Shown here: positions 1 to 64,000 of the stretch, in pieces | Layout: each line of letters begins with the position of its first letter | How positions within the stretch are numbered: the stretch's first letter is position 1 | DNA from: a virus | Length of the DNA stretch: 64,000 nucleotides | Virus record (IMG/VR): IMGVR_UViG_3300048856_000029 | Span: 24,846 to 88,845 of that record | Strand: one strand, 5' to 3' | Notes under the pieces: model-generated | Database searches by the model: none | Told to the model about the DNA's origin: nothing | What the model saw: only the letters and a program-made list of their open reading frames with translations | Translations under genes and position numbers: made by a program

Positions 1-98
1 TGCGTGACGACCCGTTGATCGAGCAGATCGCCGCGATCTTCAACATCACCTCCGAGCAGATCGACGAAGCCTGGCGTTACGCAGAATCTCTTGGATAG
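1..98 (+). CDS. 3' end of an upstream gene, possibly a tail-fibre assembly/chaperone-type protein (partial)
   Basis: Frame from base 3 reads RDDPLIEQIAAIFNITSEQIDEAWRYAESLG*, resembling C-termini of phage tail-associated proteins. Confidence 0.45.
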   Translation, partial: RDDPLIEQIAAIFNITSEQIDEAWRYAESLG

Positions 99-103
99 AG
101 TGA

Positions 104-123
104 TCAGTCAGTGTTTACTTATC
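104..123 (-). promoter_or_regulatory. Repeated palindromic operator copy
   Basis: TCAGTCAGTGTTTACTTATC upstream of phoH. Confidence 0.75.
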
Positions 124-172
124 GACATGCTTTCGCGTAAACTGGTGGCATTCGCATACATCGGAGTTCACC

Positions 173-1015
173 ATGTCCAAGGCACGCACGTCCCGGTCCA
201 CTAACAGACAGGAGCGCCGCGGCGCCTCTGTGAAGCCGAACAAACACGCCAACCTGATCCTGAAGGCCATTGAGGAAACTCAGCGGAAGGAGTCCGTCAA
301 GCCGCGCGTCGAGCCCGTTCGTCCGCTCACTGACGGCCAGCGCGCCTATGATGCCGCCTTCAAGTCCTCGGACATCGTCTTTGGTATCGGCTGCGCCGGC
401 ACGGGCAAGACCTGGTTTGCTGTCCAGCGCGCGGTGGAAGCCTATAAGGACGGCCTGGTCAGCAAGATCTATGTCACCCGTCCGAACGTCGACGTGGAGC
501 GTGGCTTCGGCTTCCTGCCCGGCGAGCTGGACGAGAAGTATGCGCCATATCTGGTGCCGCTCGAGGAGGCGTTCGTTGAGGCATTCGGATCCACGCATTA
601 CGAGCTGCTGGTCAAGAACAAGGTGATCGAGCCGGTGCCGCTGGCCTTCATGCGCGGCCGTACCCTCAAGAACGCCTGGGTGATCGCCGACGAAATGCAG
701 AACGCCACGAAGGCCGAGTTCCTGATGTTTCTCACCCGTATCGGCGAGGGCAGCAAATACATCATCAACGGCGACCCGGCCCAGGTCGATCGCGGCATTC
801 GCTCCGGTCTGATGGACGCTGTGGGCAGGGTAGGGCGGCTGGCCGAAGCAAAGGTTATCCGCTTCACGGAGGAAGACGTCGTTCGCCATGACCTCGTGCA
901 GAAAATCGTAAATCTTTATGCAGAGCCGACACGTCCTGACTATTCAGTAGCTGACGACGATGAAAATCGCGCAGGACTGGAAAGAGTGTTGAATGTCGCA
1001 GGCAGCAGAAATTGA
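173..1015 (+). CDS. phoH: PhoH-like ATPase
   Basis: Walker A GCAGTGKT, TRPNV, GFLPG, FMRGRTL, DEMQN and GDPAQ PhoH motifs. Confidence 0.95.
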   Translation: MSKARTSRSTNRQERRGASVKPNKHANLILKAIEETQRKESVKPRVEPVRPLTDGQRAYDAAFKSSDIVFGIGCAGTGKTWFAVQRAVEAYKDGLVSKIYVTRPNVDVERGFGFLPGELDEKYAPYLVPLEEAFVEAFGSTHYELLVKNKVIEPVPLAFMRGRTLKNAWVIADEMQNATKAEFLMFLTRIGEGSKYIINGDPAQVDRGIRSGLMDAVGRVGRLAEAKVIRFTEEDVVRHDLVQKIVNLYAEPTRPDYSVADDDENRAGLERVLNVAGSRN

Positions 1016-1703
1016 ACGTGTAGACCCGCTTGAGGGCGATATCATCGCCTTCAAGCACATTGACAAGAATCTCCTGAAGCTGGAGCCGGAGCTGTTCCGG
1101 ACCAAGTGGTTTGATTATCGCATGATCACGCCGCTCCAGGCGACTGAGCTTTATGTCGAGGCCTTCGCGGAGATCTATCGTTCCTATTTCGCGGTCGAGA
1201 TCGACCGGCGCAATGCGCAGCACGTTCGCATCCCGAACTTCCCGACCGTGATCGCTGGCGTCGAGGCCGGCGATCGCAAGCGCAAGACCTTCTTTGCTGG
1301 TTGCTGGCGCGGCCGGCAGGTCGCTGATGCGCTCGGAATGCCCTACAAGGAGTTCATTCATACGGTGATGGGCTATCGGCTTCGCTTCTGGAGCCAGAAC
1401 CATCTGCCGCGCCCGCATCAGCTCTACAACATGGCCGATGTCGAGCGGACGCAGGAGCGCTGGCAGGAGATGCAGGCCGGTCGTCTCTATCTCGCCGAGC
1501 ATCCAGCCTACATGCTGGAGAACTATGCCGGCATCCAGCACCAGGACGACTATCACGAATGGCTGTTCGCCCAGGCCTATCTGCGGTCCAACCCGTTCGA
1601 AGCGATGGCGACCTTCGTCAATGACAACATTCTGCCGCTCTCCAAGGTGGAAGCACGGGTCGATGAAGACCTGATCGACCGCGTTCATCGTCATCTCCAA
1701 TAG
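993..1703 (+). CDS. Conserved phage hypothetical protein upstream of the helicase
   Basis: 236-aa ORF overlapping phoH, host-like codon usage, in operon. Confidence 0.75.
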   Translation: MSQAAEIERVDPLEGDIIAFKHIDKNLLKLEPELFRTKWFDYRMITPLQATELYVEAFAEIYRSYFAVEIDRRNAQHVRIPNFPTVIAGVEAGDRKRKTFFAGCWRGRQVADALGMPYKEFIHTVMGYRLRFWSQNHLPRPHQLYNMADVERTQERWQEMQAGRLYLAEHPAYMLENYAGIQHQDDYHEWLFAQAYLRSNPFEAMATFVNDNILPLSKVEARVDEDLIDRVHRHLQ

Positions 1704-1730
1704 CACTCCGCTCATTTCTTGCTATTTAGT

Positions 1731-1750
1731 GATAAGTCAATACTGAATGA
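1731..1750 (+). promoter_or_regulatory. Repeated operator copy just downstream of a TATTTA -10-like box
   Basis: GATAAGTCAATACTGAATGA. Confidence 0.8.
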
Positions 1751-3126
1751 CTGAAGGAGTATCGATGTCATCGCAGGAAGCAGATGAAACTGCACACGAA
1801 AGCGGAGACGCAGGGCAGGCGCAGTGGGAATTTGATGAGGGCTTTCAGAAGAAGATCGCCTCGCTGTTCCTGCGCGACTCCCGGTTCGCGAACCAGACCA
1901 AAGATCTGATCCAGGGGGAGTATTTCGCCAACACCGCGCATGGCATGCTGGTCGACCTAGTGAAAGACCATGTCGCTGTTCACAAGGCCGTGCCGGACCC
2001 GCGCATCCTTACGCAGCTCGTGAAAGACGCCAAGGCAGCGAAACGTGTCCGCGAGGACATGATTCCCGACATCAAGAAGATGATCGTGGACTCGATGAAG
2101 GCCGATCTTTCGAACGCCAGCTATGTCGTCGGAAAGGTCACTGACTTCGCCAAGCACCAGGCTATGGAGCAGGCGATAATCAAGAGCGTCGAGCTTTTGC
2201 AGCGCGGCGATTTCAAGGGCATCGAGAAGCTGCAGAAAGCAGCGCTTGCGGTTGGCGCCGACTCCGACGACGAGGGTGACTACCACTACTTCCGCGAGAT
2301 CGACAATCGCACACAGCTCCGCGAGGACTGGAAGGCCGGCAAGATCATCAAGCGCGGCATCTCGACGGGCTATTCCGAGATCGACGCGCACCTCTATCAC
2401 AACGGCTGGGGTCGGCGCGAACTGTCGCTGATGATGGGCGCTGCGAAGGCCGGCAAGTCCCTTTCGCTCGGGGAGTTCACCAAGAACGCCTCGCTGCTTG
2501 GTTTTAACACCGCCTATCTGTCGTGCGAAGTCTCGAAGGACATCATCGCAGACCGTCTCGACGCGAACCTCGCCGACACGGCGATGCGTCTGCTGAAGGA
2601 CGATCCGCAGACGGTCAGGGCCAGGATCAAGGCGGCCGAGAAAGCTGCCGGCGAGTTGATCATCCGCGACTTCGCGTCTGGCACACTGAAGCCGTCGAAG
2701 GTCAAGCGCCTGCTCGAAAAATGGCGCGCAGAAGGCATCACCATCGATCTGCTGGCTATCGACTATGCCGACATCATGGCCGCGGAATATCGCTCCGACA
2801 ACACGATCGACAACCTGCGCTCGATCTACATCGATATCCGCGCAATCGCCTATGAAGAAGACCTGGCGCTGCTGTCTGCTACGCAGACGAACCGATCCGG
2901 CGCGGCTGCTCATACGGCCAAGATGACCGACGTCGCCGAAGACTTCAACAAGATCAGAACCGCTGACGTGGTCATCGGCATCAACGCTACCGATGCCGAA
3001 AAGCAGTCCGGCGAAGCGCGTCTGCATTGGGTCGCGTCGCGTAACTCGGAAGACGGCATGTCGCTGCGCATCCGACAGGACCGCGAGAAGCTCAAGTTCC
3101 TCACCAAAGTCCTCGGGAGGGTATGA
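1747..3126 (+). CDS. Replicative DNA helicase, DnaB/gp41-like (true start may be ATG 1765)
   Basis: STGYSEID, Walker A GAAKAGKS, SCEVS, IDYADIM, ATQTNR, SF4 helicase layout. Confidence 0.92.
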   Translation: MTEGVSMSSQEADETAHESGDAGQAQWEFDEGFQKKIASLFLRDSRFANQTKDLIQGEYFANTAHGMLVDLVKDHVAVHKAVPDPRILTQLVKDAKAAKRVREDMIPDIKKMIVDSMKADLSNASYVVGKVTDFAKHQAMEQAIIKSVELLQRGDFKGIEKLQKAALAVGADSDDEGDYHYFREIDNRTQLREDWKAGKIIKRGISTGYSEIDAHLYHNGWGRRELSLMMGAAKAGKSLSLGEFTKNASLLGFNTAYLSCEVSKDIIADRLDANLADTAMRLLKDDPQTVRARIKAAEKAAGELIIRDFASGTLKPSKVKRLLEKWRAEGITIDLLAIDYADIMAAEYRSDNTIDNLRSIYIDIRAIAYEEDLALLSATQTNRSGAAAHTAKMTDVAEDFNKIRTADVVIGINATDAEKQSGEARLHWVASRNSEDGMSLRIRQDREKLKFLTKVLGRV

Positions 3127-3127
3127 C

Positions 3128-4249
3128 GTGTCAGCCGAGATCTTCCAGGAGATCAAGGAGAACCTCGATCTGGAGTTCTTCTTCGACCGCGAGAGCCTCG
3201 CCTTCAAGATGGGGCGCGGCGCTTCAGGTATGCAGATCAACGCCAAGGACTGCCCCGAATGTGGTGACGGTCGCTGGCGCGTCTATCTCAATGCCGACTC
3301 CGGTCTTGGCAATTGCTTCGTCTGCAACGCACCCTTCAACAAGCTCACCTTCATCAAGAAGACCTATGGGCACGAGAGCTGGAAGGATACGATCAAAGTC
3401 TGTCAGGAGGTCATGCGTGACCAGGGCTGGCGTCCGAAGCGCATCGCAACCGTCGCGGTCGATCCCGGCGAGGTGAGACTGCCACATTCGATCGAGCTGC
3501 CCACGCCTGAAGGTGAGAACCTGCAGTATCTCGAAACGCGCGGCGTCACTGGCGAATATGCCCAGTATTTCCGCTTTCGCTGGTGCGAGTTCGGATTCTG
3601 GCAGTTCACCGACGACGATGGCACCAAGAAGATCCAGAAGTTCGACAATCGGGTGATCATCCCGGTCTACGACCTCGACGGCACGTTGAAGACCTTCCAG
3701 GGGCGCGACCTGGCGCCGCCCTTGACCAAGGTGCAGAAGGAGCTCGGTTTCTTCGAGCGACAGAAATACCTCTTCCCGAAGGGTTTGCCTGGCACCGGCC
3801 GCTATCTCTACAACGGCCAGAACGTCATCAGGACGGATGAGATCGCGATGGGTGAGGGGGCTTTCGACGTTGCGGCCATCAAGATCGCCTTCGACGAGGA
3901 CGTCAACCTGCGCCGCGTCGTGCCCGTCGGCTCATTCGGCAAGCACCTGTCCTACGGATCACCGACCGGTGACGATCAGATAGGCCGGCTGCTGATCCTC
4001 AAGCGACAGGGCGTCAAGAAGCTGACGATCATGTGGGATGGCGAGGAGAAGGCATTGATCGCTGCCCTCGACGCAGCCAAGCGCGCGACATCGATCGGGC
4101 TCAAGGCCTACATTGCGCTGCTCCCGCCTGGCAAAGACCCGAACGAGGTGCCGGGCGAAGTCGTGCGCGACGCCTACTACAAGGCGACCCTCTGGACGCC
4201 GGCGATCGACGTTAAATGGAGATTGCGCAATCCCTACGCGGTGAAGTGA
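3128..4249 (+). CDS. DNA primase (Zn finger + Toprim)
   Basis: GTG at 3128 just after the helicase stop; CPEC...CFVC zinc finger, NRVIIPVYD, GEGAFD, MWDGE and KDPNE Toprim motifs. Confidence 0.9.
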   Translation: MSAEIFQEIKENLDLEFFFDRESLAFKMGRGASGMQINAKDCPECGDGRWRVYLNADSGLGNCFVCNAPFNKLTFIKKTYGHESWKDTIKVCQEVMRDQGWRPKRIATVAVDPGEVRLPHSIELPTPEGENLQYLETRGVTGEYAQYFRFRWCEFGFWQFTDDDGTKKIQKFDNRVIIPVYDLDGTLKTFQGRDLAPPLTKVQKELGFFERQKYLFPKGLPGTGRYLYNGQNVIRTDEIAMGEGAFDVAAIKIAFDEDVNLRRVVPVGSFGKHLSYGSPTGDDQIGRLLILKRQGVKKLTIMWDGEEKALIAALDAAKRATSIGLKAYIALLPPGKDPNEVPGEVVRDAYYKATLWTPAIDVKWRLRNPYAVK

Positions 4250-4265
4250 AGCGTAGAAGAGGTAT

Positions 4266-4284
4266 TCAGTCAGTATTGACTATC
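4266..4284 (-). promoter_or_regulatory. Repeated operator copy
   Basis: TCAGTCAGTATTGACTATC. Confidence 0.75.
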
Positions 4285-4340
4285 ACCCCAAAGCAGAAAC
4301 AGCTATCAAAGCAACAGAGAGAAAACAGAAAGCGAAAACA

Positions 4341-4886
4341 ATGAGTTATCCGATTGACTTTGCGCAGGTGCGCTTGGATTTCAAGGGCGGCAACTCCGAC
4401 AAATTTTACTATCTCACCATGCTGGCGAACAAGGACGGCAAGGCGATTGTCATTCGTCGTTTCGGCCGCAACAAGGCAGGCGCCTTCGGTGAAATGAAGA
4501 TCGACACCTTCGAGAGCCAGATCAAGGCCGAGAAGGAGTTCGAGAAGCTCTATGACGAGAAGACCCGCAAGGGCTACTCAGTCACGGGCTCACCTCAGAA
4601 TATAGCGGCTGGAGATCAGGCCAGTCTGCGCATAGCCGTCGGCCCGGCTGTCTGGAGCAAGTTGCCGCCATCGGCGATCCAACACCTCGATCTCCGCATC
4701 CCGACCGACGGGCGCAAGGAATTGGGTGACACCCGCTTTGACGAAAACGGCAAATTCGTCGGCGAACCAAAGCCGAAGACCTTTTCGGCCGAGGAGATCG
4801 CCGAAGCACGCCGGCTCGAGCAGGAAGAGGCGCAGCGCGAAGCTGAAAAGGCCTATGCCGGGAACTCGCTCTATGGCCGCTTCTGA
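4341..4886 (+). CDS. WGR-domain protein with C-terminal YGRF tail
   Basis: SDKFY...RRFGR...AEKEFEKLYDEKTRKGY WGR pattern; ends YAGNSLYGRF*. Confidence 0.8.
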   Translation: MSYPIDFAQVRLDFKGGNSDKFYYLTMLANKDGKAIVIRRFGRNKAGAFGEMKIDTFESQIKAEKEFEKLYDEKTRKGYSVTGSPQNIAAGDQASLRIAVGPAVWSKLPPSAIQHLDLRIPTDGRKELGDTRFDENGKFVGEPKPKTFSAEEIAEARRLEQEEAQREAEKAYAGNSLYGRF

Positions 4887-5145
4887 CCTTCTCGGCGGCC
4901 TGTATCTGCGTGTTCACGAATGGCCGCGCGCTGATTTCAAGGATCTGCAGCAGGCGCTGATCACCGAGCTGGTGATGCGGGAAGACCTCGAGGATCTGAT
5001 TGGCGAGTTCACCGATCCTCACGACAGGACCGAGGCTCGCATCCGTGTATCGATCAGGCGCGCTCAACGACAACAGCACCGAAACGAGGTCGAGCGACAA
5101 AAGTCCGCCGATCCGAAATACGGCAAACTCTACGGGAGATTTTGA
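4873..5145 (+). CDS. Hypothetical protein with C-terminal YGRF tail
   Basis: ATG at 4873 overlaps the upstream gene end; ends DPKYGKLYGRF*; TGATG-coupled to the next gene. Confidence 0.65.
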   Translation: MAASDLLGGLYLRVHEWPRADFKDLQQALITELVMREDLEDLIGEFTDPHDRTEARIRVSIRRAQRQQHRNEVERQKSADPKYGKLYGRF

Positions 5146-5771
5146 TGGCCCTCTATCTCAGCCTATCGATGAAGAACCAGTTCCAATTCGTATGCCCCAT
5201 CTTCAACGCCAAGACCAAGATGGCCGCTTGCGTCATGCTCCGCGACCGCGTCTGGGCGGGATTCCGACCCGAGAAGCGCAAGGCGTGCCAGGTTGCGATG
5301 GACTGCTCCATGTGCCCGGTCGTCGCGATGGTCAAGAACATGGGCATGATCAATGGCGAGCTCACGTCCGATGATTACGGCTCACTTGAACCGAAGGTCG
5401 GCCGGCTGCACGCCGATATCCTCGAGCGGATCAAGAACATCATTCCCATTCCGTCGATCTTGAAGAAGGCGGATATCACGGCCGAGGAACGTCAGCTTTT
5501 GCTGACCACTCGCGGCCGGATCGAGGATCAGCTCAGGACTGCGCCTGGCCGTAACGGCAAGGCAACCGCCTACATCGCGCCGCAGAAGATCACGTCCTCA
5601 TTCACCTCCTTGCAATCGGCTTCGAAACGCGGCCGCAGGGACGAGGATCAGATCGACCAGACGGTCGAGACGCCGACCAGGCGCACCAAACCGACCCCCA
5701 CCAACAACATGATCAACGAGGCTGCGAGAACCGGCGATATGAGCGCCGCAATCAACGCCGCAGCAGCATAG
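5145..5771 (+). CDS. Cys-rich hypothetical protein with GDMSAAIN tail motif
   Basis: CPIF, CVM, CQVAMDCSMCP; ends EAARTGDMSAAINAAAA. Confidence 0.75.
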   Translation: MALYLSLSMKNQFQFVCPIFNAKTKMAACVMLRDRVWAGFRPEKRKACQVAMDCSMCPVVAMVKNMGMINGELTSDDYGSLEPKVGRLHADILERIKNIIPIPSILKKADITAEERQLLLTTRGRIEDQLRTAPGRNGKATAYIAPQKITSSFTSLQSASKRGRRDEDQIDQTVETPTRRTKPTPTNNMINEAARTGDMSAAINAAAA

Positions 5772-5779
5772 GAGAAGAC

Positions 5780-7315
5780 ATGAACGCTGCCGAAGCATTG
5801 GAGCGAATTAACGAAATCGCTAACGCAGGAGGTCGCAACGAAAAGCAAACGCTGCTCGCCGGCTTGCTGCAGGACGATCTCGGTCAATTCATCATCAAGT
5901 GGACCTACGATCCGTTCATCACCTACGGCGTTAAGGTCAAGAAGCTGCCGACCTATGCGCAGGAAGGGCCGGTCGAATTTACTGACAAGGTGGTCGAGCG
6001 CGTCCTGACGCAGCTTTCCACCCGCGAGCTGTCCGGTAACGCCGCGAAGGATGAAATCGAGATGTTGTTTGGCGGGCTGGACAATGCCGGCCGCGATCTG
6101 CTGTTTCGCATTCTGAGCAAGGATCTGAAGGCAGGTATCGCCAATTCGACGATCGAAGCCGTCATGCCGGGTTTCCTGCCGACCTTCGGCGTCATGCGCG
6201 CCCATCCTTACGAGGAAAAGCGGGTTATGCAGTTTCCGGTCCCGGTCGAGCCGAAGCTCGACGGAATGCGCTGCACCTTTATTGCGAAAGACGGGAAGGG
6301 GGCTTTCTTCACTCGCTCCGGCAAGGCGATTGAAAGCCTGCAATACCTGGCGAAGCCCTTGCTCGACGCCGCGTCGTTGATCGAGGCGCACGCAGCATCT
6401 GCCGAAGTCGACGACCACTATCGCAACCTCGCCAACTATCTGTTCGGCAGGGATGAAATGCCTGCCTTTGTGCTCGATACGGAGTCGATGAACGGGTTGT
6501 TTGCAAATTCCGGTGCCCTGCGCCGTAAGGGCGAGGAAGCCCGCGACGCCGAGCTGCACGCCTTCGACATTCTGCCCTATGATGGCTTTTTCGGCAGTGC
6601 CTCCTTCCTGGTGCCGTGGGAACAGCGCCGTGCTTTGCTTGAAACCTTCGTTAGCCAGGTCCGCGAGTTCACCCGGGCGCCGGTCTATGCGACCGAGATC
6701 TATGAGGCGAACTCGCACGAGGAGATCGAGGCCCTTTACGAGCGCATGATCAACCGAACGCTCGCCAACTATCTCGCCCGCGGGGACCAGGAGCGCGAGA
6801 AGGAGCTGGAGAAGATCACGGTGGACGACGCGACCGGCGAGCTGAAGTGCCTCGAGGGCGCGATGGTCAAAACCTATGACGGCGCCTACGAGAAGAAGAA
6901 ATCCTACACCTGGCTGAAGATCAAACCCGAGGACACAATCGACCTTTTCATCGTCGGCTTCTTCAACGGTGAGGAGAATAGCGAGAACGAAAACCGCATG
7001 GGCGGCGCGATCGTTGATCATAAAGGCGTCAACGTGCGCGTAGGCGGTGGCTGGAAAAGCAAGGAGCGCGAAGAACTCTGGGAAGACTGGTGCCACGACG
7101 CCAATATTCTGGGCATCGATCCGCATGTCGGCTTCAAACCTGGCTGGTCGACCTCGTTCGAACAGATCCAGCGTCACGCTCATCGCTTCAAGTTCCTCGG
7201 CCGCATGACCGAGTTGGAGTTCAACGAGGTTACGCCTGACGGCTCGCTGCGCCACCCGCGCCAGAAGCGCTTCCGCGATGACAAGGCCGGCGAGGTATTG
7301 CGGGAAGCCGCGTAA
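5780..7315 (+). CDS. ATP-dependent DNA ligase (T4 gp30-like)
   Basis: Motif I EPKLDGMRC, TRSGK, EGAMVK, WLKIKP, SLRHPR. Confidence 0.93.
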   Translation: MNAAEALERINEIANAGGRNEKQTLLAGLLQDDLGQFIIKWTYDPFITYGVKVKKLPTYAQEGPVEFTDKVVERVLTQLSTRELSGNAAKDEIEMLFGGLDNAGRDLLFRILSKDLKAGIANSTIEAVMPGFLPTFGVMRAHPYEEKRVMQFPVPVEPKLDGMRCTFIAKDGKGAFFTRSGKAIESLQYLAKPLLDAASLIEAHAASAEVDDHYRNLANYLFGRDEMPAFVLDTESMNGLFANSGALRRKGEEARDAELHAFDILPYDGFFGSASFLVPWEQRRALLETFVSQVREFTRAPVYATEIYEANSHEEIEALYERMINRTLANYLARGDQEREKELEKITVDDATGELKCLEGAMVKTYDGAYEKKKSYTWLKIKPEDTIDLFIVGFFNGEENSENENRMGGAIVDHKGVNVRVGGGWKSKEREELWEDWCHDANILGIDPHVGFKPGWSTSFEQIQRHAHRFKFLGRMTELEFNEVTPDGSLRHPRQKRFRDDKAGEVLREAA

Positions 7316-7391
7316 GTTTTCCGACGCACGCCGACTCCAGCTTACTATTATATAGCTGACGACATTGTCGTTTTGTCTCTCTCTCAACTAA

Positions 7392-7419
7392 GGGCGATCC
7401 TCACGGATCGCCCATTTTT
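7392..7419 (+). terminator. Rho-independent terminator after the ligase operon
   Basis: GGGCGATCC-tcac-GGATCGCCC followed by ATTTTT. Confidence 0.8.
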
Positions 7420-7504
7420 ATTACTCCGATTTAGGTAGATTTAGGGCTATTGCTGCAACCCAAGGTCGGGCGCATCATCTTCCTTTATGCCAAGGGAGGA
7501 CGCC

Positions 7505-8014
7505 ATGGGTATCGCTGTTTCGCGAGCAGGCATCGCCGTGCTCATAAGTTTGCTGGCTCAGCCAGCGTCGGCCGATTTTTGGAAAGACATCAATCCGCTC
7601 AGACCTATAACGCCGAACTGGGGACCACTCATCCCCAGGCCTAAGACTCCGGGCGAGGTTCTTCCTCCATGTTGGGGGAGCCCGCAGACCTGTCGCCCTG
7701 ACCACCCTTCGATGAGAGGAGATCAGCCTCGGTATCAACCGTATCAACAGCCGGTCGTTCGTACTTCAGCGAACGCGGTGTGTGTTTGTCTCGAGCGCGA
7801 TGGGCGCTTGGTCGCATGGTTCAACTATCGCCCCTCTGGATATGGCTCGGCGCCAAGACTCCATGTCTCGGCGCAAGGGTGCGATGGGTTCATTCAATGC
7901 AATTACCAATACTACACCAGGTTTAACTCAAGCATCCGAACGATCGGGTGGAGCTATCGTCAAAACACTCTCAACGGTCACACCATCTATCTGTTGACGG
8001 GACTTAAAGAGTAG
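7505..8014 (+). CDS. Putative exported accessory protein (moron)
   Basis: AGGGAGGA RBS, hydrophobic signal peptide ending PASA, Pro-rich then Cys-containing domain, lower GC. Confidence 0.6.
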   Translation: MGIAVSRAGIAVLISLLAQPASADFWKDINPLRPITPNWGPLIPRPKTPGEVLPPCWGSPQTCRPDHPSMRGDQPRYQPYQQPVVRTSANAVCVCLERDGRLVAWFNYRPSGYGSAPRLHVSAQGCDGFIQCNYQYYTRFNSSIRTIGWSYRQNTLNGHTIYLLTGLKE

Positions 8015-8021
8015 CGGGACC

Positions 8022-9131
8022 TCATCGACTTCGCCGCGCGATTTCATCAGTCAGATTGACCTTGCCTTCGCGGACAAGCCTGATCATCGCACGGTAATAT
8101 CCGCCCACATTCTTGATGGGATCCGCGCCAGGCGCCGGGGTTAGCTGCAGTTGCACCACATAGACGAGGACAGCCGCGGCCAGCAGCGGGCCAACCGCGC
8201 CGCGGGCCTCCTCCCAAGCCGACGGGCTGACGCCGAAGCCGCCCCGCATTCGCTCCACATTACCCACAAACTCCCGGTCGTTCCGCGCCGGTCCCACAAA
8301 CTCCATCGCATCCGGGCAGGATCTCGCCAAATCGCCGGCGTTCAAACCCGGGGCAGGCCGTTCCCGCCCCTCCATAACTCCTAAGCCGTTGTTACAAGAC
8401 TCATCAGGGGCATATTTGTTGTTGTCTTTGTGCCGGCAAGAATTGCCGCCACAGGCGGTATAATACAGTGCTTCGGCCTCTTCCCTGACTGCCTGCCACT
8501 CCTGTCGGAACGGATCGGCCAGTCCCGCGGTCGATCGCCGCGGTGTGACTCTGGCGAGCTCGATGGCGCGCTTCGTCAGTTCAGCAATATCTTGCTCGGG
8601 AAAATGCTCGGCGATAGCCCTGAGCGCTTCCTGGGCTGCCCTGCGATGAATCGTAAGCTCATCGAAGGCCAGCGATCGTTCGCGCTTCAAATCGTCCAGC
8701 GCCTGCTTGCGGGCGCGCAGCTCCTGGACCTGATTGAGAAGAGGGGAGAGGTCAAAGCCATAGGCCCGGATGATCTGCCCGTTTGCCGCTCTCTGCGCGA
8801 ACCTTTTGCCGTTCGGTGAATCCTTAGAGCAGACGACGCCCAAGGAAATCAGTTGACGAAGGCAGAAACGTAGAGTCCGGTCAGGAATTCCCGTGCTCTG
8901 CGAAAGGAATTCGTTCGAGGGCCAGACAAGGATTCGACCCTCGATCGGCTGATTTCCATAGACCCCAACAAGGTGATCAAGGATTTGTCGGCATTTGGAC
9001 GTCAAATTCAAGACCTCGCCGGCGAGCCGGGCAGCCTCGAATAGTTCTTTCTTTTCAGTGGTTAGCGGTTCGCTGTTATCCGGGACAATAGGATTCAGCG
9101 CACGCCAGCCGGTAGACTGCGCGTTCCTCAT
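8022..9131 (-). CDS. repC: RepC-type plasmid replication initiator (repABC/repC family)
   Basis: VWPSN, DSPNGKRF, AYGFDLSPLL N-terminal motifs and IKNVGGYYRAM C-terminal motif; ATG 9131 (alternative GTG 9170). Confidence 0.93.
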   Translation of the reverse strand: MRNAQSTGWRALNPIVPDNSEPLTTEKKELFEAARLAGEVLNLTSKCRQILDHLVGVYGNQPIEGRILVWPSNEFLSQSTGIPDRTLRFCLRQLISLGVVCSKDSPNGKRFAQRAANGQIIRAYGFDLSPLLNQVQELRARKQALDDLKRERSLAFDELTIHRRAAQEALRAIAEHFPEQDIAELTKRAIELARVTPRRSTAGLADPFRQEWQAVREEAEALYYTACGGNSCRHKDNNKYAPDESCNNGLGVMEGRERPAPGLNAGDLARSCPDAMEFVGPARNDREFVGNVERMRGGFGVSPSAWEEARGAVGPLLAAAVLVYVVQLQLTPAPGADPIKNVGGYYRAMIRLVREGKVNLTDEIARRSR

Positions 9132-9183
9132 GATTATTTCCTTATCACGAGGCAAAGCGATGCCGTTCACTTCCGAAGAAGTG

Positions 9184-9285
9184 TTGACAAATCACTGGTG
9201 ATTCGGGATAACCAAGGTGCGAAGATGGTTTAATCACCAGTCACTATTTAAAGGCCTCGGGACGCCAATCCTGGGGCCTTTTGCT
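9184..9285 (+). ncRNA. ctRNA (repC antisense RNA) with its promoter and terminator
   Basis: TTGACA at 9184, GATAAC 17 bp later, terminator stem AAAGGCCTCGGGA/TCCTGGGGCCTTT (9250-9281), antisense to the repC leader as in repABC plasmids. Confidence 0.75.
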
Positions 9286-9289
9286 TTGC

Positions 9290-9490
9290 CTACTTGTTTT
9301 CCTCCAAGAAGCGTTGGACTGCTGCCGCGATCACTTCGGAGCGATTGCGGTAGATGCCGGTCTTGACCACGGTGTCGAGCTGCTGCTTCAGATCCGCCTC
9401 AACCCAGATGTTGACTTGGCTCCTACCTTCAGCGGCCTTAGCCTGTCGGTAACGAATTGCTGGTGTGATGCGTTGGTTTTCGAGACCCAT
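9290..9490 (-). CDS. Ribbon-helix-helix (CopG/Arc-like) regulator
   Basis: QVNIWV...LKQQLD...YRNRSEVIAAAVQRFL; ATG 9490 (track start 9556). Confidence 0.75.
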   Translation of the reverse strand: MGLENQRITPAIRYRQAKAAEGRSQVNIWVEADLKQQLDTVVKTGIYRNRSEVIAAAVQRFLEENK

Positions 9491-9738
9491 TAGCGAAACC
9501 CTGGAACAAGTGACCTCGCTAGTGATGCCCGATTCGATCTGATTCTGGAAGGCCATGGTTAACGGACAACTTTTGCGTTAACCTTTCGTTCAATAATCGC
9601 ATAAGACGCATTATGGAACTAGATTGAATCCTTGAGATTTCCTTGGAAACTGGCGTCTTTGAATCCTTCAAAGTCCTGAAAAATAGGCATAATGATATCG
9701 CCCATAAGGAAATGCTGAAAAATTCAAGGACTCGAGCG

Positions 9739-9758
9739 TTAAGTAGGTATTGACTTAA
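9739..9758. promoter_or_regulatory. Repeated operator copy upstream of the XRE gene
   Basis: TTAAGTAGGTATTGACTTAA. Confidence 0.6.
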
Positions 9759-9891
9759 CGCCGTTCAATATGCCTATTTGGCCGCGTAGCGACCCAAGAA
9801 CTCCATGCTATTTTGCGCAGTATAAGAAATACAAAACAAACGCTGTCACGCAAATCACTGGGTTCAAGGAAGAAGGAAAGAGATTAAATCG

Positions 9892-10290
9892 ATGGTAACG
9901 AGCATTCACCCGTTCGCTGACAGCAAGGTGACAAAGTTTCTGCAGGAGCGCCTGGCGCAACTGGCTGATCGCAAGAGCGAGCGGCAGGTTGCAGCCGAAG
10001 CCGGCTTTAAGTCCCTCAATATCGTCAACATGATGAAAAAGGGTGACTCGAAGGTGCCGCTTGACCGCGTGGCTGGTTTGGCACGCGCCCTTGAAACCGA
10101 TCCGACGCATTTGTTCATCCTCGCGTTGGATCAGTATATGCCCTCGGACGCGCCCGAGATGTCGATTGCATCGACCATCCTCAGTAAGAATGAGAAGGCG
10201 ATCATCGACTACATACGCGAGGTCTCTGGTTCCTCCGATCCTGGTCTTAACGACCAGCGTAAGGAAGCCATCAAAAAGACCTTTGCCTGA
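9892..10290 (+). CDS. XRE/Cro-C1-type HTH regulator (candidate repressor)
   Basis: SERQVAAEAGFKSLNIVNMMKKGDSKVPLDRVAGLARAL HTH pattern. Confidence 0.8.
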   Translation: MVTSIHPFADSKVTKFLQERLAQLADRKSERQVAAEAGFKSLNIVNMMKKGDSKVPLDRVAGLARALETDPTHLFILALDQYMPSDAPEMSIASTILSKNEKAIIDYIREVSGSSDPGLNDQRKEAIKKTFA

Positions 10291-10314
10291 AAATCCTAAC
10301 TTTTAACCACTAAT

Positions 10315-10343
10315 AAAATGGCGGTGACGGGGCCGCCGTTTTT
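10315..10343 (+). terminator. Rho-independent terminator after the XRE gene
   Basis: AAAATGGCGGT-gacggg-GCCGCCGTTTTT. Confidence 0.65.
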
Positions 10344-10355
10344 CTTCTAAACGCT

Positions 10356-10375
10356 AGTCAGTCAATACTGACTGT
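10356..10375 (+). promoter_or_regulatory. Repeated operator copy
   Basis: AGTCAGTCAATACTGACTGT. Confidence 0.8.
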
Positions 10376-10401
10376 CCCGCACCAAAACAGGAAAGAATGG
10401 C

Positions 10402-10623
10402 ATGTCGCAGATCACCAAATCCCATCTCAACTCCTTTCAGACGATCGATTTCGACCTGGCACATGAAGAGGGTCAGAAGCTCGCGAACGTCGTCCGGTCA
10501 GAGGCAGATGGCGTAACCATTTACGCCGGCACCCATGCGCAACACGGCAATATCCATATCATCATCCCGCCGCTCGGTTGCGGAATCCTGCTCTTCCCGT
10601 TTGCTATCCGCGATTTTGAATGA
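10402..10623 (+). CDS. Small hypothetical protein
   Basis: 73-aa ORF with GGAAAG RBS, lying between two operators. Confidence 0.65.
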   Translation: MSQITKSHLNSFQTIDFDLAHEEGQKLANVVRSEADGVTIYAGTHAQHGNIHIIIPPLGCGILLFPFAIRDFE

Positions 10624-10630
10624 GATAAAT

Positions 10631-10650
10631 GATAAGTAAACACTGATTGA
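10631..10650 (+). promoter_or_regulatory. Repeated operator copy
   Basis: GATAAGTAAACACTGATTGA. Confidence 0.75.
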
Positions 10651-10662
10651 ACGGAGAGAATT

Positions 10663-13200
10663 GTGAATAACGAACTCGTCATCCTGCGCGAAGCGATCAA
10701 GAAGCTCATTCCGATGATCGCCGGTCGCGGCCTCAAGGTCACGCAGATCGGCACGCAGGCTTACGTGATGCCTAACCAGAAGACGGGAATGCCGGAGCGG
10801 GTGAATATCCCCAACATTCCGGATAACGCATCCGACGAGTTCATTCAGGCGATCCAGGGCTTCATCGATCACGAGGTCGCTCACGTCCTGAAAACCGACT
10901 TTCTCTTCAAGGCAGGCGAGAAGTCCCCTCGCCTGCACAATCTTCACAACATTATCGAAGACACCTGGATCGAGCGCGAAATGGGGAACGACTTCCCCGG
11001 ATCGAAGGGAAACATCGAACGACTTTCGCGCTACTATATCCAGAACGTCACTTCGAAGGCGATCGCGTCTGCGGCCGACGAAATGGAAGAATTCCACTAC
11101 CTCTTCGTCGTCTTGATGCGCGCGCTCGCCGGACACGTTCCTTTCCAGGAATACATGGACGACAACAACTTCTGGGAAAGACCGCTGGTCAAGGCATTCC
11201 TGCAGCGCTTCCCGGATGAAATGAAGAAGCGCCTGCCGCGCTGCGCCTCGACGGCCGAGGCATTCGAGATCGCGCTCGAATGCGAGAAGATCCTCTATCC
11301 CCCACCACCCCCTGCCCCGCCGCAGCCGCAACCACAGCAGAACGAGGAACAGTCGGAGGAGCAGAAAAGCTCCGACAAGGACGAGGACGACAGCGATAAC
11401 TCCGAGAGCGATGAGAAGGGCGGAGATCCTTCTGACAGCGACGAAGAACAGGACGGTGAAGGCGAGCAGTCCGAGTCCGGTGAAGGCGAGGATGACCAGG
11501 ATCACTCCGACGAAGAACAGGCCGGTGACGGTGAAGGCGACGGTGAGCGCGAGCACACCAAAGACAGCGATGACGCTTCAGGCGGAGAGGAAGGAGAAAA
11601 TGAAGAAGGCGACGAAGCCGAGGACGATGCTGACGCCCAGTCTGGCGGTGATGGCTCTGACGACGGCGATGAGCCGCAGAATGACGCCGGCGAGGAAGAC
11701 GAAAGCGGAAAGGGCGGCAAGTCCAAAAAAGACAAGTCCGATGCTGATGAAGACGCTGGCTCCGGTGACGCTGACCCATCTGAAGACGGCGACGAATCCG
11801 GCGAAGACGACGGCGCCGATCAGAATGCCGATGATCCGGCTGATCCCGCTGATGAAGGCGAGCCGGACGATGGTGCAGACGAGAAAGGCGGCTCTGACGC
11901 TGCTGGCGACGACGATCAAGGATCGGAAGAGGATAAGGCCGGTCAGGATCAGGGTGAAGGCGATGATGACGCCGAGGGCGAAGATGCCGACGGGGATTCT
12001 GATGGTAACGAGGGCGATCGCGATGGCGAGAGCGATGATGCCTCGGGTGATGACGCCGATGAGGAACAGGCCGGTAAGACGAACCTCGCGGTAGAGGTCG
12101 ACAACGACGACGGAAACTCCGGCTCGCCGGTCAAGGAAGACGAAGACGGCCTCGAACTGGCAGGTGTCGGCTATGACGGCACGAATCCTTTCCAGGAGAT
12201 GCGCGACGATGACCTGAAGAACAAGGATCTGTCGTCCTCGATCGCGATCATCATCCAGCGCCAGGCGATCCAGGCGCTGCACGGCGCCGACTACTCCGTC
12301 TACACGCGCGAGCTGGACGTCATTCAGCCGCTGCCCGTGCCCGCCGAGTTCAAGAACGACAAGGTGCAGGAGATGGAAGAGGAGACGCGGGCGATGACCG
12401 GCGTCATGCAGAAGGACATCGAGCGCATGATGGCCGCGCAGAGCCGCGTCTTCAATGTCGCGGGTCAGCGCTCCGGTCGCCTCAATGGGCCGAGCCTGCA
12501 CCGCCTGGTCGCCGGCGACGCGCGTGTGTTTGGTCGCCGCGAGGAGATCCGCGCAAAAGACACCGCGGTCATGCTCCTGAACGACTGCTCCGGCTCCATG
12601 CGTAACCGCAAGATCTCGACCGCTATGGCATCGTCCTACGCGCTGTCGTCGACCCTGGAGCGTGTCAACATTCCGCACGAGGTCATGGGCTTCACGACGG
12701 GCGGCCACTGGCACACTGGACCGATCACGTCGGCAAAGGCCGAGGAGCTCGCGCGTCAGGCGATGGAAGAAATGCGCAAGACCGGCGTTCGTTTCTCTCG
12801 CGTCTCGCCGATCTACATGCCGATCTTCAAGGAGTTCCACGAGCGCTTGAACTCCGAAGTGAAGCGCCGCTTCGCCTATATGCGCAACGTCCAGCCGAAT
12901 ATGGGCAACAATATCGACGGCGAGTCCCTGGAATATGCAGCGATGCGCCTCGCCAAGCGCAAGGAAAAGCGCAAGGTGATCATCGTTCTGTCTGACGGCT
13001 TCCCTGCCGGCGCCCATAACGACGACGAGCACCTGAAATACATGACCGAGCGCCTGACCAACATGGGCTTCGACCTCGTCGGCATCGGCATCGAGTCCGC
13101 AGCCGTCGAGCGCTTCTACGAAAACAATCTGGTCCTCAACTCGGTCGCCGAGTTGCCGGGTGCCGTGATGGGCAAACTTCGCTCCATCCTGTCGAAATAG
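10663..13200 (+). CDS. CobT-like vWA protein with N-terminal HExxH and a very long acidic linker
   Basis: FIDHEVAHV and NIIEDTWIE; D/E tract about 11340-12170; MIDAS NDCSGS, NIDGE, VLSDG, GIGI. Confidence 0.88.
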   Translation: MNNELVILREAIKKLIPMIAGRGLKVTQIGTQAYVMPNQKTGMPERVNIPNIPDNASDEFIQAIQGFIDHEVAHVLKTDFLFKAGEKSPRLHNLHNIIEDTWIEREMGNDFPGSKGNIERLSRYYIQNVTSKAIASAADEMEEFHYLFVVLMRALAGHVPFQEYMDDNNFWERPLVKAFLQRFPDEMKKRLPRCASTAEAFEIALECEKILYPPPPPAPPQPQPQQNEEQSEEQKSSDKDEDDSDNSESDEKGGDPSDSDEEQDGEGEQSESGEGEDDQDHSDEEQAGDGEGDGEREHTKDSDDASGGEEGENEEGDEAEDDADAQSGGDGSDDGDEPQNDAGEEDESGKGGKSKKDKSDADEDAGSGDADPSEDGDESGEDDGADQNADDPADPADEGEPDDGADEKGGSDAAGDDDQGSEEDKAGQDQGEGDDDAEGEDADGDSDGNEGDRDGESDDASGDDADEEQAGKTNLAVEVDNDDGNSGSPVKEDEDGLELAGVGYDGTNPFQEMRDDDLKNKDLSSSIAIIIQRQAIQALHGADYSVYTRELDVIQPLPVPAEFKNDKVQEMEEETRAMTGVMQKDIERMMAAQSRVFNVAGQRSGRLNGPSLHRLVAGDARVFGRREEIRAKDTAVMLLNDCSGSMRNRKISTAMASSYALSSTLERVNIPHEVMGFTTGGHWHTGPITSAKAEELARQAMEEMRKTGVRFSRVSPIYMPIFKEFHERLNSEVKRRFAYMRNVQPNMGNNIDGESLEYAAMRLAKRKEKRKVIIVLSDGFPAGAHNDDEHLKYMTERLTNMGFDLVGIGIESAAVERFYENNLVLNSVAELPGAVMGKLRSILSK

Positions 13201-13211
13201 GCGAAGCGAGT

Positions 13212-13231
13212 GATAAGTCATTATTGACTTG
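13212..13231 (+). promoter_or_regulatory. Repeated operator copy
   Basis: GATAAGTCATTATTGACTTG. Confidence 0.75.
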
Positions 13232-13245
13232 TAACCCTGCTGCGT

Positions 13246-13265
13246 ATTAAGTAAATACTGATTGA
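13246..13265 (+). promoter_or_regulatory. Repeated operator copy overlapping a TATTAA box
   Basis: ATTAAGTAAATACTGATTGA. Confidence 0.75.
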
Positions 13266-13309
13266 TCGCAAGGACAGAACAAGCGACAATCACAATCACG
13301 GAGAGACAA

Positions 13310-14581
13310 GTGAACGAGACAAGCGTTGAGCAAACCGCCGTCGCCGAAGAAGACGGCATGATCATCTGCAAAATCGACGGTGGGAAGTGCCACTCGATCA
13401 GGCTCTACCTCAAGGAAAATCATCCCGACTGGACGATGGAGCGCTACAAGGAAACCTATCCTGGCGCACCGATCCTGTCGGCTCACGGCCGCGACATGGC
13501 GCTGAAGGCGAAAGAGCGCAAGGAACAGGCTGAGAAGATGCGCAGCGGCGTGTCGACCGGCGCGGTGCACGCCTTCGCCTTCAAAGACGGCTACATGCAC
13601 GAGATCTTCGACCTCGGCGCCAATCCGGCCGCTATGTCGTCGACCGGCAACCCGATCGCAATCAAGGTTCTGCAGGACTGCCACGATGAGGCGCGCGCCT
13701 ATCTCGCTCCTGTTGATCCCGACTACGTCTTCAACATCGACCTGATCAAAAAGGTCTGCCTGGGCTTCGAGCTCGGCATGAACGTCTATCTCTGGGGTTA
13801 TCACGGCACCGGCAAGACGACCGTCCTTGAACAGTGCGCTGCCCGCACCGGCCGCGCCTTCCTTCGCGTCCAGCACACCGGCAATACCGAAGAGGCGCAC
13901 ATTCTCGGCCAGTATGTCGTCAAGACCGACATGGTCGAGGCGCAGGAAATCGGCCCCGACGGCAAGATCCATGCGGTCCTGAAGCCGCAGACCGTCACCG
14001 AGTTCCAGTATGGGCCGCTGGCGATGGCGATGAAATACGGCATGATCTACTGCGCCGACGAATACGACTTCGCCATGCCGAGCGTGATCGCGCTCTATCA
14101 GCCAGTCCTCGAAGGCAAGCCCTTGGTCATCAAGGATGCGCCCATTCATCAGCGCGTCATTCATCCGCATCCCGACTTCCGTTTCGTTGCGACCGGGAAC
14201 ACCAACGGCGTCGGCGACGAAACGGGCCTCTATCAAGGCACGATGATCCAGAACGCCGCGTCCTATTCGCGTTTCCACATCACCGAGGAAGTCAAATACA
14301 TGCCGGCCGAGCAGGAAGTCATGGTGCTGCGCTCCAAGACCGGCTTGGTCAAGAAAGATGCCGAGAAGTTCGTCAAGATCGCCAACGCGATCCGCGAGGA
14401 GTTCGCCAAGGGCTCGCTGTCGATGACGATCTCGCCGCGCGAGCTGATCACCGCAGCCAAGCTGTCGATCGTCTTCGCAAACAATCCCCAGATCGGCTTC
14501 AAGCTCGCTTTCGTCAACCGCTGCTCCCGCGTCGATCAAAAGGCGTGCTCGGACCTGATGCAGAGGCACTTCGGCTCATGA
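13310..14581 (+). CDS. CobS-like MoxR AAA+ ATPase
   Basis: WGYHGTGKT, ADEYD, LYQPVLEG, HPDFRFVATGNT, ISPREL; GTG 13310 after GGAGAG. Confidence 0.9.
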   Translation: MNETSVEQTAVAEEDGMIICKIDGGKCHSIRLYLKENHPDWTMERYKETYPGAPILSAHGRDMALKAKERKEQAEKMRSGVSTGAVHAFAFKDGYMHEIFDLGANPAAMSSTGNPIAIKVLQDCHDEARAYLAPVDPDYVFNIDLIKKVCLGFELGMNVYLWGYHGTGKTTVLEQCAARTGRAFLRVQHTGNTEEAHILGQYVVKTDMVEAQEIGPDGKIHAVLKPQTVTEFQYGPLAMAMKYGMIYCADEYDFAMPSVIALYQPVLEGKPLVIKDAPIHQRVIHPHPDFRFVATGNTNGVGDETGLYQGTMIQNAASYSRFHITEEVKYMPAEQEVMVLRSKTGLVKKDAEKFVKIANAIREEFAKGSLSMTISPRELITAAKLSIVFANNPQIGFKLAFVNRCSRVDQKACSDLMQRHFGS

Positions 14582-15204
14582 TCAGCGAGAAGGACTATGA
14601 GACCCTGGTGAAGCGCTTCTCCGGCGCTTTCTATAGGAAGATGCTCCGTTCCGGCGTGACCGCGTTCACGCTCGAGGACATTCAGCAGGAACACTGGCTC
14701 GGTTTCTGCCGCGCCAGGAACAGCTACAGCGCAGAGACCGGCGTGCCCTTCCAGGCCTATCTGATCAAGGGGCTGGAGCAGTTGCAGTCGGAGATGCGAC
14801 GCAAGGTGTCGAAGCGCTTCCATGAGCGAAATCACTTGTCGCTCGACGCGCCGATTGGGGATGAGGACAGCAAAATGCAGCTCCATGAAACGCTTGCCGG
14901 CGATGAAGAGGAACTCGGCTCATCCCTCGATCGCGACCAGCAGATCGAGCGCCTTTGCGCAAATTTGTCGGACCGGGCGCGGACCTACGTCCAGCTTATT
15001 TACCGGCAGCCGGCTGAACTGCTTGAGCAGACCAAGGCTATCCGAGCCCGCGCCGAACACGCCAGTAACATCGGTATCGCTCACTTTGCTCCGAGCGGTG
15101 TCTCCTCCTCCCTCGTCTTCAAACTGATGGGCGCGCCTCGCCAAGAGCGCACCCGCATCAATGCCGAGATCGAAAAAGCTCTCGGTCAACTCGCTAGAGG
15201 CTGA
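14578..15204 (+). CDS. Sigma-70-like factor (regions 2-3 recognisable)
   Basis: EDIQQEHWLGFCRARNSYSAETGVPFQAY resembles region 2; SLDAPIGDED resembles region 3.2. Confidence 0.65.
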   Translation: MISEKDYETLVKRFSGAFYRKMLRSGVTAFTLEDIQQEHWLGFCRARNSYSAETGVPFQAYLIKGLEQLQSEMRRKVSKRFHERNHLSLDAPIGDEDSKMQLHETLAGDEEELGSSLDRDQQIERLCANLSDRARTYVQLIYRQPAELLEQTKAIRARAEHASNIGIAHFAPSGVSSSLVFKLMGAPRQERTRINAEIEKALGQLARG

Positions 15205-15205
15205 C

Positions 15206-15721
15206 ATGACTACCATCCCGGACTTCTCACCTGGCTGCTTCGGCTCCGCGCTTGCATTCGATGAAGCTGCTCCGGTGTGTTCCGTGTGTGCGTTCGCTGC
15301 TCAGTGCAAGCCGATCCACGAACTCAACCTGAAGACTATGCGCGAGCGGCTCGGCATTCCGGCGCCGAAGATCACGCAACGTGCAAAGCGCGACACTGCC
15401 GACCAGCAGGGCATGACCGTGCCGGTGAAGACGCAGGCTCTGATCGAGAAGATCGAACGCGCCGGCATCCGCGTCACCGAAAGCTTCGCCAGCGGTCTTA
15501 ACCCCTTCACGGACATGGGCTCGAACTTCCTCAAGATCGTCGGCCACATGCTGCTCAAATCCCCGCGCCCGCTTGCGCGCAACGACTTCGCGATGGCCTT
15601 CCAGATGAAGCTCAACTGGTCGCAGGGCACGGCTGACAGCCACGCGCGCATGGCAATGCAGGCGCTTCAATACATCGGTGCGGTCGACGAGATCGACGGC
15701 ACAGTCACACTGAGGAGATAA
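15206..15721 (+). CDS. Hypothetical protein with N-terminal Cys cluster
   Basis: GCFG...CSVC...C putative Zn site; in operon before dnaE. Confidence 0.75.
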   Translation: MTTIPDFSPGCFGSALAFDEAAPVCSVCAFAAQCKPIHELNLKTMRERLGIPAPKITQRAKRDTADQQGMTVPVKTQALIEKIERAGIRVTESFASGLNPFTDMGSNFLKIVGHMLLKSPRPLARNDFAMAFQMKLNWSQGTADSHARMAMQALQYIGAVDEIDGTVTLRR

Positions 15722-15723
15722 TC

Positions 15724-18700
15724 TTGCACGCCATTCTCGCAGCACGAACCGACTTCTCGCTTGGCGAAAGTATCCTGACCGCTGAAAAGCTGGTCGATAT
15801 CGCCAAGGACACCGGTGCGAAGGCAATCGGCATCACCGACACAATGGCGATCACCGGTATGATCGACTTCACCAACCGCGCCAAGAAAGCCGGCGTGAAG
15901 CCCGTCATCGGCGTCAGGCTTCGGCTGTCGGAAGATCCGACCTGGCGTCCGGCGAAGGGCCAGAAGAAAAAGAACATGCCGCCCGAGCACTTCCTGTCCG
16001 CTTACGTGCTGACCGAACCGGGCATGAGGGCTGTCTATCGTCTGCTGACCAAGGGCAATTCTGCTGACCGCTTCTACTATACGGCGAAGCTCTCATATCA
16101 GGATCTCTACGACGAGCTCGACAGGATCGGCGAAGGCCACCTCGCCTTCCACCTTGGCGACACCCATGGCGTCATCATTCGCCCCGACATCGCCGATATC
16201 GTGCATGAGCTGGTCAGCCGTGTGGGCAAGAATTACATCTTTGCGCCGCTGATCGCGATGAACACGCCCTATTTCGGCGCCATCAACGCCCGCTCGCTCA
16301 CGCTGATCAAGGATCACGGCCTCGAGCCGCTGGTGATCCGGCCCGCCTACTACGAGCAGGACCAGGCCGACGCGCACGAGATCCTGACCGCGATCGCCGC
16401 GAACAACAAGGTGACGGACGGCTGGCACAAATCGACCTTCAACCGCGACTTCCACGTCATGAAGTCGGGCGATCTGGTCGAGGAATGCAAGCAGGCTGTC
16501 AATCATCTGACTCTGCGCGGTTTGAGCGGCGTCGGCCCGATTTTCAAGACCGGACTCATGAACACCGATCGCCTCGTCGATATGGTGACATACACCTGGG
16601 AAAAGCAGCCCGTCTCCCTGCCTGTCATGGCTGCGGACGAGTTCGCCAAGGTAGTCGAGGAATGCAAGAAGGGCTGGGCCGAGCGCTTCAGCCAGGAAGT
16701 CTTCGGACACAAGCCGACCAAGCAGGAGCTCATCGAGGTTTATAAACCGCGCCTCTCCTACGAGCTTGAAGTCCTCAAGAAGCTCTCATTCTCCGGCTAC
16801 TTCCTGCTCGTGCAGGACGTCGTCCAGTTCTCCAAGAACGCCGGCATCCTCGTCGGTCCTGGTCGTGGTTCCGTGGGCGGCTCCCTCGTCGCGTATCTGA
16901 TGGGCATCACCGACTGCGACCCGCTGCGGTTCGGGCTGCTGTTCGAACGCTTCATCAACCCTGAACGTATCGACTTGCCTGACGCCGACTTGGACTTCAT
17001 GTCCGAGCGCCGGCACGAGGTCGTCGATTACCTGGTGCAGAAATACGGCGACAAGCGCGTAGCCGGCGTGTCGAATTTCGGGCGCCTTGCTGCCGCATCA
17101 TCGATCCGAGACGTCGCGAAGGCCTTCCAGATCCCCGAGAAGGACTATGCGGTCTCGAAATTCGTGCCGAAGAAACATGGCGCGAATGTGCCGCTGCCAG
17201 AATGCGCCGAGCAGGTCTCGGAGATCCAGGAGTTCGCCGAGAAGTGGCCGGCGCACTGGGATATCATGACGCGCCTTGAAGGGACGATCCGCAACCTGTC
17301 GCAACACGCAGCCGGCATCGTCGTCGCCGGCGTCGATATCGAGGAAAGGGCCGTTGTCGAGCGGCGCAAGGGTGACAGCGCCGTTGTCTGTTGGGACAAG
17401 CGCATCGTCGAGGACCAGGGCCTGGTCAAGATGGATATCTTGGGCCTCAACACGCTCGACCTGATCGCGCTGGTGCTGAACTATATCCGCGAGCGGCACG
17501 GCAAGCGGATCAACCTGATGAAAATCCCGCTCGATGACGAGCCGACGCTTAAGAACTTCGCCGACGGACTGACGGTTGGCGTCTTCCAGTTCGAAAGTCC
17601 TGGAATGCGCAAGCTGCTGCGCGAGCTCGGCAAGGACGGCTGCATTAGCTTCGACGATATCACTGCGGCGACAGCGCTCTACCGACCTGGCCCGATGGAG
17701 TCAGGCATGATGGACAGCTATTACCTGCGCAAGCAGGGACTGGAGTCGGTCGACTATGATCATCCGCTGATGGAAGACGTGCTGCGCGAGACATATGGCG
17801 TCATCGTCTACCAGGAGCAGGTCATGAAGATCTCCCAGGTGATCGCCGGCTATTCCGGTGCCGACGCCGATAAGCTGCGCAAGATCATGGGTAAGAAATT
17901 GCCCGAGGAGATGAAGAAGGAGCGCGGCAAGTTCGTTGACGGCTGCGTCGCGACGATCCGCTGTGAAGCGGACTGGGCAGGCGCTCTGTTCGACAAGATC
18001 GAAGGATTCGCTGGCTACGGTTTCAACAAGTCGCACTCGGTCGAATACACGCTGATCTCCTGGGAGTCGATGTGGCTAAAGACCCACTATCCGGTCGAAT
18101 TCTTTGCCGCGGCGCTCACGCTGCTCGATGAGGATCGTCTGCCAACGCTGCTGCGCGATATGAAGCGCTTCGGCATCGACATCAACATGCCGGATATCAA
18201 TCTGTCGTCCGATCGCTTCGAGATCCTGACCGACGTCCGGCTGTCGATCCCGTTCCAGCGCATCAAGGGTATCTCGACCAATACCGCGGCCGCGATCCTC
18301 GAGGCGCGCAAGGGTGGTGAGTTCAAGAACAAGAAAGACTTCCTCGATCGCGTCAACAAGTCCAAGTGCAACAAGCGACACCAGGAAGTCCTCGACCTCG
18401 TCGGCGCCTTCTCGCGCATCGAGCCTGGGCAGCCTGGTCCGAACGATCCGGGTCGCATCAGGGATCAGCTTGAGCTCCTGCCTGGGCTGATCACCGCGAA
18501 CGTCCCGGTGCAGCGCGACCTCGACAACACCAAGGAGGCAAAGCACGCCATTGCCGACATCGTCGCTGAGTATCGCGAGGAGCTGTCCGAGGATGGTCTC
18601 ATGGTGCAGCCGCTATTCGGCAAGAAGGCGCGCTTCATGATCATCACGGACGCGCCCAACAATCCGGAGGAGCAGGAAGGCATGATGTCCTATGGCAAGA

Positions 18701-19077
18701 TGTCTGCGCCTGTGATCGACGCGCTTGCCGCCCACGAATTCGGCCGCGACGATGTCTACTGGACTGCGATGCTGAAACGTCCGAAGGCCGGCAAACAGCC
18801 CTCCCCTGACGAGATCCGCATGTATTGGCCCTATCTCGAGAAGGAAATTCAAGCTCTGCAGCCGCCTGTCATCGTGCTGCTCGGTTCCTCGGTCCTGCGC
18901 AAGTTCCTGCCCGACTTCAAGGGCAAGGCGTCGGATGAAGCCGGCAAGGTGGTCTATTCGAAGGAGCTGGATGCAAACCTCGTCGTCGGCTTCAATCCCG
19001 GCGAGCTCTACTACGCGCCCGAAAAGATGGAGCAGCTCGAGGCTGTCTTCGCGTCGGTCGTGGATCTGATCGACTAA
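15724..19077 (+). CDS. dnaE: DNA polymerase III alpha subunit with C-terminal UDG-family-4-like domain
   Basis: PHP N-terminus, GPGRGSVGGSL, ERIDLPDADLDF, KMDILGL, GYGFNKSHS; C-terminal VYWTAMLKRP...EIQALQPPVIVLLG. Confidence 0.95.
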   Translation: MHAILAARTDFSLGESILTAEKLVDIAKDTGAKAIGITDTMAITGMIDFTNRAKKAGVKPVIGVRLRLSEDPTWRPAKGQKKKNMPPEHFLSAYVLTEPGMRAVYRLLTKGNSADRFYYTAKLSYQDLYDELDRIGEGHLAFHLGDTHGVIIRPDIADIVHELVSRVGKNYIFAPLIAMNTPYFGAINARSLTLIKDHGLEPLVIRPAYYEQDQADAHEILTAIAANNKVTDGWHKSTFNRDFHVMKSGDLVEECKQAVNHLTLRGLSGVGPIFKTGLMNTDRLVDMVTYTWEKQPVSLPVMAADEFAKVVEECKKGWAERFSQEVFGHKPTKQELIEVYKPRLSYELEVLKKLSFSGYFLLVQDVVQFSKNAGILVGPGRGSVGGSLVAYLMGITDCDPLRFGLLFERFINPERIDLPDADLDFMSERRHEVVDYLVQKYGDKRVAGVSNFGRLAAASSIRDVAKAFQIPEKDYAVSKFVPKKHGANVPLPECAEQVSEIQEFAEKWPAHWDIMTRLEGTIRNLSQHAAGIVVAGVDIEERAVVERRKGDSAVVCWDKRIVEDQGLVKMDILGLNTLDLIALVLNYIRERHGKRINLMKIPLDDEPTLKNFADGLTVGVFQFESPGMRKLLRELGKDGCISFDDITAATALYRPGPMESGMMDSYYLRKQGLESVDYDHPLMEDVLRETYGVIVYQEQVMKISQVIAGYSGADADKLRKIMGKKLPEEMKKERGKFVDGCVATIRCEADWAGALFDKIEGFAGYGFNKSHSVEYTLISWESMWLKTHYPVEFFAAALTLLDEDRLPTLLRDMKRFGIDINMPDINLSSDRFEILTDVRLSIPFQRIKGISTNTAAAILEARKGGEFKNKKDFLDRVNKSKCNKRHQEVLDLVGAFSRIEPGQPGPNDPGRIRDQLELLPGLITANVPVQRDLDNTKEAKHAIADIVAEYREELSEDGLMVQPLFGKKARFMIITDAPNNPEEQEGMMSYGKMSAPVIDALAAHEFGRDDVYWTAMLKRPKAGKQPSPDEIRMYWPYLEKEIQALQPPVIVLLGSSVLRKFLPDFKGKASDEAGKVVYSKELDANLVVGFNPGELYYAPEKMEQLEAVFASVVDLID

Positions 19078-19093
19078 CGCTGAAAGGAAAATC

Positions 19094-19627
19094 ATGTCCG
19101 ATAAGCCCAAGAAGACCGTGAAGGTCACGAACTACATCGACACCACGCGGCTGAAGGCGGATCTCGCCTACACGCCGGTCAATCTCTCCGACGCCATGAT
19201 GACCCAGGCGAGCCTGTTTGCCCATTATGGCGAGCTGGCCGCGAAGGCATCCCGGCAGGTGGACAATCTCAAGCTGGTGCTCGAAAACACCGAGGCGGCC
19301 GTCTATCGCGTCATCCGCGATGAAGTGACCGACAGGGGCGAGAAGGTCACGGAAGGCCTGCTCGACAAACTGGTGACCCGTCATGAACGGGTGATCAACA
19401 CCAAGAAGGCACTCAACGAGGCCAAGCAGATCGAGGCGGTTGCCAAGACAGCCGTCGAAGCCTTCCGGCACCGGCGCGACATGCTCGTGCAGCAGGGTCT
19501 GATCATGCGCGAGGAACTGAAGGGTGAGGTTGCGATCGGCGCCCGGAATGTCCGCGAGCAGGAGGTCGAGGATCTCAAGGAGCGGTATCTGCAACGGGCG
19601 CAAAATCGCCAGAGCGAAGCTGCTTAA
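19094..19627 (+). CDS. Coiled-coil protein, possibly a UvsY-like recombination mediator
   Basis: Helical with AVEAFRHRRDML; lies between dnaE and the SSB gene; family call tentative. Confidence 0.55.
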   Translation: MSDKPKKTVKVTNYIDTTRLKADLAYTPVNLSDAMMTQASLFAHYGELAAKASRQVDNLKLVLENTEAAVYRVIRDEVTDRGEKVTEGLLDKLVTRHERVINTKKALNEAKQIEAVAKTAVEAFRHRRDMLVQQGLIMREELKGEVAIGARNVREQEVEDLKERYLQRAQNRQSEAA

Positions 19628-19662
19628 TCCTGTCGCACCCGTCAATTTTTGCGCTATTAAGT

Positions 19663-19682
19663 GATAAGTAAATACTGACTGC
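19663..19682 (+). promoter_or_regulatory. Repeated operator copy after a GCTATTAA box
   Basis: GATAAGTAAATACTGACTGC. Confidence 0.8.
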
Positions 19683-19699
19683 TCAGCAAAGGAGACACC

Positions 19700-19942
19700 A
19701 TGAAGCAGATAATCGAAAGTATCCGCGAGTTCTTCGGTCTCGAAGACACCGTCGAGAAGATCGAAAAGCCGATCACCTCGATCGTGTCCAAACTCGGCGC
19801 CTTGGAAGACAAGCACGTCCAGCGCGCACGCCTCGCTCGCGAGGAAGCGGAACGCCGCCTGAAGGCCGCTGAAGCTGCCGAAGCCGCAGCCATCCGCGCC
19901 GCAAAGGCTCGCTCGAAATACGAAGTCGCGTTCGCCGAATAA
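19700..19942 (+). CDS. Small coiled-coil hypothetical protein
   Basis: AAAGGAG RBS, 80 aa. Confidence 0.7.
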   Translation: MKQIIESIREFFGLEDTVEKIEKPITSIVSKLGALEDKHVQRARLAREEAERRLKAAEAAEAAAIRAAKARSKYEVAFAE

Positions 19943-19984
19943 CAGCGATTTTTCCAGTGCATTCCCTCTCGTGATCGTCTATTA

Positions 19985-20018
19985 TTCGATTAGCGATTTA
20001 GCGAAATCGCTAATCGAA
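19985..20018. repeat. Perfect 15-bp inverted repeat in the SSB leader
   Basis: TTCGATTAGCGATTT-agcg-AAATCGCTAATCGAA. Confidence 0.85.
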
Positions 20019-20069
20019 AAGCAGCAAAGCACGAAGCATCAACGCCAAAGCAGAAAAGGAAAAGCAGCA

Positions 20070-21020
20070 ATGGCCCTCTCTCCCGTCCTCCAGAAACTTG
20101 TCTCGCAGGCAGCGAACAAATATTCGCGCAGCTCCGGCTCGCGCATCAAGCCGAAGGAAGGCATCAACCGCTACCGCATCCTGGTTCCCGACGTAAACGC
20201 TCAGTTCTGGGCCGACCTCGGCGTCCACTGGATCAAGACCGAACTCTCCGACGGCGCCAAGCCGATCGCAGTTGTCGGTTGCTCTGACGTCGTCTACGGC
20301 ACGCCCTGCGCCATCGACACCGCTATCGACCAGGCCATCGGCTCCGCGATCGATGAAGATTCCAAGAAGCTGTACGAAAGCTGGCGCGCCCGCAAGTCGG
20401 TCCTCGTCAACGTTCTCGACCGCTCCAAGGGCTCGAGCGATCCGGACGCAGTTCAGATCCTGGAACTCACCCCGACCACGTTCGGCGCCATCATGGGCAT
20501 CGTCCAGCAGTTCGCCGAGGAAGGCGAAGATGTTCTCGACGCCAAGACCGGCATGGACATCGCGATCACCCGTTCCGGCAAGGGCCTCAACACCGAGTAT
20601 ACGGTGAACGTCGCTCCCGGTCAGTCGAAGCCGGTCACGAAGGCTCACCTCGAAGCCTGCCACAACCTCGTCGATCATATCGCGAAGGAATTCTTCAAGG
20701 GCGACGAGAACAAGGCACTCAGCGTCATCAGCCAGACCGCACAGATCAACGTGCCGCGTCTCGCTTCCAAGACGCCGACTGCCGCTCTGACCTCGAAGGC
20801 AGCTTCGGTGCCGGCAGACGACGCTGACGACGCAGCGGCCGATCTCGCCCAGGATCTCGAGGAAGAAGCCGTCGAGCAGGCTCCGGTCAAGGCCGCGGCC
20901 AAGACCACGACTGCCGCCCGCAAGCCGGCCCCGGCTCCCGAGCCGGAGGAAGACGATGCAGCCGCTTCGTCCGATGACGACGATCTGGCTGACGTCCTCA
21001 AGGATCTCGACGACCTGTAA
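20070..21020 (+). CDS. Single-stranded DNA-binding protein, T4 gp32-like
   Basis: RYRILVP, CAI, DIAITRSGKGLNTEYTV; acidic tail DDDDLADVLKDLDDL. Confidence 0.8.
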   Translation: MALSPVLQKLVSQAANKYSRSSGSRIKPKEGINRYRILVPDVNAQFWADLGVHWIKTELSDGAKPIAVVGCSDVVYGTPCAIDTAIDQAIGSAIDEDSKKLYESWRARKSVLVNVLDRSKGSSDPDAVQILELTPTTFGAIMGIVQQFAEEGEDVLDAKTGMDIAITRSGKGLNTEYTVNVAPGQSKPVTKAHLEACHNLVDHIAKEFFKGDENKALSVISQTAQINVPRLASKTPTAALTSKAASVPADDADDAAADLAQDLEEEAVEQAPVKAAAKTTTAARKPAPAPEPEEDDAAASSDDDDLADVLKDLDDL

Positions 21021-21184
21021 GAAAACCGTCGGCGTTCGTCGCGCCGACCGGCAGCCGGATTTGAGTCCGGCCGATATGCGAGACGGTTTTGATCCTTTCC
21101 CGTCTCGCCCTGATCGGAGCCCTGGCTCTCTTCCTCGTTCAAACAGGGCTCCGATCCCCTCCCCGAGCATGAAGGAATACCCCA

Positions 21185-22144
21185 ATGGACCGCTATCTGT
21201 TGATCGATGGCAGCAACATCACCCATGCTGCGAACGGAGCGAAGCCTCTCAAAGTGGGCGACACGCAGGTTCAGGCAATCTTTGGTTTTCTGCGCACGAT
21301 GCGCAAGATCTGCGCCACCTACCCGAACGTCACGCCGGTCGTGCTGTGGGACGGAGCTTCTTGGCGTAATATCGAATACCCGGACTACAAGGCCAACCGC
21401 GAGAAGAAGGACACCAAGTCCGACCAGGTCCAGCAGGAAGCGCGCAAGCAGGCTCGCAAGCAGATGCCGGCGATCAAGAAAGGTCTGTCGCTGCTCGGCG
21501 TGGCCCAGGTGCGTGCCGCAAACATGGAAGCTGATGATCTCGCCGCTATTCTCGGCGATCGCTATCTCGGCAAGGGCGGCAAGGTCATTCTCGTCTCGGG
21601 CGACAAGGACTGGGTCCAGCTCGTCAAGCCGAACATGATGTGGTTCGACCCGATCGTTGATCGCAAGATCCGCACTGCAGAGGACGTCAAGGAAGCGCTT
21701 GGCTACAAGGTCGCTGACTTCAAGCAGTTCCTCGAGCTCAAGGCCATCATGGGCGACATGGGCGACAATATCTCCGGTGTCGGTGGCATCGGTGAGAAGG
21801 GCGCACAGGAGTTCCTCGAGACCTATGGCAGCGTCTCCAACTTCTCGAACATGATCCTGGATAAGAGCCTCGATCCAAAGACCCTGCCGAAGAAGATCCG
21901 CGACTTCGCTGAAAGCGAGGACAAGCAGATCATCTTCCAGCGCAACCTCAAGCTCATGGATCTGCGGACGACGGCTCGTCCCGCGCCACTCAACCTCACT
22001 GTCGACAAGGGCGAGCCCGACACCGACCGTTTCGAGACGTTCTGCAACCGGCTGATGTTCCGCTCGATCACCAAGGATCTGCGGACCTGGCTGAGCGTCT
22101 TCCCCGCCTTCTATCATCTTCAAGAGGAGCTTGCTGCCGCATGA
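21185..22144 (+). CDS. 5'-3' exonuclease / RNase H (FEN family)
   Basis: LLIDGSN, EADD, SGDKDWVQL, GDMGDNISGVGGIGEKGA. Confidence 0.93.
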   Translation: MDRYLLIDGSNITHAANGAKPLKVGDTQVQAIFGFLRTMRKICATYPNVTPVVLWDGASWRNIEYPDYKANREKKDTKSDQVQQEARKQARKQMPAIKKGLSLLGVAQVRAANMEADDLAAILGDRYLGKGGKVILVSGDKDWVQLVKPNMMWFDPIVDRKIRTAEDVKEALGYKVADFKQFLELKAIMGDMGDNISGVGGIGEKGAQEFLETYGSVSNFSNMILDKSLDPKTLPKKIRDFAESEDKQIIFQRNLKLMDLRTTARPAPLNLTVDKGEPDTDRFETFCNRLMFRSITKDLRTWLSVFPAFYHLQEELAAA

Positions 22145-22338
22145 GTGCAGTCGCCATCACGCTTATCATCTGGCTCTATTTCTGCGGCCTGATCGCCACC
22201 GTCTACGTCATGGGGCAGCCGGATTGCCGCGGATATCGCAACCTGACCAGAGCTATCGCAATCCTTGTCTGGCCCGGCTTTTGGGTTGTCGTCTTCGTGC
22301 TCGGCGCGTTCGATGCAATGAGGACGCGCAATGTCTGA
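22141..22338 (+). CDS. Small membrane protein
   Basis: Two hydrophobic segments; ATGA overlaps at both ends. Confidence 0.65.
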   Translation: MSAVAITLIIWLYFCGLIATVYVMGQPDCRGYRNLTRAIAILVWPGFWVVVFVLGAFDAMRTRNV

Positions 22339-22861
22339 AGCCCGGAAAGCCCTCGAAGCCGCAATCGGCAAGATCGGCAAGGCCTACGGCGATCTGCTGA
22401 AGGTGGCCGAAAAGCACGGTGACGATATCGCCAAGGAAGACTACGAGAAGGCCCGCTACTACCTCGACCAGACCATCAAGAAGCTCTGGGACAAGGTCGA
22501 CGTGGTGCGCGACGTGGCAAAGGCGACGTCCGGCGAGTTTTCACTCGACAGTGTCGAAATGCCGGAAATGGTAGAGATGAAGTGGCTCGACAATGCCGGA
22601 GCAATGAGAACGTTCAAGGTGCCGGCCGACAGCGGGCTGGTGAAGCCGGACTGGGGCGGCCCGACCGGTGAGCCGCAGCAGACGCCTTCCGTTGATGGCC
22701 CGCTCGCAGTGAGCGACGGCAAGGTGCTCGCCAAGCAGATCGGCGGCCGGCTGACCAAGGCCGCTAAAGCTGCCCTCGCGCAATCAGTCAAAACTGAATT
22801 ACCCGAATCCTCATCGTCTGACGGCGATGGCGACGACGGTGTGGATTTTATCGACGACTAA
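22331..22861 (+). CDS. Hypothetical protein
   Basis: Coupled ORF with acidic tail DDGVDFIDD. Confidence 0.7.
   Translation: MSEARKALEAAIGKIGKAYGDLLKVAEKHGDDIAKEDYEKARYYLDQTIKKLWDKVDVVRDVAKATSGEFSLDSVEMPEMVEMKWLDNAGAMRTFKVPADSGLVKPDWGGPTGEPQQTPSVDGPLAVSDGKVLAKQIGGRLTKAAKAALAQSVKTELPESSSSDGDGDDGVDFIDD
22782..22801 (+). promoter_or_regulatory. Operator copy embedded in CDS upstream of recA
   Basis: AATCAGTCAAAACTGAATTA. Confidence 0.6.
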
Positions 22862-22871
22862 GGAGAAAGAA

Positions 22872-23990
22872 ATGGCTTCTGCAGCAAGTATCGCATCACT
22901 TTTGGAGGATGCGCTCGGTGGCAGTGACGAGCAGTCGACCGTCACCCACTATCTCGACACCGGTTATCCGCCCTTGAACCACGCTCTGACGCATCGTTGG
23001 GACGGTGGCCTGCCGGTCAAGCGCATCGTGGAGATCTACGGGCCTGAATCCTCTGGCAAGACGGCTCTCGCGACGATGGCAATGGCCGACGCGCAGCGCC
23101 AGGGCGGTTTCGCCGGCTTTAGCGATCATGAACGGTCCTTCGACGAGCCCCAGGGCATCAACCTCGGCCTGTCGACCGATCCGAACAAGTGGCTCTACAA
23201 GAAGCCGCGCACCTTCGAGGAGTCGCTCTCCATCTGCGTCAAGACGGCGACGATCCTGCGCCACAATAACCTCATTCCAGCCGACGCGCCGATCGCCTGG
23301 GTCTTCGACTCCCTCGCCTTCATGGTGCCAAACTCGGCGCTGTTCGAAATGAAGGGTGGCAAGGTCGTCAAGGAGAAGGATACGTCCGATCGCTCCATGC
23401 ACGACAACACCGCGCTCGCTCGTGCGACCTCGGCTCACTTCCCGGCTTTCGCGCAGCACTGCGAAGACCTCAATATCTGCGCGATCTTCCTCAACCAGAT
23501 CCGCATGAACATCGGCGTCACCTACGGCAACCCGGAAACCACACCGGGCGGCAAGACCCCGAAATATGTCTTCTCGCAGCGTATCGCGCTTGGCTCGTCC
23601 AAGATAACCAAGGGCGAAGGCGCCAATGCCGTCGTGCTCGGCGCTCAGATCACGGCCAAGGTGGTCAAGAACAAGGTCTCGCGGCCGTTCGAGACGGCCA
23701 AGTGGCGCTTCGAGTTCCAGGATAACGGTCAGGGTCACTTCGCCGTCGCTCGATCCCTCATCGAGTTCCTCGCCGAAGAGGGCATCTTGAAGAAGGCCGG
23801 CGCCTATATCCAGTGGACTGACGGCAAGAAGTATTTCGCCGTGCAGCTCGCCAAGAAGATCGAGGACGAAGGTCTCATGGACGAGTTGAAGGCGCTGCTG
23901 CCGGATGCCGAGGCCTACGAGGCTCCGGTTGATGTCTCGGATGACGCTGCTGGCACTGGCACCAGCGAAGACGCCGCGGAAGCGGCCTGA
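22872..23990 (+). CDS. recA: RecA/UvsX-like recombinase
   Basis: EIYGPESSGKT, VFDSLA, FLNQIRMNIG, TPGG, KVVKNKVSRPF. Confidence 0.93.
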   Translation: MASAASIASLLEDALGGSDEQSTVTHYLDTGYPPLNHALTHRWDGGLPVKRIVEIYGPESSGKTALATMAMADAQRQGGFAGFSDHERSFDEPQGINLGLSTDPNKWLYKKPRTFEESLSICVKTATILRHNNLIPADAPIAWVFDSLAFMVPNSALFEMKGGKVVKEKDTSDRSMHDNTALARATSAHFPAFAQHCEDLNICAIFLNQIRMNIGVTYGNPETTPGGKTPKYVFSQRIALGSSKITKGEGANAVVLGAQITAKVVKNKVSRPFETAKWRFEFQDNGQGHFAVARSLIEFLAEEGILKKAGAYIQWTDGKKYFAVQLAKKIEDEGLMDELKALLPDAEAYEAPVDVSDDAAGTGTSEDAAEAA

Positions 23991-24001
23991 TCGGAGCGTC
24001 C

Positions 24002-24238
24002 ATGATCGCATATGAAGTCGTCCTGTCGCGCACCGTGACCGTCACCTCGAGGGTGAAGGTCGAGGTTGAGGCGGGCGGCAAGATAGATGCAGGGGCGAAA
24101 GCACTCGCCCTTGCTGAAGAAGGGAAAGTCACCTGGTCAGAGACGCTTGGTGAGGCTCCGCTGCAAGGCGAGATCAAAATCGAGACCGTCATTCCGGTGG
24201 TCGATCTGGATTTCGCCGATGAAGAAATCGAACCCTGA
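24002..24238 (+). CDS. Small hypothetical protein
   Basis: GGAG RBS, TGATG-coupled to the next gene. Confidence 0.6.
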   Translation: MIAYEVVLSRTVTVTSRVKVEVEAGGKIDAGAKALALAEEGKVTWSETLGEAPLQGEIKIETVIPVVDLDFADEEIEP

Positions 24239-24813
24239 TGTTTCGCACCGCGTCGTTTGCGTCTATTTTTCAGAACGAAGCAGATAACAACGACGCGGCG
24301 CAGTTCATGAAGGTCATATCCATCTGGCAGCCCTATGCGACTCTGGTCGTCGAGGGCTTTAAATTTTTCGAGACACGCACCTGGGCGCCGCCCAAGTCGG
24401 TCATCGGACAGCGAATTGGCATCGCTTCGACAAAGAACGTCGTTCCAGCGCAGCGAGCCGAGTTCAACAGCGAGAACTTCCAGTTTTTCTACGAGGATCT
24501 TGGTCTACCAGCGCTCGAGGAATTGCCGATGGGCTATCTACTCGGCACGGTGCTCCTCGACAGCTACGAGGTGATCACGGACGACTTTCTGGATGATATC
24601 ACCGCTGAGGAGCAGGCTTATGGTTGGTATAAGCTGGGTGGTTACGCCTGGCGCTTGAAGAAGCCTGAAAAGCTCGCTCATCCGATCCCGATCCGCGGCG
24701 CACAGGGTCTCTACGAGTGGAAGGGATTCGACAATGGCGCGCAAGCCGAAGGTCAAAACAACGGAGATCAAGCGCGGTCGCAGGATCGTCGGTCGCATCT
24801 ATCACTTTGCTAA
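24238..24813 (+). CDS. ASCH-domain protein (start may be 24307)
   Basis: SIWQPYATLVVEGFKFFETRTW...PIRGAQGLYEW. Confidence 0.85.
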   Translation: MFRTASFASIFQNEADNNDAAQFMKVISIWQPYATLVVEGFKFFETRTWAPPKSVIGQRIGIASTKNVVPAQRAEFNSENFQFFYEDLGLPALEELPMGYLLGTVLLDSYEVITDDFLDDITAEEQAYGWYKLGGYAWRLKKPEKLAHPIPIRGAQGLYEWKGFDNGAQAEGQNNGDQARSQDRRSHLSLC

Positions 24814-25135
24814 CCGCGACGTCTTTCTCGCCAACAAGAAGCTGGACAACCTGATCCGGTTTGGCGAGAAATGCGGCTCGGATGCGGTCCGCAAGGAAGT
24901 CGCAGCCTGGGCGTTGGACGAGGAAACGCTGACTGAGCTCCGGCTCAAGGGCCTCAAATGGGTCGGCGTTCAGGTCCGCAACAATGGCGATATCTACGTC
25001 ACCCACATCTCCAACTACCTGGATTACGAGAAGACGCGCCCACCGGCAGTCGTCAACTCCTCTGTGCAGCGGCGATATCTGCCGCTAAAGTATTTTACTC
25101 ACCTTCCGGGGCGCATGAAGGTTCCGCGCCGCTAA
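24734..25135 (+). CDS. Hypothetical protein
   Basis: 133-aa basic ORF with host-like codon usage. Confidence 0.65.
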   Translation: MARKPKVKTTEIKRGRRIVGRIYHFANRDVFLANKKLDNLIRFGEKCGSDAVRKEVAAWALDEETLTELRLKGLKWVGVQVRNNGDIYVTHISNYLDYEKTRPPAVVNSSVQRRYLPLKYFTHLPGRMKVPRR

Positions 25136-25210
25136 AAGCGTTGTAATTATTTCTTCCCAATTCCGGAATTCTGGATATCCCTAGTGATGTCCAACGAAAG
25201 GTGAGTCTCA

Positions 25211-25393
25211 ATGACCGACAAGAAGCCAACATACATAGTTGCGGAGCACTTTATCCGTACTCCCGCCCTCAATCCGGAACGCCTCGAGAAAAGCTTCATG
25301 CGAACTCCAACGGTGCAACCTGCTGCGAGCACAGCGCCTGCGCAATCCTCGACCGCAACTCCCGCCTCGCCCGCTGCGGAAAAGAAGCCATGA
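25211..25393 (+). CDS. Small peptide ORF with F[IM]RTP repeats
   Basis: FIRTP and FMRTPTVQPAAS; ATGA overlap with the next ORF. Confidence 0.5.
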   Translation: MTDKKPTYIVAEHFIRTPALNPERLEKSFMRTPTVQPAASTAPAQSSTATPASPAAEKKP

Positions 25394-25578
25394 AGATACC
25401 GAAACTCCCGAACCTGCCGGGCGCACCCAATTTGAGCATCCCGATCCCGACGTCGACTTTGGGTAAGGAAGAGGGCGGCTTTATACGCACGCCTATCGTT
25501 CGACCCGCCGCAAGTCAGAGCGATAGCACCAAAAAGTCTGAAGCCCCGAAGCCCGACAGCGGGTCGAAAAAGAAATGA
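25390..25578 (+). CDS. Small peptide ORF, paralogue-like of the upstream peptide
   Basis: FIRTPIVRPAAS; ATGA overlaps at both ends. Confidence 0.5.
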   Translation: MKIPKLPNLPGAPNLSIPIPTSTLGKEEGGFIRTPIVRPAASQSDSTKKSEAPKPDSGSKKK

Positions 25579-26183
25579 AGGAGTGGCTTGATCGGATCCG
25601 CACCTCGGTTGAAACCTTCTGGGGTGTGGATCAAAGCATTCCTCTTTATGGCCCGGATACCACTTGGCTCGATATTCTCGGCGCGGTCAGCTCCGTGTCT
25701 GCTTTTGTCGCGTTGATCTTCGCCGGCATTAGTGTGCTTCAAAATACCAAAAGCCGTAACCTCTCGACCATCGTAGAGTTCACCGCGCAGCTCGCACAAG
25801 AACGACGCTTGGGTTTTGAGGCAAAGGTTTTCGGCGACATGTCCGATTCTCAAATCCACGCCTATCAAATGGCGCATCTGGTGGAATCAGCAGCCTTCAT
25901 CATCAATAGAAACATGATCACAGGCCAAGCGAAGGCGTTCCTATTGGACTGGTTGGCGGTAGAAGTTCCGCATATGGAACAACAGAAAGTCTATCAGGAT
26001 TTGTTTTCATCCACGATAGAGGGCGAAATGGCTGAGTTCTTCCGGCTCCGCAAGAATCTCGCACGGCAGCATGCAAAGCGGGAGCGAGAACTTCTTCAGT
26101 TGCGCCACTGGGACAAACTCGAAAGAGACGATCTCCGAGAACGCGCTGCAGCCCTCCAAAAGAGTTTATCCAGTCAGTATTGA
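25575..26183 (+). CDS. Single-pass membrane protein (accessory cassette)
   Basis: TM segment ILGAVSSVSAFVALIFAGISVL; atypical codon usage. Confidence 0.7.
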   Translation: MKEWLDRIRTSVETFWGVDQSIPLYGPDTTWLDILGAVSSVSAFVALIFAGISVLQNTKSRNLSTIVEFTAQLAQERRLGFEAKVFGDMSDSQIHAYQMAHLVESAAFIINRNMITGQAKAFLLDWLAVEVPHMEQQKVYQDLFSSTIEGEMAEFFRLRKNLARQHAKRERELLQLRHWDKLERDDLRERAAALQKSLSSQY

Positions 26184-26187
26184 CTTG
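26170..26187 (-). promoter_or_regulatory. Repeated operator copy
   Basis: CCAGTCAGTATTGACTTG. Confidence 0.7.
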
Positions 26188-26215
26188 CAGCCCTACACAG
26201 TTCTGTCTATTAAGT

Positions 26216-26235
26216 AGTCAGTAAGAACTGACTGA
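26216..26235 (+). promoter_or_regulatory. Operator copy downstream of a TTGCAG-N18-TATTAA promoter
   Basis: AGTCAGTAAGAACTGACTGA. Confidence 0.7.
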
Positions 26236-26637
26236 ATGGAGAGATGTGTGAAAGAGAAGATGAAAATTCTGGACGACGGCACGGAGATTCCGCAGCGGGT
26301 CTTTGGTCAGCTTTTCGGAGGCGGACAGGCCAAAGCCCGCAAAGTCGTGCGTAGGCTCAAGGTGCGCGACCAGGTCATCGGTTTCACGATCGAGGATATG
26401 AGCCCGTTGAGCGACCTGATCGAAGGCACGTTTCAGGAAAATGAGCGCCTGATGAGCGAGGTTGAAACGCTCCGGGCTCGTATCCAGGAGCTTGAGCGAA
26501 TGCAGGTCGGCGCCTTCGGTCTACCGGTTCGTCGAAAGCGCGGCCGTCCGCGCAAGCATCCCCTCCCCGCGCCCCAGGCAACCTCCAAACCGCGCGTTCG
26601 CGTCAAGGCCTACTCCAACACGGTTTCTGCAGCATGA
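26236..26637 (+). CDS. Hypothetical protein with AT-hook-like motif
   Basis: Coiled coil then RRKRGRPRKHP. Confidence 0.65.
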   Translation: MERCVKEKMKILDDGTEIPQRVFGQLFGGGQAKARKVVRRLKVRDQVIGFTIEDMSPLSDLIEGTFQENERLMSEVETLRARIQELERMQVGAFGLPVRRKRGRPRKHPLPAPQATSKPRVRVKAYSNTVSAA

Positions 26638-27728
26638 GCTATGTCCTCGTCTCCGATATCCACGCTCACAAGTGGAGCCTCTTCTCTCGCCAGACACCGA
26701 GCGGCGTCAACGGCCGGCTGCAGATCATCCTCAATGAACTGAAGCGCGCCGCAGGCTACGCTGTTAGCCAGGGCGCTCGAACGATGGTGATCGCTGGCGA
26801 TATCATGCACGTCCGGGGTTCGATCGATCCGCACGTCCTCAACCCTCTGGAGCAGGCGTTCCAGGAGATCATGGACATGGGCATCGACATATACGCGATC
26901 CCTGGCAATCACGACCTGGCTGACAAGGAAACGACCGAGCTCGGCAATGCCATCAAGACCTTCGGCAAGCTGCGCGGCAACGGCGGTCGAGACTTCAATG
27001 TCTATGACAGACCGACGGCTGTGTCGCCGTATGGGTGCGATCACCCTATCATATTCGTTCCGTGGTTCTCGAAGACCGAGGATCTACTCCGGCATGTCGG
27101 AGAGTTGGCAAAGTTCAACCCGTCGAGCGCGGATTTGATCATCCACGCCGGCATTGATGGAGTGCTGCCGAACATGCCTGGTCACGGCCTGACGCCGGAA
27201 GTCCTGGCAGACTTCGGCTTCCGCAACGTCTTCGCCGGTCACTACCATAATCACAAGGGTTTCCCCGGCAATGTCTGGTCGATCGGCGCGACCACGCACC
27301 AGACCTGGGGCGATGTCGGCACTAAGGCCGGCTTTCTGTATGTCGATGACGACGGCAAGGTCACGTATCAGGCGAGCCGGGCGCCGCGTTTCGTCGATGT
27401 TACAGGGCTCGACGAGGACGACATGCAGCTCGCGGCCGATGGCAACTATGTCCGCTTCACCGGCAAGGACATGCTGCCAACCGAGATCGCCGAACTGCGC
27501 AAGTTCTTCGAGGACGCCGGTGCGCTTGGCACCTCTATCATCGCCACGCCGAAACTCGCCGCATCCCGCAGAGCCGGCACGACCAAGTCTGCGCTGACGC
27601 TCGATCAGTCCGTCGCGACCTATGTCGATGAACACAAGGATCTACCGGCGCAGATCGACAAGGAGCGTCTCAAGGCCGATTGCGCCGAGATCCTGCAGGC
27701 TGCTCGCGCCGTCAATGAAGACGCCTAA
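26634..27728 (+). CDS. SbcD/Mre11/gp47-like nuclease
   Basis: SDIH, AGDIMH, PGNHD, GHYH metallophosphoesterase motifs. Confidence 0.92.
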   Translation: MSYVLVSDIHAHKWSLFSRQTPSGVNGRLQIILNELKRAAGYAVSQGARTMVIAGDIMHVRGSIDPHVLNPLEQAFQEIMDMGIDIYAIPGNHDLADKETTELGNAIKTFGKLRGNGGRDFNVYDRPTAVSPYGCDHPIIFVPWFSKTEDLLRHVGELAKFNPSSADLIIHAGIDGVLPNMPGHGLTPEVLADFGFRNVFAGHYHNHKGFPGNVWSIGATTHQTWGDVGTKAGFLYVDDDGKVTYQASRAPRFVDVTGLDEDDMQLAADGNYVRFTGKDMLPTEIAELRKFFEDAGALGTSIIATPKLAASRRAGTTKSALTLDQSVATYVDEHKDLPAQIDKERLKADCAEILQAARAVNEDA

Positions 27729-27781
27729 AGCATCCCTCTCTTACACAAGCTATTGTAAATAAACGACAATCGGAGAGAGCT

Positions 27782-28132
27782 ATGCAGCTTTACAAGATCG
27801 AATACGACCAGCTCACCCTGGTCAGCGTCTTTGACGAAAAGGGCACGAAGATCGGCAACAAGGAGGAGCGTATCCGCCTGTCGATGAACGACCTGCCGCT
27901 CCAGACGGCGCAGATGTATCGCGACAAGATGAAGGGCTTGAACTTCGTCATGACGGCGCAGGCGCTGTCGCGCGACGAGCCGCGCACCCGCAAGCAGAAG
28001 AAGATCTACGAGCGCGAGGCGAGAACCGCTGCGCCGAAGACGGTCACTCCGCAGAAATCGCGCGAGGAGCAGCTCAAGGAAGCAGCTCAGTCCGGCGACA
28101 TGGCCGCGGCAATCAACATGAGGAGCAAGTAA
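27782..28132 (+). CDS. Hypothetical protein with GDMAAAIN tail motif
   Basis: Ends KEAAQSGDMAAAINMRSK; GGAGAG RBS. Confidence 0.75.
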   Translation: MQLYKIEYDQLTLVSVFDEKGTKIGNKEERIRLSMNDLPLQTAQMYRDKMKGLNFVMTAQALSRDEPRTRKQKKIYEREARTAAPKTVTPQKSREEQLKEAAQSGDMAAAINMRSK

Positions 28133-28135
28133 GCC

Positions 28136-30082
28136 GTGAAGTTCACCAAACTGACAATTGAGAATTTTCTGGCGATCAGCAACGGCGAGATTGGTCTCTC
28201 CGATCGCGGGCTGGTTCTCATCCAGGGCGTCAATAACGACGACACCTCGGCCGCCTCGAACGGCGCCGGTAAATCCTCCCTCGCCGACGCGCTCTGCTGG
28301 TGCCTCTATGGCGTCACGGCTCGCGGCGTATCCGGTGATGCGGTTATCAACGAGGTCGCCGCCAAGGGCACGAAGGTCGAGGTCGTCATCAATGACGGCG
28401 TGGATATCTATACGATCGCCAGGCACCGCAAGCACAAGACGGGCAAGAACAACCTTACCGTCACCCATCTGCCGCCCACGCTTGGCGCAACGCCCAAGGA
28501 TCTCACCAAGGGCACGGACAAGCTGACGCAGGAGATCGTCGACAAGGTGATCGGCGCGTCCTACGACGTCTTCAAGTCGGCCGTCTATGCCGGTCAGGAG
28601 CAGATGCCGGACCTGCCGGCGATGACCGACAAGCAGTTGAAGATGCTGATCGAGGAAGCATCCGGCGTCACCTTGCTCGAGGAGGCTTATAACCAGGCCC
28701 GCGAGCGGCTGAACACCAGGAAGGCGACCCACGAGCAGTTCCAGTCGTCGCTGACCCGCGCCGGCGAGCGCCACGCGCAGCTTGTTGCGGATCTTGCACG
28801 CGCTCAGGCCAATCAGGCCGATTGGGAGGCAAAGCGCACCGCCCGGATCGGCCAGCTCGTCGCCAGCGCCAAGAATGACATCGCCCAGGTGAAGGCGATC
28901 ACCACGGCAATTGCTGCCCTGACAGACCCCGCCGAGCTGGAGAAGCAGATTGCCGAGGTCGATCAGAAGATCGCCGACGTCGACCACGAGAACACGGAGC
29001 TTGCCGAGCACAACACCCTCGTCGCCAGGGCGTCGGCGCAGCTCGCCTCACTGACGCGGGAAACCGCGGCTGCGCTTAACCGCGTCAGGACTGCCAAGGC
29101 TGAAGTCGAGGCGGTGCAGCACAGGATCGGCTGCGCCTGTGGTGAATGCGGCCGCGAAATCACAGCCGATGAAGTCGCTGCGACCGAGGCGGCCGCAAAG
29201 CGCAAGCTGAAACAGACGGTCAGCGAATACAACGACATCAAACGACAGTCGGAAAGCGCGCAGAAAGAGCTAGAGAAGCTCACAGACGAGCGGGACGCAT
29301 TCAAAGCGTCAATGACTGATCTAACTGCAACGGTCGCGCTGCGAAGCGATCTGCAGCGATCCCTGAACGAAATTCGCAGCAAGGAGGCAGAGAAGAAACG
29401 CTTCCACGACAGCGCCACGCGAAACGGCGAGGATGCCAAGCGCGTCAAAGCCGAGGTCAATCCATTCGACGCCGAGATCACCCGGTTCGGCGGATTGATC
29501 GACAAGCAGTTGCAGGAGATCCGCGACGCCGAGGAATGCGTGAAAAAGTCAGAGGTGGACCTAGTCCACGCCGACGCGGCCGTCAAGGTATTCGGACCTG
29601 CCGGCGTGCGTGCCTTCCTGCTCGACGAGGTGACGCCGCTCCTCAACGATCGCACGGCGCACTATCTGACGACGCTCTCCGACGGCAATATCAGCGCGAC
29701 CTGGTCGACGCTCGTGCCAAACGCCAAGGGCGAGCTGAAGGAGAAGTTCTCGATCGAGGTCAAGAACGAGAAAGGCTCGCAGAGCTTCGCCGGCCTGTCA
29801 GGCGGTGAGAAGCGCAAGGTCCGTGTCGCCTGTGCGCTGGCATTGCAGGATCTGGTCGCAACCCGCGCCACCAAGCCGATTGACCTCTTCATCGGCGACG
29901 AGATCGACCACGCGCTTGATGAACCTGGTCTGGAACGCCTGACGCAGATCCTCGAAGAGAAGGCGAGCGAGCGCGGCTCTGTATTCGTCATCAGCCATTC
30001 CGATCTGTCGGACTGGATCAGTCAGATCGTCACGGTCAAGAAGACGGGCAAGCAGTCGGTGATCGAGGAAACGACAGTCTGA
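28136..30082 (+). CDS. SbcC/Rad50/gp46-like ATPase
   Basis: SNGAGKSS, coiled coil with CGEC zinc hook, LSGGEKRK, GDEIDHALD. Confidence 0.93.
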   Translation: MKFTKLTIENFLAISNGEIGLSDRGLVLIQGVNNDDTSAASNGAGKSSLADALCWCLYGVTARGVSGDAVINEVAAKGTKVEVVINDGVDIYTIARHRKHKTGKNNLTVTHLPPTLGATPKDLTKGTDKLTQEIVDKVIGASYDVFKSAVYAGQEQMPDLPAMTDKQLKMLIEEASGVTLLEEAYNQARERLNTRKATHEQFQSSLTRAGERHAQLVADLARAQANQADWEAKRTARIGQLVASAKNDIAQVKAITTAIAALTDPAELEKQIAEVDQKIADVDHENTELAEHNTLVARASAQLASLTRETAAALNRVRTAKAEVEAVQHRIGCACGECGREITADEVAATEAAAKRKLKQTVSEYNDIKRQSESAQKELEKLTDERDAFKASMTDLTATVALRSDLQRSLNEIRSKEAEKKRFHDSATRNGEDAKRVKAEVNPFDAEITRFGGLIDKQLQEIRDAEECVKKSEVDLVHADAAVKVFGPAGVRAFLLDEVTPLLNDRTAHYLTTLSDGNISATWSTLVPNAKGELKEKFSIEVKNEKGSQSFAGLSGGEKRKVRVACALALQDLVATRATKPIDLFIGDEIDHALDEPGLERLTQILEEKASERGSVFVISHSDLSDWISQIVTVKKTGKQSVIEETTV

Positions 30083-30118
30083 TTTCCATGTCGTTCCGCG
30101 ACTTTCGCGCTATCTTCT

Positions 30119-30138
30119 GATAAGTAAAAACTGATTGA
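30119..30138 (+). promoter_or_regulatory. Repeated operator copy
   Basis: GATAAGTAAAAACTGATTGA. Confidence 0.75.
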
Positions 30139-30155
30139 TAAGGTGGGAAAATCCA

Positions 30156-30644
30156 ATGGCTAAGGCGCCGAAGGACAAATTCGATGAAGCTCGCCGGGCG
30201 ATGAAGGAGCGGATTGCCGCTCGTATGCTCGCCGAGATCAAGAAGCTCGATCTGGTGATGTCGCCGGAAGGGCTTCACACCCTGCCCCACAAGACGAAGG
30301 AGCGGGGTTATCGCCAGCTCGCCGTCGAGATGGGACAGGAGTTCATGCTCTCCAACATCTATGTTGGCGCGCGTGGGCAGCTCATCCTCTGCTTCACGCC
30401 GGTCGATGCGCAGGACTACGAGCATGTCGAGGTCGACGAGAAGAAGATCGACGAGGTCTTCCCGCTGCTCGGGCCGGCATACGGCACCGCGATCAAATGC
30501 GTGGACGAGGATTTCAAGCTGTTGATCCTCGCGACCGAACAGTTGCTGCTGGCCGAGGACGAGGTCGCCGCAAAAGCTGAGGTCGAAGCCAAGCAGGCTG
30601 CGGACGTCGAATACACGGCTAATCCCTTGTTCGGCAGGTTCTGA
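30156..30644 (+). CDS. Hypothetical protein with C-terminal FGRF tail
   Basis: Ends YTANPLFGRF*. Confidence 0.75.
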   Translation: MAKAPKDKFDEARRAMKERIAARMLAEIKKLDLVMSPEGLHTLPHKTKERGYRQLAVEMGQEFMLSNIYVGARGQLILCFTPVDAQDYEHVEVDEKKIDEVFPLLGPAYGTAIKCVDEDFKLLILATEQLLLAEDEVAAKAEVEAKQAADVEYTANPLFGRF

Positions 30645-30646
30645 TC

Positions 30647-31084
30647 ATGGCGATGCTGACCGAGGCAATGATGCGGGAGGCCATGAACCAGATGAAGGAC
30701 GATCTCCCTCCCCTGGGAATCTCTTTCGACGTGGTCAAGCGGCAGACGATCCCGTTCATCGACTACCCGTCGGACATCTTCACGGCGACCGCGCAGAAGA
30801 ACATGACCGCGACCGAAGTCGAGCAGGCGAATGCCCTGCGTGAGACGGTTTGGGCCAAGGCGATGAAAGAGCGTCGCGAAGGCAATCCGGATGATCAAAG
30901 CCTGTCACGCCTCGCCTTTGATCTGCGAGAGCTCCAGCGTGAGTTCAAGCGGGCGGCCGACGTAGTCAAGAGACTCGCCGACACCGTGCTCGACCAGGAC
31001 AAGCGGCTGAAGGCCCAAAAGGAAAAGATCGAGGAGCTGGAAGAGCGCCTCGACGCACACAACCCCAATTACGGAAGGTTCTGA
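30647..31084 (+). CDS. Coiled-coil hypothetical protein with C-terminal YGRF tail
   Basis: Ends DAHNPNYGRF*. Confidence 0.75.
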   Translation: MAMLTEAMMREAMNQMKDDLPPLGISFDVVKRQTIPFIDYPSDIFTATAQKNMTATEVEQANALRETVWAKAMKERREGNPDDQSLSRLAFDLRELQREFKRAADVVKRLADTVLDQDKRLKAQKEKIEELEERLDAHNPNYGRF

Positions 31085-31085
31085 A

Positions 31086-31667
31086 ATGGCAATTATCAAA
31101 GTGGCTGGGCTCGACGGCTCTCTGCGCAACTTCGGCATCTCCAAGATGCTATTCGACACCGACAGCTATGCCCTGTCCGTCGATGACCTGATCCTCATCG
31201 AGACGGAAAAGACCAAGTCCAAGCAGGTCCGGGCGTCGTCCGATAGCTTCGAAAGCGCGCGGGCTCTGGCTGAAGGCGCGCAGAAGGCTCTCGCGGATTG
31301 TCATGTCTGCTTCGCTGAAATCCCCTTCGGCGGAAAGAGCTATGCCGCAGTCCTCGGCTTTGGCATCGTCATCGGCACCTATGCCGGCATCTCGCTCAAG
31401 GTTCCGCTGATCGAAGTGGCGCCGGCCGAGACGAAGAAATCGACCGTCGGCACCCGCACCGCCTCGAAAGAGGAGATGATCGATTGGGCCTTCAACGAGT
31501 ATCCGGCCGCTCCCTGGCTGACCGTCAAGCGCGGTGGCAAGCTCGTGCCGACGCAGAAGAACGAACACCTGGCTGACGGCTGTGCGGTCGTCCACGCCGG
31601 CATCAAGACACCCGCCTTCCGTCAGGTGGCTGCGATCCTCGCGGCGAGCCAGGCTAAGGCAGCATAA
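31086..31667 (+). CDS. RuvC-like Holliday junction resolvase
   Basis: VAGLDGSLRNFG, FAEIP, KEEMIDWA, NEHLADG acidic catalytic pattern. Confidence 0.85.
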   Translation: MAIIKVAGLDGSLRNFGISKMLFDTDSYALSVDDLILIETEKTKSKQVRASSDSFESARALAEGAQKALADCHVCFAEIPFGGKSYAAVLGFGIVIGTYAGISLKVPLIEVAPAETKKSTVGTRTASKEEMIDWAFNEYPAAPWLTVKRGGKLVPTQKNEHLADGCAVVHAGIKTPAFRQVAAILAASQAKAA

Positions 31668-31688
31668 TTCTAAAAATCAAGTCTATAT

Positions 31689-31710
31689 GATAAGTCATTA
31701 CTGACTTATC
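31689..31710. promoter_or_regulatory. Fully palindromic operator copy upstream of the RNR gene
   Basis: GATAAGTCA-ttac-TGACTTATC. Confidence 0.85.
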
Positions 31711-31742
31711 ATTAGCACCCTTTCGCATACAGGAGCCAACAC

Positions 31743-34031
31743 ATGAACATGCACACGCCTGCTCGGGATTACTTTCCGGGCATGGGTCAGGCTGTCGCCG
31801 ACCGAACCATCAACCGCAAGATCACCGATCCTGACGGCACCACCCGCGTCGAGACTTGGGCCGAAGTTGCCCACCGCGTAGCGCTCGGTAACTCGCTGCT
31901 CGATCCTCGCGGCGCAAACGCTGCACAGAGCGAATACATCACGCTGAACCACCATCTGCGCCAGGCCTCGCTGCTCATGTCCGGCCGGCACCTGCAGCAT
32001 GGTGACGAGACGCAGCCGGAGCGTAACCAGGAAGTCTTCACAAACTGCTCAACGGCCGCGGCCACCTTCCTGCTGTTCTATCTGCTCCTCAACGGCTCCG
32101 GTGTCGGCCGTGCCTACGACGATGCGATGATCAAGGCCGACTACAACGAGATGCCGATCGTCGTGCCGGTGATCGATTGGAGCCACAAGGATGTTCAGCG
32201 CGGCATCATCTCTGGCTACAAGACGCGCCGCGACGCCGAGCACCTCTATGCCGGCCGCAAGATAACCATCTTCGAAGTGCCAGACAGCCGCGAAGGTTGG
32301 GCAAAGGCCGTCGAAATCATCGAGCGCATGGCGTTTCAGGGTCGTCGTGACGAGGTGCTGATCCTCGACTTCACCGGCGTTCGCGAAAACGGCGCACCCA
32401 TCAAGGGAATGCAGAACCGCCCGGCTTCTGGCCCTGGGCCGCTGATGTCCGCGATCGCCAATATCGCCCTGCTGCGCGACGCCGGCATGGAGCCCTGGCG
32501 CGCTGCCATGTATGCCGACCACTATGCCGCTGAATGCGTGCTCGTCGGTGGCGCTCGGCGTGCTGCCCGCATGGCGACCAAGCACTGGAAGGACAAGTCG
32601 ATCTTCGGCTTCATCCAGTTGAAGCGCGGTGGCTTCCTCTGGTCGTCCAACAACTCCGTCACCATCGACGATGAGTTCCGCGCCGCTTGCCGCAAGGTCG
32701 CCAACCAACTCGGCGGTGGAGACTTCGAAAACTCCGTGCCGCGCCTGGTCTTCCTGCGCGCCATCAATGCCATCACGGAGACCGAGGCGCACGCCTGGAA
32801 GGTTCTGGTTGAGCTTGCCAAAGCTGCCTATTTCGATGGCACCGGCGAGCCTGGCATCATCAATCAGGACAAGCTGACACAGCGCGACGAAGGCATCGAG
32901 TCCTATGTCGATGGCCTCTATGCAGAGTCCAGCCGCTTCAAGGTCGATCCGGAGACGGTGCCGCTGATGGCTGCCCTCGCCCGCGTGGTCATGGGCGTCA
33001 AATACACCATGATCACCAACCCTTGCGGCGAAATCTGCCTGCTGATGCTTGGCGCCTACTGCGTCATAGCAGACGTGGTGCCGTTCCATGCCCAGGACGA
33101 CGACGATGCCGAAAGCGCCTTCCGTGCCGCTGTCCGGGCGCTGATGCGCACGAACACCATGGACTGCCTCTATCGCCGCGAGGTCAATCGCACCAACCGG
33201 ATCGGCGTCGGCATCACCGGCTTCCATGAATGGGCTTACAGCCGTTTCAAGTTCACCTGGCACGATATCGTCAATGAGACGAAGTCGAAGGAAATGTGGA
33301 TGACGCTGTCGCGCTTCAAGCGGGCCATCGTCGACGAGGCTGAGAAGTTCGCAAAGCTGCTCGGCGTCGTTGTTCCTCACACGAACACGACCTTCAAGCC
33401 TGCCGGCACGACCTCGAAGCTGTTTGGTCTTACCGAAGGCGCTCACCTGCCCTCGATGCGCGAGTTCATTCGTTGGGTGCAGTTCCGCAACGACGATCCG
33501 CTCGTGGCTGACTATGAGGCTATGGGCTATCCGGTGAAGCGCCTGAAGACCTACGAAGGAACGACGATCGTCGGCTTCCCGACCAAGCCGAAGATCTGCG
33601 AGTTGGACGGTGGCGAATGGGTTGTGACCGCTGCCGAGGCGACGCCCGAGGAGCAGTATGAGTTCCTGCGCCTGCTTGAGAAGTATTGGATCCACGGCGT
33701 CGATGAAAACGGCGAGTCCCTTGCCGAAGAAACCGGCAACCAGGTCAGCTATACGCTCAAGTATGATCCGAAGAAGGTCGACTTCGAGTCCTTCCTGAAC
33801 ACGCTGATCGACGGCCAGTTCTCGATCCGCTGCTGCTCGGTGATGCCGCAGACCGACACGTCGGCCTACGAGTATCAGCCGGAACAGCCGGTGACGAAGG
33901 CGCAGTTCGAAATGATTGCCTCAGCGATCTCCAACGACAACGTGAAGGAAGACATCGGCTTCGAACACGTTGACTGCGGTGCCGGCGCCTGCCCGATCGA
34001 CTTCTCGGAAGACCAGAAGGAGGCGGCGTGA
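31743..34031 (+). CDS. nrdJ: Class II (adenosylcobalamin-dependent) ribonucleotide reductase
   Basis: TNPCGEI, FKPAGTTSKL, C-terminal CGAGAC; no small-subunit gene nearby. Confidence 0.88.
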   Translation: MNMHTPARDYFPGMGQAVADRTINRKITDPDGTTRVETWAEVAHRVALGNSLLDPRGANAAQSEYITLNHHLRQASLLMSGRHLQHGDETQPERNQEVFTNCSTAAATFLLFYLLLNGSGVGRAYDDAMIKADYNEMPIVVPVIDWSHKDVQRGIISGYKTRRDAEHLYAGRKITIFEVPDSREGWAKAVEIIERMAFQGRRDEVLILDFTGVRENGAPIKGMQNRPASGPGPLMSAIANIALLRDAGMEPWRAAMYADHYAAECVLVGGARRAARMATKHWKDKSIFGFIQLKRGGFLWSSNNSVTIDDEFRAACRKVANQLGGGDFENSVPRLVFLRAINAITETEAHAWKVLVELAKAAYFDGTGEPGIINQDKLTQRDEGIESYVDGLYAESSRFKVDPETVPLMAALARVVMGVKYTMITNPCGEICLLMLGAYCVIADVVPFHAQDDDDAESAFRAAVRALMRTNTMDCLYRREVNRTNRIGVGITGFHEWAYSRFKFTWHDIVNETKSKEMWMTLSRFKRAIVDEAEKFAKLLGVVVPHTNTTFKPAGTTSKLFGLTEGAHLPSMREFIRWVQFRNDDPLVADYEAMGYPVKRLKTYEGTTIVGFPTKPKICELDGGEWVVTAAEATPEEQYEFLRLLEKYWIHGVDENGESLAEETGNQVSYTLKYDPKKVDFESFLNTLIDGQFSIRCCSVMPQTDTSAYEYQPEQPVTKAQFEMIASAISNDNVKEDIGFEHVDCGAGACPIDFSEDQKEAA

Positions 34032-34249
34032 TGGGCTGGCGGATCGTCAGCCGACCTAACTGCATCTGGTGCCGTCGGGCCAAGGCTCACCTGGCTGTCC
34101 GCGGCATTGAGTTCGAGGAGCAACTGCTTGCCACGCGGCGGGAGCAGCTCGACTTCAAGGACTGGTCCGGCGAGGACACCTTTCCGCAGATCTGGGACGG
34201 CACGACACACGTCGGCGGGTTCGACAAGCTGAAGGAATATCTCCTCTAG
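34031..34249 (+). CDS. Glutaredoxin (NrdH-like)
   Basis: CIWC active site, TFPQIW...VGGF. Confidence 0.9.
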   Translation: MGWRIVSRPNCIWCRRAKAHLAVRGIEFEEQLLATRREQLDFKDWSGEDTFPQIWDGTTHVGGFDKLKEYLL

Positions 34250-34264
34250 CTGAGATATCGGGGT

Positions 34265-34286
34265 TAGGGCTGCGAACGCAGCCCTA
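34265..34286. terminator. Hairpin between convergent genes (probable bidirectional terminator)
   Basis: TAGGGCTGCG-aa-CGCAGCCCTA followed by TTCTCTTT. Confidence 0.65.
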
Positions 34287-34844
34287 TTCTCTTTGCATTA
34301 ATTGGGAAAGCTTTTCAAATGGAAGAGTCGCAACCTTCGTGATGAGTGCAACCGCGATCATTATATGAAGGCGAATGCCGATCCATCCCGCGTGACGCGG
34401 CCGATCCAGAGAGAGAGCCTCGTTATACTCATCCCTTGCATCAAGTATCATCTGCTCCACCACCCGCTCGAAAACCTTCTTCGGAAGGATAAATCGGAGT
34501 GCGCCGGAAACCACATGACCAGGAGCTTTGTAGAGACGAGGTTTCGCGATTTTCCTCGTGTTTGCTACCGTTGCAATATGCGGAAATGGAGTAAAAATTT
34601 TTAAAGTGCCGTTCTTCTGAGACTCTTCCAAGTGTTCCACAACAGCGCGGTAACGCTCCGAAGCGGTCGCGAAATGCTTGGTTTGTATGTACACGGTTTC
34701 CGAAAAATCGAGGGTCAACTGCGTGAAGTCCGGTTTCTCAGCCCTCTGCCGCACCGTGCTGCTAATCCGCATACTGCCAGACGTGTACAAAACATCGTCC
34801 TTGAAGCATTTGATTATCGGAAGCGGCTTTTGATCGTCACTCAT
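34284..34844 (-). CDS. Hypothetical protein with C-terminal hydrophobic segment, coupled to the PadR gene
   Basis: Low-GC ORF overlapping the PadR stop by 4 nt. Confidence 0.65.
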   Translation of the reverse strand: MSDDQKPLPIIKCFKDDVLYTSGSMRISSTVRQRAEKPDFTQLTLDFSETVYIQTKHFATASERYRAVVEHLEESQKNGTLKIFTPFPHIATVANTRKIAKPRLYKAPGHVVSGALRFILPKKVFERVVEQMILDARDEYNEALSLDRPRHAGWIGIRLHIMIAVALITKVATLPFEKLSQLMQRE

Positions 34845-35143
34845 GCCATTGCTCCCGAATAATCACTCATGACATTCCTTGCAGCGAGAGTGGCGCGGTA
34901 GGCCCGCTGACCTTCGCCCGTAATGAAGTATCGGCGCCTTGCCATACCAGATTGGCCGGGAACCTGCTCGGCTTCAGAACGAAGCCACTTCTTATCCTCC
35001 ATACGAGACAGGTGGACATAGATCGTCGCTTTTTTTAACTGTGATGAAGCCTTCACCATTTCAAGACCGTACATTCCCTGCTTGCCTACAAGCAGATTGA
35101 GCACCTCAAACTGAATGTCAGACACGTTGATGTTGAAGCTCAT
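34841..35143 (-). CDS. PadR-family winged-helix regulator
   Basis: MYGLEMVK...TIYVHLSRMEDKKWL...RRRYFITGEG. Confidence 0.85.
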   Translation of the reverse strand: MSFNINVSDIQFEVLNLLVGKQGMYGLEMVKASSQLKKATIYVHLSRMEDKKWLRSEAEQVPGQSGMARRRYFITGEGQRAYRATLAARNVMSDYSGAMA

Positions 35144-35239
35144 AATACGCACCGTCGTAGTTTGGACACGAGTGACTCTTGCACCCTGTAAGAGTGAGTC
35201 TTACACCTAGTTAGATACGTCCGCAACTCAAAATTCCTG

Positions 35240-35283
35240 TTGCAGCCCATGTGAGCTTCGTCTATTAAGTAAATACTGACTGA
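35240..35283 (+). promoter_or_regulatory. Promoter TTGCAG-N17-TATTAA with overlapping operator
   Basis: TTGCAG 35240, TATTAA 35263, operator ATTAAGTAAATACTGACTGA 35264-35283. Confidence 0.75.
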
Positions 35284-35370
35284 TAGCGAGTAGTCATCGG
35301 TTCAATTAGATACGACGAGGTGCGAATGAAGCTCTGAGCAATAGGTGGCCGTTCGAACGGTATTGACTAA

Positions 35371-35479
35371 CCAAGACGTGCCGGGAGCGTCAGAAAACAA
35401 GCCCGGCGCTTATGTGAGGCGCTGCGGTCTTGGAGATAAGTGAGGTCTCCTTCGATCGATAGGCCAGCGCCTCTCATAA
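35371..35479 (+). ncRNA. Candidate structured RNA with possible pseudoknot
   Basis: 35371-77 pairs 35427-33; 35380-85 pairs 35402-07; 35411-24 pairs 35465-78 (one mismatch); no credible ORF. Confidence 0.4.
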
Positions 35480-35481
35480 AC

Positions 35482-35568
35482 GATCTGGTAGCGAAGTGGT
35501 TGAACGCGCAGGACTGCAAATCCTGTTCCGTAAGGGCGTCGCTGGTTCGAATCCAGCCCAGATCTCCA
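35482..35568 (+). tRNA. tRNA-Cys(GCA), 87 nt, long variable arm, encoded CCA
   Basis: Acceptor GATCTGG/CCAGATC, U73, anticodon arm CAGGA-CTGCAAA-TCCTG, T arm GCTGG-TTCGAAT-CCAGC, 15-nt variable region. Confidence 0.92.
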
Positions 35569-35570
35569 TT

Positions 35571-35650
35571 CAGCGGCAGCTTCTCCCCTGGGCTGTCCGT
35601 CTCCGACCAGGAGGTTCTCTCCTCCTCCCAAGCGCCTCCTGGTCGGCCCA
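35571..35650 (+). ncRNA. Cuckoo/ar14-like two-hairpin sRNA candidate
   Basis: Hairpin with TTCTCCCCT loop, then 12-bp stem CCGACCAGGAGG/CCTCCTGGTCGG with a CTCCTCCTCCC loop. Confidence 0.55.
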
Positions 35651-35675
35651 CTTTCAACAATGAGGACAAAGACAA

Positions 35676-35951
35676 ATGGGTCAGGTTCTTCCATTCCCCA
35701 CGCGCGAACGAGCGCAACCGGCGCCACAGCAGCCGACGAAGATCACCGAAGCCGAATGCCGGCTGCTCGACAAGATCAAGCTGGTGACGGATCACTCGCT
35801 CGACGTGGTCAATTCCGGCCAGGCGCTCATGCGCGACTTCCTCGCCGGCAAGAAGATGGTCGGCGCCAAGTTCGAATACCTTGGCAAGAATTATCAGGTG
35901 CTGGTTTCGCTGGAAGAGCAGACCGATGCTCCACCGCCCCGTTACGCCTGA
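35676..35951 (+). CDS. Hypothetical protein
   Basis: 91 aa, host-like codons. Confidence 0.65.
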   Translation: MGQVLPFPTRERAQPAPQQPTKITEAECRLLDKIKLVTDHSLDVVNSGQALMRDFLAGKKMVGAKFEYLGKNYQVLVSLEEQTDAPPPRYA

Positions 35952-36117
35952 TCCCGACATCGAGCTGCGGCGCAAGATCGCCGCGCTCCGCGAACAAGAA
36001 ACTTCCCACTACATCGCCGGCAACCGCATCGAAGCCCATGAGGCCGCGATCGACGCCGCGCGTCTAACAAAGGAGCTGAGACGTTGCACAACGGAAACCC
36101 TTTTGAGCGGCGGGTGA
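35926..36117 (+). CDS. Small hypothetical protein
   Basis: ATG 35926, overlapping neighbours. Confidence 0.45.
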   Translation: MLHRPVTPDPDIELRRKIAALREQETSHYIAGNRIEAHEAAIDAARLTKELRRCTTETLLSGG

Positions 36118-36293
36118 CTGACAAGGAGCCGCGAAACGAAAACAAGTTGAAGGCTGTGGCCGGCCTTCTGCAGAGCCTCTCCTACCGGGAGATGCAGAAG
36201 TTCGTCCGTATGATGACGAATGGCTCCAATGCCGACGACTTCGCCACCCGGCTCCTCGACGTTACCGACCAAATCCTCAACGAAAAGGAGTAA
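36084..36293 (+). CDS. Small hypothetical protein
   Basis: AAAGGAG RBS, TTG start. Confidence 0.55.
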   Translation: MHNGNPFERRVTDKEPRNENKLKAVAGLLQSLSYREMQKFVRMMTNGSNADDFATRLLDVTDQILNEKE

Positions 36294-36296
36294 CCA

Positions 36297-37253
36297 GTGT
36301 CGAAAGACCAGATGTTCGCCAAGGTCGTGCTTGCATCCAAGCCAACCAACGGCGCGCCACCCATCATCACAATGCACTGGCACTACCCTCGCCCCATTCA
36401 CGGCGAGGTCATGACGCATCGCGTCTTCAGCCGGAACGCTAGATCCTCGCGCGCCGTGCCTGTCGCGACGATGCTGAAGGAGATCCGTGAGGCTCCGTTC
36501 GTTCCGTGGCACTGGGGAAAGAACCAGAAGGGGATGCAGGCCGGCGAAGAGTGCAAAGGGCTCGTTGATATGAGCGGCACCCTGTTTGCTGGCATCGGCA
36601 ATCCGCTCGTGCGCGAAAGCGCCTGGAAGCTGGCCGCAGAGTCCGCCGCTGGTATGGCCGAAGCCTTCTCCGACGCCGGCTACCATAAGCAGATCGCCAA
36701 CCGTCTGATTGAGCCGTTCTCCTGGATCGACACGCTGATCACCTCGACGTCCTGGGCGAACTTCCTGCATCTGCGCGATCACAAGGACGCTGAGCCGCAC
36801 TTCCAGGATCTCGCCGCGATGGTTCGGGAGGCGATCGACAGTGCAGAGTTCGAACCTCTCCGCCCCGGACAGTGGCATCTCCCGTATGTCCCGCATTGGG
36901 AGCGCGCAGATATCGTTAAGGCAATTACCGGCAAAAAATGGGACGAAGATTGGGATCAACGTGACTACCTGGCGATGGCGAAGATCTCCGTCGCCCGTTG
37001 CGCCCGCATCTCCTACAAGCCTTTCGACGGAGACGGCTCCATTGAGAAGGAGCTGGAGCGCTATGAGACGCTCGTCGGCTCGTCACCGCTGCACGCCTCA
37101 CCGGCCGAGCACCAGGCCACACCTGATTGGACTGAGGTCGATTATCACGGTGAGCCGCTGTGGGCCAACCAGAACCTGTCCGGCAATCTCGGCCCCGGCT
37201 GGATCCAGTATCGCAAGACACTGCCCGGCGAATACATCGCCGACGCGGCATGA
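36297..37253 (+). CDS. thyX: Flavin-dependent thymidylate synthase (ThyX/Thy1 phage type)
   Basis: THRVFSRNARSSRAVP, HKQIANRLIEPF, NFLHLR, HASPAEHQA. Confidence 0.88.
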   Translation: MSKDQMFAKVVLASKPTNGAPPIITMHWHYPRPIHGEVMTHRVFSRNARSSRAVPVATMLKEIREAPFVPWHWGKNQKGMQAGEECKGLVDMSGTLFAGIGNPLVRESAWKLAAESAAGMAEAFSDAGYHKQIANRLIEPFSWIDTLITSTSWANFLHLRDHKDAEPHFQDLAAMVREAIDSAEFEPLRPGQWHLPYVPHWERADIVKAITGKKWDEDWDQRDYLAMAKISVARCARISYKPFDGDGSIEKELERYETLVGSSPLHASPAEHQATPDWTEVDYHGEPLWANQNLSGNLGPGWIQYRKTLPGEYIADAA

Positions 37254-37271
37254 TCAGTCAAAACTGAAAGG
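37252..37271 (+). promoter_or_regulatory. Repeated operator copy
   Basis: GATCAGTCAAAACTGAAAGG. Confidence 0.6.
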
Positions 37272-37278
37272 ATAGGAA

Positions 37279-37686
37279 ATGCTGAAAATCATCGGCTATA
37301 GCTTCGGCGGTTTCGCCCTGCTTGCCGCCCTCTCCCTCGCCTCGGGTGCCTTCACCTATATCACCGCGCCCTTCTTCGGCCGTGTCGAGGCTGAGCGCCA
37401 GATAGAGTCCGGCGCATCCCGCACCGCGCTTTACAACGAGTTCTTCGACCTATGCGCCGGTGTGCAGGCGATCGAAGGCCAGATCGACGCACAGATTGAC
37501 GTGAAAAATCCGAACGCACCGATCAACATCGCCGGCTTGCAGTCGCGCCGTTCTCAGGTGATCGCGCAATACAACGCGAACGCCACCAAGAGCTACACGG
37601 CCGCCCGCTTCCTCGACGCCAAGCTGCCCTATCAGCTCGTGGCTGGCACCTATACCGGCGCAAACAAGACCGTCTGCGCTCAATAA
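37279..37686 (+). CDS. Membrane-anchored/exported protein
   Basis: N-terminal hydrophobic helix. Confidence 0.75.
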   Translation: MLKIIGYSFGGFALLAALSLASGAFTYITAPFFGRVEAERQIESGASRTALYNEFFDLCAGVQAIEGQIDAQIDVKNPNAPINIAGLQSRRSQVIAQYNANATKSYTAARFLDAKLPYQLVAGTYTGANKTVCAQ

Positions 37687-37710
37687 TCCTCAATCCAACA
37701 GGAGAATAAA

Positions 37711-38286
37711 TTGAAATTCCTCACCCGCATTGCACTTTTTGCCGCCCTCGCCTTCTCGGCAGTCGGGCTATCTGCCTGTGAGCCGACCCAGGCCGGGACC
37801 GCACGCCAGGCTGCCGCTCGTGCCGAGGAGAGCAACCGCGCCGCCCAGGACAACGTCATGGCGACCGCGACGGCGAAAATTCCCGTGCCTGTCACCAAGA
37901 ACTTTCTGGCACGCAAGAATCTCGCCGAATACATGAAGCGCATGGATGATCCAGCCAAGACCTGGTACGTCTATATCCTCGCCGACAGCGGCGCCAAGCT
38001 CGGCTATTACGTCGCCTCGACTTACCCGCAGTCCTCTTGCTCCTTCATGACGCCGCCCGAGCAGGTCAAGGAAATCAGCGTTGCCGGCGAGGGTGCCAAT
38101 CCAATCGCAATTACGTCCGCACCGTCGCTGATGGGTGTGTATTACAAAGGCGGTGGATGCGAGAACACCTTCTTCTTCGACGCCAATTCGAACGCTCTGA
38201 TCATTCTAACCGGCGTGAAGACCTGGGCCTCCGACGTCCCGCTGAACGTTGACGCCCCTCTCATCACGGTTGCGAAGTCCCAATAG
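37711..38286 (+). CDS. Lipoprotein
   Basis: Signal peptide with lipobox LSAC. Confidence 0.8.
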   Translation: MKFLTRIALFAALAFSAVGLSACEPTQAGTARQAAARAEESNRAAQDNVMATATAKIPVPVTKNFLARKNLAEYMKRMDDPAKTWYVYILADSGAKLGYYVASTYPQSSCSFMTPPEQVKEISVAGEGANPIAITSAPSLMGVYYKGGGCENTFFFDANSNALIILTGVKTWASDVPLNVDAPLITVAKSQ

Positions 38287-38313
38287 CAGCCCGCGACGTT
38301 TCTGCTATTAAAT

Positions 38314-38333
38314 GATAAGTCATTATTGACTAG
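38314..38333 (+). promoter_or_regulatory. Operator copy after a GCTATTAA box
   Basis: GATAAGTCATTATTGACTAG. Confidence 0.8.
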
Positions 38334-38359
38334 ATAAGCGCAAGCAGATAGGCAGGAAT

Positions 38360-38575
38360 ATGAACGAAACGATCTCCTACCAGCTCAGTGAGCACCGGGA
38401 AGATACCATCGCAAACCGCTTCGGCGCCGGCTGGTATTTCACATTCGATACAGAACGCGAGCCGACCTATGTCGGCCCGTTCGACACACAGGCTCTCGCT
38501 GATGAGGCTGCCAAAGCCGAGATCCAGCAGGCCATGACCGATTTCGTAGCTGAAGCCCTCGGCTTCGCAGCATAA
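38360..38575 (+). CDS. Small hypothetical protein
   Basis: 71 aa, CAGGAA RBS. Confidence 0.7.
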   Translation: MNETISYQLSEHREDTIANRFGAGWYFTFDTEREPTYVGPFDTQALADEAAKAEIQQAMTDFVAEALGFAA

Positions 38576-38587
38576 AGGAGAATTTCA

Positions 38588-39058
38588 ATGGGTGGCATCA
38601 TCCGAGACGAGGTCAAGGTTGCAGTGAAGGTGCTGAAGGAAGGCGCACGTTTGCCGACCTACGGCACTGATCAGGCAGCCGGCGCAGACCTCTACGCCTA
38701 TGTCGAAGGCGACGCGATCAAGCTCGACGTTGGCGAGCGCAAGCTCATCCCGTGCGAGATCGCCATCGAACTACCGGAAGGCTACGAGGCGCAGGTTCGG
38801 CCGCGCTCGGGCCTGGCGCTCAAGCAGGGCATCACCGTCCTCAACGCCCCTGGTACGATCGACAGCGACTATCGCGGCCCGATCGGCGTCGTCCTCTACA
38901 ACGCCGGCCAGAAGCCCTTCTACATCAACCACCATGACCGCATCGCTCAGATGGTCGTGGCGCCGGTCTCGCTGGCGCTCTTCTCGATCACCGAGGATGA
39001 GCTTTCCGAAACCGAGCGTGGTGAGGGCGGCTATGGCTCGACCGGAGTCGCCGGCTGA
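38588..39058 (+). CDS. dut: Trimeric dUTPase
   Basis: AGADL, RPRSGLA, GTIDSDYRG, RIAQ, RGEGGYGSTG. Confidence 0.96.
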   Translation: MGGIIRDEVKVAVKVLKEGARLPTYGTDQAAGADLYAYVEGDAIKLDVGERKLIPCEIAIELPEGYEAQVRPRSGLALKQGITVLNAPGTIDSDYRGPIGVVLYNAGQKPFYINHHDRIAQMVVAPVSLALFSITEDELSETERGEGGYGSTGVAG

Positions 39059-39684
39059 TGCTCTATGCCTGCATTGGCGCTCACCGCTCCGGCAAGACGA
39101 CCACGGCTCAGAAGGTCGCGGAACAGCTTGGCATCGAGTTCGTCGATGCCTCGTTCAACGTGGCCCGCGAATTCGGCTATGATCCGGTCGGCTTTCTGCC
39201 CCTCGCCGACCGTCTGCTGATGCAGATGAAGGTGATGGAGCATCATCTGAAGGTCATCGAGGCGGCGCAGCGGCCGGCAATCACCGATCGCACGCCCCTC
39301 GACTTCTTCGCCTATACGCTTGCGGAATACGGCATTCTCTCGCACGTGGCAGCCAATGACGCGGAGCTGCTCGCGACCGTGAAGCGTTTCAGCGAAGTCT
39401 GCATCCAGATGACGGTCATGCACTACGACATGGTCTTCCTCTTGGAGACCCTGCCGGTCTATGTCGTGGACAACACCAAAGCCACGCCCGCGGAGAATCC
39501 CGCGTTCCAGCTCCATATCGACTCGCTCATTCATGGCGCGCTGTCCAAGGCACACAGCTCCGACCTCAACTATGCGGTCGTGCCGGTAATGGAACAGCAG
39601 AAACGGGTCGATTTCATCTGCGACCAGATCGTCGAGCGGATGAACGACATCGAGGAGCTGCGGAAAGTCGCAGGAATGCACTGA
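39058..39684 (+). CDS. P-loop nucleotide kinase-like (AAA_28/NadR-type)
   Basis: GAHRSGKTT, TDRTPLD. Confidence 0.75.
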   Translation: MLYACIGAHRSGKTTTAQKVAEQLGIEFVDASFNVAREFGYDPVGFLPLADRLLMQMKVMEHHLKVIEAAQRPAITDRTPLDFFAYTLAEYGILSHVAANDAELLATVKRFSEVCIQMTVMHYDMVFLLETLPVYVVDNTKATPAENPAFQLHIDSLIHGALSKAHSSDLNYAVVPVMEQQKRVDFICDQIVERMNDIEELRKVAGMH

Positions 39685-39698
39685 CCATCAAACTCTGC

Positions 39699-39746
39699 CA
39701 CGCGCATCCCTGCGATGCGCGTGCTATTAAGTAAGTATTGAATGAC
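39699..39746 (+). promoter_or_regulatory. 10-bp hairpin, TATTAA box and operator copy upstream of rIIA
   Basis: CACGCGCATC/GATGCGCGTG then TTAAGTAAGTATTGAATGAC. Confidence 0.6.
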
Positions 39747-39781
39747 AAGTGAAAAACGCTTGCGTTGAGAAGGAGAGATAA

Positions 39782-42172
39782 ATGCAGGTTTCACAGTTGG
39801 TCGAGCTCGATACCCACGCCGTTATCGGCGGTGGCAAGGCGCGCTCATTCTCGATGTCGGACTCGGCTGAGTTCTTCACCGTCCTGTCCGATACCCTTTA
39901 CCGCGACAAGAAGCGCGCAGTCGTCCGCGAAGTCATCTGCAATGGCTGGGACGCGCATATCATGAATGATTGCACGGACACCTACCTCGAGGTGACGCTG
40001 ACCGAGGACGAGATCATCTTCAAGGATTTCGGGCCAGGCATCGCCGACGAAAAGATCGTGCCTATCTACTGCGTCTATGGCGCGTCGACCAAGGTCCGCG
40101 ACGCGAACCAGACAGGCGGCTTTGGCCTCGGGTCCAAGTCACCCTTTGCCTATTCCGACCATTTCACCGTCACGAGCTGCTTTGAAGGCATGAAGCGGGT
40201 TTACGCGATCAGCCGAGGCGGCACTGAAACGGAAGGTCGGCCTGAGATCCGCGAGATGGTCAGCGTGCCGACGACCGAGACCGGCATCACCGTGACGATC
40301 CCGCTGCGCGACAAGAGCGACCTGCCGGAGTTCCAGCAGAACATCTTCTCCGTCGCCTATCAGGGTGGCATGAAGGTGAAGCTCAACGGCAGGCAGCTCG
40401 CAACGCTGAACTACGAGCCTGCGCGTAAGCAGGGCTTCTGTGCCATCGAGAACGTGCGCGCTGAACTGCGCGAGTCATATGCCTATCTGCTTTACGGCAC
40501 CGTTCTCTATCCAATCACCACAACGGATGCCAGAATCTCCGAGGCGGCCTTGAGGGCCGGTAATCTCGTCGGCAACGGCTACAGACTTGTGCTGATCGCG
40601 CCGCCCAACTCGGTCGGCATCACGCCCAGCCGCGAGTCCCTTTCCTATTCCGAGTTAACGACGCAGACCATCCTTCGCCTCCTGAAACGTGCGACGAAGT
40701 CGCTCGAGGCGAGCATCCCGAGCGCCGGCAAGAAGATCATCACTCGCCTCGCGGCAACGATGGAGCTCGACAAGGCCGGCGACGGCACGATGCAGAACAT
40801 GTCCATGCGCCAGGCTCACCAGATGCCGCAGACCCTGGTCACGCCGGAGCAGATCGCGGCATACACTATCCGGTGCGATTTCGATCGCATCCCGCGTGCC
40901 ACGCGCCGCAAGTGGATCTACGACGGTCTGGCGAAGAAGTATCCGCACATGCGCGCAACGCTTCGCAAGGCTCGTGGCGCGGGCGTGGACTTCTCCGTGA
41001 TGACGAGACAACACGCTCACACCCGGTTCGTCCGGCTGGCCGTCAAAACCGGCCTGCTCAATGGCGCGTTGATCTACGACGACAACCACAGCTACCACGG
41101 CACGTCCCGGCTCGACAGCATCCGCAGGGAGTTGGGTGACGGTGCCATCGGAAAGAACATCTACGTGGCGCCGAACCGTCGCGAGCTGACGTCGATGATC
41201 GTCGGCAGCAAGAGCGACCCAACCTCACGCAGCCGCAATCTCTATCTTGGCCTGGTCGTTGGACAGAAGCCGTCGCGCGATCTGCTGGACCGGCTGCGCA
41301 CGGAAGCGAAGACTTTTGGTTTCACCCTTGACGAATACGACTGGGAGTTCGTGAAGCCGAAGGTGGTTCGAAAGCAGAAGGCGAGCGAGAAGTTCCATGC
41401 CTTCGTCGACTACCGCGACAAAGATAAGACGATGGTCGAGCCGAGCCTCGAGGCGCCTAAGTTCTTCATGCGCGGCTACACTTACGATGGCGAGCTGCGC
41501 CTGGGTATCGATGATCACGGCGCTCGCCATATCCTCGCCGAGATGTATCCCGAGCTCGCCGTCATTACGACGAAGGAGCAGGAGCAGAAGCTTCGCGCGG
41601 CCGGCGTTGTGCATGTGATCGAGGACGTTGAGAAGCGTCTGGCAAAGATGGTCAAGTGCCGTGAGGTGCAATACGGGCTGATGGTGCAGGACCGGAATTT
41701 CTGCAACAAGACCGGGCTCACCTACTACTACGAAAGCTACAAGCTTTGTGAAACGGCACTCGCACTCGCCCGGCTGCACATGGACATTGCCCGGCTGATC
41801 TTCCCGGATCGCGCAAAGCCGGGCGAGAAGTGGAAGGAAGCCAGGCAGCTTGTTCGCGTTATGCGAACCTTCCCGCACAGCAGCCAGAACTATGCCGACA
41901 GCAAGGAAGCACCCGCATCCGTCCTGTCGAAGCTCGAAAATGCGGCTCGTGAGACGTTCAAGGATATGATCGTCACCAAGAACGATGCGGCGAAGCGGCT
42001 CGGCTATCTGTCGGTGCTGATCGGATCCGAATGGATCACCGATCGCAGCAGCCTCGACGAGCCGGCCCGTGACAAACTTATCGGCGTAATCCGCTATCTG
42101 CAGCGCTTTGCCGATAAGTCAAAACTGACTGTCAAGCACACCAACACCATCGCCCAGAAGGAGGCAGCATGA
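39782..42172 (+). CDS. rIIA-like protein (GHKL ATPase)
   Basis: LSDTLYRDKKRAVVREVICNGWDAH, DFGPG, STK, GGFGLGSKSPFAYSD. Confidence 0.88.
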   Translation: MQVSQLVELDTHAVIGGGKARSFSMSDSAEFFTVLSDTLYRDKKRAVVREVICNGWDAHIMNDCTDTYLEVTLTEDEIIFKDFGPGIADEKIVPIYCVYGASTKVRDANQTGGFGLGSKSPFAYSDHFTVTSCFEGMKRVYAISRGGTETEGRPEIREMVSVPTTETGITVTIPLRDKSDLPEFQQNIFSVAYQGGMKVKLNGRQLATLNYEPARKQGFCAIENVRAELRESYAYLLYGTVLYPITTTDARISEAALRAGNLVGNGYRLVLIAPPNSVGITPSRESLSYSELTTQTILRLLKRATKSLEASIPSAGKKIITRLAATMELDKAGDGTMQNMSMRQAHQMPQTLVTPEQIAAYTIRCDFDRIPRATRRKWIYDGLAKKYPHMRATLRKARGAGVDFSVMTRQHAHTRFVRLAVKTGLLNGALIYDDNHSYHGTSRLDSIRRELGDGAIGKNIYVAPNRRELTSMIVGSKSDPTSRSRNLYLGLVVGQKPSRDLLDRLRTEAKTFGFTLDEYDWEFVKPKVVRKQKASEKFHAFVDYRDKDKTMVEPSLEAPKFFMRGYTYDGELRLGIDDHGARHILAEMYPELAVITTKEQEQKLRAAGVVHVIEDVEKRLAKMVKCREVQYGLMVQDRNFCNKTGLTYYYESYKLCETALALARLHMDIARLIFPDRAKPGEKWKEARQLVRVMRTFPHSSQNYADSKEAPASVLSKLENAARETFKDMIVTKNDAAKRLGYLSVLIGSEWITDRSSLDEPARDKLIGVIRYLQRFADKSKLTVKHTNTIAQKEAA
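42113..42132 (+). promoter_or_regulatory. Operator copy embedded in the rIIA 3' end
   Basis: GATAAGTCAAAACTGACTGT. Confidence 0.7.
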
Positions 42173-43734
42173 GCACGAATATTGTCGTCATTGTCGGCGC
42201 AATCGCCGGTGCCAAGGGGATCACCCTTTACCACAAGGATGGCCGCGAAACGAACCTGGCACTTGAAAGCTGGCGCACGAAGCAGATCATGGACAAGGTA
42301 ACGCCCTTCATTGCGCGACGCGAACCTGTCGAGATTGATCTCGACACCTATGACGTCCACGCTCACATCGAGCGTAAGTCGGGCGGCCTGATCCGGTTCG
42401 TGCGCGAGAAGATCGCGTCCGTCAGAACCTGGTTCAAGCCGACTGCCGGCGACGATGCCTCTAAGGAGGTGATGGCGTTTCAGCAGACCGAGCCGGTCGA
42501 GGGACACGTCTATGGCGTCCCTGCCGCTGCTCCCGACCAGGAAACCGTCGTTGCTGTCATCGGTGACAGGAAGGTGCCGGGTGTCGAGGCGCTCGAAAAG
42601 CACATGGAGCACGCGCTCGCTACCGGCAACACCGAGGGCGTCGAGAACTTCATGAAGCGCTGCGCTGCCGTCATCGACACGCGCGGGCACTCGATCCAGG
42701 AACTGCTCAACTTCATGCGCAAGGGCGACCTGCCGATCGCTAAGGACGGCTCGATCATCGCCTATAAGGTGCTGCAAACAGCGACGATCGACGGGAAGCA
42801 GGTGATTGTCGACTGCGCCTCCAGGAAGGTCATCCAGCGCGTCGGCTCGCGCGTCGTCATGGATGAGAAGCTGGTTGATCCGAGCCGAAGAACCCAGTGC
42901 TCGTCCGGACTGCATATCGCGCGGCGCGGCTATCTCGGCCACTTCGGCGGCGACGTGATTATGATGGTCAAGATCGCTCCCGAAGACGTCATCGCCGTCC
43001 CGGTCGGAGAGCCCGATAAGATGCGCGTCGCCGCCTATCATGTCGTCGGTCAGATCCCCAACAACGTTCACGCGCTGCTGCGCTCCAATAAGCCGATGAC
43101 GGGCGACGACGCTGCCAGCCGATTGCTTGCCGACGTGATCGCCGGCAACCATGTCGGTGTGCTCGAAGAGGTTCGCATCACTGGACCTTACGGCGCCGGG
43201 CTGAAGATCACGCCGCTTGTCGAGCAGTCGCCGGCAATCAAGGAAGGCATCAGTGGCACGGCCAAGGCCCTTGATGATGAACAGAAGCCTGCTGTTACGG
43301 CCAAGGAACTGCGTGAAGCGGTGCGGGCGGTCGCTGCAGACGCTCCAGCACCTGAAGCCGAGATCACACGTAACCACGTTCAGATGATCAATGGCGAGCT
43401 GCATGTCGACGGCGAGAAGATGGAAACTGAGACAGCGCAGGAACGGCGCAACCGCTTGAAGCGCGAGACGCGTGCCGCGAAGAAGCCGAGTCCGCAGGTG
43501 CAGGAAGCAGCAAAGACCGGCGATCTCTCCGCTGCGATCACCCAGGCGGTTATGCCAAAGGCGGCGCCGGCTGATCAGTCAAAATTGACTGGAAAGCCCA
43601 ATGAGAAGCATGAGCGGGCGCTCGCTCTGCACAAGGAAGGAAAGTCGAACCGCGCGATCGAGGCCGAGCTCCACATCTGCCGCAAGACCCTGAAGAAGCT
43701 TTTCGACAAGCACGGCCTGAAGCCCAACGGCTGA
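42169..43734 (+). CDS. rIIB-like protein with C-terminal HTH-like extension
   Basis: LPIAKDGSIIAYK, VDPSRRTQCSSGLH, KIAPEDVIAVP, KMRV; C-terminal SNRAIEAELHICRKTL. Confidence 0.85.
   Translation: MSTNIVVIVGAIAGAKGITLYHKDGRETNLALESWRTKQIMDKVTPFIARREPVEIDLDTYDVHAHIERKSGGLIRFVREKIASVRTWFKPTAGDDASKEVMAFQQTEPVEGHVYGVPAAAPDQETVVAVIGDRKVPGVEALEKHMEHALATGNTEGVENFMKRCAAVIDTRGHSIQELLNFMRKGDLPIAKDGSIIAYKVLQTATIDGKQVIVDCASRKVIQRVGSRVVMDEKLVDPSRRTQCSSGLHIARRGYLGHFGGDVIMMVKIAPEDVIAVPVGEPDKMRVAAYHVVGQIPNNVHALLRSNKPMTGDDAASRLLADVIAGNHVGVLEEVRITGPYGAGLKITPLVEQSPAIKEGISGTAKALDDEQKPAVTAKELREAVRAVAADAPAPEAEITRNHVQMINGELHVDGEKMETETAQERRNRLKRETRAAKKPSPQVQEAAKTGDLSAAITQAVMPKAAPADQSKLTGKPNEKHERALALHKEGKSNRAIEAELHICRKTLKKLFDKHGLKPNG
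43573..43592 (+). promoter_or_regulatory. Operator copy embedded in the rIIB 3' end
   Basis: GATCAGTCAAAATTGACTGG. Confidence 0.7.
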
Positions 43735-43798
43735 TCCCAGGCGCGATCCCAACAGGTGCCGGCGCTCCGTCGGCACCAGCCAACAAGAGGAAAAGGAA

Positions 43799-43909
43799 AT
43801 GACCATCGAAACCGCAAAGGCTCGCATGAGCCGCAATCGCAAGCTCGCGCTGATCTTCATCGCGTGGGCGATCGTCTTCTACGTCGCAGGAGGTCTGCTC
43901 AATGGCTAA
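43799..43909 (+). CDS. 36-aa membrane peptide (not in ORF track)
   Basis: MTIETAKARMSRNRKLALIFIAWAIVFYVAGGLLNG*; AGGAAAAGGA RBS; overlaps the next start. Confidence 0.6.
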   Translation: MTIETAKARMSRNRKLALIFIAWAIVFYVAGGLLNG

Positions 43910-44603
43910 TCGGCAGGAAATCCGCAACGACGCCGGCGAGTTGGTCGGTATCCGCTCCACCAATCTCGGCATCGTCGAAGCCCGGCGCGGCAAATACATG
44001 CACACGTCGAACGGCAAGAAATACTGGCCGATGGATCCGCGCCCCGAGGAAGTGCATATCGAGGTGGTCGCGCATCACCTGGCAACCCGCTGCCGCTACA
44101 ATGGCGCCGTCCAGCATCCGATCTTCCGCTCCAGGATCTTCTATTCCGTGGCTGAGCATTCGGTCCTGGTTTCGCGATACATCGAGGAAGTGCTGCGCAA
44201 GCCGGAATACGCGCTTGAAGGTCTGCTGCACGACGGCTCCGAGGCCTATAACGGCGATCTCATTCGGCCACTCAAGTATGATCCGATTTTCCGGGAGCCC
44301 TTCAAGGTGGTCGAGGAGCTGAACGAGGCTGCCGGCGCGTCCCGCTTCGCCCTGGTCTATCCTTATCCGCAGGAGGTGAAGATCGCCGACGAGGCCGTCA
44401 CCAATGCCGAAATCGCCCAGATCGTGCCGAAAGATCCGAACGAGGACTTCACGACCGGCAAGCTCCACGACGACAGCCGAATGGCGCCTTACGAGATCGT
44501 CATGCTCGATCCGTTCGCGGCCAAGGAGCAATTCCTGATGCGGTTCGAGGAGCTGATGCGCAAGCGGGACCGCTTTAATCCTGTCGCATCCCACGCTGCT
44601 TGA
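43902..44603 (+). CDS. HD-domain 5'-deoxynucleotidase-like (YfbR-type)
   Basis: CRYNGA, FYSVAEHSVLV, LLHDGSEAYNGD, KIADE. Confidence 0.85.
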   Translation: MANRQEIRNDAGELVGIRSTNLGIVEARRGKYMHTSNGKKYWPMDPRPEEVHIEVVAHHLATRCRYNGAVQHPIFRSRIFYSVAEHSVLVSRYIEEVLRKPEYALEGLLHDGSEAYNGDLIRPLKYDPIFREPFKVVEELNEAAGASRFALVYPYPQEVKIADEAVTNAEIAQIVPKDPNEDFTTGKLHDDSRMAPYEIVMLDPFAAKEQFLMRFEELMRKRDRFNPVASHAA

Positions 44604-44610
44604 CGCTATT

Positions 44611-44630
44611 AATCAGTCAATACTGATTGC
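44611..44630 (+). promoter_or_regulatory. Operator copy overlapping a TATTAA box
   Basis: AATCAGTCAATACTGATTGC. Confidence 0.8.
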
Positions 44631-44647
44631 ATGATAAGGAAAGACAC

Positions 44648-44995
44648 ATGCAGGAGCCTCATATCAAAGTTGCACCGTCCTGGCCGGTGACGATCCATAT
44701 CGCTGGTGATCCCTTCAAGGCTCGCGTCGCCTGCGCGAGCTTCTGCGACAAGGTAGGTCTCTGCGTCACCGTTAGCGATACCGACTATGTTTACAGCTTC
44801 GGCTCAGAGGTCGGCGTTCGCGTCGGCCTCATCAACTACCCTCGCTTCCCGAAGACGCCCGCCGAGATCGAGGAGACGGCCTACAAACTCGCGCTCCTTC
44901 TTCGCGATCAGCTCGACCAGCAGAGTTTCACGATCGAGACGCCAGACCAGACAACGTGGTTCTCCTGGCGCGATCAGGACACCAAGGCCGCCTGA
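44648..44995 (+). CDS. Conserved phage hypothetical protein
   Basis: GLINYPRFP motif; TAAGGA RBS. Confidence 0.75.
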   Translation: MQEPHIKVAPSWPVTIHIAGDPFKARVACASFCDKVGLCVTVSDTDYVYSFGSEVGVRVGLINYPRFPKTPAEIEETAYKLALLLRDQLDQQSFTIETPDQTTWFSWRDQDTKAA

Positions 44996-45255
44996 TGTCT
45001 CTCCCGTCCACCGACGAGTGGCCGACACACCGCGAGGAACTGTCCCGCAAATTGACGGAGACGACCGCTCGCTACGTGTCAGCCCATGCTGAAGGCAAGA
45101 TCAGCGACAAGGAGCTCTATCGCGTGGTGAGCGCGCTCTGGGACACTTGCTCCGGCCTTGTCGAAGGCCCTCCCCTGCGTCTGCTGGAAGAAATCCACAA
45201 GGAGCTTCGGAAGACCATGCTCGAGAAGCGAAAGGCACGTCTCAATGGCCGCTAA
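44995..45255 (+). CDS. Hypothetical protein
   Basis: TGATG-coupled, 86 aa. Confidence 0.65.
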   Translation: MSLPSTDEWPTHREELSRKLTETTARYVSAHAEGKISDKELYRVVSALWDTCSGLVEGPPLRLLEEIHKELRKTMLEKRKARLNGR

Positions 45256-45820
45256 GTTCGACAAGGACGCCTGGATCAAGAAGGCGATCGCCCTTGGCTA
45301 CCTGGTGCCGCGCGAAGACGGCACCGTCTACCGGCGTAAGCACATCTCGGCCGACGGTCGGACCATGAGCAAGGAGCTGGTGCCGATCAAGACGAGGGTC
45401 CACAGGAAGACGGGTCGGGTCTTTTTCGACCTGACCTTCCTCGGCATCAAGAAGTCGGTCCTGCTCAACCGAGTGATCGCGCTCGCCTTCCTGCCCAACC
45501 CGCTCAATCTGCCGCAGGTGAACCACATCGACGGTGACAAGAAGCACAACTACCTGCGCCAGCCGACAGCCGAGCTGCGCGCGAAGTGGGGCGAGTTTCA
45601 GCTTGAATGGTCGACGGGTCAGGACAACGAGCGTCACGCCCATCGCACCGGCCTGAAAACAGGCCGTGGCTCGCAAAATTCCAATGCTAAGCTGACGCCC
45701 GAAGACGTGTTGGAGATCCGCGCATCCCAGGAGTCGGACAGTGCCATTGCAGAGCGCAAAGGTGTCAGTCGCTCAACTGTAGTCAATATCAGGAAGAAAA
45801 AGACATGGACGCATCTCTGA
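45245..45820 (+). CDS. HNH homing-endonuclease-like protein with C-terminal HTH
   Basis: RVIALAFLPNP...VNHIDGDKKHN...LEW...N; AKLTPEDVLEIR...IAERKGVSRSTV. Confidence 0.85.
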   Translation: MAAKFDKDAWIKKAIALGYLVPREDGTVYRRKHISADGRTMSKELVPIKTRVHRKTGRVFFDLTFLGIKKSVLLNRVIALAFLPNPLNLPQVNHIDGDKKHNYLRQPTAELRAKWGEFQLEWSTGQDNERHAHRTGLKTGRGSQNSNAKLTPEDVLEIRASQESDSAIAERKGVSRSTVVNIRKKKTWTHL

Positions 45821-46305
45821 GCAACGCCGTCTTCTCTGACTGCGGTCTCTATCGCTATCGCCTCGACCGCATCGTCGCCGAGCTCGGCATCACGATTGCC
45901 TATTTCGGGGTCAATGGGTCAAGGGCCGGCGTCGTCGATGAGGATCAGACGACGAAGAAGTGGCGCCAGTTCACCATCCAGAACGGTGGGAGGCGCTATA
46001 TCGCCGGCAACCCGTTCGGCAAGACCGCGACCGACGTCAAGGAACTCGCCACCTGGGAAGATCCCGTTGGTCCGGATAATGACCGGCATCTGACAAACAT
46101 CATCGCTGAAGCGGATCTGCTCGTGCCCTGCTGCGGCAGCCGGCTAAAGCTTCCTCCTCGCCTGCGGCCGCACCTGGATGCGCTCTATGACCGTCTGTTC
46201 GCCTCGGGCAAGCCGGTGAAAATCTTCGGGCTGACTCAGTCGGGCGATCCACAGCATCCGCTCATGCTGCCCTACTCCACCAAGCTGGTTGACTGGGTGC
46301 GCTAA
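45805..46305 (+). CDS. DUF1643-family protein
   Basis: AVFSDCGLYRYRLDR, GVN.S.A...DQT, HPLMLPY. Confidence 0.8.
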   Translation: MDASLSNAVFSDCGLYRYRLDRIVAELGITIAYFGVNGSRAGVVDEDQTTKKWRQFTIQNGGRRYIAGNPFGKTATDVKELATWEDPVGPDNDRHLTNIIAEADLLVPCCGSRLKLPPRLRPHLDALYDRLFASGKPVKIFGLTQSGDPQHPLMLPYSTKLVDWVR

Positions 46306-46613
46306 TGGCATGGGGTGCGCGCAAGGAAGAAGACGGCTCCTGGCGCCTCTGCGAGCGGCGTGGTCGCTCGATCCTGCACGTCAGCCGTAAGCTGCGGCCA
46401 CCGATCGAGATCCGCTTCCCAGGGCGCGCTATGGCCGAGGACTGCGCCCACAAACTCAACGAGCTTTACTGGCCGGCCTATCACAAGGTCCGTTCCAAAG
46501 ACGAAACAGCGCCGGTGCCGTGCGCCTGGGAGATGCTCGACATCATCCTCGAGCACAAGGGCATTACCCCGGCCGACATGGTAATCATCAAGGAGAAATG
46601 GTCGAATGATTGA
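46305..46613 (+). CDS. Hypothetical protein
   Basis: TAATG-coupled, 102 aa. Confidence 0.65.
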   Translation: MAWGARKEEDGSWRLCERRGRSILHVSRKLRPPIEIRFPGRAMAEDCAHKLNELYWPAYHKVRSKDETAPVPCAWEMLDIILEHKGITPADMVIIKEKWSND

Positions 46614-47175
46614 AGCAGGCTTCGACACTGAAACGACCGGCCTCGAGGTCGGCGATCACCGCATCATCGAAATCTATATAGGTCTGTGGCGCGATGGCGT
46701 GCTGCTGCGCAAGTTCCATACCTTCATCGATCCGAGGCGGTCGATCACGGCCGAAGCCCAGGCGGTCCACAAGATCACTGCCGCGGATCTCGTCGGCAAG
46801 CCGGAATGGAAAGAGGTCGCGCCGACCATCCAGGCCTATCTCGCCAAGGCTGACCGGCATGTGGCTCATAACGCGCCGTTCGATATCGGCTTCCTGGAAT
46901 ACGAGTTGAAGCGGGTCGGGCTGCAGTTCCCCAAGCGCCCTGTCATCGACACCGGCACGTTCGTATGGGCAACGCCTGACGGCAAGAAGCCGACGCTCCA
47001 GGAGCTCTGCTTTGCATGTGGTGTCGACTACGCCGTCACCTCGTCTATGGGCACAGGCGCACACGCCGCGGATTACGACGTGGACGTCATGATGCAGAGC
47101 CTGGCTGCCGCACGTCGCTTCGGCTTCGTCGCTGAACCGGAGCAGGCACATGAGCAAATCCAACAGGCAGCGTGA
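46606..47175 (+). CDS. DEDDh 3'-5' exonuclease (DnaQ/epsilon-like)
   Basis: FDTETTG, AHNAPFDIGFL, HAADYD. Confidence 0.92.
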   Translation: MIEAGFDTETTGLEVGDHRIIEIYIGLWRDGVLLRKFHTFIDPRRSITAEAQAVHKITAADLVGKPEWKEVAPTIQAYLAKADRHVAHNAPFDIGFLEYELKRVGLQFPKRPVIDTGTFVWATPDGKKPTLQELCFACGVDYAVTSSMGTGAHAADYDVDVMMQSLAAARRFGFVAEPEQAHEQIQQAA

Positions 47176-47263
47176 GTATCCTGCCGCTTTCCTGAAATCG
47201 GTGCAGTACAAAGATAATGCGAAAGAAAACAGCGACTTGATCGCACTCACACAGGAGACAGAA

Positions 47264-48088
47264 ATGACCAAGCAGATCGTCACCACCGCACAACAGACCA
47301 ATATCCAGGCTATCGAAGACATGCTCGACGACCTGGAACTGGACTCGCTCGAAGCCGGCGCCGATGCCGACCTCGTCGAACAGGACGTCGTCGAACTGGA
47401 AGACGGCAGCGCCGACGGTGACACCGTCATCGAAGGCGAGATCATCGAGCCGGCCAATGTCAGCGACGAGGAGCTGGAAGCTTCCGTCGACATCGAGGAA
47501 CTGGATATCGAGCTTGAGCGCAACGAGACCTACTCGGCGCAGGAAAGCGAAACCGAGACCACCGACGACGCCGGCAAGGCGATCAAGGCGGCCAAGGACA
47601 GTTCCGAGAAGCCGGCGAAGACTGCCAGCGCCGCATCCCGCGCGCCCGCAGGACCGCGCACGCCGCGCGATCTGTCCGCGCTCGAGGCACAGCACTTCGT
47701 TCTTGAAGGCGACGCCGCGACGATGAGTGCCGGCGACCTCGACAAGAACAAGGCGGCCGTCCTCGCATCGATGCCGACGCAGAAGAAGATCGCCGAGAAG
47801 TTCGAAAACCTGCTGATCGCCATTGCCGTCAACAAGCAGCCGTCGGTCTACGTCAAGCAGGCATTCAAGCTGCTCGAGGAGAAGAAGACGATCACCAGCG
47901 CCGATATCGTCGGTATGTTCAAAGGCTCCTACTCCCAGGGCACGGCACAGAGCCAGGCCGGCCAGATCATGACGCTGTTCTCGACGGTCAAGATCGCCGA
48001 TCGCGCCAAGAACACCTTGACGCTCAACGACAACTCGGTCGTTGCCGCAAAGCTGCGCGCGATCTACGCGGCCGGTGCCGCAGCTTAA
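47264..48088 (+). CDS. Hypothetical protein with acidic N-terminus
   Basis: CAGGAG RBS before ATG 47264; D/E-rich then globular C-terminal domain. Confidence 0.75.
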   Translation: MTKQIVTTAQQTNIQAIEDMLDDLELDSLEAGADADLVEQDVVELEDGSADGDTVIEGEIIEPANVSDEELEASVDIEELDIELERNETYSAQESETETTDDAGKAIKAAKDSSEKPAKTASAASRAPAGPRTPRDLSALEAQHFVLEGDAATMSAGDLDKNKAAVLASMPTQKKIAEKFENLLIAIAVNKQPSVYVKQAFKLLEEKKTITSADIVGMFKGSYSQGTAQSQAGQIMTLFSTVKIADRAKNTLTLNDNSVVAAKLRAIYAAGAAA

Positions 48089-48103
48089 CGCTGCGGCCTC
48101 GCC

Positions 48104-48123
48104 GATCAGTCAGTATTGAATAT
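48104..48123 (-). promoter_or_regulatory. Repeated operator copy
   Basis: GATCAGTCAGTATTGAATAT. Confidence 0.65.
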
Positions 48124-48164
48124 CCAACCGCGCGTCCCTTGGGCGCAGAAAGGTTTGTGCGACA

Positions 48165-48617
48165 ATGCCTCAGACACTTTACGGCCGCACCTGGCCGGCA
48201 GCCGGCGACGAGCTCGTCTTCCTCGATCAGAACGGTCGCGACTCGGAACGCGAGGAGGCCCGCAAGCACTTCACCAAGGACCAGATCCTAAAGGTGAGGA
48301 ATATCGAGACTGGCGACTGGTCGAACTCCATCGAATTCGAGGAGGTGCCGGGCAAGCGATTCAACGGCGTCATGTTTGAACTGTTGGGCGATGACGTGCT
48401 GCCTGAAGAGGAGCCGGACATGCCAATCGCGCTTCAGGTCACTGCTCAGCAGCGCGACATGATCCTCGCGGCGCTGCGGCTCTGGACCGAGGTCGTCAAC
48501 GACGGTGCCGAATACATCACGCCGGGGCTGCTGGATATCGCCACGAATGGCGGAAAGCACGCCCTGATGGACGTCAACGAGATCGACAACCTCTGCGAAG
48601 CGCTGAACCGGGAGTAA
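48165..48617 (+). CDS. Hypothetical protein
   Basis: 150 aa, host-like codons. Confidence 0.7.
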   Translation: MPQTLYGRTWPAAGDELVFLDQNGRDSEREEARKHFTKDQILKVRNIETGDWSNSIEFEEVPGKRFNGVMFELLGDDVLPEEEPDMPIALQVTAQQRDMILAALRLWTEVVNDGAEYITPGLLDIATNGGKHALMDVNEIDNLCEALNRE

Positions 48618-48621
48618 GGCC

Positions 48622-49026
48622 ATGTGGATCCATTTCACCGATGAAGAAGCGCGTCTGATTGCGGATGCGATGCGCGGGCTTTCCTCAGACAAGCCGGGAG
48701 ACCCGACTGTCTACGACCCGATCCACGATAAGATCATGCAGGCGATCGCCAACTTCGATCCGGCCGATCCCTACCGTGCCGCGGCGCAGGAAGACGCTGA
48801 CGATGAATTGGAGGTGGATGACGACGCTGCCGTCTCGCCGGGTGAAGATCCCGGCGCCTGGGTTCAAGCATGGATCTGGATCACCGACGAGGAGGCAGGC
48901 CGCTTCACCTGCGAAGAATGCTCCGGCGTCTTCACCCTGGATCGCCGTCACTGCTCGATCGAGGGCATTTGCGACGAGTGCGCCCAGAAGGACGACGAGG
49001 AAGATGGATCAGGCGCTCTATCCTAA
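48622..49026 (+). CDS. Hypothetical protein with C-terminal CxxC...CxxC
   Basis: CEEC and CDEC. Confidence 0.7.
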   Translation: MWIHFTDEEARLIADAMRGLSSDKPGDPTVYDPIHDKIMQAIANFDPADPYRAAAQEDADDELEVDDDAAVSPGEDPGAWVQAWIWITDEEAGRFTCEECSGVFTLDRRHCSIEGICDECAQKDDEEDGSGALS

Positions 49027-49043
49027 AAACCATATCACTGGTT

Positions 49044-49066
49044 GATGATAAGGCTCCCTTATCATC
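49044..49066. repeat. 10-bp inverted repeat (terminator or operator-related)
   Basis: GATGATAAGG-ctc-CCTTATCATC. Confidence 0.55.
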
Positions 49067-49168
49067 GGCCCTGTCATAAAAACTTCGTGTAGAGTCCATC
49101 AGGCGCCAGCCGGAAGCCGAAGTAACTTGTGCAATTATTACTTAGATTAAACTAAGGAGTTGCGCACA

Positions 49169-49444
49169 ATGGGACTTGTATACGATGAGAGCGGCAAAGG
49201 CGACTTCGCAAGCGTTCGCATCGATCAGATGGACGGAACCAAAAACTTCCTGAAGCACTACGGAAACAAGCTCTATCTGTCCTTCCTGGCGAAGAACGGA
49301 ACGCAACAGGAGAGGTGGCAAGCGGAGAAGGAGTTGAAGATCGCGGAACGTAAGATGGCGTTTTGGGAAAAACATCCTAGATATGAGCCCCTCACCGCGC
49401 GACAAGGTATGGAGAGGCTCAATAAAGAGTGGAGAGGCGCTTAG
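49169..49444 (+). CDS. Small hypothetical protein (low-GC insert)
   Basis: TAAGGAG RBS. Confidence 0.65.
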   Translation: MGLVYDESGKGDFASVRIDQMDGTKNFLKHYGNKLYLSFLAKNGTQQERWQAEKELKIAERKMAFWEKHPRYEPLTARQGMERLNKEWRGA

Positions 49445-49464
49445 GCCTCTCCCATTCTAGCGGT

Positions 49465-49671
49465 TCAAGCGGCTGCGGTTGTGTCCTCTGGATATAGATC
49501 TGCGCCGAAAAAGTGGGCTTCTCGAGCCATATAGCTGATGTCCGTGGATGCTTGTTCGGTCAACAGCTCTAGGTCGAAAGCCAGCCCTCGCTCCTCAAAG
49601 AAACCCGCCACCGCTTGTTTAATGTGGGTGGACAGGTCAGTCACACTTGCCTCGAAGACTCGCCGGTTCAT
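49465..49671 (-). CDS. Small hypothetical protein, possibly LexA-regulated
   Basis: 68-aa ORF; LexA box 74 bp upstream. Confidence 0.55.
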   Translation of the reverse strand: MNRRVFEASVTDLSTHIKQAVAGFFEERGLAFDLELLTEQASTDISYMAREAHFFGADLYPEDTTAAA

Positions 49672-49744
49672 TCCGCTCTTACCTTTCTACATGGGGAATA
49701 GGACTTCATTCCTATCGTCCTTGCGACGGCAAGGCAAGCGGTTT

Positions 49745-49759
49745 GTTCACGCTTCGTTC
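49745..49759. promoter_or_regulatory. Alphaproteobacterial LexA (SOS) box
   Basis: GTTC-acgcttc-GTTC in an AT-rich divergent intergenic region. Confidence 0.6.
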
Positions 49760-49873
49760 CTGGAACTGGTCCCTCGCTACTTAACAAGTTCCTAATGTGA
49801 TCGCAAGTTATTTTCGCGTGACCTAAAGCATCCCGATGTATATTCGTCTATTATAGTTTTAGCATTCGACATC

Positions 49874-50239
49874 ATGCGAATGATGATTACACATACAGGA
49901 AAGGAGCCCATTTCGGTGGAACATTCAGATAACACTCATCTTCAGGCTGTTAAGGAAACAGCTCGGACCCTTTCGATCAGCAAAGGAGACTGTGGCATTT
50001 TAATTCAGCAGGATGGGAAAATCCGTCTCTTCCAGCACGAGATGCCGATCGAACAGCTCCGCAAGCCGATCGAGCTGATGAGCCCGCAGGAGCGCGCAAT
50101 GCTGGAAAACGGTAGACTTCTCTCGGTGCTGGCGGTCGTTGCCAGTTCGCCTGAACTGCAGGAGACGATCGCAAACGCAACCCTCGCCGATGACCCTGGG
50201 CGGGCTGTCACAGCGGGGAACAGCAATGCCAAGCACTAA
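49874..50239 (+). CDS. Hypothetical protein
   Basis: 121 aa; exact start uncertain. Confidence 0.55.
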   Translation: MRMMITHTGKEPISVEHSDNTHLQAVKETARTLSISKGDCGILIQQDGKIRLFQHEMPIEQLRKPIELMSPQERAMLENGRLLSVLAVVASSPELQETIANATLADDPGRAVTAGNSNAKH

Positions 50240-50633
50240 CAAGGTCGCGAAGGCGATCGAGGCGTTGGACATGGAGATGCGCACGCCGGAGCGCATCTTC
50301 GCGGCCATCCGGCAGGTGATCGAGAAGCATCCGGCCAGCATTGGCGAGATCTTCCCGGATCACGAGATCGTCCGGCGCAAGATGACCACGGCCGAGCGGG
50401 TCAAGAACGCCGCAAAAAGCGCAGCTCTGCGCACCAAGAAGGACGCCGGCCAGCGCGCGGAGCTCGTTAAGCCGATCATCCAGAAGGTGCTGGACGACAA
50501 TCCGCAGGCCTCGCTGGCCCAGATTAAGAATGCGCTCGACAAGAGCGGCATCAAGCCGGCCCGGGCCGCGCACTGGAATCGCTCCTCGATCAACAAGCTG
50601 ATGAAACGGGAAGGTTTGATTACTCGTGACTAA
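50226..50633 (+). CDS. Stand-alone serine-recombinase-type DNA-binding domain protein
   Basis: SLAQIKNALDKSGIKPARAAHWNRSSINKLM; no catalytic domain. Confidence 0.6.
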   Translation: MPSTNKVAKAIEALDMEMRTPERIFAAIRQVIEKHPASIGEIFPDHEIVRRKMTTAERVKNAAKSAALRTKKDAGQRAELVKPIIQKVLDDNPQASLAQIKNALDKSGIKPARAAHWNRSSINKLMKREGLITRD

Positions 50634-50865
50634 GGTAAGCCGGAAACGGCTCGAATACGCATGTCAGGCATTCCTGAACCAGATGGCTCGGGCATACGCC
50701 GCGGCGCATCCCGACGAGGCGTCGCCCATAAAGACGATCACCGATTACTCGCCCGAGCAGCGGTCGATATTGATGAAGGCGATTGGCGCCGCGATCAAAT
50801 CGACTTTGCCAGAGGCTGACCAGGCATTTGCAGACTGGCATTCACGTCAAATGAATGATCAGTAA
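50626..50865 (+). CDS. Small hypothetical protein
   Basis: GTG start overlapping the upstream stop. Confidence 0.6.
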   Translation: MTKVSRKRLEYACQAFLNQMARAYAAAHPDEASPIKTITDYSPEQRSILMKAIGAAIKSTLPEADQAFADWHSRQMNDQ

Positions 50866-50913
50866 ATACTGATTGACTGACATTCGAATCGGCGATAAGT
50901 GAACACTGAACAG
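50857..50913 (+). promoter_or_regulatory. Two tandem operator copies
   Basis: GATCAGTAAATACTGATTGA (50857) and GATAAGTGAACACTGAACAG (50894). Confidence 0.7.
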
Positions 50914-51375
50914 GAGAGAGCAATGCCTTTAGACCCAGATATACTGCGGTGCGCAATTGTCACCGCACCCTTCCGCGCGGGCAAATCCATTGCGCTGGCT
51001 GAATACGCCAAGCTGATGAGCGAAATGACCAAGGTGGTCGTGCCTGATCCTCGTGCGCGCGGCACGACGATGGGCACCATGATCGTCATGGACGAGTTCT
51101 ACCGCCCTCCTCCTTATCGCGTCGATTTTGCGCTTGTGGCGCAATTCAAGGACCACCGCTTCCCTGGCTGCACCGTGACCGTTCGGGAAGAGGATCTTGA
51201 GAGGCACGATCCACGCAACCGCAATCCACGCGCCGGCCGACAGAAGTGCTGGATCGTCTCGGGTGGCGGGACCGAGGACAAGACGCTCTACAATCTCAAC
51301 CAGGCAAAATTCATCGCTAAAACCCTGCACAAGCGCCTGGTCTCCGCTGCACTATCCTCCCGTTTTCCTTCGTAG
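50899..51375 (+). CDS. Hypothetical protein (start may be ATG 50923)
   Basis: CAGGAGAG RBS before MPLDP. Confidence 0.5.
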   Translation: MNTEQERAMPLDPDILRCAIVTAPFRAGKSIALAEYAKLMSEMTKVVVPDPRARGTTMGTMIVMDEFYRPPPYRVDFALVAQFKDHRFPGCTVTVREEDLERHDPRNRNPRAGRQKCWIVSGGGTEDKTLYNLNQAKFIAKTLHKRLVSAALSSRFPS

Positions 51376-51382
51376 CTCATGC

Positions 51383-51402
51383 GATAAGTAATTATTGATT
51401 GA
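51383..51402 (+). promoter_or_regulatory. Operator copy upstream of the kinase gene
   Basis: GATAAGTAATTATTGATTGA. Confidence 0.75.
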
Positions 51403-51420
51403 TCACGACAGGAGAGAGAC

Positions 51421-51978
51421 ATGAGCCGTCGACAAATCAATTTCGCCCGCGCTGCCGCAAGCCTCGCTCTTTATCGAGGCTATGATCGCCGCTCGACTGT
51501 GCGCCAACTGACCGATGCCGGCTGGCAGATACTCGGTCGAGGCGGTTTTGCGACGGTGCTGACGCATCCTGATTGCGAGAGCCTGGTCATTAAGGTGTCG
51601 GCGAAAGTTTCGAACCGCTTCACCCACTGCACCGATGCCTTTCCCCGCTATGCCCGCTGGCTGCTGGAAAACAAGATCCGCTCCAAGTTTGCGCCGCGCA
51701 TTCATTTCGTGCGCGCCAAGGGCGACGATCGTGTTGCCATCGTGGTCATGGAGCGCTGCTTCAGGCTGAGGGATTCGACCTTCGCCTGGAAGGCGGAAGA
51801 GACAGGAGACGCTCTCTCGCATGGGCGTGAGCCGCACAAGTCTGCCGAACTGACCGGTTGGCCGCGCCGCTTCATTGATCGGCTTGGCTTCCTTGGCACC
51901 TACGACCTGCATTCCAAGAACATCATGCAGCGCGTCGATGGCACGCCTGTCTTCACCGATCCCCTCATCGACTACTAA
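51421..51978 (+). CDS. T7 gp0.7-like Ser/Thr protein kinase
   Basis: LGRGGFATV Gly loop, VIKV, DLHSKNIM catalytic loop, VFTDP. Confidence 0.8.
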   Translation: MSRRQINFARAAASLALYRGYDRRSTVRQLTDAGWQILGRGGFATVLTHPDCESLVIKVSAKVSNRFTHCTDAFPRYARWLLENKIRSKFAPRIHFVRAKGDDRVAIVVMERCFRLRDSTFAWKAEETGDALSHGREPHKSAELTGWPRRFIDRLGFLGTYDLHSKNIMQRVDGTPVFTDPLIDY

Positions 51979-51988
51979 GGAGAGAGCT

Positions 51989-52534
51989 TTGAGCCACTAT
52001 TCGCTGCTCGGCATGAGCATGATCCAGAACGCCCAGGTCTTTGCGACCGCGGCGCATGGCGCGATCGATCAACGCCGTAAATACACCGGCGAGCCCTATA
52101 TCACCCATCCGGCTGCCGTTGCCGCGATCGTGGGCTGCGTCCGAGGCCACACCTGGCAGATGATCTGCGCTGCTTGGCTGCATGACGTGGTGGAAGACAC
52201 CAAGGTCGAGCTGCCGGTGATCGCGCAGATCTTCGGCGAGGACGTCGGTCGCATGGTCGAGGCGCTGACCAATGTGCCGCTATCTGCCGGTAATCGCGCG
52301 ACGCGGATGGTGCTAAATCTGGAGAAGCTCTCCAGAGCGTCCGCAGAGGTTCACACGATCAAGATCGCGGATCTGCTCCACAACACCAAGTCGATCGTGG
52401 AGCACGATCCGAAGTTCGCGCCGGTCTATCTCCGCGAGAAGATCGCCGCGCTCAACGTTCTGCGCCGCGGCGATCCGGTTCTCTGGTCGATGGCCTGGCG
52501 GCAATGCGCCACGCATCTGAGGATGATCGCATGA
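51989..52534 (+). CDS. RelA/SpoT-type HD hydrolase (small alarmone hydrolase/Mesh1-like)
   Basis: AAHG..QRRK.TGEPYITHP..VA, LHDVVEDT, KIADLLHN; TTG 51989 after AAGGAGAG. Confidence 0.85.
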   Translation: MSHYSLLGMSMIQNAQVFATAAHGAIDQRRKYTGEPYITHPAAVAAIVGCVRGHTWQMICAAWLHDVVEDTKVELPVIAQIFGEDVGRMVEALTNVPLSAGNRATRMVLNLEKLSRASAEVHTIKIADLLHNTKSIVEHDPKFAPVYLREKIAALNVLRRGDPVLWSMAWRQCATHLRMIA

Positions 52535-52919
52535 ACAAGCGGGAATACTATCTCACCAAGCTGGTCGAGGAATGCCTCGAGGTCGCACAGCGGGCAACCA
52601 AAGCGATGTGCTTGGCCTGGACGAGATCCAGCCGGGGCAGCCGTTCACCAATCTCCAGCGGCTGAACCAGGAATACAACGATCTCCTCGGCACGCTCGAG
52701 ATGATGGCAGAAGATGCCGACATCGAGCTTTACCGCGATGTCAGCCTGATCATCCGCAAACGCGAGAAGCTCAAGAAGTTCATGGCTTACTCGCGCGAGC
52801 AGGGCTGCCTCTCCGACGAGCCTCCATCACACGTTTCGCGTCTAGACGGCCGGCTCCTTGTGACAAGAAGCGACACGCGGTGCATGGACGAAGTCATCCC
52901 GCAACCTGAGAGACAGTGA
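52531..52919 (+). pseudogene. MazG-like nucleotide pyrophosphohydrolase, split by a 1-nt deletion near 52612
   Basis: MNKREYYLTKLVEECLEVAQRATKAMC in one frame; GLDEIQPGQPFTNLQRLNQEYNDL continues in another; restoring TTT gives CFGLDE. Confidence 0.7.
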
Positions 52920-52932
52920 AAGGACAAAGCCA

Positions 52933-53876
52933 ATGCTGAAAGTGCTTGAGTTCGCCCTCGCGGGCCACATTAACAGCCACGTCGATAGCGCTCTCGCTTC
53001 TACCCGTGAGTTCTGGCGGAGGAAGCTCGGCTTTCCAGAGGATGTCGTGACCGATCCGCGCCCGATCGCTGAGATCGCCGCATCACTTACTGCCACGCCC
53101 GCACCCCAATCGAATTTGCGGGGTGTCCAACCATCGAAGTTTGTCTATTCGTCGGTGATGCCGAAGTTCAAGAACGACGACACCGATGAGGTGGACCACC
53201 TTGAATGTTGGGTCCATACCATGCTGATAGCTCAGGATCAGGCTGAACTTTACCGGCAAGCTACCGCACTAGCAGAAGCTGCGACGGCTTTGACCAGCCC
53301 ATCGCCCGAAACTAATGTGGAGGGTGACTTCCTCAAGCCATCCACTACTGCAAGAGGCTTCGGGCTTCTGACGTTCACCGACAGGAGCGGGACCGAATGC
53401 ACCTTGCAAGAAAGCAGTCTCGCCACTGAGGCCGCGATCTGGTTTGGCGCGGCGAAACTCGAAGTCAAACGGTTTCCCGGCAACTACACCGGATGGCATG
53501 ACGTAGACTTTGCCGCTCTCTTGCCGGGACAGGACATCGTAGGCAATGAGCGGATGCACCTCACGCAGGATCACGTTCGTCGTTTGCTACCGGCTTTACA
53601 GCACTTCGCAGAGACCGGCGAGCTTCCGACCGACCCATCACCCCAACCGAATATGGTGTCGGAAGACTGCCTAGACTCAGAAGACCACCGTGACCGGAAA
53701 ATCGCCAGCGTCGTCCCGCCAGACAACGGAACGCCACACGAAGTCCTATTGGCTGTTCTCGAATGCGCGAAGTCATGGGCTCCGGAAGCCGGATCATTGG
53801 TAATGTTCGAGCGAGTGACATCGCTAGAGCCATCGAGGCCGTTACCCAACCGCAGACCAGGGAGGATTGCGGTTGA
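52933..53876 (+). CDS. Multi-domain phage hypothetical protein with an apparent 1-nt deletion near 53790
   Basis: RGFGLLTFTDRSGTECTLQESSLATE domain; shifted frame gives EARIIGNVRASDIARAIEAV and a TGATG junction at 53874-78. Confidence 0.55.
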
Positions 53877-54700
53877 TGCCGAACGTTGAATTCCATCTCG
53901 CGCAACTTCGGCACGCCTTTACGCAGCTCAACGCCGACACCGTCATCAATCAGAAGGATTTCGCCAAGGGCCTCCTGGCGCCGGCGATCACCCACTTCGA
54001 GAACGAGGAAAGTCTGTGGCGCTTCTGGAACGAGAAGGCTCAGACCCTCGCCGAAGAGAATATGCGCCTGCGCCTGACGCTCGGCTTCGTCGCGACCTGG
54101 GCCTGGCGCGAAGATCCGCCGAACGCAAACAACCGACTCACCGACGACGTGCGACTGTCGGCGATCAAATATCACCCAATCGTCAAGGACACTTGGGAGA
54201 CGGATAAGGCCAAGGCGGCAGATCCCGATCTACAGACCGCGTTCGATACCCTCACCTCCTGGCTTCTCAACAACACGGAGCAGGTTTTCGAAGAGGAACC
54301 GGAGATTGATGCAGCCCGAACCGCAATCGCAGAAAGGATGGTGAAAATGACCGATATCTTTGTATTTGGCTCCAACCTTGCGGGCCGACACGGCGCCGGA
54401 GCCGCGCTCTACGCCGCGAAGAATCGCGGCGCGATCTACGGTCAGGGCATCGGCTTGCAGGGCACGTCCTATGGCATCCCGACCAAAGATCGTCAGATCG
54501 AAACTCTGCCGCTCTCCGAAATCCGGCGCCACGTCAACGACTTCATCGTGTTCGCCAAGAGCCGGCCGGACCTGACCTTCGACATCACGCCGATCGGCTG
54601 CGGTCTCGCCGGCTACAAGCGGGCGCAGATCAAGCCGATGTTCGAAGGAATGCCGGCCAACTGCCGCTTCAACAAGACCTGGGAGGATCCTGATCTATGA
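53876..54700 (+). CDS. Hypothetical protein fused in frame to an A1S_2505-type (macro-like) phage domain
   Basis: From 54347: IFVFGSNLAGRHGAGAA...YGIPT...TPIGCGLAGY. Confidence 0.75.
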   Translation: MPNVEFHLAQLRHAFTQLNADTVINQKDFAKGLLAPAITHFENEESLWRFWNEKAQTLAEENMRLRLTLGFVATWAWREDPPNANNRLTDDVRLSAIKYHPIVKDTWETDKAKAADPDLQTAFDTLTSWLLNNTEQVFEEEPEIDAARTAIAERMVKMTDIFVFGSNLAGRHGAGAALYAAKNRGAIYGQGIGLQGTSYGIPTKDRQIETLPLSEIRRHVNDFIVFAKSRPDLTFDITPIGCGLAGYKRAQIKPMFEGMPANCRFNKTWEDPDL

Positions 54701-54978
54701 CCAAGAAAATATCACCGTCGGAAATCGAGTTCGACATCAAGAAGGGCAAGTCGGCCTGGGATCACAAAACGCCGGTCGTCTCCATCCTGATCGCCACGAA
54801 GGACGAAGACCACGATGACTCCGACAACCTCGGCCGTCACAACGTCTCCGACCTGCCCAAGATCATCGGCACTGAGCATTCGGAATGCTCCTTCGAGGTC
54901 CGCGACGGCGACCTTGACGACATCAAGGCGCAGATGATCGCGGCCGGCTTCACCTACAAGAAAATGAGGAATTGGTAA
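54697..54978 (+). CDS. Small hypothetical protein
   Basis: ATGA overlap upstream, TAATG downstream. Confidence 0.65.
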   Translation: MTKKISPSEIEFDIKKGKSAWDHKTPVVSILIATKDEDHDDSDNLGRHNVSDLPKIIGTEHSECSFEVRDGDLDDIKAQMIAAGFTYKKMRNW

Positions 54979-56428
54979 TGAGCAATATCTCGGGCAAGAC
55001 GCTCGTAGCGTGGGGCTTGCAGCCAGGCGCATGGTTCAAGGAAGCGCTCCCGCTCGCGCGCCAGCTCCGCGAGGACGGCAAGACGGACAAGGAGATCATC
55101 CAGGCGCTGTTCCCGATGCAGGCAACCAAGGCTGTCGAGGAAGGCGTGCCGCTGCGCACCAACAACATTCCGTTCGGCCAGTTCATCGAGCCGGAAGGGG
55201 AAGACGAGAAGGCCAACGTCGCCTCGGTTCTCGCTCACATGGATGCGCTGATGCGCGTCCCGACGATCGAGCGCGGCGCAGTCATGCCGGACGCTTGCCC
55301 GTCAGGCTCGGCAATGGGCACGATCCCGGTCGGTGGTGTCGTCGCCGCGAAGAACGCGATCCACCCGGGCTTCCATTCCGCGGATATCTGCTGCTCGATG
55401 GCGATCTCCGTCTTCAAGCGCGACGTGCCAGTCGACTACGTCCTGGATATCGCGATGAAGGCCACGCATTTCGGCGTCGGCAAACGAACGGCATCGGAAG
55501 CGCGCCAGCAGAAGGAGCTGGTGCAGTTGGTGAATGTCTTTGAGCAGAACCCCTTCCTCAAGGGTCTCGAGGACTATGCCATCCATCACTTCATGACCCA
55601 GGGCGACGGCAACCACTTCTTCTATGTCGGCGAATTGGAATCGACCGGGCAGTTGGCGATCGTCACGCATCATGGCTCTCGCGGACTGGGCGGCCAGCTC
55701 TACAAGCGCGGCAAGGCAGCGGCTGAACGCCATACCCGAATTGTCGCCGGCCGGGTGCCGTTGCACAACGCCTGGATCGAGGCCGACACCCAGGTCGGTC
55801 AGGATTACTGGCAGGCACTGCAGGCGATCCGCCTGTGGACGAAGATGAACCATTTCGCCATTCACAACCTGGTCGCCAAGCGCCTCGGCAATCAGATCAT
55901 CGGGCAGTTCTGGAACGAACATAACTTCGTCTTCCGGCGCTCCGACGGCCTTTTCTACCACGCCAAGGGCGCCACGCCGAATTTCAAGGGCTTCTCGAAG
56001 GACGACCAGGGCCTCACCCTGATCCCGATGAACATGAGCCAGCCGATCCTCATCACGGAGCATGTCAACAACGAGGATGCTCTGGGTTTCGCACCGCACG
56101 GCGCCGGCCGCAATCTCTCTCTCGCACCGGACACATCAAGCGCCTGATGGAAGAATTCGGCGATACGCGCGGTCTGGGGCCGAACGCTATCAAGGCGATC
56201 ATGGAGCGCGAAACCAAGGGGCTCGACGTCCGGTTCTACACCGGCGATCCGGACGTGTCGGAGCTGCCGAGCGCCTACAAGAATTCAGCCCAGGTTCAGG
56301 CACAGATCGAGAAGTTCGGGCTCGCCAAGATCTCCGATCGCGTTCTACCGCGCGGGTCGATCATGGCCGGCGAAATGAAGTGGCACAAGGGCAAGAAGCC
56401 CAAGGCTGACGCCGCTCAGACAGCCTGA
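54978..56428 (+). pseudogene. rtcB: RtcB-family RNA ligase interrupted by a 2-nt (TC) insertion near 56114-56123
   Basis: MPDAC, SADICCSM, GDGNHFF, HHGSRG, NEHN, HGAGRNLS; C-terminal SELPSAYK lies in the +2 frame (56147-56428). Confidence 0.85.
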
Positions 56429-56495
56429 ATCCGATCACCGACATGGGGAGCCGCATCCCGCGGCTCCCTCGCCTATCGAAGAGGAAGGAGGCATC

Positions 56496-56837
56496 GTGAC
56501 TGACGACGAGAAGAAGGCGCGCATCCGAGAACTGAATGACGAGTTGCGGCGAAAAGGTCATGCGCGCAACGGCAGAATGATTGCAGTCGGCGCACTAGCC
56601 CAAGACCATTATGTGAAAGGCCTAGCCGCCGCCGTCGCGGCCGGCCTCTTCACCGACTTTAACGAGGAAAATGATCCTCACGGCGAGCACGACTGCGCCA
56701 CGTTCATGTTCAACGGCGAGCGGTTCATGTTCAAGATCGACTATTTCGCCTTGGATGAAGAGACGCTCTCCGAGCACCCCGAGGATCCAAACATCACCAT
56801 CCGCATCATGAGCGTCATGTATGCCGAGGACTACTGA
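56496..56837 (+). CDS. DUF3768-family protein
   Basis: IRELNDELRR, DFNEENDPHGEHD, FKIDYF, MSVMYAEDY. Confidence 0.85.
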   Translation: MTDDEKKARIRELNDELRRKGHARNGRMIAVGALAQDHYVKGLAAAVAAGLFTDFNEENDPHGEHDCATFMFNGERFMFKIDYFALDEETLSEHPEDPNITIRIMSVMYAEDY

Positions 56838-57136
56838 TGCACGAGGCGCTGATCGAGTCATTCGTCGATAAGGTCAATCGATATTTCGTGGGGTTGACCG
56901 AGATCACGCAGGACGTCTGGAACGAGGACGAAAAGCCGACCTATCGCATTCAGGTCACTGCCCTCGCGGACGGCGTCAATGAGCACGACATCACCTGCAA
57001 AGGCGAACGCCGGGCGCGCCAGATCTTCAAAAAGTTCTGTCGAGAATACGGAATGACGGTCGAAAGCGACGATGGCGAGGCCGTGCCGGAGCCGAGGGCC
57101 GACTATACCGATAACCCGCTCTATGGTCGCTTCTGA
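56837..57136 (+). CDS. Hypothetical protein with C-terminal YGRF tail
   Basis: Ends YTDNPLYGRF*. Confidence 0.75.
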   Translation: MHEALIESFVDKVNRYFVGLTEITQDVWNEDEKPTYRIQVTALADGVNEHDITCKGERRARQIFKKFCREYGMTVESDDGEAVPEPRADYTDNPLYGRF

Positions 57137-57199
57137 TCCCAGTAGGAGCCCTTGTGCGCTCATGCGACACTGAGAGCATAGTGAATTGCAGAGGAATGA

Positions 57200-57460
57200 A
57201 TGAGCAAGAGACTGAGGATTCCGCAGGAGATCATCGACGTGCTTGAGGAGGTAGGCGACTACTCCTTCGAGGAAGGGACCAAGCACACCAAGATCCTGCT
57301 TTGCGGCCGGCAGGTCGGAATCCTACCGAACGGCAAGGGGCGTGACGGCCAGAACCGCGGCCGGCAGCACAAGAATACGGTCGCCGGGATCAAAAGAAAG
57401 ATCCGGGAGATCAAGGAAGCGGCTATGCAAACTGGCGCCGCAATGATAAGTCAATACTGA
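57200..57460 (+). CDS. Small basic protein, HicA-like fold possible
   Basis: EEGTKHTKILL pattern; no HicB adjacent. Confidence 0.45.
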   Translation: MSKRLRIPQEIIDVLEEVGDYSFEEGTKHTKILLCGRQVGILPNGKGRDGQNRGRQHKNTVAGIKRKIREIKEAAMQTGAAMISQY

Positions 57461-57464
57461 CTGC
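57445..57464 (+). promoter_or_regulatory. Near-consensus operator copy
   Basis: GATAAGTCAATACTGACTGC. Confidence 0.85.
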
Positions 57465-57476
57465 GAGGAGCAACCA

Positions 57477-57890
57477 ATGAACGTTTCCGTCCAGCACATG
57501 AACTTTCCCGCCCTGCTCTACCGGGTTGGCAACACCAAGACCAACCTCGGCTGCTGGTATGACGACGAAGGGCGCTCGACCGGCATCATTCACACTTTGA
57601 GCGATGGCCCGGCCAAGGTGCTGCCGATGGGCTGGCACCCGATCTTCAGCTCCGATTATCGGCGTTGGATCAGTGCGACCGATCGGCTCGCCGACATCGC
57701 CAGGTGGTTCAGCCGGAGGGACATGACCGAACTTCTGGAACGCGGCTACGCGCTCGAGGAGATCGCTGTCAGCAGCTACCGGCGCTTCCAGTTTGCAACC
57801 TACGGGCACGCCGTCTTCTGCGCCGAGGAGGTCATCTCCCGGAAGATGATCGAGCCCTGGCTGCCGTATGAGATGAGGAAGGCCGCCTGA
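57477..57890 (+). CDS. Hypothetical protein
   Basis: GAGGAG RBS. Confidence 0.7.
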   Translation: MNVSVQHMNFPALLYRVGNTKTNLGCWYDDEGRSTGIIHTLSDGPAKVLPMGWHPIFSSDYRRWISATDRLADIARWFSRRDMTELLERGYALEEIAVSSYRRFQFATYGHAVFCAEEVISRKMIEPWLPYEMRKAA

Positions 57891-58240
57891 TGTCCGCGGA
57901 GATCAAGACCCGCATCAAATGGCACACCGGTCACAGGACCGGTCGGGGCTTTGCCTATAGCTGGCGCATGGGCGACCGGCGCATTGAGGGCAAGCTCCGC
58001 GACAACGCGCTGGTGATCAAGGATTTGCTGCTGAGCGGCGATCCGGAGCACTTCATCGCCTCGCTGCGGAGCATCATCGAATACGGCAGGGTCGGCGAGC
58101 AGCGCATCGACTGGATCTACGTCGAGCAGATCAATTTCCGGGTCGCAAACCGCCTGGTTGCCGAGCTGCAGTTCCGTGTCGAGCCAGGCATCACCGTTGA
58201 TTGCTGGCGCCAAGCCGACGGCCTGGAGCTGCCGCTATGA
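57890..58240 (+). CDS. Hypothetical protein
   Basis: TGATG-coupled. Confidence 0.65.
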   Translation: MSAEIKTRIKWHTGHRTGRGFAYSWRMGDRRIEGKLRDNALVIKDLLLSGDPEHFIASLRSIIEYGRVGEQRIDWIYVEQINFRVANRLVAELQFRVEPGITVDCWRQADGLELPL

Positions 58241-58563
58241 GCCCGCTTCAATACGATACAAGCCGATGGACCCTGCTCTCGAGGAGCGGCAGATGGGCTC
58301 TGCTCACGTCGAAGACCCAGACCGATCAAGCCATGCTTGCGGAATACGCCGATGGCGAATGGGAATTAAATGAAACTGGAGACTTCGAAGCCATGCGGTC
58401 GAAGTTTACCCGCGTCACCGGTCAGGAACACGATAGCTATGGCACCATGACGATCGAAGGCTCAGACCATGAGCCGGTCAGGGTCCAGGTCATCATCTCC
58501 GATCCCATACAGCACAAGCCGGCCGATCCCTACGCAGACAATCCGCTATTCGGGCGGTTCTGA
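58237..58563 (+). CDS. Hypothetical protein with C-terminal FGRF tail
   Basis: Ends YADNPLFGRF*. Confidence 0.7.
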   Translation: MSPLQYDTSRWTLLSRSGRWALLTSKTQTDQAMLAEYADGEWELNETGDFEAMRSKFTRVTGQEHDSYGTMTIEGSDHEPVRVQVIISDPIQHKPADPYADNPLFGRF

Positions 58564-58877
58564 TGAAGCGAGGCGAAGGAAGACGCACCTGGCGCGAGCT
58601 TTATCCGGCCGAAGAATGGTCGACCGTCGAAGGCTTCACCGTCCACGGCATCAAATATGTCCTCTTCCGGCAGCGGGTCAGGTCGCCCAATCCACCGGCC
58701 GCTGTCCTATCGTTCGACGGCCAGCACGGCATGTTGCTCTGGGAGGTCGTCAACGAGGGCAACCTCATCGACGTGACCAACGCCTTCATGCAGCAGAAGC
58801 GCATCCTGACAGCCTCAACCTCATCGCCAAGAGAGCCGCGGGACTACCACGACCACCCTGATTTCGGCAGGTTCTAA
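58563..58877 (+). CDS. Hypothetical protein with C-terminal FGRF tail
   Basis: Ends YHDHPDFGRF*. Confidence 0.7.
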   Translation: MKRGEGRRTWRELYPAEEWSTVEGFTVHGIKYVLFRQRVRSPNPPAAVLSFDGQHGMLLWEVVNEGNLIDVTNAFMQQKRILTASTSSPREPRDYHDHPDFGRF

Positions 58878-58972
58878 CTATGTATTTTGGAAATGAAAAC
58901 AGGCTGTTAGCGCCTGCCGTAACCCTATCTGCGTCGCTCTATCATGCTCATATTCAACAAACGGAGCGCGAC

Positions 58973-59263
58973 ATGAAACGCACACTCACCAACCTGCTCA
59001 AGCACTGCGCGGCTCAGGGCTACACCTTCGTCTGCTACTACGACGACGCCGACGAGCCTGACTACAAGGGCACGAGCCAGCGCGAAGCCAAGGAAGCGCT
59101 CGAAGCCTGCGACGTGATGAACCTCATCATCCTGACGCCGGAAGGCAAACGTTGGGGATGGGTCTTCATCGTTAACGAGCCCGGACAAGATCCCGAAGAA
59201 CAGATGGCTGACTATACAGTCAATGACCCGGTCAACACCTGGATGGAAGGAGAAACCGCATGA
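58973..59263 (+). CDS. Hypothetical protein
   Basis: CGGAG RBS before ATG 58973. Confidence 0.7.
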   Translation: MKRTLTNLLKHCAAQGYTFVCYYDDADEPDYKGTSQREAKEALEACDVMNLIILTPEGKRWGWVFIVNEPGQDPEEQMADYTVNDPVNTWMEGETA

Positions 59264-59508
59264 CCAAGGCGCGGCGCTACAAGGCTCCAAACGGAATAGA
59301 GATCTCCGGCACGTCCGAAATTCTGCCGGCAACTGCCTTGATTGACAGCATCAACGACGACGGCACGCCGAACTATGCCGGCGAAAGTAAGCTCTGGTGG
59401 GACGACCAGAAAACCAAGACGCGCGACGGCAAGATCCTTTTCGTCGACGAAAGCGGTGAGGAGTGGACCTTCGACCAACTCACGCCCATTCAGGAGGAAG
59501 GCGAATGA
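59260..59508 (+). CDS. Hypothetical protein
   Basis: ATGA-coupled. Confidence 0.7.
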   Translation: MTKARRYKAPNGIEISGTSEILPATALIDSINDDGTPNYAGESKLWWDDQKTKTRDGKILFVDESGEEWTFDQLTPIQEEGE

Positions 59509-59900
59509 GCAGCCTCGACAGCGCACGCAAACGGATGCGCCCAATCAGCAACATCCCGGCATCCCGATCCGGCATCTCGGATACCCAGAAGCTGATCCGC
59601 ATAGTTCACGCGGAGATGGGAATCATCGCCACGACGCCACCCCATGCCATGAAATATCCGAAGCACCAGGACAAGGAGAAAGGCTCGGTCTGGCGCGGGC
59701 TCTGCAACCGCACCGCTTGCGACGGCTTCCCGGCCCAGCACTATAACCTTGGCACCTATGGCTACTATTGCGCGCCGTGTGCCCACGCCATCAACCGCGG
59801 GCACCGACAGCAACCGCTTTGCATCGAGGTCGACCACAGTCTGTCGCTCGAGGAGATGGACCGTCTCTACCGCGACCATCACGCCGAGGTGTTCAAATGA
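59505..59900 (+). CDS. Hypothetical protein with Cys/His cluster
   Basis: GLCNRTAC...YYCAPCAHAIN. Confidence 0.7.
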   Translation: MSSLDSARKRMRPISNIPASRSGISDTQKLIRIVHAEMGIIATTPPHAMKYPKHQDKEKGSVWRGLCNRTACDGFPAQHYNLGTYGYYCAPCAHAINRGHRQQPLCIEVDHSLSLEEMDRLYRDHHAEVFK

Positions 59901-60259
59901 GCAGCGTTTCCCTCTCGTCAGCCGATATGCGGGAGATCGCCCGGCGCGCAAGTAGGTACGGGGACGTCAAGCGCGCTACAGACGAAGTCGTTCGCGAAAA
60001 GCAGACCAAACGACAGCAGGACGAGGCGCGCTACAACACGCATCGCATGACCGAGGACAAGCGCCGTATCCAGGCAAGGGACGCATGGCCCCTGCCTTGG
60101 CTGCCAGTAAAATCGCAGCCGTGGATCACGAACCTTGAAGGAGGCATGGCAACTGGTCGGATCGAGGCTAAGGATCTCCTCACGGTTCTCCAGGACGGCA
60201 GAGAGCCGGTAACGTTCGCCAGCCTCGACGACTTGGTTCAGTGGTGGAGCGTGGACTGA
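59897..60259 (+). CDS. Hypothetical protein
   Basis: ATGA-coupled; last gene of the + operon. Confidence 0.6.
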   Translation: MSSVSLSSADMREIARRASRYGDVKRATDEVVREKQTKRQQDEARYNTHRMTEDKRRIQARDAWPLPWLPVKSQPWITNLEGGMATGRIEAKDLLTVLQDGREPVTFASLDDLVQWWSVD

Positions 60260-60261
60260 CT

Positions 60262-60714
60262 TCAGTCTAGCACATGGATCATATCTTCGAGCCCGATATC
60301 GGTCCAGATTTTGATCAACTGCGCCTTTGTTTCTCTGACTCTCGCATTCGGCGGCTTGCTACGCTCCGCGAAATACAGCACCGAGCGCGCGTCTGGATGA
60401 TCCATCACTCCTGGCGTCGCATCATCACGGTCGATCACCGCTTTCGCATTTATAGCGAGTGCGCTCCCACCAGGTGCGGTAAGATTAGCGAATGCCAGAT
60501 CATCGAACATCTTGACGACATCGCCCATTTCGTCTGTCACATAGTATTTGGATCCCGCATAGACCATCGTTTTGCAGTCAGGATCTATTTTCAGGGCCTT
60601 GTGCATGCCCTCTAGAAGCTCACCAACGTAACAAACTGAATCTGGCGCGACTTTAACGTCGCCCCATCCGGGAGTTTTAGGGTAACTTTGGTCATCTCGG
60701 GACTCCGGTTGCAC
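60262..60714 (-). CDS. Hypothetical protein (low-GC accessory region)
   Basis: GGGAG RBS, GTG start. Confidence 0.6.
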   Translation of the reverse strand: MQPESRDDQSYPKTPGWGDVKVAPDSVCYVGELLEGMHKALKIDPDCKTMVYAGSKYYVTDEMGDVVKMFDDLAFANLTAPGGSALAINAKAVIDRDDATPGVMDHPDARSVLYFAERSKPPNARVRETKAQLIKIWTDIGLEDMIHVLD

Positions 60715-60806
60715 TCCCGCAATACTCTCTCATAAGTTAAAGGAATTACAAATACCATTTGGTGCAGCCGTTTCTTAGGCTTTTTACAGATCTGGGTATT
60801 GAAGCA

Positions 60807-61310
60807 CTAGACCTTCCCGTTGCGCTCAACAGCATATTTCCCCAGCGCACTAACAAGCTCAAGTTGCGCCGCGCGATATGGTTTGAATGCCTCAGACATT
60901 CCTTCGCCTATTGAGCCGGTTTCTCCATTGAGACGCTTTACACCAGCCTGGCTCATCCAGAGCAGGTAGCTGTCGGATGCCCTATCAAGAGCGTTAACCG
61001 GATCCAACAGAGACGGAAAGTATAGGGCTGCAATCGAGATTGTCGTGTAAATCGGAGGCGGCCCCAGGTCGATCTTTTCTCCAAACGCTATGACATTCCG
61101 CTTATTATCAAGCCAGTGGTCATGCGTGTAGATCGACGTAAACATGGCCTCAAATCGCTCGAGGCGCTTGGACCGCTCGGCGTTCCTCGCGGTGAGAAAG
61201 TTTGAGATGAATGGCCCAACAGCTCCACCTAATACAGCGAGAAGCCCACCCACGATCACCGGGAGCAAGATCGGCCAAAAACTAACTTCTCCGGCGTTCA
61301 TTCCGACCAC
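60807..61310 (-). CDS. Membrane-anchored hypothetical protein
   Basis: N-terminal TM FWPILLPVIVGGLLAVLGG. Confidence 0.65.
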   Translation of the reverse strand: MVGMNAGEVSFWPILLPVIVGGLLAVLGGAVGPFISNFLTARNAERSKRLERFEAMFTSIYTHDHWLDNKRNVIAFGEKIDLGPPPIYTTISIAALYFPSLLDPVNALDRASDSYLLWMSQAGVKRLNGETGSIGEGMSEAFKPYRAAQLELVSALGKYAVERNGKV

Positions 61311-61353
61311 CCCTCAATTAAAAGTGTATACGGGAGCGAGACGTGCTGACACA

Positions 61354-61635
61354 TCAAAGCGGCGATGAGCGAACCATGTGAAAATGCACGTGGTCATCCA
61401 TCCCCAGCAAGTAGTCGCCACCTTGGTTGCTCGAACTTGTCCGGACCCAAACCCAAGTTCTTCTGTCCTGCTCGGCGTAATAATATACTTCGGCAGCGAC
61501 GACATCGGTGATCGTTACCTTCTCCCCGCCCAATCGCATGGTGATAACCCCGCTTCCGCCAGGCGCATAGTGGGCAAGAAGTATTGGCCTCTTCACCGGC
61601 CCAGAAATTTCCTGTGCTCTTAATTCATCGGCCAT
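61354..61635 (-). CDS. Small hypothetical protein
   Basis: GAGGA RBS; diverges from repeat 1. Confidence 0.55.
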   Translation of the reverse strand: MADELRAQEISGPVKRPILLAHYAPGGSGVITMRLGGEKVTITDVVAAEVYYYAEQDRRTWVWVRTSSSNQGGDYLLGMDDHVHFHMVRSSPL

Positions 61636-61653
61636 CGCTTTTCCTCAATCTGT

Positions 61654-61734
61654 GATGATAGATATCAACCGATAGTCGCCTTTGACCTGGAAATTCGCAA
61701 CCAACAAAACAAGGACTTCCAAGGTAAAGATATG
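61654..61734 (+). repeat. 81-bp leader repeat, copy 1
   Basis: GATGATAGATATCAACCGATAGTCGCCTTTGACC...AAAGATATG. Confidence 0.8.
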
Positions 61735-61977
61735 ATCCTGGACGCTACACCCAAAGATGGAACACTGAAGTCCCTGGCATACTGGCTGTCTCAGCATGAC
61801 CTTCATCTCGGTATCAGTGTCGACGCTGCGAGGTTTGGACGCGATGACATCGTTGCAAAAGCTGATCTTCACACAGAAGAGGCGACGGAGAATCTGATTT
61901 CGAGCCTGCGATCGTTCTTACACCAGAACGGCATCTATCCATGGCCAACGCCAGATGAGGCGCCTAACAATCCGTGA
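61732..61977 (+). CDS. Small hypothetical protein
   Basis: Starts at the ATG ending repeat 1. Confidence 0.55.
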   Translation: MILDATPKDGTLKSLAYWLSQHDLHLGISVDAARFGRDDIVAKADLHTEEATENLISSLRSFLHQNGIYPWPTPDEAPNNP

Positions 61978-61980
61978 CTA

Positions 61981-62214
61981 CTACTGGGGCGGCCGACCAG
62001 CTCGACGGCGTGCCTCTTGAATCCGATAGCCGCGAAGCTCTCGGTTCTCGGCACGAGCCTGACGAATGTCAGCCTTTGCCTGCTTCTTGTCCTCGCTCGA
62101 TAAGATGTATTCGGCAAATCGGAAGATAGCGCCGATCAATTTGAACAGGCCAATGAGCAACGCAATCAGCACCCCACAGGCAACTTTAATCGCTCTCATC
62201 ATTGGGGCTGACAC
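61981..62214 (-). CDS. Small membrane-anchored basic protein
   Basis: TM then Arg-rich tail; GAGGTG RBS. Confidence 0.55.
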   Translation of the reverse strand: MSAPMMRAIKVACGVLIALLIGLFKLIGAIFRFAEYILSSEDKKQAKADIRQARAENRELRGYRIQEARRRAGRPPQ

Positions 62215-62224
62215 CTCGACGCAG

Positions 62225-62305
62225 GATGATAAATATCAACCGATAGTCACCTTTGACTCGTAAATTTGCAACCAGCAAAACAGGGAATTCTAAGCAAAAG
62301 AAATG
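62225..62305 (+). repeat. 81-bp leader repeat, copy 2
   Basis: GATGATAAATATCAACCGATAGTCACCTTTGACT...AAAGAAATG. Confidence 0.8.
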
Positions 62306-62539
62306 CAGTTCGTTGGCACGATCCTGTGGCTGCTCGCCCTCTTCGTCGGCAGCCTTTCCATAACCGCGTTCACAGAGGACCGAGACCTCAAATTGGGCAT
62401 CACCATCTTAGCCGTGGCAGCGGCCCTGGGCGTTATCGCTTGGCATTTTCCAACCTATGGCTGGTCGTCTGGATCGCATCGCGGGAGCAACTGCTACACC
62501 GACTGGGATGGGCGCTCCAACCCGACCGTATGTGACTGA
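62303..62539 (+). CDS. Small two-TM membrane protein
   Basis: Two hydrophobic helices then CYTDWDGRSNPTVCD. Confidence 0.6.
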   Translation: MQFVGTILWLLALFVGSLSITAFTEDRDLKLGITILAVAAALGVIAWHFPTYGWSSGSHRGSNCYTDWDGRSNPTVCD

Positions 62540-62623
62540 TCGCTCAGTGCCGTGCGGTTTATGGTTAACCAACCATTAAAACCGCACGCGTCGTCGTCAA
62601 ATGAAATGTCCGATAATGTTGCA

Positions 62624-63136
62624 TTATCGGACGTTTTGAAAGGGCGCGGTCAGAGCTTCTATCGACGCTCTCGCCCGACCCAGGCACGCCTCAAGTCCCT
62701 CAACCACACTCGCCTGCGGGCGTCGTTCGCCGAAGTCCAAAGCGGCATTGCTTCCGGGCGGCGTGATCACCGCATAGTGGTCATTCGGGCTGTAGATCGA
62801 GATCCGGTAGCCTTTAAACTGCTCGACATAACTGGGCACTGGCGCGATCTCCTCGTCTCGCCGACGCAGCATAGCATCCCAATACTCCTCGACAACTCTG
62901 GCTGCGTCAGACGCCGTGGGCATCCAACCATTGTTCGGCATGATCCAGGTGCGACACCCCGTCGGATACTGCCCGGCCCAGCGCCACTGCCCTGCCTTCA
63001 AGGTTTGATCGTCAAGGTAGATCCGGCCAATATTCACCTCGCCGTCGAAACCGACATAGTCTTCCGGCACGTTGCCGTGCCTGTCACGGTCGTCGGGCCA
63101 GGTGCGGGACCAGCGGTATTTCTTCTGCCACACCAT
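62624..63136 (-). CDS. Hypothetical protein of the rhizobial prophage-associated type
   Basis: YRWSRTW...DYVGFDGEVNIGRIY...WRWAG. Confidence 0.65.
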   Translation of the reverse strand: MVWQKKYRWSRTWPDDRDRHGNVPEDYVGFDGEVNIGRIYLDDQTLKAGQWRWAGQYPTGCRTWIMPNNGWMPTASDAARVVEEYWDAMLRRRDEEIAPVPSYVEQFKGYRISIYSPNDHYAVITPPGSNAALDFGERRPQASVVEGLEACLGRARASIEALTAPFQNVR

Positions 63137-63261
63137 CGAACGTTAGGGTTCTCTTAACTACGAATTGCTAATGTGATCACGGCAGCAATCTCCTCCCCTC
63201 GTATGCTGCTGTCGTTTTAGGAACTTGGCCCAGGCTCTCGCCCTGGGCCTTTTTCCTTTGG

Positions 63262-63546
63262 TCAGCGCGGAAGCTGGCCGAGGATCCATCCATTCCCGCT
63301 TTTGTTGCCGCACGCCAGGCATCGGAGCCGTGGCGCTAGCGAAAGAACCGGCGTCTCCTGGCCCCATTTCCGCGCCAACTCGTAGCGCAGCAGCCAGGCC
63401 TCACGCTCACATTTCGAGCAGTGCGCACCAAGGGCGTGCCACTCTGGAATGTCGGCAAATGTCACCCGTGGCTCCGTAAGCGGACCCAGATAGATGATCT
63501 CGTCACGGCCTGGTCGGCCGAGGGTTATGCCGCGGCGATGCCTCAT
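63262..63546 (-). CDS. Small Zn-ribbon protein, LexA-box preceded
   Basis: CSKC and CLAC; start placed at ATG 63546. Confidence 0.7.
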   Translation of the reverse strand: MRHRRGITLGRPGRDEIIYLGPLTEPRVTFADIPEWHALGAHCSKCEREAWLLRYELARKWGQETPVLSLAPRLRCLACGNKSGNGWILGQLPR

Positions 63547-63561
63547 GTTCTCTATTTGTTC
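63547..63561. promoter_or_regulatory. Alphaproteobacterial LexA (SOS) box abutting the start codon
   Basis: GTTC-tctattt-GTTC. Confidence 0.7.
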
Positions 63562-63735
63562 ACATGCTGCTATAGAGTCAATCCTCTTGGTGCCATTCGC
63601 GTTCCACGACGAAATATGCGATAGAGGTCGAGTCGAGAGCGAAGCAGCAGGCGTCGTGCCAGCCGACGTCAACTCACGGAGATGAGCATCGTGAGGTGAG
63701 GCAGCAGGCTCTGCTCTCGAACCGAGGAGGTGAGA

Positions 63736-63828
63736 ATGATGTGGCTAATACCCATCAGGATCACGCTGCGGATACAGAAAACCCGGACGAGCTGGTCAGT
63801 GACCGTCCGGGTTAATCTGTTATCCTAA
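63736..63828 (+). CDS. 30-aa small protein (not in ORF track)
   Basis: GAGGAGGT RBS; MMWLIPIRITLRIQKTRTSWSVTVRVNLLS*; strong hairpin downstream (63838-63869). Confidence 0.55.
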   Translation: MMWLIPIRITLRIQKTRTSWSVTVRVNLLS

Positions 63829-64000
63829 GCAGTAAACGAGGGTCAGGCGGTTCGCGCTGCCTGGCTCTCACTCCGGAAAGATACAGCGATCGACTCCGGA
63901 TTTCAAGGTCCGTCGCCTGCCTGCCGCATCCCTGAACGTCGCATTCATGGCCGTCGCCGCGATTCTTTTTCCATCGCCGGTGGCCACTACGAGCGATACC

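Follow-up and report, generated by a model that had tools for sequence, protein, structure and literature searches.

Two hairpins behind a phage tRNA-Cys gene as a possible anti-Shine-Dalgarno module of the cuckoo type

The transcription unit around the tRNA-Cys gene

The window, by which we mean the whole 64,000-nt stretch analysed, comprises bases 24846-88845 of a 115.7-kb virus record, which is 99% complete and encodes a class II ribonucleotide reductase, ThyX, an rIIA-like protein, a gp32-like SSB and a 5'-3' exonuclease. The public sequences closest to it are the 115-122 kb Rhizobium phages RHph_N1_10, Y2_11, RHEph10, X66, B1VFA and V1VFA-S, together with plasmids of similar size in Shinella and Pararhizobium. 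The phage gene set of a near-complete virus record, and relatives that are Rhizobium phages and Rhizobiaceae plasmids, agree with the first-pass annotation in placing the element described here on a phage. The features of the region are as follows.

31743-34031: class II ribonucleotide reductase gene
34841-35152, minus strand: PadR-like gene, divergent
35266-35282, plus strand: phage operator/promoter motif TAAGTAAATACTGACTG, heading the transcription unit and overlapping a sigma-70-like -10 box
35285-35480, plus strand: conserved leader RNA that holds a mini-ORF of 3-4 codons, a small stem-loop and a long, variable hairpin
35482-35568, plus strand: tRNA-Cys(GCA) with a long variable arm and encoded CCA (ARAGORN; Rfam tRNA 63.7 bits)
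35573-35600, plus strand: hairpin 1, 28 nt, stem of 7-10 bp with one bulge, loop UUCUCCCCUGG
35603-35646, plus strand: hairpin 2, 44 nt, perfect 12-bp stem CCGACCAGGAGG/CCUCCUGGUCGG, 20-nt loop UUCUCUCCUCCUCCCAAGCG
35647-35675, plus strand: A/U-rich single-stranded spacer CCCACUUUCAACAAUGAGGACAAAGACAA, with a Shine-Dalgarno (SD) sequence GAGGA at 35662-35666 and no U-tract
35676-35951, plus strand: first small ORF of the unit (ORF1), 91 aa, no family match
36297-37253: ThyX gene, near a thymidylate-kinase-like gene
39782-42172: rIIA-like gene

The intergenic stretch 35153-35675 holds, in this order, the operator/promoter word, the leader RNA, the tRNA-Cys gene, hairpins 1 and 2 and the 29-nt spacer, after which the 91-aa ORF begins. 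Read by eye, the promoter at the operator is TTGCAG-N17-TATTAA, and the 17-nt word TAAGTAAATACTGACTG is present in the window in 18 copies with up to three mismatches, against 0.04 expected. These copies, mostly on the plus strand and ahead of gene blocks (e.g. at 19665, 35266, 13248 and 57447), constitute the phage's own promoter/operator regulon, and the motif is conserved in N1_10-type relatives. The hairpins lie within the unit headed by the copy at 35266-35282, a position that supports the operator control proposed for them earlier. The base of the long leader stem covaries among the relatives L002 and L005-L008. A search of genome contigs with the leader word gave no matches. A mini-ORF with its own SD was noted in the leaders of the window (35312-35480), L002, L005-L008 and L124, encoding MKL, MKSL, MKLI, MTKF, MKK or MKRL followed by a stop codon, and the leader may also form an H-type pseudoknot (GACGA / GCCGGG / UCGUC / A-rich / CCCGGC).

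The tRNA was the only match in the whole window at the Rfam gathering thresholds, and it has a U discriminator. Its long-arm type is also found in B1VFA and the Shinella plasmid, and the tRNA-Cys is one of the cargoes of a variable slot that separates the leader from the first ORF. Relatives with the shared promoter and leader hold other cargo: in L007 and L008 this is a tRNA-Cys of the ordinary type, in others the slot holds different structured segments, and some relatives have no tRNA-Cys there. A movable, conserved element of about 65 nt (GGAUGACAGUUAGAGCRUAAUCGCUGCUGAAAG...) was also observed in this slot in L005 (at about 7520-7590, in minus orientation), L007 and L008; it follows the leader in L005 and L008, lies within the variable stem of the leader in L007, and has no Rfam match. 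The 91-aa ORF has as its homologue in N1_10-type phages the ORF that comes first after the leader; queries of viral contigs with ORF1 and with the PadR-like protein returned no relatives. A consensus scan of 35569-35675 detected neither promoter-like nor terminator-like sites from the tRNA up to the ORF, which puts the hairpins on one transcript with the two. As there is no terminator, a discrete RNA would need a putative cleavage.

Structure of the hairpin pair and its fit to the cuckoo family

Both hairpins of the first-pass annotation and its perfect 12-bp stem were recovered, with coordinates about 3 nt tighter at each end, and the pair does lie directly 3' of the tRNA, which ends (including CCA) at 35568, with hairpin 1 starting at 35573. 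In hairpin 1, CGGCAGC (35574-80) pairs with GCUG-U-CCG (35592-99), leaving one bulged U, and the loop UUCUCCCCUGG has 11 nt with two U.G pairs open and 7 nt if these are closed, as in the MFE structure. After a 2-nt linker follows hairpin 2, in which, once a U.G pair and two inner pairs have formed within the loop, a 12-nt apex CUCCUCCUCCCA is left (35619-35630); the stem arms themselves hold AGGAGG and CCUCCU. The MFE structure of 35569-35650 (82 nt) consists of exactly these two hairpins, with an energy of -38.5 kcal/mol and a z-score of -4.17, and none of 200 shuffles folded as well. Perfect hairpins of at least 9 bp number just 26 on the plus strand of the 115.7-kb genome, and only two hairpins on this strand combine at least 12 perfect bp with a pyrimidine loop of about 20 nt. 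The hairpin pair is more than chance folding.

With regard to the loop motif, the exact word CCTCCTCCC has three copies in the window, and the copy in hairpin 2 is alone in lying within a significant hairpin loop, there being no significant hairpin at the copies at 8207 and 15104. The former includes an exact CCUCCUCCCAAGC (8207-8219, plus strand) which is antisense to a 382-aa minus-strand ORF, and with a z-score of -0.43 it is probably there by chance. By a rough post hoc estimate, the motif would fall by chance in one of the two such loops about 6 times in 10,000; near-matches to the motif are not enriched in the window (17 versus 18.6 expected).

The cuckoo family includes ar14 (RF02344, with NfeR1 of Sinorhizobium) and RSs0680a-d of Rhodobacter (CcsR1-4, RF02791), which like the window pair consist of adjacent hairpins with variable stems and an anti-SD loop CCUCCUCCC. 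In the Rhizobiaceae there are 4-8 cuckoo RNAs per genome, and 14 copies adjoin a tRNA-Leu gene; CcsR1-4 are cut out of a co-transcript (PMC4615179). In contrast to cuckoo RNAs, the window pair is borne by a phage-plasmid and wedged between a tRNA and an ORF, without a terminator hairpin or a promoter of its own, and whereas the Rhizobiaceae copies mostly have three or four units, the pair has one canonical and one decayed unit. The published matcher asks for at least two adjacent hairpins with a linker of no more than 10 unpaired bases and an unconstrained MFE structure of like shape, each unit being a 24-50 nt hairpin whose loop has 9-27 nt and whose helix has at least 6 bp, with interruptions not exceeding 6 nt (PMC4615179). 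It further asks for CCUCCUCCC or an accepted variant in every loop, and candidates with two hairpins are described as its least significant class, with many false positives (PMC4615179).

The window pair agrees with the rule on two adjacent hairpins, as its MFE structure has two hairpins with a 2-nt linker and an energy ratio of 1.0. Hairpin 2 fits every rule for a unit (44 nt, a loop of 20 or 12 nt, 12 bp, exact motif), and its apex is the ar14 consensus loop aCUCCUCCUCCCa; by the published rules it is a textbook cuckoo unit. Hairpin 1 has a suitable length and stem (28 nt, 7-10 bp), with a loop of sufficient size only in its open, 11-nt form, and its motif has decayed to CUUCUCCCC, which is identical to CCUCCUCCC at six of nine positions without gaps, or one substitution plus one deletion away. 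The curated models scored the pair below their thresholds: 16.9 bits for ar14 against a gathering cut-off of 58.8 (E 0.51 for all families over 401 nt), and 11.6 bits for CcsR1 against 65.3, covering only model positions 46-76. Taken as a single family over the genome, ar14 gave an E-value of 0.035, a figure to be read with the weak ar14 'rings' that also appear in unrelated control genomes. In the ar14 alignment the first two hairpins of the model are covered, with the loop of hairpin 2 on that of the second model hairpin, and the third hairpin/terminator region is deleted. In a search of the window with a single-unit covariance model (R1), built from 13 tight-loop IMG/VR units and of too little information to be decisive, hairpin 2, which has a wider loop, took second rank with 14.7 bits (E 0.39). 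Another ar14 'ring' at 59407-59520 on the minus strand, the third, was dropped, as it has a z-score of +0.9 and no significant structure.

The first-pass annotation had called the element ar14-like, and had named the lack of a covariance-model hit as an outcome that would tell against it; formally this is the outcome at the ar14 and CcsR1 cut-offs. What stands of the likeness is the fit of hairpin 2 to the unit rules and its consensus loop; what does not are the curated scores, the motif of hairpin 1, and a terminator and own promoter. The hairpin pair is a decayed, terminator-less copy of the cuckoo design, and its membership of the family is not established.

Two other systems resemble the pair in position. 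The 3'ETS-leuZ RNA of E. coli (from glyW-cysT-leuZ) is a tRNA-trailer RNA which acts as a sponge for RyhB and RybB and ends at the operon terminator. It is released by tRNA processing from the transcript 3' of a tRNA, and the window pair is alike in position, being on the same transcript as the tRNA and 5 nt past its CCA; unlike the window pair, 3'ETS-leuZ has no anti-SD loops. Phage T4 species 1 and 2 (rnaC/rnaD) are small stable RNAs of no known function that are co-transcribed and co-processed with the phage tRNAs. They too are phage small RNAs in a tRNA cluster, but have no relation to the window pair in sequence or motif.

Relatives, analogous modules and other hairpins

None of the relatives examined carries the hairpin pair, and there is consequently no covariation for it. 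A BLAST search of phages and plasmids with the 115-nt element gave nothing, ar14 scans of nine related records gave no copy of the pair, and none of eight metagenome matches to the exact 19-nt loop word is in a hairpin. N1_10, L005-L008 and the Pararhizobium plasmid have the same leader, followed by cargo other than the pair; B1VFA and the Shinella plasmid have the long-arm tRNA-Cys, followed by a trailer unrelated to the pair; in the closest ThyX relatives both the tRNA and the hairpin module are missing; and no such module was found upstream of the ORF1 homologues in relatives. The earlier description of the element as host-like is supported in so far as related phages infect Rhizobium and related plasmids reside in other Rhizobiaceae, a family with cuckoo RNAs.

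Loops of the anti-SD type recur in this lineage and outside it, and canonical cuckoo hairpin pairs do occur inside the early operons of other phages. In L048, a 53-kb virus (98% complete), the stop codon of the SSB gene is followed by two canonical cuckoo hairpins, a UUUCAA tail, and the SD and ATG of a Vut_1-like gene, with an ar14 score of 30.5 bits (E 1.6e-5). L048 and the window share a 17-nt run which includes CCUCCUCCCAAGC, in and just past the second loop. This extended loop is common to hairpin 2, L048, L085, L063/L044/L115 and the Shinella phage-plasmid, while the N1_10 leader has the shorter CCUCCCAAGC; the variable stem of that leader encloses UCCUCCCC and UUCCUCCCAAGCG.

We also scanned IMG/VR for two CCUCCUCCC words 22-52 nt apart, which gave at least 120 viral loci (L212-L331); among the matches listed (120 loci) there are 52 instances where both words lie in the loop of their own hairpin of at least 6 bp. 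Tandem hairpins of the canonical form are frequent in viral contigs, L048, L085, L063 and L061 among them. Of 18 non-redundant pairs that were checked, eight lack any U-run of more than 4, and in these an SD and ATG follow after 12-32 nt. Flanking genes with a family match encode SSB, Ant anti-repressor, RecE-like exonuclease and phrog_26995 proteins with DDPF-type acidic tails, and several pairs are in early genes beside the first three. Some other instances resemble ordinary three-hairpin host genes and may lie in host flanks of provirus calls. The terminator-less modules (e.g. L048, L291, L248 and L260) have the same layout as the window pair, with a short A/U-rich tail and an SD and ATG 12-32 nt further on, and the UUUCAA tail behind the window pair recurs in L048 and L291. 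They differ in that the IMG/VR modules follow the stop codon of a protein gene and have two canonical loops, whereas the window pair follows a tRNA, and the stem sequences are unrelated. Adjacency to a tRNA is not general, with a tRNA near the phage cuckoo module in 1 of 44 loci. When 17 two-hairpin modules were aligned with MAFFT, no consensus structure emerged, as the stems were out of register, and therefore no two-unit covariance model was built.

Two other hairpins of the genome are relevant here. One at 63175-63216 (plus strand) has a stem of about 9-12 bp and the loop AAUCUCCUCCCCUCGUA, and is followed by an intrinsic terminator at 63229-63256 (GGCCCAGG..CCUGGGCC and U5); it sits between two minus-strand ORFs, that at 62624-63136 matching phrog_12188. 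Rfam scores of 63175-63256 are below threshold (Betaproteobacteria toxic sRNA 22.9 bits, ar14 19.0, sX13 18.4). In the Shinella phage-plasmid the homologous terminator lies where a CDS of the same strand ends, and is preceded by a hairpin whose loop CUAGCCUCCUCCCAAGCU holds CCUCCUCCCAAGC. As a candidate for a free-standing anti-SD small RNA, 63175-63256 is better than the tRNA-linked pair.

The second, at 21112-21156 (plus strand), has 13 perfect pairs and the loop GCUCUCUUCCUCGUUCAAA, and ends 28 nt before the ATG of the 5'-3' exonuclease, behind the gp32-like SSB gene. Six phages (that of the window; L125 at 681-732; L208-L211) keep a long perfect hairpin with a C/U-rich loop 25-30 nt before the exonuclease start while its stem sequence is replaced, and between N1_10 and Y2_11 there is one compensated change from U-A to C-G. 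It is followed by a C-rich tail (CCCUCCCC, CCCCUUCCCC or CCCCUCCUCCU). Retention of structure with replacement of the stem shows that such hairpins are under selection in this lineage. As C/U-rich loops are common in its intergenic hairpins, the weight of the hairpin 2 motif is tempered, and a fortuitous match becomes likelier.

Possible roles of the hairpin pair

The reading we prefer, tentatively and without calling it probable, is that 35573-35646 is a two-unit cuckoo-type anti-SD module, with one canonical and one decayed unit, which is part of an operator-controlled early transcript and pairs with ribosome-binding sites. Its host replicon would be a Rhizobiaceae phage-plasmid, and the module would occupy the variable 'RNA cargo' slot behind the tRNA-Cys. 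Transcription from the operator-bearing promoter near 35270 would run through the leader, tRNA, hairpins and ORFs, and once the tRNA is excised, the downstream RNA would begin with the hairpin pair. Cleavage within the A/U-rich UUUCAA spacer could then yield an RNA of about 80 nt, with the 12-bp stem guarding its 3' end, and the exposed loop CUCCUCCUCCCA might pair with purine-rich ribosome-binding regions and so reduce translation. The targets could be host mRNAs as well as the phage's own long GGAG-rich leaders, possibly with a weaker effect on the adjacent ORF. What the analysis shows is the structure, motif and position of the pair, the lack of a promoter or terminator from the tRNA to the ORF, and canonical modules of like form in other phages; processing, accumulation, pairing and translational effect we infer. 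A trans-regulator of the cuckoo kind is recognised by a discrete transcript which pairs with ribosome-binding regions, and by Hfq dependence.

With the CcsR units, which are cut from a co-transcript, as a precedent, we favour an anti-SD role of the exposed loop, possibly after release of the RNA. The z-score of the fold, the consensus apex, the fit to the matcher rules, the layout of L048 and the IMG/VR pairs all count for the anti-SD module, and so do a slot that holds stable RNAs (tRNA-Cys) in relatives and the second anti-SD hairpin with its terminator at 63175-63256. Against it count the sub-threshold scores, the weak R1 match, the lack of a canonical motif in hairpin 1 and the lack of covariation. 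Pairing of the loop with the ORF1 start region (-8.0 kcal/mol) is merely average, with a mean of -8.7 ± 3.7 kcal/mol over the start sites of the genome and a rank of 265 out of 466, and some GGAG-rich phage leaders pair with the loop far better, such as that of the rIIA-like gene (-20.2 kcal/mol), although these energies are not specific. We count this too for the anti-SD module. Any SD is complementary to CCUCC, so that lists of targets prove little. A specific match in cis of the loop to the ribosome-binding site of ORF1 was considered and rejected, its pairing being no better than that of the average start site.

Nearly as likely as the anti-SD module, and a minority possibility on its own account, is a role purely in cis, in which the hairpins become the 5' end of the ORF1 mRNA after tRNA excision and there is no free small RNA. 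They would guard the mRNA against 5'-end-dependent decay and/or tune ORF1 translation, by weak loop-SD pairing or by crowding of the 30S landing site. There is indeed no terminator between the hairpins and the ORF, and hairpin 2 ends 29 nt before the ATG, much as 28 nt separate the end of the 21112-21156 hairpin from the exonuclease ATG, a site where structure is kept in relatives while the stem sequence turns over; the eight IMG/VR pairs that end shortly before an SD and ATG, none of them with a long U-run, fit as well. The average complementarity of the loop to the ORF1 SD speaks against it, however, as do the ORF1 homologues that lack such a module upstream, and a stabiliser would not require the exact cuckoo loop. 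We consider it rather improbable that the likeness to cuckoo units is fortuitous, the pair then being GC-rich spacer hairpins of an ordinary kind (structures of a tRNA trailer, or for pausing or insulation) within a slot that is hypervariable and prone to recombination, with loops that mirror the composition of the lineage. The unenriched near-matches, the absence of the pair from all relatives examined and the sub-threshold covariance-model scores fit such an origin, as do other intergenic hairpins, here and in relatives, with C/U-rich loops that lack the exact motif. This would leave to coincidence an apex that carries the exact 11-nt CUCCUCCUCCC, in a genome with only two such hairpins, the extended CCCAAGC loop and UUUCAA tail in common with canonical phage modules, and a second, decayed unit at the right spacing.

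An RNA that binds protein or polymerase, as a put-like antitermination element or as the site of a phage RNA-binding protein, is very unlikely. The put element of HK022 is likewise a two-hairpin element downstream of an early promoter, and the window pair has its hairpins 2 nt apart, about 300 nt downstream of such a promoter; yet the Rfam scan gave no sequence or model match to elements of this kind, the hairpins are not conserved in relatives that share the promoter and leader, and the anti-SD loop is left unexplained. That the tRNA gene has its intrinsic terminator in hairpin 2 is hardly credible, in spite of the strong GC stem close behind the tRNA, and we rejected it: CCCACUUUCAAC, without a U-tract, comes after the stem, the loop measures 20 nt, the terminator scan of 35569-35675 was empty, and an SD and ORF come directly after.

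In rhizobia, Brucella and Rhodobacter, cuckoo RNAs form an abundant family of small RNAs. The cuckoo paper makes no mention of phages (PMC4615179), and our literature search found no report of phage-borne cuckoo units, including the terminator-less IMG/VR modules. It is conceivable, although we regard it as doubtful, that phages and phage-plasmids of the alphaproteobacteria widely carry copies of host cuckoo units in early operons, where a stop codon or tRNA precedes them and a ribosome-binding site comes next, as borrowed translational control or for host shut-off, in which case the window pair would be a decayed but active member and 63175-63256 a second, free-standing one. If so, phages would have an RNA-only means of damping host translation or of timing their own, and these modules would be a natural test bed for target choice by anti-SD loops. 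The window pair itself is of modest value, being one decayed instance without comparative support.

Finally, a hairpin of 15-17 bp with an inner GGCC[CCUCCUCCC]GGCC hairpin was observed in N1_10, RHEph10 and an IMG/VR relative (L002 at about 3222-3295, L131 at 2078-2145, L008 at about 7545-7610), and in L005. Its site is the ATGA where the first and second small ORFs behind the leader meet, within an annotated CDS of 65 aa, and it has a z-score of -3.97 and one compensated change.
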